A stretch of DNA of 64,000 nucleotides from Lytechinus pictus (lineage: Eukaryota). The notes beneath the pieces are model-generated. The model was not told where the DNA came from and did no database searches. It was given only the letters and a program-made list of their open reading frames with translations. The DNA lies in the NCBI RefSeq assembly GCF_037042905.1, contig NC_087247.1, positions 11,482,148-11,546,147 of the forward strand, given 5' to 3'. A program made the translations under genes and the position numbers. Shown in pieces: positions 1 through 64,000 of the stretch; positions within the stretch are counted from its first letter, which is position 1, and each line of letters begins with the position of its first letter.

Positions 1-714
1 ATCATTCACTAGAAATGTAATATCATTATCAGTTTATTTCTCAAGACTCTATCCCCAGTTCTAAAGTTACAGGAATGCTCATTTTGTGTTCTGATATGAA
101 GGAAAATGGTGTTTTGTGTGAGTTCCTGTTATTAGCCATACCATTTTTATTTTATTATTATGTTTGTAATGTCTTTATAGACCCTTACATAAACAGCTTC
201 TTCCTTATGGTGTGATCCTTCCAACAAGTAGTAAATAAATAAATGAAAAATATTTTAAAAGTGTTGTAAAAATTGGAAAGATATTTGAAGGTATAGGCCT
301 CTGAGGCTCTCATGTTTTAACATTTTGCTATACTTAGTTATGATTTTGTGTATTTGGTGAATTTCAGTAGGATATCAACTTCACCATTTTTTTTTCTAGT
401 TTCAAATTCAATATACACACTTTCATAGAAGCCAACTGGTCTGCCCATCATATTCACCATGATGAGTGTTCTGACGTAAAGGGGAAACCCTTCGTATCAT
501 TTGACCTTTAGCGACCTCTTTTCAAGTTCAAGACCCTGATACTTCTAACCCCATCGCAAGCATCCAAGAAAAAAAAATGTAATCTGTGTTTTCCCCCCTC
601 TCCCGATGGATGCCGTCATCAATATTTGGTCGTTTGGTGTAGGGGATGTCGTCGGCCTAATCAGCCGGTAGCCGCTGTAGACCCCCCACCTGCTACTTCC
701 AGTTTGTTCTCTAG

Positions 715-812
715 GTCCGTCTCCACCAGCCCGAGTTTTCAAATAATCGCGCTATTTCTGATCTATCAAATTATCCAGAGTTTTAGCAAACTTGGGCTGG
801 TGCAGCACCGCC
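715..812. mobile_element. Internally deleted (~98-bp) derivative of the 30787-31127 MITE
   Basis: It retains both termini (CACCAGCCCGAGTTTTCAAATAATCGCGCTATTTCTGATCT ... CAAACTTGGGCTGGTGCAGCACCGCC) with the ~240-bp interior missing. Confidence 0.55.
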
Positions 813-3120
813 TACTAAAGAGAAAGGTGAAAACCTGTATCTTGCTTTGGTAAATCCCCCAAAATGTGGCTATCCATATTTCAATACATTACTAGATTAT
901 ATGAACGTGTATGCCCTAAAAGAGTTGTAATATGGAGGATATGAAATAAAAATGTATTTTGATTAGATGCCAATTGAGATAAAGATATCTGCATTGTTTT
1001 TGTATTTGATATAAAAACCTGCATGGATTCTAAAACATGGACTGGGCTCAAATGGTATATAGCATCTGATGAGAATAATGTGAATTCTGAATGAACTGAT
1101 TTCAGATAAAAGAGAGGTGTAACATCAAACAGTATCATCAAGATACATTCAAAGAAAAATATAGGCAACTCCAACAAGAGAGGAAAAGTAACGAGGGATA
1201 AATCAGTTGCATTAAATCATAGACGTCTAGCTGACGACACTTATCAATCATTTTCTTACTTTCAGTACGTTTATTGGTGAAAAAGTAGAACGATTGAAAG
1301 GCTTGCTTTATACATGTAGCTTGACTTGTTGCGAGGTGTGATTGGTCATTTGTATAGTGTTAGTTGGTAGGGTACACTCTTCTGTGGGGTGTAGATAAGG
1401 AAGAGGAGGGGAGGGAGATGTCCCGGGGAGATGTCAGCTGAAGAGCTTCTCATATGCGGCCTGTCCATCAGATTTGTGAGATTTCATTCAAAATCAATAG
1501 CTTACTTGACATTATCAAGCAAATAATTTTCTTTTGGTAATTTGACAGGCATTGATGATCTAGTCTCTACAAACTTGTGTCTTGAGGTTAAGACTAAAAA
1601 TAGCTATGTGTACATACTCCAAGCTTGTTTCATGGTCTGAAAGGACAGACTCACTTAAAAAAACATTATACCTTGTTAAGAGTGGAGACTAGTTAATTCC
1701 AACCCTCTGTCTGTTTGAGATCATCCTCAACACACAGTGAAACTAGTCTCGTATTTCAGACTCTGCATTATGTACTATGCGAAAAACATGGGTATGTGCC
1801 TTTAGACTACTACCTGTTGACGTAGGATGTAAAAAAAATGCAACTAAGAATGGATGCAGCTGAGTGAGAAAAGGAAACATGTTGCGATGTATGCTCTGTA
1901 GCTCGTTTGAGTGGTGACGGTTCCAAGGTCTGGGCTTGCCCGATGGTTACCCCGAGATAAGATGTGATCCACTATCGTGCTGTGATCCATTCCCTGGCAC
2001 AAATTTGCCAAATTAAGGAGAAGATGTTTTCAGTATTAAAAAATATGTGGGGGTGTACTTGTACATGTATGTTATGTCACTTGAAGGCTAGGCATGATAT
2101 GTCAGTCTGTAAATTAAAAAAAATTGATAATACCCGTAGCTCAATCTTTGTTTGAATATTTTTATCTTCTTGTAGATTATTCATAAGTGATGTTTGCTCA
2201 GATGCTATGTAGTTGTAGTAATGCCTATATTCAGAAGTGGATAGGCCTATTCATGAGAATTAGTTTGCCATGATAGATTGAGGTTGGCAAAGTCATGTTA
2301 TGATATTTGTTTCAAGCGACCAAAAGTATGTTTGCTCATTATGTATGCATTCTAATTTACATCATTTGTATCTATAATGTTCATAAAGAGTTTGTACATG
2401 TAAGTCTTTATTTGGAAAATAGCATTAAAAACAGACATACTGAAGCTTTTCAACATGCATTTATCAGAATAATATAATTAGCATGAATGATCAGAAAGCT
2501 AGAATGAAAAAATATATTATAGAACTGAAAAGGATGATGGACGCCAAGCGACGAGCTATATATGTAGGCCTACTGACAAAAATACAAAATTGCCCCCCAA
2601 AAATGCAAAATACTATTAAAGAAAGAATTCAATACTAAAGAAAATTTTATCATTGTATTGGCATTAAGAGGAAAGGACAAGAATATCACATAATCCCCCA
2701 AGTCCTTAGGGTTTTATGAATTTTCATATACTTATGAGCAGTAGGAGGACTAATATCTGGATTAAAGTTTTGAAAAATGATAAAGCTTAAAGTAGGATCA
2801 TACAGGATGGCAGTTTATGTGGTTAAAGAATTCATTTCCAGAGTTTTAATCCTTTTGTTAATGAGCTATTTGATAATCCAGAATATATGATTACTAATTA
2901 CATATGCTATATGGAAAGAAACTAAATAGGCCAGTATTCTTTTTCTGATTTCTTTTTTAATTGCACATTTGTTTTATCACACCCCCTCCCCCTACGTAAG
3001 CACATACACATTTAAAAGAAAGTGTCCTGAAATAATTTTGAAATGATTATGGTAGAATTGATTAGCAATAGATATACTTATAGATGAAATGAAACATGAA
3101 ATTTATCAAATAGATACATG

Positions 3121-3240
3121 TAGGTAGGTAAATAGATAGATAGATATAGATATATAGATAGATAGATAAATAGATAGATAGACAGACAGAATGACAGACA
3201 GACGACAGACAGACAGACAGATAGATAGATAGATAGATTG
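3121..3240. repeat. Compound tetranucleotide microsatellite (GATA)n/(GACA)n
   Basis: Direct reading: tagatagatagat...gacagacagaca...gatagatagata. Confidence 0.9.
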
Positions 3241-3273
3241 ACAGATACATGTAGATGCAAAGATGAAGACAGT

Positions 3274-3587
3274 GGCCCGTATTCTGAAGTCAGGTTTAAC
3301 TTAGACCACGGTCTAAGTCTGTGCTAAAATTATGGGGAGCCAAAAATTCAAAAATTCTGTTTCTCTTGTATATTTCTTATGTTTACTATTTTGCTTTCAT
3401 AATGAAGAAAAATACTTCAAAATACTTCATTTACATCATTCCCAGACACTTATGAATAATTTGTGTGTCATATGAGTTAATAAATTGGATGTGTACTGTT
3501 AAGGATTTGTGCCCCTATTGGCTCTCCATACTTAAACCACAACTTTAAACCATGGTTTAATTTAAACCTGACTTCAGAATACGGGCC
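3274..3587. mobile_element. MITE family A (TIR GGCCCGTATTCTGAAGTCAGGTTTAA), 314 bp
   Basis: Near-perfect ~26-bp terminal inverted repeats at both ends. Homologous copies at 16737-17032 and 9280-9753. Confidence 0.7.
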
Positions 3588-4696
3588 AGCTATAATAGAT
3601 GTGGTCAAGATTGTTCCCTCCTGCAGATCATATTAGAGCAGAAGCTTGTCTCTGAATTTTGCAACGTGCAGTTCGTGCCCCACTCAGAGGTCAAGTTCAA
3701 CTTTGTGAAAAAACAATCCTACCATATCACAGGTTCTGATATCACCAAAGGATTAACTCTCTAGGGATCAAAGTAGTCAATTTGTTATCATTTACATCTT
3801 GAGATATTGAGTGTATGACACATTATATCATAAGATGACATTAAGAATGTTTGCTTCTCATATCCTCCAAGCCAGATTTAAAACCATTTTTGTCGCGCCT
3901 GCATGGCAGGAGCGAGACAAAGGCGCCGCTTTATCGATGGCACCGTCATCAACATTGAAATATTAACCAACGTTAAGTTGTTGAAATGTGATCATAACTT
4001 TAAAAGTTTATGGATCTATTTCATGAAAGTTGGACATAAGTGTGATCAAATGATTATCTTGAATGAGTTTCGGGTCACATGATCAGGGTTCTTCTGAAGA
4101 GTGGTTTAGGTCTATTCCTTTGTCTCCAGTAGTTTTAAACCTGTATTGATGCCTGTGCATTTGATCATATTCCTTTCAGCTCACCAAGGCTTTCATTTCT
4201 TGAATGAAATCATAGTATTATGTTTATGGTAGTTATTAATAGCTGTAACCTATCTAATCCCCAACGCAGTAGCGGGATTGTGTTCTCGGGATGACGCAAG
4301 GGTGCGTAAAGCCCCCGGGATGAAACATGAGACTTGCGCTTAATCCCGCTAAGATTTCCTTTGATCTTAAACAATAAGTATTAAGCGTTTTGATAATTCC
4401 CAACCCCAAAACCCTGATTCTACCAAATTCAGAGATTTTTTAGTTCATACTTGAAAGACTCTCGTGTTGCTGAAGGATGTCATTGGTTTGGCTATTTCTA
4501 TAATTAGACAAGCCCAACTCCTGTATTATGTAATGCAGACACAAAATATATTAATTGTGTAATACACCCCATTTATGCAATTGACAGTAGGACAGTAATA
4601 AAGTCACTATTTGTTTCATAAAATTCTTTTATTAATTATGAAATTTAGTGTTCCTGATTTGTTGTGAAATCAAATCCAAAATTCAAATCAAGTCCT

Positions 4697-5272
4697 TAAA
4701 GGTCAAGTCCACCCCAGGAAAATGCTGACTTGAATAAATAGATAAAAATCAAACTAGCATAGTGCTGAAAATTTCATCAAAATTGGATGTAAAATAAGAA
4801 AGTTATGACATTTTAAAGTTTCGCTTATTTTTCACAAATCAGTGATATGCACAACTAGTCAATGATGTCCATCACTCACTATTTCTTTTGTTTTTTATTG
4901 TTTGAATTATACAATATTTCATTTTTTATAGATTTGACAATAAGGACCAACTTGAATGAACCATATAGTATTAAACAGTGCCAATTCCACATGTTCAGGG
5001 AGGAATTAATCATTGTATCACTTGACAATGAGGAGAAAATTAGAATATTTCATATTTCGTATAATAAAATACAAAAGAAATAGTGAGTGGATGACGTCAT
5101 CAGACTCCTCATTTGCATACCAGCCAGGATGTGCATATAACTGTTTTGTGAAATTAAGCGAAACTTTAAAATGTCATAACTTTCTTATTTTACATCTGAT
5201 TTTGATGAAATTTTCAGTGTTATGCTTGTAGGATTTTTCTCTTTTTATTCAAATCAACCTTTTGTTGGGGTG
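4697..5272. mobile_element. Foldback/MITE family C (~580 bp long-arm palindrome beginning AAGGTCAAGTCCACC)
   Basis: The left half (4697-4985) is an approximate reverse complement of the right half (4985-5272). Two more copies occur at 12857-13467 and 33050-33660. Confidence 0.65.
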
Positions 5273-7481
5273 TTTTTTTTTTTAATAAGCTATTGTGATT
5301 TGTTTTTATTGCCATCGGGTTGGCCTTTCAGAAACCATGGACAACCATTGTTAAGTCTACATCAGGGGCCCGTAACACAAAGCTTAGCAATCAATCGTAG
5401 AACATTTTGCTACGATTGATTGCATAGACTACAATGTACAATCAATCGTAAAAATCAAGCGTACGATTAATCGCCAACCTTCGTGTTACGGGACCCTGTT
5501 CTTTCCTCCTATCAATCAAGAGTTGTACACAGCATTAATGTGTATTGAAATGTCCCTGGGTTACACTTGGTGGTGATAAACCATGCCTATAAATCTCTCA
5601 GATTGGAAGAAAAGAAAAGAGAGAATTCGTCAGCTGGTAAAGCTTGGTTGAAATGTGAAGAACATAGTTGGAGGATGGAGAAATAGTGATAGTATTTTTA
5701 CCTTGAAATGAAGTTAACAAGAATAATTGACAAAGCGGGGAAGCTTAGCATCTCTCTACTGATTGATGTCATCATGTTGCACTTGTGTATTCTGACATCC
5801 TAACATTTAGGATAAGGGTAATAGTGACTGGTATCGGGCGAAGACCCAATTCACATGAATAGTCTCTTGAAAAACAGTTCCATTTGTTTGTTTTGGGACT
5901 GGTACCTGCCTTGGTTAGACTTTAGAAAGGAATGTTAACAGGGAAACAAAAATGTCCTGTGAGATATACATGTACCTGCATCAGACATGCCAACCGTTCC
6001 CTTTTTAGAGTATTCATTCCTCTCTTTTCCTATGAATACGCCAAGACTTTTTTTGTATGATATTTGTTACTCTTTTTTAATTACCGATCATGGAGTGTGT
6101 ACTATACACAGCGTGCGTCGCTAGCGCCGGTCCGACGGTCCCAGACCGGTAAAAATCACTGTCGGGCCAGTAACTTGTTGCATGGAAAGAACAAGTAAAT
6201 TCTTGCCTACGAGCTCGTGTTTAAAATGGTGAATTATCAAGTTTTCAACTGCATTTCAAATGTTTTTTCACCGATCTCACTACAACAGGCTGGCGATTGT
6301 AACGTTGAGACAAATTTTTAAAAGTACTCTTTTTTGTCAATTTTTTTTTTCCTTCTAAGAATACTTTTTTTTTTGTAGAAGGTTGGCAGGTCTGCTGTAT
6401 CTGTACAGAGTAATGAATGCCACACCCACAGGCCCCAGTCACACCAACGAAGCCGACTCTAAACCGACCAATTGCATAGTCTGCTGTGCAAACCGTTCAC
6501 TCGAGTTAAGGGTCTGAATGTGCAGCCTACTCATGCCTTGTGTACTGAAGGCCCTCTCGCTCATGTAATTTGTATATGTGCTAGTCTTTGCGTGGAGACA
6601 CACTTGCTGATCAAAGTTTCAATCAGGGTCTGTGCCTGCAGACTACCAATGGCATGCCGTTGGAAAATATCACATAAGTTTTGGTAGGTCTGAAGTAGGT
6701 TTCGCTAGTCTGCCTGTGACGATATCTGTAAGTATCAATGGTACCTAGGCGAAACAGGATGGTGAAATTAGAACACGTGCATGCTGAAAAAATGCCACTG
6801 ATTGATCTGCAAAAAATCTCTGCATTACTAATTGCTTTTATATCTATCCATTCCACATCTTCCAGAGGAAGACGTCCTCAACCTTTTGTTGTTCTGTCGG
6901 CTGGCGAAGGTTTCTGGTAATGATCCCAAGGAAACAACTTGATCCATTACCTTTAACTCGGGATCTATGATGCTCGCTTACTCAGACCCTCGATGGCTTC
7001 CCCCGCGACAAATTGCCTAAGACGTTCGGAATTATTTCATTTACGAATGTCCAGACATTGGATTTGCGTGTAGCTGTCCATCTCATGCTTCTCAAGTTGT
7101 TGCAGTTGCTCTTGATTTTGGTTGTGCACTCATTCCGGAGATTGGAGTTGGAGAAACGGGTCTGATCTCGATGGCTCTTGTTGACAGTTGTAATTGCTTC
7201 CGGTATGAGATGTCTTTTCTTGATTTTCAGACATGGCAGCAGAAACAATCTATATACAATGTGAAAGGAAGTAACCATATTGAAACATCCTTCCTAATTA
7301 CATTGATTTTCAAATGACTAATTTTGATAGCACAAATGGAATGTTTATATTCATTTTTTGGCATTATTATTAGGGTAAATGTACTTCAAGACATATCCTT
7401 AGAACATGTAGATACTTTGTAAATTAGGGTTGAAAATCAGAATGAAATGGAATTAAAAAGTGTAAGTTTGATGGTTTATTT

Positions 7482-7886
7482 CCAATTCGTCTAATGCCAA
7501 TTCGTCCAATTGCCAACTCGTCTACTACCACTTGGTCTATCAGCAGTTCGTCTACTCACCACATGGTCTTCTTTCATTTAGTCTAATGCCATTCCGTCTA
7601 ATAACCAGTTGGTCCAATAGCCATTTAGTCCATATACATGTACCATTTGGTGTTTGGTCTAATTAAACTAAAGTGTTAATTGTGAAAACTAAATGAAAAG
7701 AAGATGGGTATTAGACCAACTGGTTATTAGACGAAATGGTGATTAGACAAAATGGTGATTAGACGAAGTGATGATTGGACCAAATGTTTATTGGACCAAA
7801 TAGTTTTTAGACAAAATGTTGATGGACGGAATGGCATTAGACTAAATGAAGGTAGACCATGAGGTGAGTGGACGAATTGGCAATTT
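7482..7886. mobile_element. Foldback element built from tandem ~10-bp subrepeats (CCAATTCGTCTAATG-type)
   Basis: The left arm has tandem TCGTCTA/TGGTCTA units and the right arm has the complementary TAGACGAA/TAGACCAA units. A related short copy is at 17033-17200, directly abutting the MITE-A copy at 16737-17032. Confidence 0.55.
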
Positions 7887-9279
7887 ACCAACTTGATTGC
7901 TAGTAGTTCAAGACTTCCCCTGTGAGATGCTTCGTAAATTGGGGTTATCCCATCAGTTTTCCAATGATAATTAGAATAGGAAATAAATCTAATTACAATC
8001 ACTTTCAAATATATATATACATGTATCATTGTTAATACCCCTGCTAAATAAAGTTTTAATGGGGATCATAGGATTTGGGCAGGTCATTGTTTTGTTGGTC
8101 AGTCAATTGCAAAGCTTTTGGTTTTATCTTCTTCCTCACTTTTTGCCCAATGCTCACGTGACTTGGGCATACATGTACATGTTGGCCTTGGAATGAAGAA
8201 GTGCAAGACACATTTTTAAATAATTATTTCTTTATATATACATGTATGTTTCATCCTAGACATTCCCAGTCCAGTCAGTTTGTCCTCTTTGACACTGTTT
8301 TTACTGGTGGGCGGATCCCCCTGGCCCCCTTCTTCTGTCTCTTGTTTATAATTGGGAGGATATGATATCACATGTTCGATCCCAAGCCCTCGTTACCTGC
8401 CCCCAAACAGTTGCTGGCTACTGTCACTATCAGCCAGTGATGCAGTCAGGTGACCACAGCAAGAAGGGTTTATACTAGAGTAGGAAGATATCCTATGTTC
8501 ACAGGAGTAACATGTCCTATTCTCAAAGTATAGATTGACAGTAATGTTTTCAGCATCCATTATTGCTTAGGATTTTTTCCACTGCCTTTTCCTCTCTCCT
8601 GAGTCTCCTCAGCTGCTCCTATTTTCTTTTTTACATCTGAATATAATTGGTAAATGCTTTGGGAATCTTTATTTACTCTTACCCATTTTCTCTGTTTCCT
8701 CAATAACATACATTTATTTGGGGTGCACAGAATTGCCTTTAAAAAGTTAAAAATGACAATTGACTTTCATTACTATAATAATAAACAAGTGGAATTCAAG
8801 TACAATATTTGTCCTTGTCCTTTCATCATTCCAGGTACTCTCACAATACCACTTGGTTATTATGAATTTCCTTCCCTTTTCCCCCTTTCATTCTGTCTGT
8901 CTGTATGTCTCGGTCTTTCTCTCTTTTCCTTCTCTCTTCCTCCCCTTGTCTCTCTCACAATGTCTTGTCTATTTCTGTCTTCTTTTCCAAGTAATTCTGC
9001 CAGCTGCTCTGTCATCTTTTTCTTCTCAGTCTTTCTTACAGGGACATTAAACCTTTGTTCTTGCTTTTGAATTTCTTTTACATCTTGTATACAATCTTTT
9101 GAACTTAAGAGGTACAGTGTACATAAAAATAAAGCTTTTCAACAAAAATCTCATTGATGATATTAATAGCACCAACAGTATAAACACCAAATGCATCGGA
9201 AACTATTGTTTTCAGTATTTGCAAGTTTCTATTCCCATTAGTTTTGATGAAGGTGCATCAAATTGCTCTTATACATATT

Positions 9280-9753
9280 GGCCCGTATTCTGAAGTTGGG
9301 TTTAACCCAAACTCAGGTTTTAAGTTGTGGTTTAAGTATGGACAGCCAATTGTTACATAAATCACATATCATATTTCAGCTTATTTGACTCTCAAAGCAT
9401 TCATGGAAGTAGTATAAAAAGATGATTGTCTTCACCATCGATGAAGAAAAGAGCACAGTAAACATAAAAAACATACAGCTTAATAAAATTTTTGACACTT
9501 TTGGCTTCCAATAATTTTAGCACAGAGTTAGACCATGGTCTAAGTTAAACCAGGAGGGTGTTTCATAAAGCTGTTCGTAAGTTAAGAGCGACTTTAAGAA
9601 CGACTGGTGAACCTTTCTTACGCGCTAAGCTATCACCAATGAACACTGAATGGTGCATATTTACCACAAGAAAGGATCACCAGTCGTTCTTAAAGTCGCC
9701 CTTAACTTACGAACAGCTTTATGAAACACCCACTTGACTTCAGAATACGGGCC
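9280..9753. mobile_element. MITE family A copy in inverted orientation, carrying a nested second MITE
   Basis: Family-A TIRs at 9280-9305 and 9728-9753. The internal sequence matches the reverse complement of copy 3274-3587 except for a ~177-bp palindromic insert. Confidence 0.65.
9557..9733. mobile_element. Nested palindromic MITE (TIR GGGTGTTTCATAAAGCTGTTCGTAAGTTAAGAGCGACTTTAAGAACGACTGGTGA, ~60-bp arms)
   Basis: Near-perfect inverted repeat arms fold back on each other. It interrupts the family-A element between GTTAAACC and TGACTTCAG. Confidence 0.6.
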
Positions 9754-12700
9754 GTATACCTAAGCACATTTTGTTGGATGAAATGTTTTTTTTTTTTACA
9801 TGATAAAGATTCTAATTCTTGGCTTGTTCCTAAAAAATATACATGTTATACCCATCATCCAGGCTTCTGCTATTCTCCAGAGTTTCATATTTTGTCACAT
9901 TTTGTTGCTGGGGTACTTCCTCAATATTTCATGTCAGTTTGTTTTCTTTGCCGGGCTTTCCTCTTCCTGGCGTCGGTTGAAGTAGGTCGGATGTCGCACT
10001 TGAAGTCGAAACATCAAAAGTTGTGAAATATGATCAGAGGACACGATGCGGAGCAAATCAGTAATTGAACTGCCAAGATCTTAATTAGCATCTTGCTTGG
10101 AGCTCCCATAAGCTTGCAGGTCGAGATTTTGATTATCAGTGATTCTCGTTTACGATGGACTAATACTCCTTTTAACTCGATTTCTACTTTCTTTGAACAT
10201 CCCTCCAGCTGCGTGCACCGCCGAGTGAAGACAGATGCGTGATAAATTCCTCATTCTTATCTTTAGAGTTTTCAACAACTGTAGATATACGCCATAAGCA
10301 TTTATTGCAAACAAATTGCTCTAGTTAACTTGTTCTGTGTATCACTCTCTTAAAAATACATTTTATCCTCAAATTTTCTGGTGATATTTCAAATTTTTAA
10401 ATTAGGTCACAATCCCCCCCCCAAAAAAAAAAAAAAAAACTCAAATCTTATGATTGGATCATATCTACCTTTATTCAAATATTTCCAGATGATTTGGGTT
10501 AGTTTGGCAAAAGGATGTGTTTGTTTTGTTTGTTTGTTTGTTTTGTGTTATGTTTTTTATCAGATGACATCAGTTAATGGAAAGAATACACATTTTCATA
10601 TCATTGACATTCCCTTCAGAATTTGAGTATTTCTGAAGAAATCTTGCAACGTAAGAGGTCATAAACATTTGGGGGAATTTGATAAAAACATAGAAAAAAG
10701 TCAGGGCTCTTCAGTGAATTCACTTATTTTCAAAAGTCTTTTCAGTTTGGAGAAGCCTTCAAGATGTAAGTTTTAATTGTTACTAGTTAGGTAAAAATCA
10801 CTGTTTGGCTGTACTCATACACTGTAAAAACTCAAAACTGACACCAATGTGTGTTAATAGAGGACCACACCCTCTGGTGTTAAAATTACACCCTAGAGAT
10901 TGAATATAACACCAAAGAGTGTACATGTAACAACCAAAGGTGTTGCAATAACACCTATAGGTGCTAAACTAACACTGTCAATTTAACACCGGTGTAAAAT
11001 AACTGGTGTGGTCCTCTATGTACACCGGTTAACACCGCAGTTTTTGCTGTGTATTCACACCATCATAACATTGACAGTGCCTGTAAATTACAAGAACTTG
11101 TTCAGGATAATTCTGTGCCTTTATTTCAGATATAAAGTTATAAAGTTCAAACCACAATGCGCAATCTTCTTGCCTATTTCAGAACTCTTCTGGGTTTTTT
11201 TTTCACATTGCAACTTCCCCACACACTTGGAGTAATCCAAAGGAGTTGGTTAAATTGAAGTTATATTGTGTGTAGATTAATCACAAGTGCCCTGCCCCTT
11301 TGATATGAATTATGATTGAAAAAAAGAAATAAAGATATTGCAAAAGGGGTTAGGTCCATTTTTCATCAAATTTGATTTTTTGTTTGTCTCAATGCATAGA
11401 TTTTTAGTAGCTCTATAAGATGATACCAAAGAAAAGTTGAAATTCCCATTGAAAAGTGAACAAAAATGGCAAAGAAAAATCACCTTTTTTCAAAAGGGGT
11501 TAGGGCCATTTCAGTTTGGTTGCAAAAGGGGTTAGGTCCACAAAGAATTTTTTGGTAAAGAATATTTTTTTAAATATGAAGACAGGATAGATTTCTTTTA
11601 TACCCAATTTTATGTTCACATGATAGGGTAGTACATGATGACAATTTAGTTTTTCATAAGAATATTGCGATAAGTTAGAATAAAAAACATGATTTTTCTC
11701 GGAATGGTCAAAAGTGGACCTAACCCCTTTTGCAACCAAACTCTTCAGATATGAATTATCTTTAGTTAGTTATTTCTGTGAACCATTAGTCCACACTTCC
11801 TGTAAAAAAAAAATCATTCACCAATCTCAATTATCATAAATGAAGTCAATATTGGTTTTAACTTTTTCTTTCCCCAAAATATAAATTATTCAGCAAAAGA
11901 GACATGTTCTTCTGTTGCCTTTCTCAACTCCTAAATGTACTTTCCGCTCACTGAATAAACATCCGATTAGCATGAATTGAATTACTTAACGAGGAGGAAA
12001 AGGGAGATGATGTTATTGTGATTGGTAATGAATATGCATCCGATTGGATAATGTTAACTTAATATCTTCTCCTCCTCCTCGTCAGACTTGCCACAGGTGC
12101 TCTCGTTATACCCCATCAGCTATTACAACAACAAATTTCACAATTGTCTCTCCAATTACATATACATGCATTACGGGCAATACAAGTTAGAAGCCCAGGG
12201 CCGGTATTTAATTCTGACCACTGATCATCTAAGTAAATTACTTAACATTTTACTTGGCTAAGGAAATTGCTTATACCCATATTCAGATCACTTTTTTAAA
12301 GTATTTTGCTTTCAAGCCAAATACATCCTTATGACATCACAGAGTCCTTAAGCCAAGTATTTTTGTAATGTTTGTATCCACTTGTGAACAGTATGCACAT
12401 TTGTAAAACTGCATGCAAGCTAGGTAGGAGGCTAACTTTCAGGGTTCCCAGCCCATCAGGGGAAATTATTTTACTTTTTTCCAGTTTGGGAAAAATCAGG
12501 GAATTTTGATCAGCCCATATGTCGAAAGAATGGTAGTCAGTCAGACTCTGTTATATTGTGTTGCATATCAGAACAACATCCATTGAATGACTGGTTATGG
12601 TGGTTTGTTTTACATGTAATTCACTGCAACAACTTAAGAAAACATGCAAAAACTGGGAATGGATTTAAATAATTGTCAGGGAATTTTTAAACTTCATCAG

Positions 12701-12856
12701 GAAAAAGTGGGGAATTTTATTTTCTTGAAAAGCTGGGAACCCTGACTTTAACTTATATTTAAGGAAAATGTTTAGCAAAAATAGACAACTGAATAACGAA
12801 GATGATTATGTAAGCAGAATACTGAATGAAATACTCCCTGAAAAATTCTGGGGTAT

Positions 12857-13467
12857 TTAAAGGTCAAGTCCACCTCAGAAAAAGTTGTTTTGAATCAACA
12901 GAGAAAAATCAGACAAGCATAATGCTGAAAATTTCATCAAAATCGGATGTAAAATAAGAAAGTTATGACATTTTGAAATTTTGCTTATTTTTCACAAAAT
13001 AGTTATATGCACAATTTAGTCACATGCATATGAGAGAATCGATGATGTCCCTCACTCACTATTTCTTTTGTTTTTTATTGTTTGAATTATACAATATTTC
13101 AATTTGTACAGATTTGACAATAAGGACCAACTTGGCTGAACCATATAATGTTAAGCAATGGTAACGCCACATGTTCAATGAGAAATAAAACTTTGTTTCA
13201 CAGGACCATGAGGAGAAAATTAGAATATTTCATATTTCAAATAATAAAATACAAAAGAAAAAGTGAGTGAGTGATGTCATCAGTTCCCTCATTTGCATAC
13301 CGACCAGGATGTGCATATAACTGTTTTGTGAAATTAAGCGAAACTTAAATATGTCATATCTTTCTTATTTTACATCCGATTTTGATAAAATTTTCAGTGT
13401 TATGCTTGTTGGATTTTTCTCTTTTTATTCAAATCAACTTTTTGTTGGGGTAGACTTGTCCTTTAAG
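12857..13467. mobile_element. Foldback/MITE family C copy
   Basis: High identity to 4697-5272 over its full length (e.g. TCACTCACTATTTCTTTTGTTTTTTATTGTTTGAATTATACAATATTTCA). Confidence 0.65.
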
Positions 13468-14111
13468 TATCAAACTGAAATCCTGCCTAGGCATTTTGGA
13501 AGGATTGTGCAGGGCTACTTCCTTTGAGCGTGCTTTGAGCTGGCTGGTGAGGAGTGAACACTCATAAATGCCAAGAATTTATTATAGGTGGCTGTCATTT
13601 GGTGACCACTGTTCATCGACAGGCAATCATCTAGTATTTTATTACCTATTAATATTGATAGCTTGGGTGCCATATGCTGTCCAAAATATGGAAAAAGAAC
13701 AATGATGATATGACTTATATAGTTGCTTGCTCTTTAAAGGTAAAAGACAGTAGTTGCAGCAAACAATTATTTCATGAGAAAGACTTTTAAATACATTAAT
13801 GTAAAACTTATCTTTGTAAAATCATGAAATCTTAGCTCAAAATCGATATTTCTGAGTCATAATGCAGTGCTTTTGTATTAAATACTGTAGAATTTGCTGT
13901 TTGGTCTTTTTTTTTTCCTTTATAAAGTAAAATTCCTCCAAGAGATCTTGGTTATATCAGAATAATGATGATACGGTGCCTCTCTTGCTCTTGCTCTCTT
14001 TTTCTCCTTTCTTTTTCTTTTGCTCTTTCACAAAAGTTTTTAGATGAAAATGTGCTGGGATGTGCTTCTTCTTTTATCAGGAATACCGCAATTAATGCAA
14101 TATATGACTAC

Positions 14112-25415: not shown

Positions 25416-28400
25416 TGATACCAAGTATCAAGTGCAGTAGAGTATATGCAATTATAGAAGCTGCGCTATATATAAATGGAACATATTATTATTATTCATG
25501 TTCCTGATAAGATTCAAAATCATTTGAAAGGGTCGGCAGATGAATGGTTTTGAATGAAACACAGGATGGTTTTCTCACAATTCATTTCCTACCCATCTTC
25601 TACAAATGGGAAGCAGCCCCTGTGTGGGAAGCAGCCCCTGTGTGGGTTGAAGTATCATTGGATTAATAATAGAAATATCAATGGATAATACAATAATTTC
25701 TTGCAGACGTTAGGAAGTACTTTATAGACTCAATACACATCCTGTTTCAAAATCAAGGAAAGTGGGTGGTTCTTCGGTCACTATTAAAGACAGATTCAGA
25801 ATGATCTATTCATGTACCTCTAATTGCATTTGACTTCTTTGGGATTGGTGTTAAGGAGGCTGTGACATGTTTTAGTTCAAGCGGCCAGTGATGAAGTAAA
25901 AAAGAGATGCAGAATATTTTCAAGAAAAATTAATGATTATAATGAATAATAGTAGGCATTTATATTGTGCCATCTATCTAAAAATAATCTATTGCGAGGC
26001 ACATTGTTATTATTAACTAGAGTCTAGACTCTGGAATTTAAAATTAAGGATCAGAGAACTAGTGCGAAATGTGTAAATGAAATTCACAATTTTGTTCTTC
26101 TCTGACTGACATGATGGACTAGATAGATAGATAAAATGGTTTATTATAAGATCATCGCAGCCAAACGCCGAATTGTGATGAACTTTACAAACATACAAGT
26201 TACATATGAAGTTTTCATACAAAGTATCATAACATTTTTTAAATGATACACAAGCCTAATATGTAAGTTATATGATCTTAGAGTAAAAATTAGAGTCAGT
26301 GGAGAAAATGAGGAATATAGTAGTAGTATTCTTGATTTGGAGTATTCAATCTTTATCCTACTCTTAATTCTAATTAAATTCCACAAAATTACTGTTACCA
26401 AGGTTTTAGAATAATTCAGGACGTTTATGCATTAGACTCCGCATAAGTTGGCTTTCCATGTGTGTCAAAGCATTGTGTAAAACCAGGGCCCTGTCTTTAA
26501 GAGTTGCAATTGATCTGATCAATCGCAAGTATGGAAAGCCAGCAACATCAATAGGCCTATCTAAAATGCATGATTGTTCAAAATATTTTCTAGAAATGAA
26601 GTGTATAAAAAAATGATTGTTTCCTTGACAATTCAGTGTGTTCCCCTTTTTACAAAGGACATTTTGCAAATTTCCTGTTGAAAAAATTATGACACTGATG
26701 GATTTCTATAGAGTTATGATTGATTAAGTCAATTGAAAGACGGGGCCCAGCAGAATATGCAACACATATGTTGATTACATCTTCTAGAGTCCAACAAATT
26801 TCTTTGGTCCCAGGAGATATGAACTAGGGCCTTTCACACGTGAATCTTTAATCATAATTGTAATGATGATTGCAATTCGTCTTTAGAATCATCGGACCTT
26901 TCACACGCTCACTCAAAAACTGTGATTTGAATTTGAATTCCTGAGCGAAGGCAGTATGTGTCCTTGGTGACTTGCAATCAAAGCACTGCATCGCAAATAC
27001 AAACTACGATGAGTGCATGACAATTGTATTATCTAAGGATGTACTTGAAAGGTCAGGTAAGCTCCGCCCCCAAAAGATGTTTTGGAGGTCAAGCCTCACA
27101 AAATTCATACCGTAATTTGAGGGAAACTTAACTGGAATTCACCTCCGGAGTAGAATTTGAATTCGTGATTCTAATCATGTTCTGGTTTAGTTTCATACAT
27201 GTTAAAAATTTGTCATTAGCCTTATATTTCACTGGAATCATTCATATTACAATTTTTTTACTGTGTGAAAGGGCGGTTAGCCTTCTCTCATGTACTCAAG
27301 CCTCCCTCACCTCTCCAACCCAACCAGCCTCCTGCTCAAGCCCTCTACTTGAGCCTCTCACTCTGCCTTCTACTCAGCTTTCCTCTCCTTCTGGTTTACA
27401 GTCTTTTTAAGGACTACACTCATTTCAAAAAGAATATTCTACTTCTCAACCTCCACTTTCATGCCTTTCCATTTCACTTCTATCTCTATCCACTTTTATC
27501 TCGGTCCTTCCAGGACTTTACACATTGTGTACCATAAATTACTTCCGCGAATATCCCAAATTATATTGCTTTTTAACATGAAAGAATGATTTCTTCCAAA
27601 AACAGTCATCATATTAAGATAATCTGTCGACCTTTTATTGTTATGACTCATTCTGACAGCATCAATAAATGCTATTATCAAGGAGAACTCCATTTATGAT
27701 AAATCTAGCTGTTTACTATTTGCCTGTCAGTTTAAAACTTCTTCAGCGAAACTGAAGTAGGAACTGGAAGTCATTTATTTTCCGAGCACAGTACAGTATC
27801 TGGATTGTTTTCTTGAAACGTAATTAAGGTTTCAGCAAGCTGATGTAGAAGTGAGATATTTTACAAACACAGGAAGGTTGATAAAGGGTTGCCTGTTCGG
27901 GGGGGGGGGGGAAGTGTGATGGCTAATTAATTAGTTTAGATTGCTTGCAAGCCCTTGGGTCGTCCTCCAAAGCAACGAATGAAGGGCACAGTTTCCTCTT
28001 GCTTTACTTCTTTCTGTATTCACAATGGTGTTCGAGCAGAGAAGAATTCCTGTGCCTGTGTCCTGTACATGGATTTTATTTCTGTAGTTGAGGGAGTATT
28101 TATGTCCATAAAACTAGAATAAATTTGCCTGTAGATGATTCTCATTTGGAAGCCAATGTATTTGAATGCTATGTCAGATTGCAATTTTCACTTGATAAAC
28201 ATCAGCATGTCTTGATGAAACTTGTGCCTTTTTTGCTTTTTTGCCCTAAGAGCACTTACTTGGCCCTTGAAATGTGGGTGTAAGAACTTGTAGAGAATGC
28301 CAGCTCATCCACATCAAGGGTGGGGCTCTCTGTTACCATGGCTTCATTGGGGGGTTCACTCCTGCCCCCCTGCGGGTGTCATGCATGAATTCTGTCATCT

Positions 28401-30786
28401 TGTTATGAAAAGATCATACAGGGGATGTGCTCGTTTAGAGGGAACAACCCATGTTTGCCTTCTCTCTTCTGCTCTCGTTTCTCATTTCAAAGTAATATCC
28501 ATAACATGTTTGCTTCATCCGAATCAGGCCTTATATTTTTTTCAAAGTACATTCTGAGTCTTTTGCATCCTCCCTTTGTTTTAAACATGTTTTTTCATGT
28601 TTTATTGCATAGAATACACAAAGAAAAGAGTAAAAAGCAACACATCCACTGCAAAATTAACAAAAACTTAACAATGGAACAGTTATTACAGTTTACCAAG
28701 GATTTTTTTGCTTTTATATTGCTTTCCCCCCCCCCCCCATATCATCGTCTATTTCTTCAGACTCTTTTAAAAAGAAACATGACATTGTTCATGATTGTAA
28801 CCTAATTACCTTCTCCTCCTTGCCATCTTGTTTCATTTCATTGACATTTTCCACCAAATCCTTTGTCTCTTGGGCAGGTCACAAGGTTGCTACAAAATCT
28901 ACAACACTTTTGTGAGATAAAGGTGGAGCATCATGTTGCTATGGTAACCATTAAATAAATGGGTCTAGTTTGTTCTTCCCTGAGGCAGTTGTGCATGAGA
29001 TGCATCATCTTGCAAAAGAGAGGGGAAGCATTCATTATAAGGTGAATGCTGAGTGCCAATCCTCATCCTTAATTTCTCATCTCTCTCCTTCTTTCACCAT
29101 CTCCTATGTGGGTTCTTGATTTGTTCTGCAAGATGATGCATCCTGGGACTGTTCCCATAGCTATGTGTATTGCGTGTCCTGTCAGTGTTGTGCATTACCC
29201 CTTTTATGTTGCTACAGTCAAGTGTACAAAGGCTTGACTGTGGGAATGACGTGTGGCAGCGGTGGGATATAGCCTTTCTCTAGTGATCAAGCCTACCCTC
29301 CTTTTCCTTTGATCATGCTAGTAATCAACCTACCTGTCTCCGTTATCTGTGCACAACCGCTTTTTCGTCCTTGAATCTGATATGCATTCCATTACTGATG
29401 CTGCTCAGCACAGAATCTCTTGAAAGTTTTGGCCATGGGGATATTTGGTGGCAGCAGTGGGATGTGGCCTGTCTTCAGTCATCAAACTTTACTTGTCCTC
29501 CTTTTCCGTTGGTCATGCCAGTGGTTTACCTGTATGGCCAAAAATTAAATTTGATAACAAGGGTGGGGCTCCATACATCACCTTGCAGTTGTTCTGCAGG
29601 GTGCGCTTCATGCCCCCTTAGGAATAGAATTCAACTTTTTTTTTCTTTGCTAACAGGGAAAGGAAGTCCTTTGACAGTTTTTTTGAGTGTGTTGGATTAC
29701 TATTCTGTTGTTCTTGATTTCACTTTGATATTTCTTTAGATTTTTATTTGATTTTTTTCCTAGATCAAGCCAAATTTTACCTTGATCAGTCAGTAACCAA
29801 TTTTCTTAAATGTGTTGGATTTCGATATCTCTTGTTTACGCTTTTCCTTTGTTAACTTTTGTTTTTCCCCCTCTAATATGGATCAAACGCAGTTCTTTAA
29901 TTTTAACTGATCTCCATGTCATGCAATTGTTGGTCTCATATTCATCATCTCCGCCTCCTTCTTTTCTCCCTCCTTTCCTCCCCTCTTCCTCTTCTTATTT
30001 TTCCTTCCCTTGGCCATTTGCTCCTCTTCCCCCTACATTTTATCCTTCTCTTTTTTAATCATATCCAATCTTCTTTTCCTCTTCTTTCTCCTCAACCAAT
30101 CTCTTTTCTCTCAGATTTCTTTTTGTTACTCTCCAAAAAAGAAAGAAAATGCGTCAAGATATTTCTTTCTCGACTCTCTATCCCTCCATCATATCCTTCT
30201 CGGAGAAGTGTCTGGGGTTAGTCAGAGCATGGACCTATAGGTCCATGGTCAGAGGTATTATTAAAGGGTGGGGCTCCATCCATCCATCCATTCTGCTTCT
30301 TGCTCTGGTGCATGTTCTACCCCTTGGGCTCCCTGAAATATAAAGGACATCATCACTTCACCAGACTTTAGAAAGGATTGAATCCATTTATAGAGAAAAC
30401 AAGAGCAGTAATGTTAGACAACTTACAATTGTTTGCATGTTTTTCTTATTTATTATTTCATTTTCTTTGCTTGTCTATGTTTTGTGTTTCTTTTAGGAAT
30501 CTTCTGTATGTTGGGCTTAGCTCTTTTGGATTATTTTGGGAAAGGCCTTTTTGGTAATGTCTGCATATTTTTCAACCAGTCTCATCTTGATAATGTTTCA
30601 TATCAAAGGAAGCTGCAGTCTGATACTCAAAGGATGAAGCCATCCCATGTAAGGCCCTCAAACCCTCAACTGTCCGACCTTCACACATCCTGGTAGGGGC
30701 TCCCCTCATGTTTTTTCTGTCTACTTTAACAAATAAACTTTCTTTATAAGCAAACAATTCTGGGCAAACTCATCACTAGGGCCGTC

Positions 30787-31127
30787 TGCACCATCCCGAG
30801 TTTTCAAATTAGCGCGCTATTTCTGATCTGGCAGATTATCCCGATCTGAACAATCTCGAGATTATTTGCAATGGAGACTCAATTATCGCGCTAGTTCGTA
30901 GGATTAATCTCGAGATTGCAATCCCAAGTCAACTTGGTTATTAATTATCGCGCTAATTCGTAGGTGCAGACGCTCACGGCGTCAGACCATAATGCATCGA
31001 TGCCTCGCTCGAGCAGGAATCGCTCTTCTTGCGATGGTGGAGACAGGGTTTCTTGAATCTCGAGATTAATCGCGAAGAGGGCCGATCGGGCTAAAATCTC
31101 GAGATTGAGCAAACTCGGGATGGTGCA
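30787..31127. mobile_element. MITE with TIR TGCACCATCCCGAGTTT and internal ATCTCGAGATT subrepeats
   Basis: Left end GCACCATCCCGAGTTTTCAAATTAGCGCGCTATTTCTGATCT. Right end CAAACTCGGGATGGTGCAGCACCACC. Five internal copies of (A)ATCTCGAGATT(A/G). Confidence 0.6.
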
Positions 31128-31142
31128 GCACCACCTAATGAA

Positions 31143-31250
31143 CTCCAGTGAATTTCTTGGTGAAGAAAATTAGTGCTACCACTGAGATTTGAACCAACAA
31201 CCCTCAGATTAAAATGCGAGAGTCTGAGTCTCAAGATAACAATGCTTAGC
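31143..31250 (-). mobile_element. tRNA-derived SINE, 3'-truncated copy (head plus start of body)
   Basis: The reverse complement gives GGGTTGTTGGTTCAAATCTCAGTGGTAGCACTAATTTTCTTCACCAAGAAATTCACTGG, matching the family head/body junction. Confidence 0.5.
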
Positions 31251-32448
31251 TGAACTCTTCAAAGACAGTCCCGAACTTAAACTCAGGGGAACATATGCCA
31301 AAAGAGCGATGTGGTTTCAATTTAACAGTTTATAATGTAGGCATATTTCTATTCTTCAATACAAAGCTCTGGAGTGTATATTTCATCTGTGTTTTATTAA
31401 AATAGCAAGCACGAAAGTACCTGGTTTATGGTAGATGTGGCCAAGATAAAAGACTTGCCTAACAATGAAAGCCTTCAGGACCGAGGCTTCCTGTCTTTCA
31501 TGAGCAGTTTTCTTTTCTTATCCCTGGCACCCACAGCCACATATGTAGCCAATATCAACCCCTCATCATGCCAAATGAATATGAAGAGTCCATATCATTT
31601 AGTACTAATTTGGCAAGCTCCTGATAACTTAACAAATCTCTTTTTGTTTGAATAAAAAGAACATGATTACCACCAAGTGTGTTGTATTAAACTGATGTGG
31701 AAAGTTATTCTGGTAGAATATGGATAAGTGCTTGGTAGGATTAAAGGTATAGTGTGACATTGGTTGACAGCCAAGTAATGATTATATTTGCCCACTTTTA
31801 CTTATCTGTTCTCTGTGATAGTTACCGTTGACGACTTGCTGACACTATTAAAGTCAGGACTTCAAAGATCTAGAACTCTGATTCACCTTTATTTGAGAGA
31901 TTTTTATCTCAAAATCATTTGTCCCTGCAACTACCGAGTCTGGCTTTAGCACAACTGTTATGACAACAGGTCCATGATCTCATACTTGTCTTACATCTGT
32001 AATAAAACAATTAACTTTGTGCATTAGGTTTAGCTAGATCAGGGAATTGGATGAGTTTAAGAAATCTGCAAACAAGTTGCTGTATGACCATGGTGCTGCT
32101 ACACAAAATTTGATTAACTGGAGCCAGCAACCTTGACAAATTGACCTGTTTGACATCACACTTCATTATTCTAGTTAGAGAAAGTGTGAAATTGGACATG
32201 AATGAATCATGCAATTTTATGCTTGTGTTTTGGTTGCCTGGGATCCGAATAACGGAGGAGGACCTACTTCTGTGACAAGCTACTGAAATCCTTGTATCTG
32301 AATGGTGGCCGAGAGTGATTTTGACTGAAATCTACAATGCGCTTCACGATATTGCTCCCATGAAACACCATCACCATCCCGTCAATATTAGCATTCAGCC
32401 AAGCAACACAAAAAATGTCAGATATGATCACAGACATGATTTTCACCA

Positions 32449-32598
32449 GGGGCCTGTTTCATAAAACTTCTTATAATAACAAATTTGCAATAACAGATTA
32501 AAGCTACTGAAATCCTTCAATCTGATTGGATGATAGTGACTTTGTTATAGAAATTGTGCATTTGTTATTGTAAGAAGTCTTTATAAAACCTGACCCAG
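32449..32598. mobile_element. MITE family E copy
   Basis: GGCCCCTGTTTCATAAAAC...GCTACTGAAATCCTTCAATCTGATTGGATG...TTTATAAAACCTGACCC. Confidence 0.5.
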
Positions 32599-33049
32599 CT
32601 GCTGATACAAGCTTCTCAAATCCTTGCATCTGTTTGGCTGAGATTGAATTCGACGGTGAAATCACTACATAATAGCTGAAGGATATGCTCCCATGATTTG
32701 ATAAACACCATCTCCATCCCCTTGAGGAAAGTATTTAAACAAGCAACAACAAAAACTGTCAAATATGATTACGGAATGACACCATAGCATTCAGTAATCA
32801 GTATTGTGCAGTAATTCTGAGCATGACCTTTTTAGAGTAACCAAGTTTAATCAAGTTAAAGTAGATTGTTTTCGTAGCTTTATTCTTTTACATATACACA
32901 CTCATAATCTAGGAATTCAGTTAGGAAGAAGAAGGCGAGACATGAATTATGGGTAATGAACAGGAGGAGGGTGAGGGAGGGTTGGTATGAAATAGGCGAC
33001 ACGACATTTGCTCCTGCAACATTTGCTCCTGCGACATTTGCTCTGGCCT

Positions 33050-33660
33050 TGAAGGACAAGTCCACCCCAACAACAAGTTGATTTGAATAAAAAGAGAAAA
33101 ATCCAACAAGCACAACGCTGAAAATTTCATCAAAATCGGATGTAAAATAAGGAAGTTATGACATTTTTAAATTTCGCTTAATTTCACAAAACAGTTATAT
33201 GCACATCCCGGTCGGTATGCAAATGAGGGAACTGTTGACATCACACACTCACTATTTCTTTTGTAGTTTATTATATGAAATATGAAATATTCTAATTTTC
33301 TCCCCATTGTCCTGTGAAATAAAGTTTCATTTCTCCCTGAACATGTGGAATTACCATTGTTTAACATTTTATGGTTCAGTCAAGTTGGTCCTTATTGTCA
33401 AATCTGTAAAAAATGAAATTTTGTATAACTCAAACAATAAAAAACAAAGGAAATAGTGAGTGAGGGACATCATCGATTCTCTCAGTTGCGTGTGACTAAA
33501 TTGTGCATATAACTATTTTGTGAAAAATAAGCGAAACTTTAAAGTGCCATAACTTTCATATTTTACATCCAATTTTGATGAAATTTTCAGCATTATACTT
33601 GTCTGATTTTTCTCTGTTGATTTAAATCAACATTTTTCTGAGGTGGACTTGACCTTTAAT
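33050..33660. mobile_element. Foldback/MITE family C copy (more diverged)
   Basis: Same palindromic architecture and shared blocks (GCTGAAAATTTCATCAAAATCGGATGTAAAATAAGGAAGTTATGACATTTT). Ends GGTGGACTTGACCTTTAA. Confidence 0.6.
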
Positions 33661-34507
33661 ATCTCAGAAGGCATAGGGTTAGAGTTAGGATTGTAAAATA
33701 GTTTATATTTCAGAATAATGTAAAGATAAGGATTAGGGTTTATTTAATTTTGGAGGTTAGGTTTAATGTTAGACTTAACGTGCAGATTTTCCATTGTCGC
33801 AATTGTCGCCAGAGCAAAGGTCATGGAACCATAAAACAGGCCCATATCCATACCCTGAGTTCCAGCTTTTTCAATGTGCTCATACAAAGTTGCCAAAATC
33901 AGGAGAAAGTGATATAATTTTCAAAGCTGGATACATGTAAAGGGTTTATCCTAGCATGCACGTAGAACATTTGTGGCACTATTTTTGGAAGGGACGAACT
34001 GAAAAACATTTGTTTTGGATATTCGGGCCCCTTTGAGAAGAAGTCTGAGGTAAGAGTATGATTACTTGGTTAGGGTCCAGTTTGACTGTCCGTGGACAGC
34101 ATGGTGCCCACCTTCTAATGACTGTAGTCCCCCCCCCCCTCCCCACCCCTGCCAGCTGAAAATCGATTACGCCAAACATTGCTAACTCATTTTGATACCA
34201 TAATCAAGTCAAGGAAGTCGGTTAGACTTCATGTAACCAGACGATGTCTTAATTTTAAACCATGACTAGTGTCCGATCTGTCACCAACACTTGTCTTTTC
34301 TCACTTCTGTTTTTATTTGTGGTTCTTGTGGCTTTATTCAGCCATCTATATAGACACGTTCACCAGGTACAATTTAAGTGGCAGACATACCCATCCCAGG
34401 GCATGCATGCTGAAGGGATCTCCAGGTCCAAAGTACTGTTACCCTGGCCTTAGGTAGATGGTTGTGCAAACCCTTTACCCAAGGAAAATAGTGCAGCCTA
34501 AAGCCCC

Positions 34508-34930
34508 CAGTGGATACCATGCGCGACCATGGGGTCTCGAAAAGCACCCTAAACAAGTATTTTCCATTTTCCCTACCCTTAATAAGTATTGGAAGCAAAA
34601 CGATACCCTTGGCAAGTATTCTCTGAATTGAACCCCTAAACAAGTACAGCAATATTTTAATTGTTATATGTCACGGAGTTAGGTCGTCGGTTTTACCTTT
34701 ACCTACATTATTAGGTTTAGTACTGCCCCATGTACCTCCCACACCTCGCGCAAAACTTCCATCCTTCGCAAATTTGACCCTAAACACGTAGCTTTCCTAG
34801 CGAAAGAGATACCCTTTTTTCATTATTTCAGTGTTTTTTTACTCCCTTATTACGTTACGTACGTAACATGCCCTATCTTGAAAAGACATCCTTTTTACGT
34901 GTTTTTTTTTGGTTGCGCATGGTATCCACT
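34508..34930. mobile_element. Relative of the 49633-50094 MITE (TIR CAGTGGATACCATGCGCGACC)
   Basis: Termini CAGTGGATACCATGCGCGACC ... GGTTGCGCATGGTATCCACT. It carries the same internal (A)CCCTAAACAAGTA-type motifs. Confidence 0.55.
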
Positions 34931-35757
34931 CGTCAATGTAAGTGGCCACCCCCGGGCGTGAAGAGGAGATGCCATGGAGATGCAGAGAGAGCTGTTGCAA
35001 TATGTCTGCTAGTGGTATGGATGCATTTGGACTGAGATACGATTGGCAATTTGTTGCAATCGCATTGCGTACGCTGGGCTTACAAGTGACTAATTGTGAC
35101 CTCTCCTCTGTGAATACTGTCTAATGTTACCAGCATGGATCCACAGTCCATTGTAATGTAAATTGGATCAGCATGACTTTGTGTTCCATAATCCAGGGAC
35201 GTACCATGATGCAGCTTTGTATGTGCATCTTCACCATGTAAAGACATGCCTTGATCTGTAACCTGTGGTTGTGGCCTGCACCCCTGAGCAGACCAATATA
35301 TGTGACATAATATGGTACTGTTCAGCAATCCCCTGCTTTACTTTAATCCTTGATTGGTGAATCATAACACTCAAATCTTTGTTCTCAGTCTATCAAATCC
35401 CTTGAAATTTGGATAGGTCCCTGCAAAAGTTCTGGAAATTAAGGAGAAAAAATTTCTTTCAGGGAACACCGGCAGATTTTTATTTTTTATTTTTTGGGTC
35501 ACTGGATTGGTTTGAAACCTTTATTTTTTTCAGAGAAAGATTTCAAATCTTCGCATATAAGAAGGCCTAAACATCCTTTGAGTTTGGTCCTTTGAATTTA
35601 GCAAGTGTTTTTTTTTTCTCTCTACAAATTAACATTCTACGCTTGTGAGTTCTACCAGAGCTTTTCAAAAGACTAGACTCCACTTTTTCCCCAAAAGATA
35701 ATCCATTTGCTCCGACTGTGAAAACAATATGATTTCAATATGAGATCCTCTCCCCTT

Positions 35758-35900
35758 CTCTCTTAGGGAGCATTCCATGAAACAAATAATCAGTGATTTT
35801 CACAGACTGTTTCTTATAAGCTACTGAAATCCTTGCATCCGATTGGCTGGGAGCAAATTTGTCAGTGAAAATCATTGACAGAGCTCTTTGTGAAACACCC
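35758..35900. mobile_element. MITE family E copy
   Basis: CATTCCATGAAACAAATAATCAGTGATTTTCAC...GCTACTGAAATCCTTGCATCCGATTGGCTGG...CTTTGTGAAACACCC. Confidence 0.5.
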
Positions 35901-36485
35901 CCCTCCCAGGTGCATGACAAATGAAATGTTCTATACCACACTGGTGTGGTTTACACAGAATAAAAGATGATCTGTTTAATCTCTTCTGTCTGCTGTCTAG
36001 CAAAACCATATGAAATGTATTTATTCCGTCTACCCACAGCCCCACCATTAGGTGGTGAGCTGGGCCCGGTATCACAAAGCTTGGCAATCGATTGCAGGAC
36101 TAGTTTTTATGATTCATCATACACAATAATGAATTCAATCGATCATAGAAGCCAGGGCCCCATCTTATAAAGAGTTACGATTGATCCAATCAGTAACTCT
36201 ATGGAAATCCATCAGTGTCATAATTTTTTCTACAGGAAATTTGTAAATCATCCTTTGTAAACAAGGGAGAACACACCAAATTGTCAAGAAATCAATGAAT
36301 TTATGGATATACATTCATATCTAGAACAAATTTCGAACAAACATGCATTTCATATGTTGAGTTTGCTGGCTTTCCATAGTTGCGATTGACGCAGCCCTGC
36401 CCTTGATCAGTCGCTTACCTCTGGGGCTCTGGTATACTTTTCACAGATTAATATGGTAGATGGTGTGATAGGTCAATTCTCTAAG

Positions 36486-36668
36486 GCCGGTATTCTCAAA
36501 AGAGGTTTCAATTGTACCATGGTACAAAACTAGGGAATATGCAGATATCTCACCCTTTGCCAAAAGCTTGCATTTTAGTGATGAAATATTGATTACATTT
36601 TTAAAAATATGCCAGGTCTATGGCTTTGTATCAAGGTACAATTGAAACTTCTTTGGAGAATACGGGCC
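36486..36668. mobile_element. MITE with TIR GGCCGGTATTCTCAAAAGAGGTTTCAATTGTACC
   Basis: ~35-bp arms: GGCCGGTATTCTCAAAAGAGGTTTCAATTGTACCATGGTAC ... GTACAATTGAAACTTCTTTGGAGAATACGGGCC. Confidence 0.6.
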
Positions 36669-37217
36669 TGCATGTGTATGTGTAAAGTTAATTAGGGGAG
36701 GAAGAAGGGGAACAAGTTGTCCCCATAGCGTTGGGGGCGAGAGGGGTACTGGTTATTATGTCATCGTCGAGGGTTGTCTGTTGAAGTACTTGGAAAATGA
36801 TTTTGAGAGCCAAAGGTATAAGAAAGGAAGACGTGATTCACATCCTTGACTCACCGAGCAGGTTGACAGTTGCCATGGCAACCCAATGAAGTTTTGAAAT
36901 GTATCCCAGAATGCTCAGAGGAGACATGTCCCACTTCTGGCTTGCTTTTTACCTGACTTAATCATTTGAGACGTTGATGAAATCCATGATTAGCACTGTG
37001 CCACTAGTAGCCTCATTTTCTTTCCTGTAAAAAACCTATAGAATAATTCACATATTCACAAAAGATTATAAATGATTAAACATGGGGAAAATTAGCAAGA
37101 GAAACATACTGGCACTTCAAGCACCGATATTTGGGGTAGTGTGTTTGTGGTGACACGACATTTGCTTTCTGTAACAATTGCTCATGGCCTTATTTTGTCT
37201 ATTATGTAAAGTTAAGG

Positions 37218-37640
37218 TTGCAATAGATTCAGGAAACCAGTTTGGAAGATCGCTTTGCTAGCATTCCCACTTGATCACATGAAAGTGGTTTTCAAAATCA
37301 CTTCACGTAAAGCGATCTTGTTGCTATGGAAACGCTCTCAGTGGGGTGACACGTTTCGCGCGAAATTCGAAACCGCAGCATTGGCATTCGACACCTGTCG
37401 TGTGGAGTAGCGCGCTCAAAATGTGTGAAGATCGCTTCCCGAAGAACGGTTGTGTCCTCACTTACGCTAAAACCAGTTTAACGAGGCAAAGCGATCTTGA
37501 ATACTACTGTACATCGCGAGGTGGTTTTCTGAAATGGTTTGGAAGATCGCTTCCAAGATCGCTTCGACCGTTCTCACTACACGTTAAACTAGTTTCTACT
37601 CAACTAGTTTCCAGTAAACTAGTTTTAGGAAGGTAGTGTT
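37218..37640. mobile_element. Same ~420-bp MITE family (copy 2, inverted relative to copy 1)
   Basis: Its reverse complement aligns with 14112-14528 along the entire length. Confidence 0.6.
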
Positions 37641-37940
37641 AGTTATGTTTAGGGTAGGTATAAATCCAGGGTTGAAGTTAGACATTCGATGAATGAGTGG
37701 AATTTGATAACAGAGCAAATATCAGGGAATCAATGTTGTAGGTTGGGAACCATAGGGTTCCCCTCTTATATTGCATCTATCGTTTTGGCTCTATATTATC
37801 CCTTTTCCCTTTTTTAAATTCCTATCACTGTTCTTTGATAATCTGTCTTGTATTTTGAAAAACAATTCATAAGTACTGATAATAACAATTACCCACAGTT
37901 GCTGCAATCTATCTAGAAATATTATAAATAAATCTATCAT

Positions 37941-38158
37941 TATTACCCCGGCTTTAGCCCCAGCTGCCTTCCATCACTCGGTGCATTCAAGGAATTGAAC
38001 CTGCCGGGTACCAATTCACCTCACCTGGGTTGAGTGCAGCACAATGTGGATGAATTTCTTGCTGAAGGAAAACACACCATCACTGAGATTTGAACCCACC
38101 CACGACCCTCTGTTTTAAAGGCCAGAGGCTCATCCACTGGGCCACAGTGCTCCAACGC
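37941..38158 (-). mobile_element. tRNA-derived SINE copy (minus orientation)
   Basis: The reverse complement contains GGGTCGTGGGTGGGTTCAAATCTCAGTGATGGTGTGTTTTCCTTCAGCAAGAAATTCATCCACATTGTGCTGCACTCAACCCAGGTGAGG...GGGGCTAAAGCCGGGG. Confidence 0.6.
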
Positions 38159-51621: not shown

Positions 51622-53367
51622 TGGCCCCTTCCACCCCCTGAACAACAACCCTAAGTTCGGCAGGCCCCCGAAAACAAACCCTGACCCCCTAGAATAAGCG
51701 AGCTACCCCCATCCTCCGACTGACTCATCGAAGTCCATTGTCAGAAATCCTCCATGAAAGAAAAAAGAATGAGAATAGTAGGAAATTAGGATTGTCCTTA
51801 TCCAAGGTCAAATATAGTTCCCTCAGGATATAACTCACCCTCGAACAATTTCACCTGATCACATTTCTATAAACCGACCGCCTTTGTAAATGACAGTTAA
51901 CTTCGTTAAACGGGTGTCCCCGGGGATGGCCGCATTTTTCCAAATGACGTAAATATTTGTAGCTGCAAGTTTCGATGCGATAAAATGATGAATCATTAAA
52001 TTGATATCAAATGGATTTCTTTTTTTTTATTTCTTTTCAGTGAACAATCTACTTATAAAACACTAAATTGCTTCATCGTTTAACATATTTAATGTAACAA
52101 AGTTTCTTTGTATAAACTTCTCCATTTAGATTCTGGGGCCGCCGCAGACTAATTTCGAAAGTTGTGGGGGGGGGGCTGACCATGTACTAAAACACAAGCA
52201 GAATGTATTTTATTTAAGGTTTTGTACGCATTGATTTTTTGAAAAAAGTTGGATCCCAGCAGTGGCGGTTTTACGGGGGGGGGGGGGGGCTTTGCGGCCC
52301 CCCCCAAAAAAAAAATATATATATTAGTACAGGTATTCACAATGTCACGATTATATAAATTCATTTATTTATCTATATTGTGTGTTTTTCATTTATTCAA
52401 TCTTTTTTTATATTTGATTCTACAGTGTTTTTTCTTCTACTTATTCACTTTTGAATTATTCATTTCCATGTAATTGTTATTGTTTATTTTATGGATTTAT
52501 CATCATTTATTCATCCATTGATTTATTTGAGTATTAATCTATTATATCAACTACTTAATAAAACAATCAACTGATTATTGCTTCAATATTAGACGTTTGT
52601 TTCGATTTAAGGTAAAACTTTTTTGCTCGTTCGCTTCTCTTGCAGCTTTTAAAAAAAATTGGCCCCCTACGCCATGCTGCCCCCTCCAATTTTGTTGGCT
52701 CGTTATGCTAGAGTTAAAGAGTGTACACTAGCTATTTTTCATTTAAAAAGCATGTTTATTTCCAGAAATATAATCCATCTTGACAAAGTATTGACCTTGA
52801 GATGTCATCTCATTAATATGATGAATAATGGCAGAACTCCTTGCATTCGAACCATCAGCGCCGCATCATTGCAGCTGGCCAGCGATGCATCTGTTACTCA
52901 CGCCCTTTCCGCCGCTGTGCAGCCCCATAGACACGTATCAAATCTGCTTTATCCATCAATTTGTGATTAAACTCGATTCAAATTTTCGTATTTCATTACT
53001 CAAATTTCAACACGCGATGATTTTTAGGACAAACTCTCAGAAAGAAAAACACTTTTGACTCGTTGAGAATGAAATAGATGAATGCTGCTATAATTGAATA
53101 AAAATCATGAAAATGAGGCATGTCACCATATTTTGAAAATTTTGAGGTGGCCAAACATGGTTTGAATAGCAAATTTCTATTTAAAAGTCACGAACGAGCG
53201 AAGCAAGCCTGCAAAAATAAATTACTTCTTGATAAACGAAAATTGGCAATGTTTAGGAAATAATATTATAGGCCCATTTCTCACGTTTTTTTCTTTCATT
53301 TTGTTTCTTTTTCTCATTTTGTCTTTGTGGTGAGAATGGGTGGGGTGGGGGGAGGCATGGCCATTAT

Positions 53368-53396
53368 TATCGTCATTATCATCATCATCATCTTCG

Positions 53397-53426
<30 letters not shown>
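53368..53426. repeat. (ATC)n trinucleotide microsatellite, followed by a G/C-tract element
   Basis: catcatcatc... run. Similar (CAT)n/(CAC)n runs are at 54736-54790, 55673-55725 and 56066-56085. Confidence 0.85.
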
Positions 53427-53428
<2 letters not shown>

Positions 53429-56400
53429 GCGCGTAGCCAGGGGGGCGGTGGGGGCGGTCGCCCCCCCCCCCCAAAAAAAAAACGTCCCCAAAAAGAAAAA
53501 AAAGAAGGGAAAAGAGAGGGGAAAAGGAAAAGCGAAGGAAGGAAAGGGAAGAAAGGTAGCTTTGTGGGTTTTTCTTTTTATTTATTTTATTTTCTCAAAA
53601 AAGAAACTCCTTCACTCTTGCTCTAAATTTATATATTTACGAATTTTGCTTCCGCGCTGCGCGCGGTTAAATGACAATATTGCAGTTCTCCTTTGTTTCC
53701 CTCACCCTTTCTCTAACCCTGTTTTTCCACCTCAGCTATATGTGTTTTTTGCCAGTTAAAGTTCAAATACATTCATTAGGGCATGAAATTAGAGTAAGGA
53801 TAGGCCGATATATATGAAGTTATCTTTGTTTTTTTTTAATAGATCGCGCAACTTCTGGTCGGGTCGTCTCCGGGCGGGTAAAATCTTTATATCAATTTCT
53901 GCCGTCACCTCCATATAGGCAACTTCTCCCGCTTTTCAGCTCATTACTAAACAACTATAATTTGTCATTTCCCTGCACATTCATCTCCTGTCCTGTTTTG
54001 CGCCCTCAGTTTGAAATTTTGAATGACACTTAAATTTCGTTATCATTCAAAATGAAGCGCATCAGGATAAGTCAAAGAAATTATACATTATCCTGTTTTA
54101 TATAATTACAATAAATCACAGAAGTTTCAATATTTGCGAACTATTTTCCTTGTAATGAAGTTCAATAATCTTAGAAAATCAATTGAATTAGAGCCGATGG
54201 GGGTATAAGAGATATCTGCATTTGATGAAACGTCCACCCTTTTAAATTTCAGTTTCATTGCTCTGCACGGGGAGGAATATCTTCCTCCCAGCATATATCC
54301 TTCTTCTCCTCTGTTTTGCGAGTTAAGATATGCACTGTCGCTAAATTGTTTGTAATCAAATCTGATCTTTCCGAGGGAAGTATTCAATATAACTTAGAGA
54401 ATACCCTTTTCTCGGGACCCTTTTCTTTGCGGGGTTGATATTATTTTATTTTCCTCCATTTTATCCCTTTTTGTGCGTTCACAGTCACTTTCGAAAACAA
54501 GGTTCAAAATCACAATAAAGTCAACTGAATTGGGGCTAATATAGGTCCTAGAGACAAGAGAGACGGCTCCTTTTCATTTTAATTTATGAAACACCGAAAG
54601 CTTCGCAAGGGAGGGGGAAACTCCCCCTCCCTGCACCCACCCCCTAGGGAGCGCGCTTCGCGCGCTCTGTAAGTGTTGGCACGCTTCGCGTGCATTTACC
54701 GCCCCCTCCAAAATGAAATCCTGGCTACGCGGTTGTCATCATCATCATCATCACCACCACCACCATCATCATCACCATCATGCCTCGGACAAATTTGCAG
54801 AGCTCTATCGGCGAAAAAAATAATAGGGGAATGGGGGCTGCGATAGAGGGACGATGAGAAAGAGGGAAAAAGAATGCAGTGCAGCTGTTAGAGGAGGGGG
54901 GGGGGGAGGAAGAGAAATTGGCACAAGACGAAGTTCCAAGAGGAGATCCAAAATTAAGGTTTTAATGGGTAGAGTGTGAAAAACGGTTTTTATAAGAAAA
55001 GACGATGTTTTTACAAATTGCAACCCGGACACGGCCTTGGGGATGGTAGAATGCTGGGATGCTTTCCCCATTATGTGAACATCATCTGTCATGATAGTTT
55101 AATAAGAAATCTGGAAATTCAATCAAGTAAATTGACAAGCTGACATGGTGAAGAAAGTCCTAGAACCATCCCACTCCTAGAACCATCCTACTCCCTACTC
55201 AAGTTCATGAACTCTCTCCGTGGAGCGTGATGAAGCGAGCCGTTTCATGGAAGAACCATTCCAACTTTTTTGGACATGCAATCGATCTCAAGCCTCAATA
55301 CAAGTTTTTGATGTTTTCCGTTGTCCGATAACTGATGGCTTCAGCAAAGGTTTCATTAAAACAGGCTCCAATGCTGCATAAAACAGTCCATAATACTAGT
55401 ACTAAGCAAGAAAATGCATATAATAGCAATATCTGAGCAAAAGTCGGCAAATAAAAAATCTCTTAGCAATATGATTTTTTTTTTGGCTTAAGATAGAAGC
55501 CATTTTGCTTATATGTGAGCAAAATGCTAGAATTTATGTTTAAGGAATTATCAGATGTCTGAATGGGAAACGTAAGCTTACTAATGAAGGAACCCCCCCC
55601 CCCCCACACACACACACACACTTTTTTGTTTTGTTCGGTGCAGACCCCAGGCACCCAAGTTTTTCACTGCTCATCATTATCATCATAACAACCACTCATC
55701 ATCATCACCATCATCACCGGTGCCATGACATTTGCTTTGGCGACAATTGCTCCATTGGAAAATCTGCACGTTGAGTCAAACCTAAAACCCAACATCATCA
55801 TCAGTCTAACCAATGAAAATTCATGACGACATGCCTAGAACTGTTTCACCGGAATAATGCAAATCTTTAAAATTCAATAACTCTGTTATTTGTTATCCGA
55901 TTTTGATCAAATTGTCAGCATTTTGCTCTGTGAATTTTACTCTATTTATTGAGATTTAAATATCTTCAGCCGAGAGCATCCCTTTAACCCGGGCCTTTAA
56001 CTCTAACCCTATGCCCGCTGAGATATCAAGACCGGAGCAATAGTTGCAGGAGCAGATGTCGTGTTGCCTCATCATCATCATCATAACAACTACATGTTAT
56101 CATTATTCAAATACACTTATTGTTATCAACTTATCCAACTACATTTTCACCAAACCTACAATATGTAAGTCCCCTCCCCTCAACCAGAACAATTTTACAA
56201 AGAAGAACACATTTTTTCTGATATTATTATCATTTTGTAAAGCTTTTATTTCATCAACAAGAGTGAAGTAAAAAATATAAAGATATACACAAAATATCTT
56301 TCTGCTAGACACACGACCAACTATGAAGAACATGTAAACTCGTACATGAACATCTCGATTAAATATGCAGCGACGTCAAAACAATTGTCAAAATCAGGAA

Positions 56401-58717
56401 GCGGACAGCAAAAAAACAACAACAAAAAACACAACAAAGCACATTTTGACAAATTAAGATTTACATATTTGAAAAATATTAAAGATGTTATTTCATTTGG
56501 CAAGTAGGATATTTGATAATGTACATAATAAATGTATATAAATATAGCTTTAAGATTATGCAAATTACTTCTGAATATATTGGACTTTAAAAATGACTAT
56601 TCTATCTTACCTGCATATCTATACTCTTTTGAGCTAAAGAACTTCTTGATAAAATAAATGTAACTTGAAAAGTAAATTTTATTGAAATCAAGTTCAATTC
56701 ACCAGCAAAACTGCATATACATTGCTTTACATTCACTGTGGTCCAATATGCTTTCTATGAATATAGTTTTTTAAGAGAGTCTAAAGAAAGTCCCATGACT
56801 TTTTCAAAATTATCATTTTTGAAATAAATTTTCTTCAAACTTTGTATATTTGAAATGTCGAACACAACTTATCATAAGACAGAGGGAATACATATTTTCT
56901 TGGTGACTCTTACATATCATAAAGCCGGGGACTGACCTGTCATTTTTCAGCCACAATTAAGTTTGAGGAATGTATATACACAACACTTGATATTAGTATC
57001 TTCTCTCAGACATCTCATCAGGAAGTCAGATTGATGAAATACAAGACAGCTTTACTATGAAATACATTTGTTTTGATTGCCATGAAAAATCTACACCAAA
57101 AATCCTCCTCAAGCAGAATTGGATAGCACAGAGCCAACCAAATTTGAGGGATTTTCTGAGGGAAAATACCCAGCATGTTAGATGCTCATATCGCAACTGA
57201 AATTAGGCTTTGCAAACAGGGGTTGGGTGATACAAGAAACAACAGATTTGAAGTCCACGTATTTCAATGAACAAGAATTTGGGCAAATACTTACATTGTA
57301 CATCATGAATCATAATGTATACTGTACAAAAACTATATATATACAACACACACACAGATACATTTGGTCTATAAAATTGTAAGCTCCTACGAGGCACTGG
57401 ATATAAACAAGATGAAAATTGCACAAGATATACATATATTTTTGCACCTTCATATCTAAAAAATACAATCAAATATGAAAGTCTTCATACATTAAATTTT
57501 GTAAATGAATGCTCCATGGGGCAAATAATAGTTATGCATGAAAAAGACCTTGCACATTTCTGGATGGGCGATTGCATGATAAATGATTGTAGTGCATGAA
57601 AACAGAAATCGGTGTGTGTAAAAATGAAAGAAATGTAACTGATGAAGCAAACTTACAGAACTCCCAAAGTAAGACAAAGACTGTCACTTTTTATTCTTCT
57701 GCATGAAAAAAAAATAAATTAGCAATCGCAAGGCACCATAACATGCCAGGATCATACACCAAACGGTGTATTGGGGAAAAAAAATGTGCCTCTTTGTTCA
57801 GCCTAGTTTACATACGCGTTCAAATTGCGCACATCGTCTACATCGATTGCATACTTACAAAATAGTACTGCTGTTTACTCATTTTTTTTCCTTCAGGGAC
57901 ACCATCAAATACATGTACATGTACGTAACCTCATTTTAGGTTCTTAATTCTTTAAGGACAGAGGTTCACTATCAGTAATGATTTCAAACTTATGCACATT
58001 ACTTCTTTGAGCACCTCGGGATGAGCATTTCTATATCTAAACTTATCTCGTCTAAATAAACCTTGACACTTTGACTCTATCCAACCTTGAAGAAAAATAA
58101 AACTAATTGCTGTGTATTTGTTGAGAGTGATGACTTCCATGTCGATTAGGAGGTTGTTGGTGATAAAACCCAGCAGCATGAAAAACCGACCCAGTAATAT
58201 CCATTTCAATTAATCATAAACTTTGAGAATACTTTCAGGAAATACTTGATAATAAATGGAAATGATTGTGAACTCTACATGCATATGAGCACCCTAAGTG
58301 CACGATTTCTTTTTACTTCTTCCAATTTGACATGAGATTCAAACACATTTTAAAATTAATAAATATATAAATCTGATATTTTTATAAATGGTCATCTGAA
58401 GCAGATCTTTCAAATGTGAAAGTCACTGGAGATAGATGATATGAAAAATAGAAACGATTGGTTAAAAATACCCTTCCATGGGCATAGGAATATAATGACA
58501 CAAAGGCACAAGAATAGCATTGTTGGTGAATTCAATGAAGTAAGTATTAAAAGCACTTGAGATTGAAAAACAGAAGAGACAATCTATCACAGACTGAAAG
58601 AAATGTCCACAGAGTCTGACTTTGGTTTTGTGTAATTCCACCATTTTTCAAAAATAACAAAAAACAGTGGGTAAAGGAAGCACAGTATGGCATATCTATT
58701 AGATTCAGAATCATACT

Positions 58718-59725
58718 TTACAATTCTAAGTTGGAATCGATGACATTTACAGTATCACTTGGCGCTTCTCCATGGAGTATCCTGCACATCTCTTTGCATG
58801 AGTCCACTGTCAAATCAGATAGATACTGACACTGAAGTTGGTCTGATAGAGTGAGTCCGGATTTGTTCTCGACGGATGTCTGCCCGAGCAAGGAATACAG
58901 GGCTATTTTGGTTACGACCTTTGCTTGCTCTGTCATGAGCCACTTTTCTAGTTCTTGGTTCAGTGCCTCGGCTGTGCTTGCATTATCAGTGAATACTGTT
59001 GATGGTGGGCCCCAGAGCAGGCACTGTAAGAGGGCGGCAGCCTGGTGGCAGGTGATCCTGTCCTGGGGATTCTTGGCGAGGAGTTTCGCAGCGATCGTGC
59101 GTAGATCAGCAGAGAGGGACGACTTGACGGGGATGTCGGGAAGGTCATCTGCAGTGTAGTCGGAGATGATCAAGCTCGTCCGGGTGGAGAAAGGGTTGGG
59201 TTGATGGAGGAATTCGTAGACCAGAATCCCTACATCAAACTCGTGGCATTTCTGCTCCAGCTTCGAAGCCACCTCCTTCTCGTCTGCCCTCGTTGGGGAT
59301 ACCACTTCTGCCCCCATCAGGTGGTTGATGACTAGACGGTGTCCTTTGCCGGGAAGTCCACTCTCTGTCAGCAAGAGGTGGTCGAGCTTCAGGCTCTCAA
59401 GGCACATGTGGCGCGACTGAAGCTGGCACAGTCCCTGACACAATTGCAGCAGCATCGAAGCAACATCCCGCTCGTAGACCTCAGGTAGATTTGCATGTTT
59501 CTCGATATTCTGCGAGACATACTCCGCAACGTTCCCCTTTGGTAAGTCATCAACGAAGACCAAGGCTGTCTCTATGGATGCACCTGATTGGGGAGAACTG
59601 CCCCTGGTTTTTCTTTGCTCAAGAAGTGAAGAATCAATGGTCACAGTGTCTCTGGTTGCATGGGACACAGATATAAGGTTGGGCTGAGATGTCATTGATT
59701 TGGTCAGTTCAGCCATCTGAAGCAC
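58718..59725 (-). CDS. Exon encoding the kinase-like (pseudokinase) domain plus a ~100-aa helical C-terminal extension; stop codon at 58718-58720
   Basis: 335-codon ORF. Recognisable protein-kinase C-lobe subdomains are present: a degenerate catalytic loop LQSRHMCLESLKLDHLLL in place of HRDLKPxN, RLVINHLMG in place of the DFG region, DVGILVYEFL (subdomain IX), and LLAKNPQDRITCHQAAALL (subdomain XI). Acceptor candidates (minus sense) are ctcag|gtgcttcag|atggct around plus 59717-59734. It is in phase 0 with the exon ending at 61046. The family assignment (PEAK1/PRAG1-like) rests on my recollection of motif patterns and is not verified. Confidence 0.65.
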   Translation of the reverse strand: MLQMAELTKSMTSQPNLISVSHATRDTVTIDSSLLEQRKTRGSSPQSGASIETALVFVDDLPKGNVAEYVSQNIEKHANLPEVYERDVASMLLQLCQGLCQLQSRHMCLESLKLDHLLLTESGLPGKGHRLVINHLMGAEVVSPTRADEKEVASKLEQKCHEFDVGILVYEFLHQPNPFSTRTSLIISDYTADDLPDIPVKSSLSADLRTIAAKLLAKNPQDRITCHQAAALLQCLLWGPPSTVFTDNASTAEALNQELEKWLMTEQAKVVTKIALYSLLGQTSVENKSGLTLSDQLQCQYLSDLTVDSCKEMCRILHGEAPSDTVNVIDSNLEL

Positions 59726-61045
59726 CTGAGTTGTCTTGCTTGGATCACAACATACCTAGATGCATCAAAAACATGAAAATGAAAAGGAAAATGAAGTTAA
59801 TGAGGTTTATGCCCTTCTTTCTAATTTCAGATAACTGTAGGACAAACTCATCACCTCTATACTCTCTGAAATAGAGAGAAAAAAAAAACCACGTAGATCC
59901 CTACAAGTAAGGTAAGGGCACAAGTTTCTGGATAAAAAAATTAATAAATACTGGCGTGCAAATACCAGATATTCAAAAAGGATACATTCTGGTGAAATAC
60001 TGATCTAAAACAGAAGCAAAGCAGAAGGGGAGCAAAACTATTTGTTCCTAGGTGAAATACCATTCAGAGAATAGATACTAAGTAACTAAAACATATATGA
60101 TTGATTGTATTTGTAAACAATATGATTCTGCAAGCACAAAAAATAACCTGACTCACACAGATATCAAATGATAATATGCACTTAGAAACTGTCATGCTGT
60201 TTTTGACAAACAAGTCGATAAACCTGACATGTAATTCCTCAGCTTGTAACTCCAAATCTCAAATTTCATACAAACAAAATGACATGTGGATGATATTTCA
60301 CACTGGGAGCACTAACAAGAGTACTTATCCAATTCATTTTCTTTCGGTATTTGACCATGATTTGGGTTTGATCAGCTGTAATGTGACCACAGAATCAATG
60401 CCTTGCTGACAAACCTGACCACAAGACTCAGACACGTCTGCTGATCCAAATGAATCAATTAATCTAATTAGCAGGACGGGATTGAATCCGGAAATTACTT
60501 AGTCATGGATATCTTTAGCAGATAGCATTTCAATCAACACATGCACCGAAATAGTAATATTTGCACAATCAATTGGCATCATGACAATATTTATTCCATA
60601 TCTTTTTTCCTGTGTCGGTAAAGAAGGTAATTTCTAGAGATGTACTTGCTTTTCATCTGTAAATTTTCACTGAACTACAACAGGAAAATTTAGTACTGAA
60701 AAATAAAACAACATCAAACAGTACATGATTCCCTCGTTATTTTTGTCGCTATTGCAGAGTTTAAGAAAAATGGTGTACTTATTAATAATAAATCTATAAA
60801 AGAAACCCAATGTGGTCAGGTATAGATAATATATCCACATCAATGAAGTTAACTTCAAAACTCAATGGATAAGATATCACCAAACATCATCAAGGCCAAC
60901 AAAATTATGAACCAAATTCTGAACAGTTAGGTCCATTACAGATTTATTCCATTCTTTTTTTGTAAACTCTTCTTTTTGAAGAAATCATAACTCCATTTAA
61001 GTTTTGATATATTGATATTTTCGAAAGAGACAAAAGTAGAGGCAG

Positions 61046-61798
61046 AGAGACTCACCAGTAAACCTGGAGAAGTGGAAGAGCTTGTTGGATGTGTTACATC
61101 AAAGAATGCAGCTCCTGCTGAACGACACTTAGGGTCTGTTGATGTGATCCGCTCCTTCCAGACCGAATCCCTACACCCTGCCCAGTCCAGTGAAATTGTT
61201 GGTATCGTCCTCGAGAGTTGTGTCAAGGCTTGAAGATGGACAGCATCAACATCATGAAGAAGATTACCCAGACTTGGCTGATTAAGGGATGAACTGTTGT
61301 GAGAATTCAAACTGCATTGAGCATCTGCATCTGCAAAGGATGTCTTTGATCTTTGAGAACTGTCCTCTACTTGGGTCCCTGCATCCTTGAGGACTTTGCC
61401 ATCCAGATCCGCTTGAGGAACCAAAGCCAGGTTTTTATAGTCGCTTCGCAGGACACTGGGAAGCGGGAACTGGGTGTCGATGGATTCATCTTCCGGAGCA
61501 ATGATTCGGACTGGACGCTTCGGGACAACCTTGCCATCGGCATCTACCCGCAGTGGTTCTGACTGTGTGCTCCGGAGAGCGGACTTCAGGGGCTGCGAGG
61601 AACTCAGTGGGATGTCCTCAAACAGCAGTTGCTTCGCACTGGTGGCCTGAACAACATCATCTTCTGTATCAGCATCAGGGGTTGGTTTATCAGGAGTCTT
61701 TGGGGCCATGCGCTTGACGCGAGATGGTAAGTCCTCAAAGCCTGTGGTCCTGTTCCGTTGTCTCCGCCTCGCTGGCTTCTGAGGGGCTATGTTCGCTC
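61046..61798 (-). CDS. Large exon encoding a low-complexity, disordered N-terminal region (S/P/D/Q-rich) of a pseudokinase gene; possible start Met at 61709
   Basis: Continuous 250+ codon ORF on the minus strand (RANIAPQKPARRRQRNRTTGFEDLPSRVKR-MAPKTPDKPTPDADTEDD...SPGLL). The 5' boundary is either an acceptor (ttgttatcatcccaatgcag|gt, minus sense, at plus ~61799) or the ATG at 61709-61707. The 3' boundary is a consensus donor ctg|gtgagt whose GT is at plus 61045-61044. It is in phase 0 with the downstream exon. Confidence 0.6.
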
Positions 61799-64000
61799 GA
61801 CCGGTACCTGCATTGGGATGATAACAATGGAAGATACAAGCACGTTATTAATTTAACATCTACTACAACTCTGTACATGCCTAGAAAAATGATTCACATT
61901 CAGTGAAACCCCTCAAAGGTTCATTGACACATACCGTCAACATTGACACTTCTTTTCCTCTTCCCTAGAGGCGAAGAACAACCTAGACAATAACATTCCA
62001 TATTGTCCACTAAAATGAGTGCAACAGGACAATGCTCAATGAGCTAGTTCCATCAAATGAGAGAGATAAAATAAATACTGTCATCAAGTCAAAGAACGAG
62101 AAAAATTGCAGTAACTGTTCCCCCTCATATATAAATTAATCCATTCAGATTCGCAAGGTTATGATGGCACTATCTTAGACTTTACAGTCTATGGAGGTAC
62201 AAATAAATTCTCCCAAATATCGAATAAAATTGGCTAGGTTTGCAGATAATTCAGACATGAGGCCCTATGAAAATACAGAAATGATGAATAAATTAAAAGA
62301 ATGTGGAATTTCCTGTTGGAATCCATCTAATCTCCCCACTTTATATGAAATATTTTGCTAAGATATTGCGGGGTTATGAGGATTAAATTGATTCTTGATA
62401 ACGCTCCAAATATCTAGTCTTGGCCAAGGCAGGATATGAACTCATTACAAGTCTCTTTTATGTGATTTAAAATCAAGATGTAGATATACCTACATGTAAG
62501 ATCTTCAAATTTAAAGGTCAAAATGAGTGTTTTTCATTCCTCTCAAAAACTACTTCTTACAAGTAAAAGTATAACAAAAGCTGTGTCCAAGAAGGTTTCT
62601 TTTATAGTACAGAGAACAGTGCACATAAAGTAATATTCTGTATTAAGATGCTTTAGAAGCAATTGGCAGAAATAATGTTTAAATTGTTTGGATTGAATTG
62701 AATTTTTTATTGACTTTCATGATCAACAATCAAAGAAAATAAGATAACAAAAAAAGAAAAATATGTAGCAAATGGGCTTCATCGAAGTAAAAAAGTAAAT
62801 AAAAACAAATGTTTCATTGTTCATTAAATTGTCACCTCCTCACAAAGTAATTAGATGTAATCAGAGCTGCCAAGTTGTATTTTGCATTTTCAGTATTCTT
62901 ATCCCCCAAAATCAGTATTTTCACAAAAAAATCTGTATTTTTACCGTGTGAGATAAATATGCAGACCTGCCAACCTCTGGAAATGATTAACTGTATTCTG
63001 TGATAAAAAAAACTGTATTTTTCCCCAAAATAGTGTATTTCATAATAAAATGCTTGGCGCACTCGCTAATCGCGGCGCTCAAGCTGCATGCAAGCTAAAA
63101 TGCGCACTGCTCTTGCAGATGAAAAAAGACAAACATTAAAACATGTGTATATCTTCACCCTGGTTTTTAACAAAATGATTGAAAAAAAAAGTAAGTTACC
63201 TGAAATTACATTGATCTAATAACCATATTTGTGTACGTTTTATGAAATAGAGACATATAGAGATTACTTTTCTCAATAAATTACGATTTAGTAAAAAATA
63301 AAAATAAAATGATTGCTATTTTCTGTATATGTTGATCATGTAAATAGATAAACACTCAATTATATAACCAAGTACGCATGTACACAAAATTAATCAATAC
63401 CATTTCTCCACCTTGTTTCCTGTGCCTCCATGTACTCAATAAAATCCTAGCTTAAACCAAGCCTTTTTGTTTGATATGATACTCAAAACAATTACCGGTA
63501 TAAACGAAACGCATGATTTCTACATAAATATGTGTACATATATACAAAAGTGTTTCCTTGTTTCCTGCGCTTACAATATGAAATCCTAGCTTGAACCTCT
63601 GTATTACAGCTCATCAAGCATGAAACCCTCATACAGTCCTTGAGTTGATCATAGAATATCACTTTTAAAGCTCTTCTTCATTCACTAATCATTATTTATG
63701 GTGTCCTTCACACTTCAAATAAGATAAGAACACCTCGCATTTTGCCAAATGTGACATGGCCCAGCTCACTCCGGGAAGTGATTCACAATGCCCCGTCAGA
63801 CTGACTCAGAAACTGACAAGAAAAGAATTACCACCAAAAATGAAGAAATAAAATGGGATTGATTTCATTATTAGGAATCCGGTAAATGTCAGCACATTTC
63901 CAGCCCAAATTTGTTCAGGGACGGGAGTTCTGTGTTTAGCGATTACAATTGGATTTCCTTGGAACAATCAGCTCTTTTATCTTCAAATTGAGTTCTCAAA

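Follow-up and report, generated by a model that had tools for sequence, protein, structure and literature searches.

The locus considered here, two large open reading frames on the minus strand of a 64,000-nucleotide stretch of the Lytechinus pictus genome (in the following the window), raises the question of which gene these frames belong to, and whether the encoded protein kinase-like domain could still be catalytically active. A preliminary description of the DNA had proposed, from motif patterns, a pseudokinase resembling PEAK1 and PRAG1. The analysis presented here indicates that the window very probably contains the two final coding exons, with 595 of about 1,690 codons, of the one PEAK (NKF3) family gene of an echinoid, whose product would be a non-catalytic scaffold.

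Exon Structure and Splicing

Both minus-strand frames initially listed (58718-59725, 335 aa, and 60936-61709, 257 aa) are present in the window. Counted from stop to stop they comprise 345 and 302 codons and are the longest frames of the entire 64 kb, the next longest having 150 codons. They splice cleanly in phase 0, as had been proposed before: the junction reads CTG/GTGAGT to tctag/GTATGT and yields an open product of 595 residues, which aligns with the Diadema protein XP_072173691 without any gap across the exon junction, and the splice sites occupy matching positions in two other loci, an independent echinoid one (L001) and one of starfish type (L002; Table 1). Two positions needed correction. 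The donor GTGAGT, previously placed at 61045, is found at 61055-61050, and the upstream exon starts neither at the ATG at 61709 nor at 61798 but at 61807, directly behind a phase-1 acceptor, because the residues encoded ahead of this ATG are conserved with synonymous changes. Outside of the two exons no further convincing coding frame was found in the 64 kb. An Rfam search of the window yielded one tRNA and nothing else.

Table 1. Features of the echinoid PEAK gene in the window, in order of transcription.
Feature	Position	Strand	Basis or remark
Phase-1 acceptor cag/GT of penultimate exon	AG at 61809-61808	-	Same position in L001 and L002
Penultimate coding exon, 752 nt	61056..61807	-	250 residues: about 180 predicted to be disordered and carrying docking motifs, followed by alphaN1 and beta1-beta2; nucleotide similarity to L001 limited to exon span
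PQKPARRRQRNRTTGFEDLPS, PxxPxR then RxRxxT / RxxTxG	61722..61784	-	Conserved in echinoids, starfish, crinoid and acorn worms
Candidate Crk N-SH3/14-3-3 ligand peptide with putative pT, APQKPARRRQRNR(pT)TGFEDL			
PKRPVRIIAPE, strongly conserved linear motif	61491..61523	-	All Ambulacraria examined; PRRPVRVVSP in amphioxus
SDYKNLA, YxN motif fitting Grb2-type SH2 consensus pYxN	61425..61445	-	Sequence
Helix alphaN1 of SHED module, SLGNLLHDVDAVHLQALTQLSRT	61206..61274	-	Helix in both models
Donor CTG/GTGAGT of penultimate exon	GT at 61055-61054	-	Same position in L001 and L002
Intron GT...AG, 1,300 nt, phase 0	59756..61055	-	No L001 similarity inside
Last coding exon, 345 codons plus stop TAA (58720-58718)	58718..59755	-	ORF, homology, predicted structure; beta3 to end of pseudokinase domain, helices alphaJ/alphaK/alphaL, 17-residue tail
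Position of beta3 (VAIK) Lys, here Val (GTA), first codon of last exon	59753..59755	-	GLLVCC aligned with YAVKIC
Catalytic-loop equivalent CLESLKLDHLLL	59369..59404	-	His and Asp of HRD and catalytic Asn replaced; identical in Diadema and L001
LVINHLMG, strand beta8 and DFG-equivalent NHL	59312..59335	-	(S/T/A)NF in most other family members
Helices alphaJ, alphaK, alphaL, C-terminal half of SHED module	58772..58972	-	Models and PEAK1 alignment
C-terminal tail GEAPSDTVNVIDSNLEL, predicted disordered	58721..58771	-	pLDDT < 50

Assignment to the PEAK Family

The family call is supported by sequence as well as by structure comparisons, both of which returned matches to the kinase fold. In a phmmer search of the PDB the top match was PEAK1 (6BHC, 3e-38), along with PRAG1 (6EWX, 2e-35; 5VE6, 2.5e-34) and PEAK3 (8DP5, 3e-3), and the nearest family other than PEAK was PINK1 (about 1e-9 to 2e-9). 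A Foldseek search with the predicted model ranked 6BHC, 5VE6 and 6EWX first (411-419 aligned columns; TM 0.80-0.81 on the target), then PEAK3 and then PINK1. Tribbles, STK40 and STRAD, which the preliminary description had considered to fit worse, are missing from the PDB matches listed (60 of the 69 with E up to 1) and also from the top 50 fold matches. The closest named relatives are starfish and acorn worm proteins annotated as 'inactive tyrosine-protein kinase PEAK1-like'. In Pfam, no family was matched by the penultimate exon, and the Pkinase family scored 28.1 bits on the last exon, which is below the cut-off of 31.7, as expected because the domain is a divergent pseudokinase. The gene is an ordinary, conserved member of the PEAK family and nothing new in kind. 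That invertebrates have a single PEAK gene has also already been published, with one gene per genome from placozoans to amphioxus (PMC8699254).

Orthology and Extent of the Gene

BLASTP aligned residues 3-595 of the product with residues 1095-1692 of the 1692-aa Diadema protein in a single, colinear HSP at 62% identity. Identities to Patiria miniata XP_038058341 and Ptychodera flava XP_070537368 were 35% and 29%, and in an identity matrix the window sequence grouped with Diadema and L001, the mutual identities being 62-65%. These comparisons argue for orthology of the gene to Diadema XP_072173691 and to the 'PEAK1-like' genes of starfish and acorn worms. As the alignment with Diadema residues 1095-1692 runs from end to end, the window therefore holds only the C-terminal third of the gene. 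Judged by its orthologues, the region is very probably the 3' end of a gene of the long PEAK1/PRAG1 type, which encodes about 1,700 rather than about 600 aa. Its full-length architecture, with the 5' two-thirds outside of the window, would follow the Diadema protein and the 1,132-codon upstream open frame of L002, and about 1,100 N-terminal residues would lie beyond position 64000. This also puts the previously described disordered N-terminus of about 250 aa into another context: about 180 of these 250 residues are predicted to be disordered (pLDDT < 50), but according to the Diadema alignment they are located in the middle of the protein.

A short gene of about 600 residues, i.e., a PEAK3-like second paralogue starting at the ATG at 61709 or with a tiny upstream exon, would be similar in size to human PEAK3. 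In agreement with it, neither the 2.2 kb upstream in the window nor the 7.2 kb upstream in L001 yielded a large exon in blastn and tblastx comparisons of the window with L001/L002, in a tblastx of both upstream regions at low stringency or in a search for a YxNxG-plus-donor pattern. Nevertheless, a short gene is very improbable, as the penultimate exon opens at a phase-1 acceptor and the 32 residues that precede the ATG are kept at the protein level, their codons differing synonymously, in L001, Diadema, starfish, crinoid and acorn worms. In Diadema exactly these residues are found at positions 1095-1126 of 1692, directly after YENLG, and in L002 the upstream frame runs up to YENT(G), which is immediately followed by a GT donor whose phase 1 matches. 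The short architecture typical of PEAK3, with about 130 aa before alphaN1 in a protein of about 470-600 aa, is not the one found here. A short paralogue (L001) existing beside a long one (L002) had been suggested by a first homologue search, which returned two metagenome ORFs, and was dropped after an exhaustive representative search reversed this idea: the echinoid orthologue has 1692 aa, and L002, being nearest to the starfish Patiria (64%), represents the orthologue of a different animal within a mixed sample.

Predicted Fold and Dimerization Module

In the vertebrate proteins PEAK1, PRAG1 and PEAK3, helix alphaN1 and helices alphaJ, alphaK and alphaL form a split helical dimerization (SHED) module. 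The structure prediction for the echinoid product recovered these elements. The AlphaFold2 monomer model (pLDDT 83.5, pTM 0.84) contains helices at 6-27, 340-371, 381-392 and 395-406, which correspond to alphaN1 and the three C-terminal helices, the latter being located at 512-540, 553-564 and 567-578 of the 595-aa product. The C-terminal helical extension of the preliminary description is thereby recovered in the models. Helix alphaN1 is predicted with low confidence in the monomer model; its Leu194 (595-aa product) is invariant in an alignment of 11 sequences, and V186 and L197 align with L955 and L966 of PRAG1, which are residues of the dimer core (PMC5660093). The C-terminal helices could be aligned up to residue 430 of the 438-residue PEAK1 chain of 6BHC, and the Trp of alphaJ as well as the Asp and Cys of alphaK are conserved. 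Trp1382 of PRAG1 (alphaK), which is needed for PRAG1 dimerization according to the description of the SHED module and its dimer residues (PMC5660093), is a Gln in the echinoid product. By analogy to the vertebrate family, the echinoid protein may dimerize by its SHED module. The 17-residue tail GEAPSDTVNVIDSNLEL is specific for echinoids: of the aligned sequences, those from the window, Diadema and L001 have it and no others do.

Loss of the Catalytic Site

All canonical catalytic residues are replaced in the echinoid product (beta3 Lys by Val, HRD by LES, the catalytic Asn by His and DFG by NHL), and so is the glycine loop. The degenerate HRD and DFG motifs had been read correctly before, as alignments place CLESLKLDHLLL at H(R/C)DLxLENLLL and LVINHLMG at L(I/V)(S)NF(S)x of the family members. 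The last exon had been taken to encode the C-lobe; the C-lobe is indeed present, but the exon already starts at beta3, with alphaN1 and beta1-beta2 being encoded by the exon before. The replacements of the catalytic motifs are identical in three echinoid lineages (window, L001 and Diadema). According to the sequence alignment, the loss of DFG is family-wide, whereas the loss of HRD and of the beta3 Lys is specific for echinoderms. As every canonical catalytic residue is replaced, phosphate transfer is therefore considered impossible. Vertebrate members of the family lack nucleotide binding (PMC5660093), and together with the loss of motifs these data on PRAG1 and PEAK1 suggest that the echinoid protein would likewise bind no nucleotide.

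That the protein retains normal or atypical kinase activity, with the odd motifs resulting from a wrong exon model, could be argued from its intact, well predicted kinase fold and from its relatives in the PINK1 family, which are active kinases. An error at an exon boundary does not explain the motifs, which are located within one uninterrupted 345-codon exon and recur identically in the annotated Diadema protein and L001. With four independent catalytic positions as well as the glycine loop replaced and the vertebrate relatives binding no nucleotide (PMC5660093), an active kinase is even less probable than the short gene discussed above.

Purifying Selection

A comparison of the window with L001 gave a pN of 0.21-0.26 and a pS of 0.70-0.77, which indicates purifying selection; dS of the last exon could not be estimated because its synonymous sites are saturated. 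Conservation peaks at residues of the structural core. A decaying pseudogene or gene fragment, which might be considered as the window contains a part of the gene only, is the least credible of all alternatives, since the two exons have uninterrupted frames, canonical splice signals occur at conserved positions, divergence at non-synonymous sites reaches about one third of the saturated synonymous value and the core residues are the most conserved ones.

Docking Motifs and Proposed Function

In vertebrates, the docking cassette of PEAK proteins consists of a Grb2/Crk SH2 site followed by a Crk-SH3/14-3-3 'tandem switch'. Residues 1-179 of the echinoid product are predicted to be disordered (pLDDT < 50) and include the motifs given in Table 1. 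Within PQKPARRRQRNRTTGFEDLPS the spacing PxxPxR-x3-RxxTxG equals that of the vertebrate 'tandem site', with PQKPAR deviating from the Crk motif PxLPxK and the +2 Pro of the 14-3-3 site being a Gly. As the vertebrate tandem site combines a Crk SH3 motif with a 14-3-3 site (PMC10279719), PQKPARRRQRNRTTGFEDLPS may bind Crk-SH3 and 14-3-3. At the position of SDYKNLA, YxN[LIV] is aligned in five ambulacrarian sequences, and this site might be phosphorylated and bound by Grb2-type SH2 domains. The upstream YxNxG site falls outside of the window; the sequence YxNLG-SRAxI-PxKxPR stands ahead of the domain both in the Diadema orthologue and in PEAK1 orthologues of vertebrates.

In the proposed mechanism a long disordered region with SH2/SH3-type docking motifs would lead into a kinase-fold domain clamped between alphaN1 and alphaJ/alphaK/alphaL, and the echinoid PEAK would most likely function in dimeric form, recruiting adaptors without catalysis. 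Dimerization, binding of adaptors and a role in adhesion and migration signaling are conceivable by analogy to the vertebrate family. A wider reading, which as a whole is rather doubtful, would be that the docking cassette YxNxG-PxxPx(R/K)-x3-RxxTx(G/P) is ancestral to deuterostomes and not peculiar to vertebrates, that the echinoid protein, having lost all four catalytic residues, is the most completely 'dead' PEAK known, and that its added hydrophobic-[D/E]-Leu tail could be a new docking site, e.g., a PDZ-type ligand.

The 2006 sea urchin kinome listed NKF3 among four missing kinase subfamilies, a claim that was repeated in a 2021 review (PMC7854572). Contrary to this statement, the window and Diadema proteins demonstrate the presence of NKF3 in echinoids. 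The echinoderm sequences lack the beta3 Lys and HRD, both of which are kept by most vertebrate PEAK1/PRAG1 orthologues. That these residues were lost while SHED helices and docking motifs stayed under purifying selection is natural evidence that the conserved function is scaffolding and not residual catalysis. Sea urchin embryos, with one PEAK gene only, could be used to study how PEAK acts in cell migration. For annotation, the region can be labeled as the 3' end of an echinoid PEAK (NKF3) pseudokinase gene, with little beyond that.

Comparison With Known Systems

Human PEAK1 (SgK269, 6BHC) is the best match in sequence and fold. It shares with the echinoid product the kinase fold flanked by alphaN1 and alphaJ-alphaL, the absence of the DFG Asp, the LLWGP motif and the conserved residues of alphaJ and alphaK. 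Unlike in the echinoid, where Val, LES and His are found, the aligned vertebrate PEAK1 orthologues keep the beta3 Lys and HCD...N; they also carry long insertions in the N-lobe and in the loops before beta8, whereas the echinoid loops are shorter. Identity of the echinoid product to human PEAK1 is only about 27-28%, and the 17-residue tail is extra to the echinoid. Human and mouse PRAG1 (SgK223, Pragmin, PEAK2; 5VE6, 6EWX) are similar in that the positions of L955 and L966 are hydrophobic and W1330, P1332, W1354, D1381 and C1385 are conserved, but PRAG1 keeps HRD and K1024, and the echinoid differs from it at F1366 (Ile) in addition to W1382. Human PEAK3 (C19orf35, 8DP5) has the same family membership and the same SHED-plus-pseudokinase fold (Foldseek 1e-11), while its sequence similarity is weak and its N-terminal region is short, the echinoid gene being of the long type.

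Closest of all are the orthologous, colinear 'uncharacterized protein' entries of Diadema setosum (XP_072173691) and D. antillarum (XP_071500653; both 1692 aa), which have identical catalytic-motif replacements and the same type of tail, although Diadema represents a separate echinoid lineage. The orthologues of Patiria miniata and Ptychodera flava contain the same docking motifs, but lack the echinoid tail, and acorn worms have in addition kept the His and Asn of the catalytic loop. PINK1 is the nearest kinase family outside of PEAK in sequence and fold; unlike the echinoid protein it has intact motifs, is active as a Ser/Thr kinase and lacks a SHED module, and it has served as outgroup for PEAK trees (PMC8699254).

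Exon structure of the gene

With GC at about 0.33-0.42, the window is AT-rich; long open frames are very scarce, as is normal for an animal genome. Both minus-strand ORFs named in the preliminary description were recovered and represent the longest stop-to-stop frames in the 64 kb. As the third-longest frame reaches only 150 codons, they are not chance occurrences. The clean phase-0 splice at a GTGAGT donor, which had also been proposed, holds for the junction between the two exons, but the donor lies ten bases away from position 61045. The first two bases of the upstream exon complete a split codon, so that the preceding intron is in phase 1. The ATG at 61709 was rejected as start of this exon since the frame stays open to the acceptor. 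The spliced product comprises 595 residues and is 5'-incomplete.

Features of the window, with conserved motifs of the encoded product
Feature	Position	Strand	Remarks
Downstream ORF	58718-59725	minus	335 aa; 345 codons stop-to-stop
Upstream ORF	60936-61709	minus	257 aa; 302 codons stop-to-stop
Acceptor of upstream exon, caatgcag/GT	AG 61809-61808	minus	frame open up to acceptor
Donor of upstream exon, CTG/GTGAGT	last exon base 61056; GTGAGT 61055-61050	minus	
Acceptor of last exon, tctag after polypyrimidine tract	exon start 59755	minus	
Motif PxKPxRR..RNxTTGFE(D/N)LPS			echinoids to acorn worms
Motif K(K/R)xAPxxP			echinoids to acorn worms
Motif PLKSA(L/M)(K/R)			echinoids to acorn worms
Motif YxN(L/I/V)			echinoids to acorn worms
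Motif PKRPVR(I/V)(I/V)AP	61491-61523	minus	Diadema, Patiria, Antedon, Ptychodera, Saccoglossus; Branchiostoma as PRRPVRVVSP
Echinoid-only C-terminal tail	58721-58771	minus	17 residues after helix alphaL; predicted disordered
tRNA-Val, anticodon CAC	19038-19109	plus	predicted; ARAGORN and Rfam RF00005, 42.8 bits
(ATAG)n repeat	3110-3247		
48-base poly-A run	51427-51474		
(ATC)n repeat	53369-53425		

A word-indexed protein search yielded no more than two ORFs, P0001 and P0002, both from a metagenome. They lie on the contigs L001 and L002 of ENA assembly ERZ26222911, and the two-exon layout recurs on both contigs. In L001 the two acceptors, of which the second is cag/GTTTGCTGTGAT (VCCD in translation), and the donor (ATG/GTGAGT) match the window in position, and nucleotide similarity begins and ends at the exon ends. 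Non-synonymous divergence between window and L001 amounts to 0.21-0.26 per site, compared to saturated synonymous divergence of 0.70-0.77, which indicates that this PEAK-type gene is under purifying selection. Ahead of the ATG, 32 residues (TGRANIAPQKPARRRQRNRTTGFEDLPSRVKR) are conserved, their Arg codons showing many synonymous changes; this stretch is thus coding.

Orthologues and the missing 5' part

An exhaustive HMMER search against 1.84 billion representatives returned 118 relatives. Among full-length matches the best was P0003 (XP_072173691) from the sea urchin Diadema setosum, 1692 residues long and annotated as 'uncharacterized protein'. It was followed by a Patiria miniata (starfish) protein named 'inactive tyrosine-protein kinase PEAK1-like', then by proteins of one crinoid, of two acorn worms and of amphioxus, and after these by vertebrate PEAK1 and PRAG1; one cnidarian protein was also among the matches. 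Placozoans through amphioxus have been described as having a single PEAK gene (PMC8699254). The statement of the 2006 sea urchin kinome that the NKF3 subfamily (the PEAK family) is missing was repeated in a 2021 review (PMC7854572); given the window locus, XP_072173691 and its D. antillarum counterpart XP_071500653, it does not hold for echinoids.

The 595 residues align with Diadema 1095-1692 in a single HSP (62% identity) without a gap at the exon junction; judged from this alignment, the window carries only the C-terminal 35% of a PEAK gene. The window, L001 and Diadema sequences are 62-65% identical pairwise and share only 36-40% identity with the full-length Patiria protein. Their identity with L002 is 43-44%, a fragment that is shorter and spans only the better conserved part. 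These identities place the window in an echinoid. By its clustering with starfish (64% identity to Patiria), L002 is not a paralogue but an orthologue, contributed to a mixed sample by a different animal. The 'metagenome' assembly ERZ26222911 itself comprises low-coverage contigs from at least two echinoderms, with echinoid-type and starfish-type PEAK loci, and its host or environmental animal DNA enters protein databases as unnamed prokaryote-style ORFs.

Directly ahead of the window's first residue Diadema reads ...DEPLYENLG, and L002 contains, about 1.2 kb upstream, a 1,132-codon open frame with a phase-1 GT donor straight after ...QYENT(G). From these sequences a single large exon with YxNxG at its end is therefore expected for the missing part. 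It was not found in the 2.2 kb that the window still covers or in the 7.2 kb upstream in L001. Three observations contradict a short PEAK3-like gene: the phase-1 acceptor, conservation of the coding sequence ahead of the ATG and the length of the orthologue.

Family assignment and predicted fold

Against PDB sequences the last-exon product matched PEAK1 (6BHC, 3e-38) and PRAG1 (6EWX and 5VE6, about 1e-35), and more weakly PINK1 (about 1e-9) and PEAK3 (8DP5, 3e-3). Tribbles, STK40 and STRAD, earlier considered worse fits, are absent among the 60 listed of 69 matches at E up to 1. With the spliced query, the PEAK1 alignment also takes in the N-lobe and crosses the exon junction. The generic Pfam kinase model scored the last exon under threshold, as is usual in the divergent PEAK family. 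Residues 173-595 were modelled with AlphaFold2 on a 23-row alignment; the model is confident (pLDDT 83.5, pTM 0.84) and consists of a kinase fold with one helix on its N-terminal and three on its C-terminal side. The structure prediction that had been suggested thus shows SHED-like helices, in a predicted monomer. The top Foldseek matches were 6BHC, 5VE6 and 6EWX, with TM 0.80-0.81 on target and over 410 aligned columns; PEAK3 came next, followed by PINK1. The proposed PEAK-family assignment is thus borne out by sequence and fold.

Catalytic motifs

In the family alignment the echinoids carry Val (GLLVCC) at the beta3 Lys position, where most chordates have Lys (YAVKIC), CLESLKLDHLLL as catalytic loop instead of xH(R/C)DLxLENLLL, and NHL at the DFG position instead of (S/T/A)NF; the glycine loop of the window product reads SAGAAF. 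The early reading of degenerate HRD and DFG motifs stands, and these motifs are identical in window, Diadema and L001. The DFG Asp is missing throughout the family, and the beta3 Lys in echinoderms and acorn worms alike. The HRD His is lost in echinoderms only; at the HRD Asp position the two acorn worms carry replacements as well (HGE, HGA). Judged from these replacements, the product cannot be a conventional phosphotransferase, in line with the predicted catalytic death, and the active site is more thoroughly degraded in echinoderm PEAKs than in vertebrate ones. Vertebrate PRAG1 and PEAK1 fail to bind nucleotide (PMC5660093).

All motifs lie within one continuous exon and recur in three lineages, which contradicts an active kinase with a mis-drawn exon. 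Open frames, conservation of the splice sites and the difference between pN and pS contradict a pseudogene.

Remainder of the window

Downstream of the gene, over 58 kb (1-58700), no other convincing coding frame was detected (longest stop-to-stop frame 150 codons), although small exons of other genes could escape. A serine-run ORF at 53340-53759 was rejected as product of the (ATC)n repeat. The tRNA-Val sits in otherwise non-coding sequence; it may be a functional gene, or it may form the head of a repeat derived from a tRNA.

Disordered region and comparison with vertebrate PEAKs

In a model of all 595 residues, positions 1-179 have pLDDT below 50 and no secondary structure, and helix alphaN1 follows at 180-200. 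Of the proposed 250-residue disordered N-terminus, disorder is thus upheld for about 180 first-exon residues; the other 70 or so belong to the SHED module and N-lobe. As an N-terminus the region does not stand, since the Diadema alignment begins at 1095. Several short motifs in it are conserved from echinoids to acorn worms; PKRPVR(I/V)(I/V)AP is near-invariant in Ambulacraria within poorly conserved surroundings. The echinoid tail ends in ...VIDSNLEL (window), ...VIDTGLDL (Diadema) or ...LIDSEIDL (L001), always hydrophobic-(D/E)-Leu, and is absent from starfish, crinoid, acorn worm, amphioxus and vertebrate relatives in the alignment. It may be a lineage-specific docking motif.

Altogether, the gene encodes a selected, conserved kinase-fold domain without catalytic residues, whose flanking helices match SHED and whose preceding disorder contains conserved motifs. 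The preliminary observation is confirmed with small corrections of coordinates and architecture, and its interpretation is supported. By analogy with the vertebrate family, the product would dimerise through alphaN1 and alphaJ-alphaL and would serve as a platform which, at sites where cells adhere and the cytoskeleton is remodelled, recruits SH2/SH3 adaptors and their kinases.

The vertebrate 'tandem site' PPLPKKxxxRANTEP binds Crk N-SH3, and 14-3-3 when phosphorylated (PMC10279719). The PxKPxRR..RNxTTGFE motif has the same spacing and fits the pattern PxxPx(R/K)-x3-R-x-x-T-x-(G/P). As its match to the Crk consensus PxLPxK is inexact and the 14-3-3 +2 Pro is Gly, these disordered motifs are putative adaptor-binding sites. 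The stretch that follows the upstream YxN site, YENLG-ASRAKITPQKP, likewise resembles vertebrate PEAK1 YSNLGQSRANMIPPKQP. The residues linking the PRAG1 pseudokinase domain to its SHED helices have been described (PMC5660093): like PRAG1, the window product keeps the LLWGP motif, the alphaJ Trp and the alphaK Asp and Cys, and it has Val and Leu at the alphaN1 positions L955 and L966; unlike PRAG1, it has Gln for W1382 and Ile for F1366. The gene is an ordinary orthologue of the known PEAK family, at most a new member.
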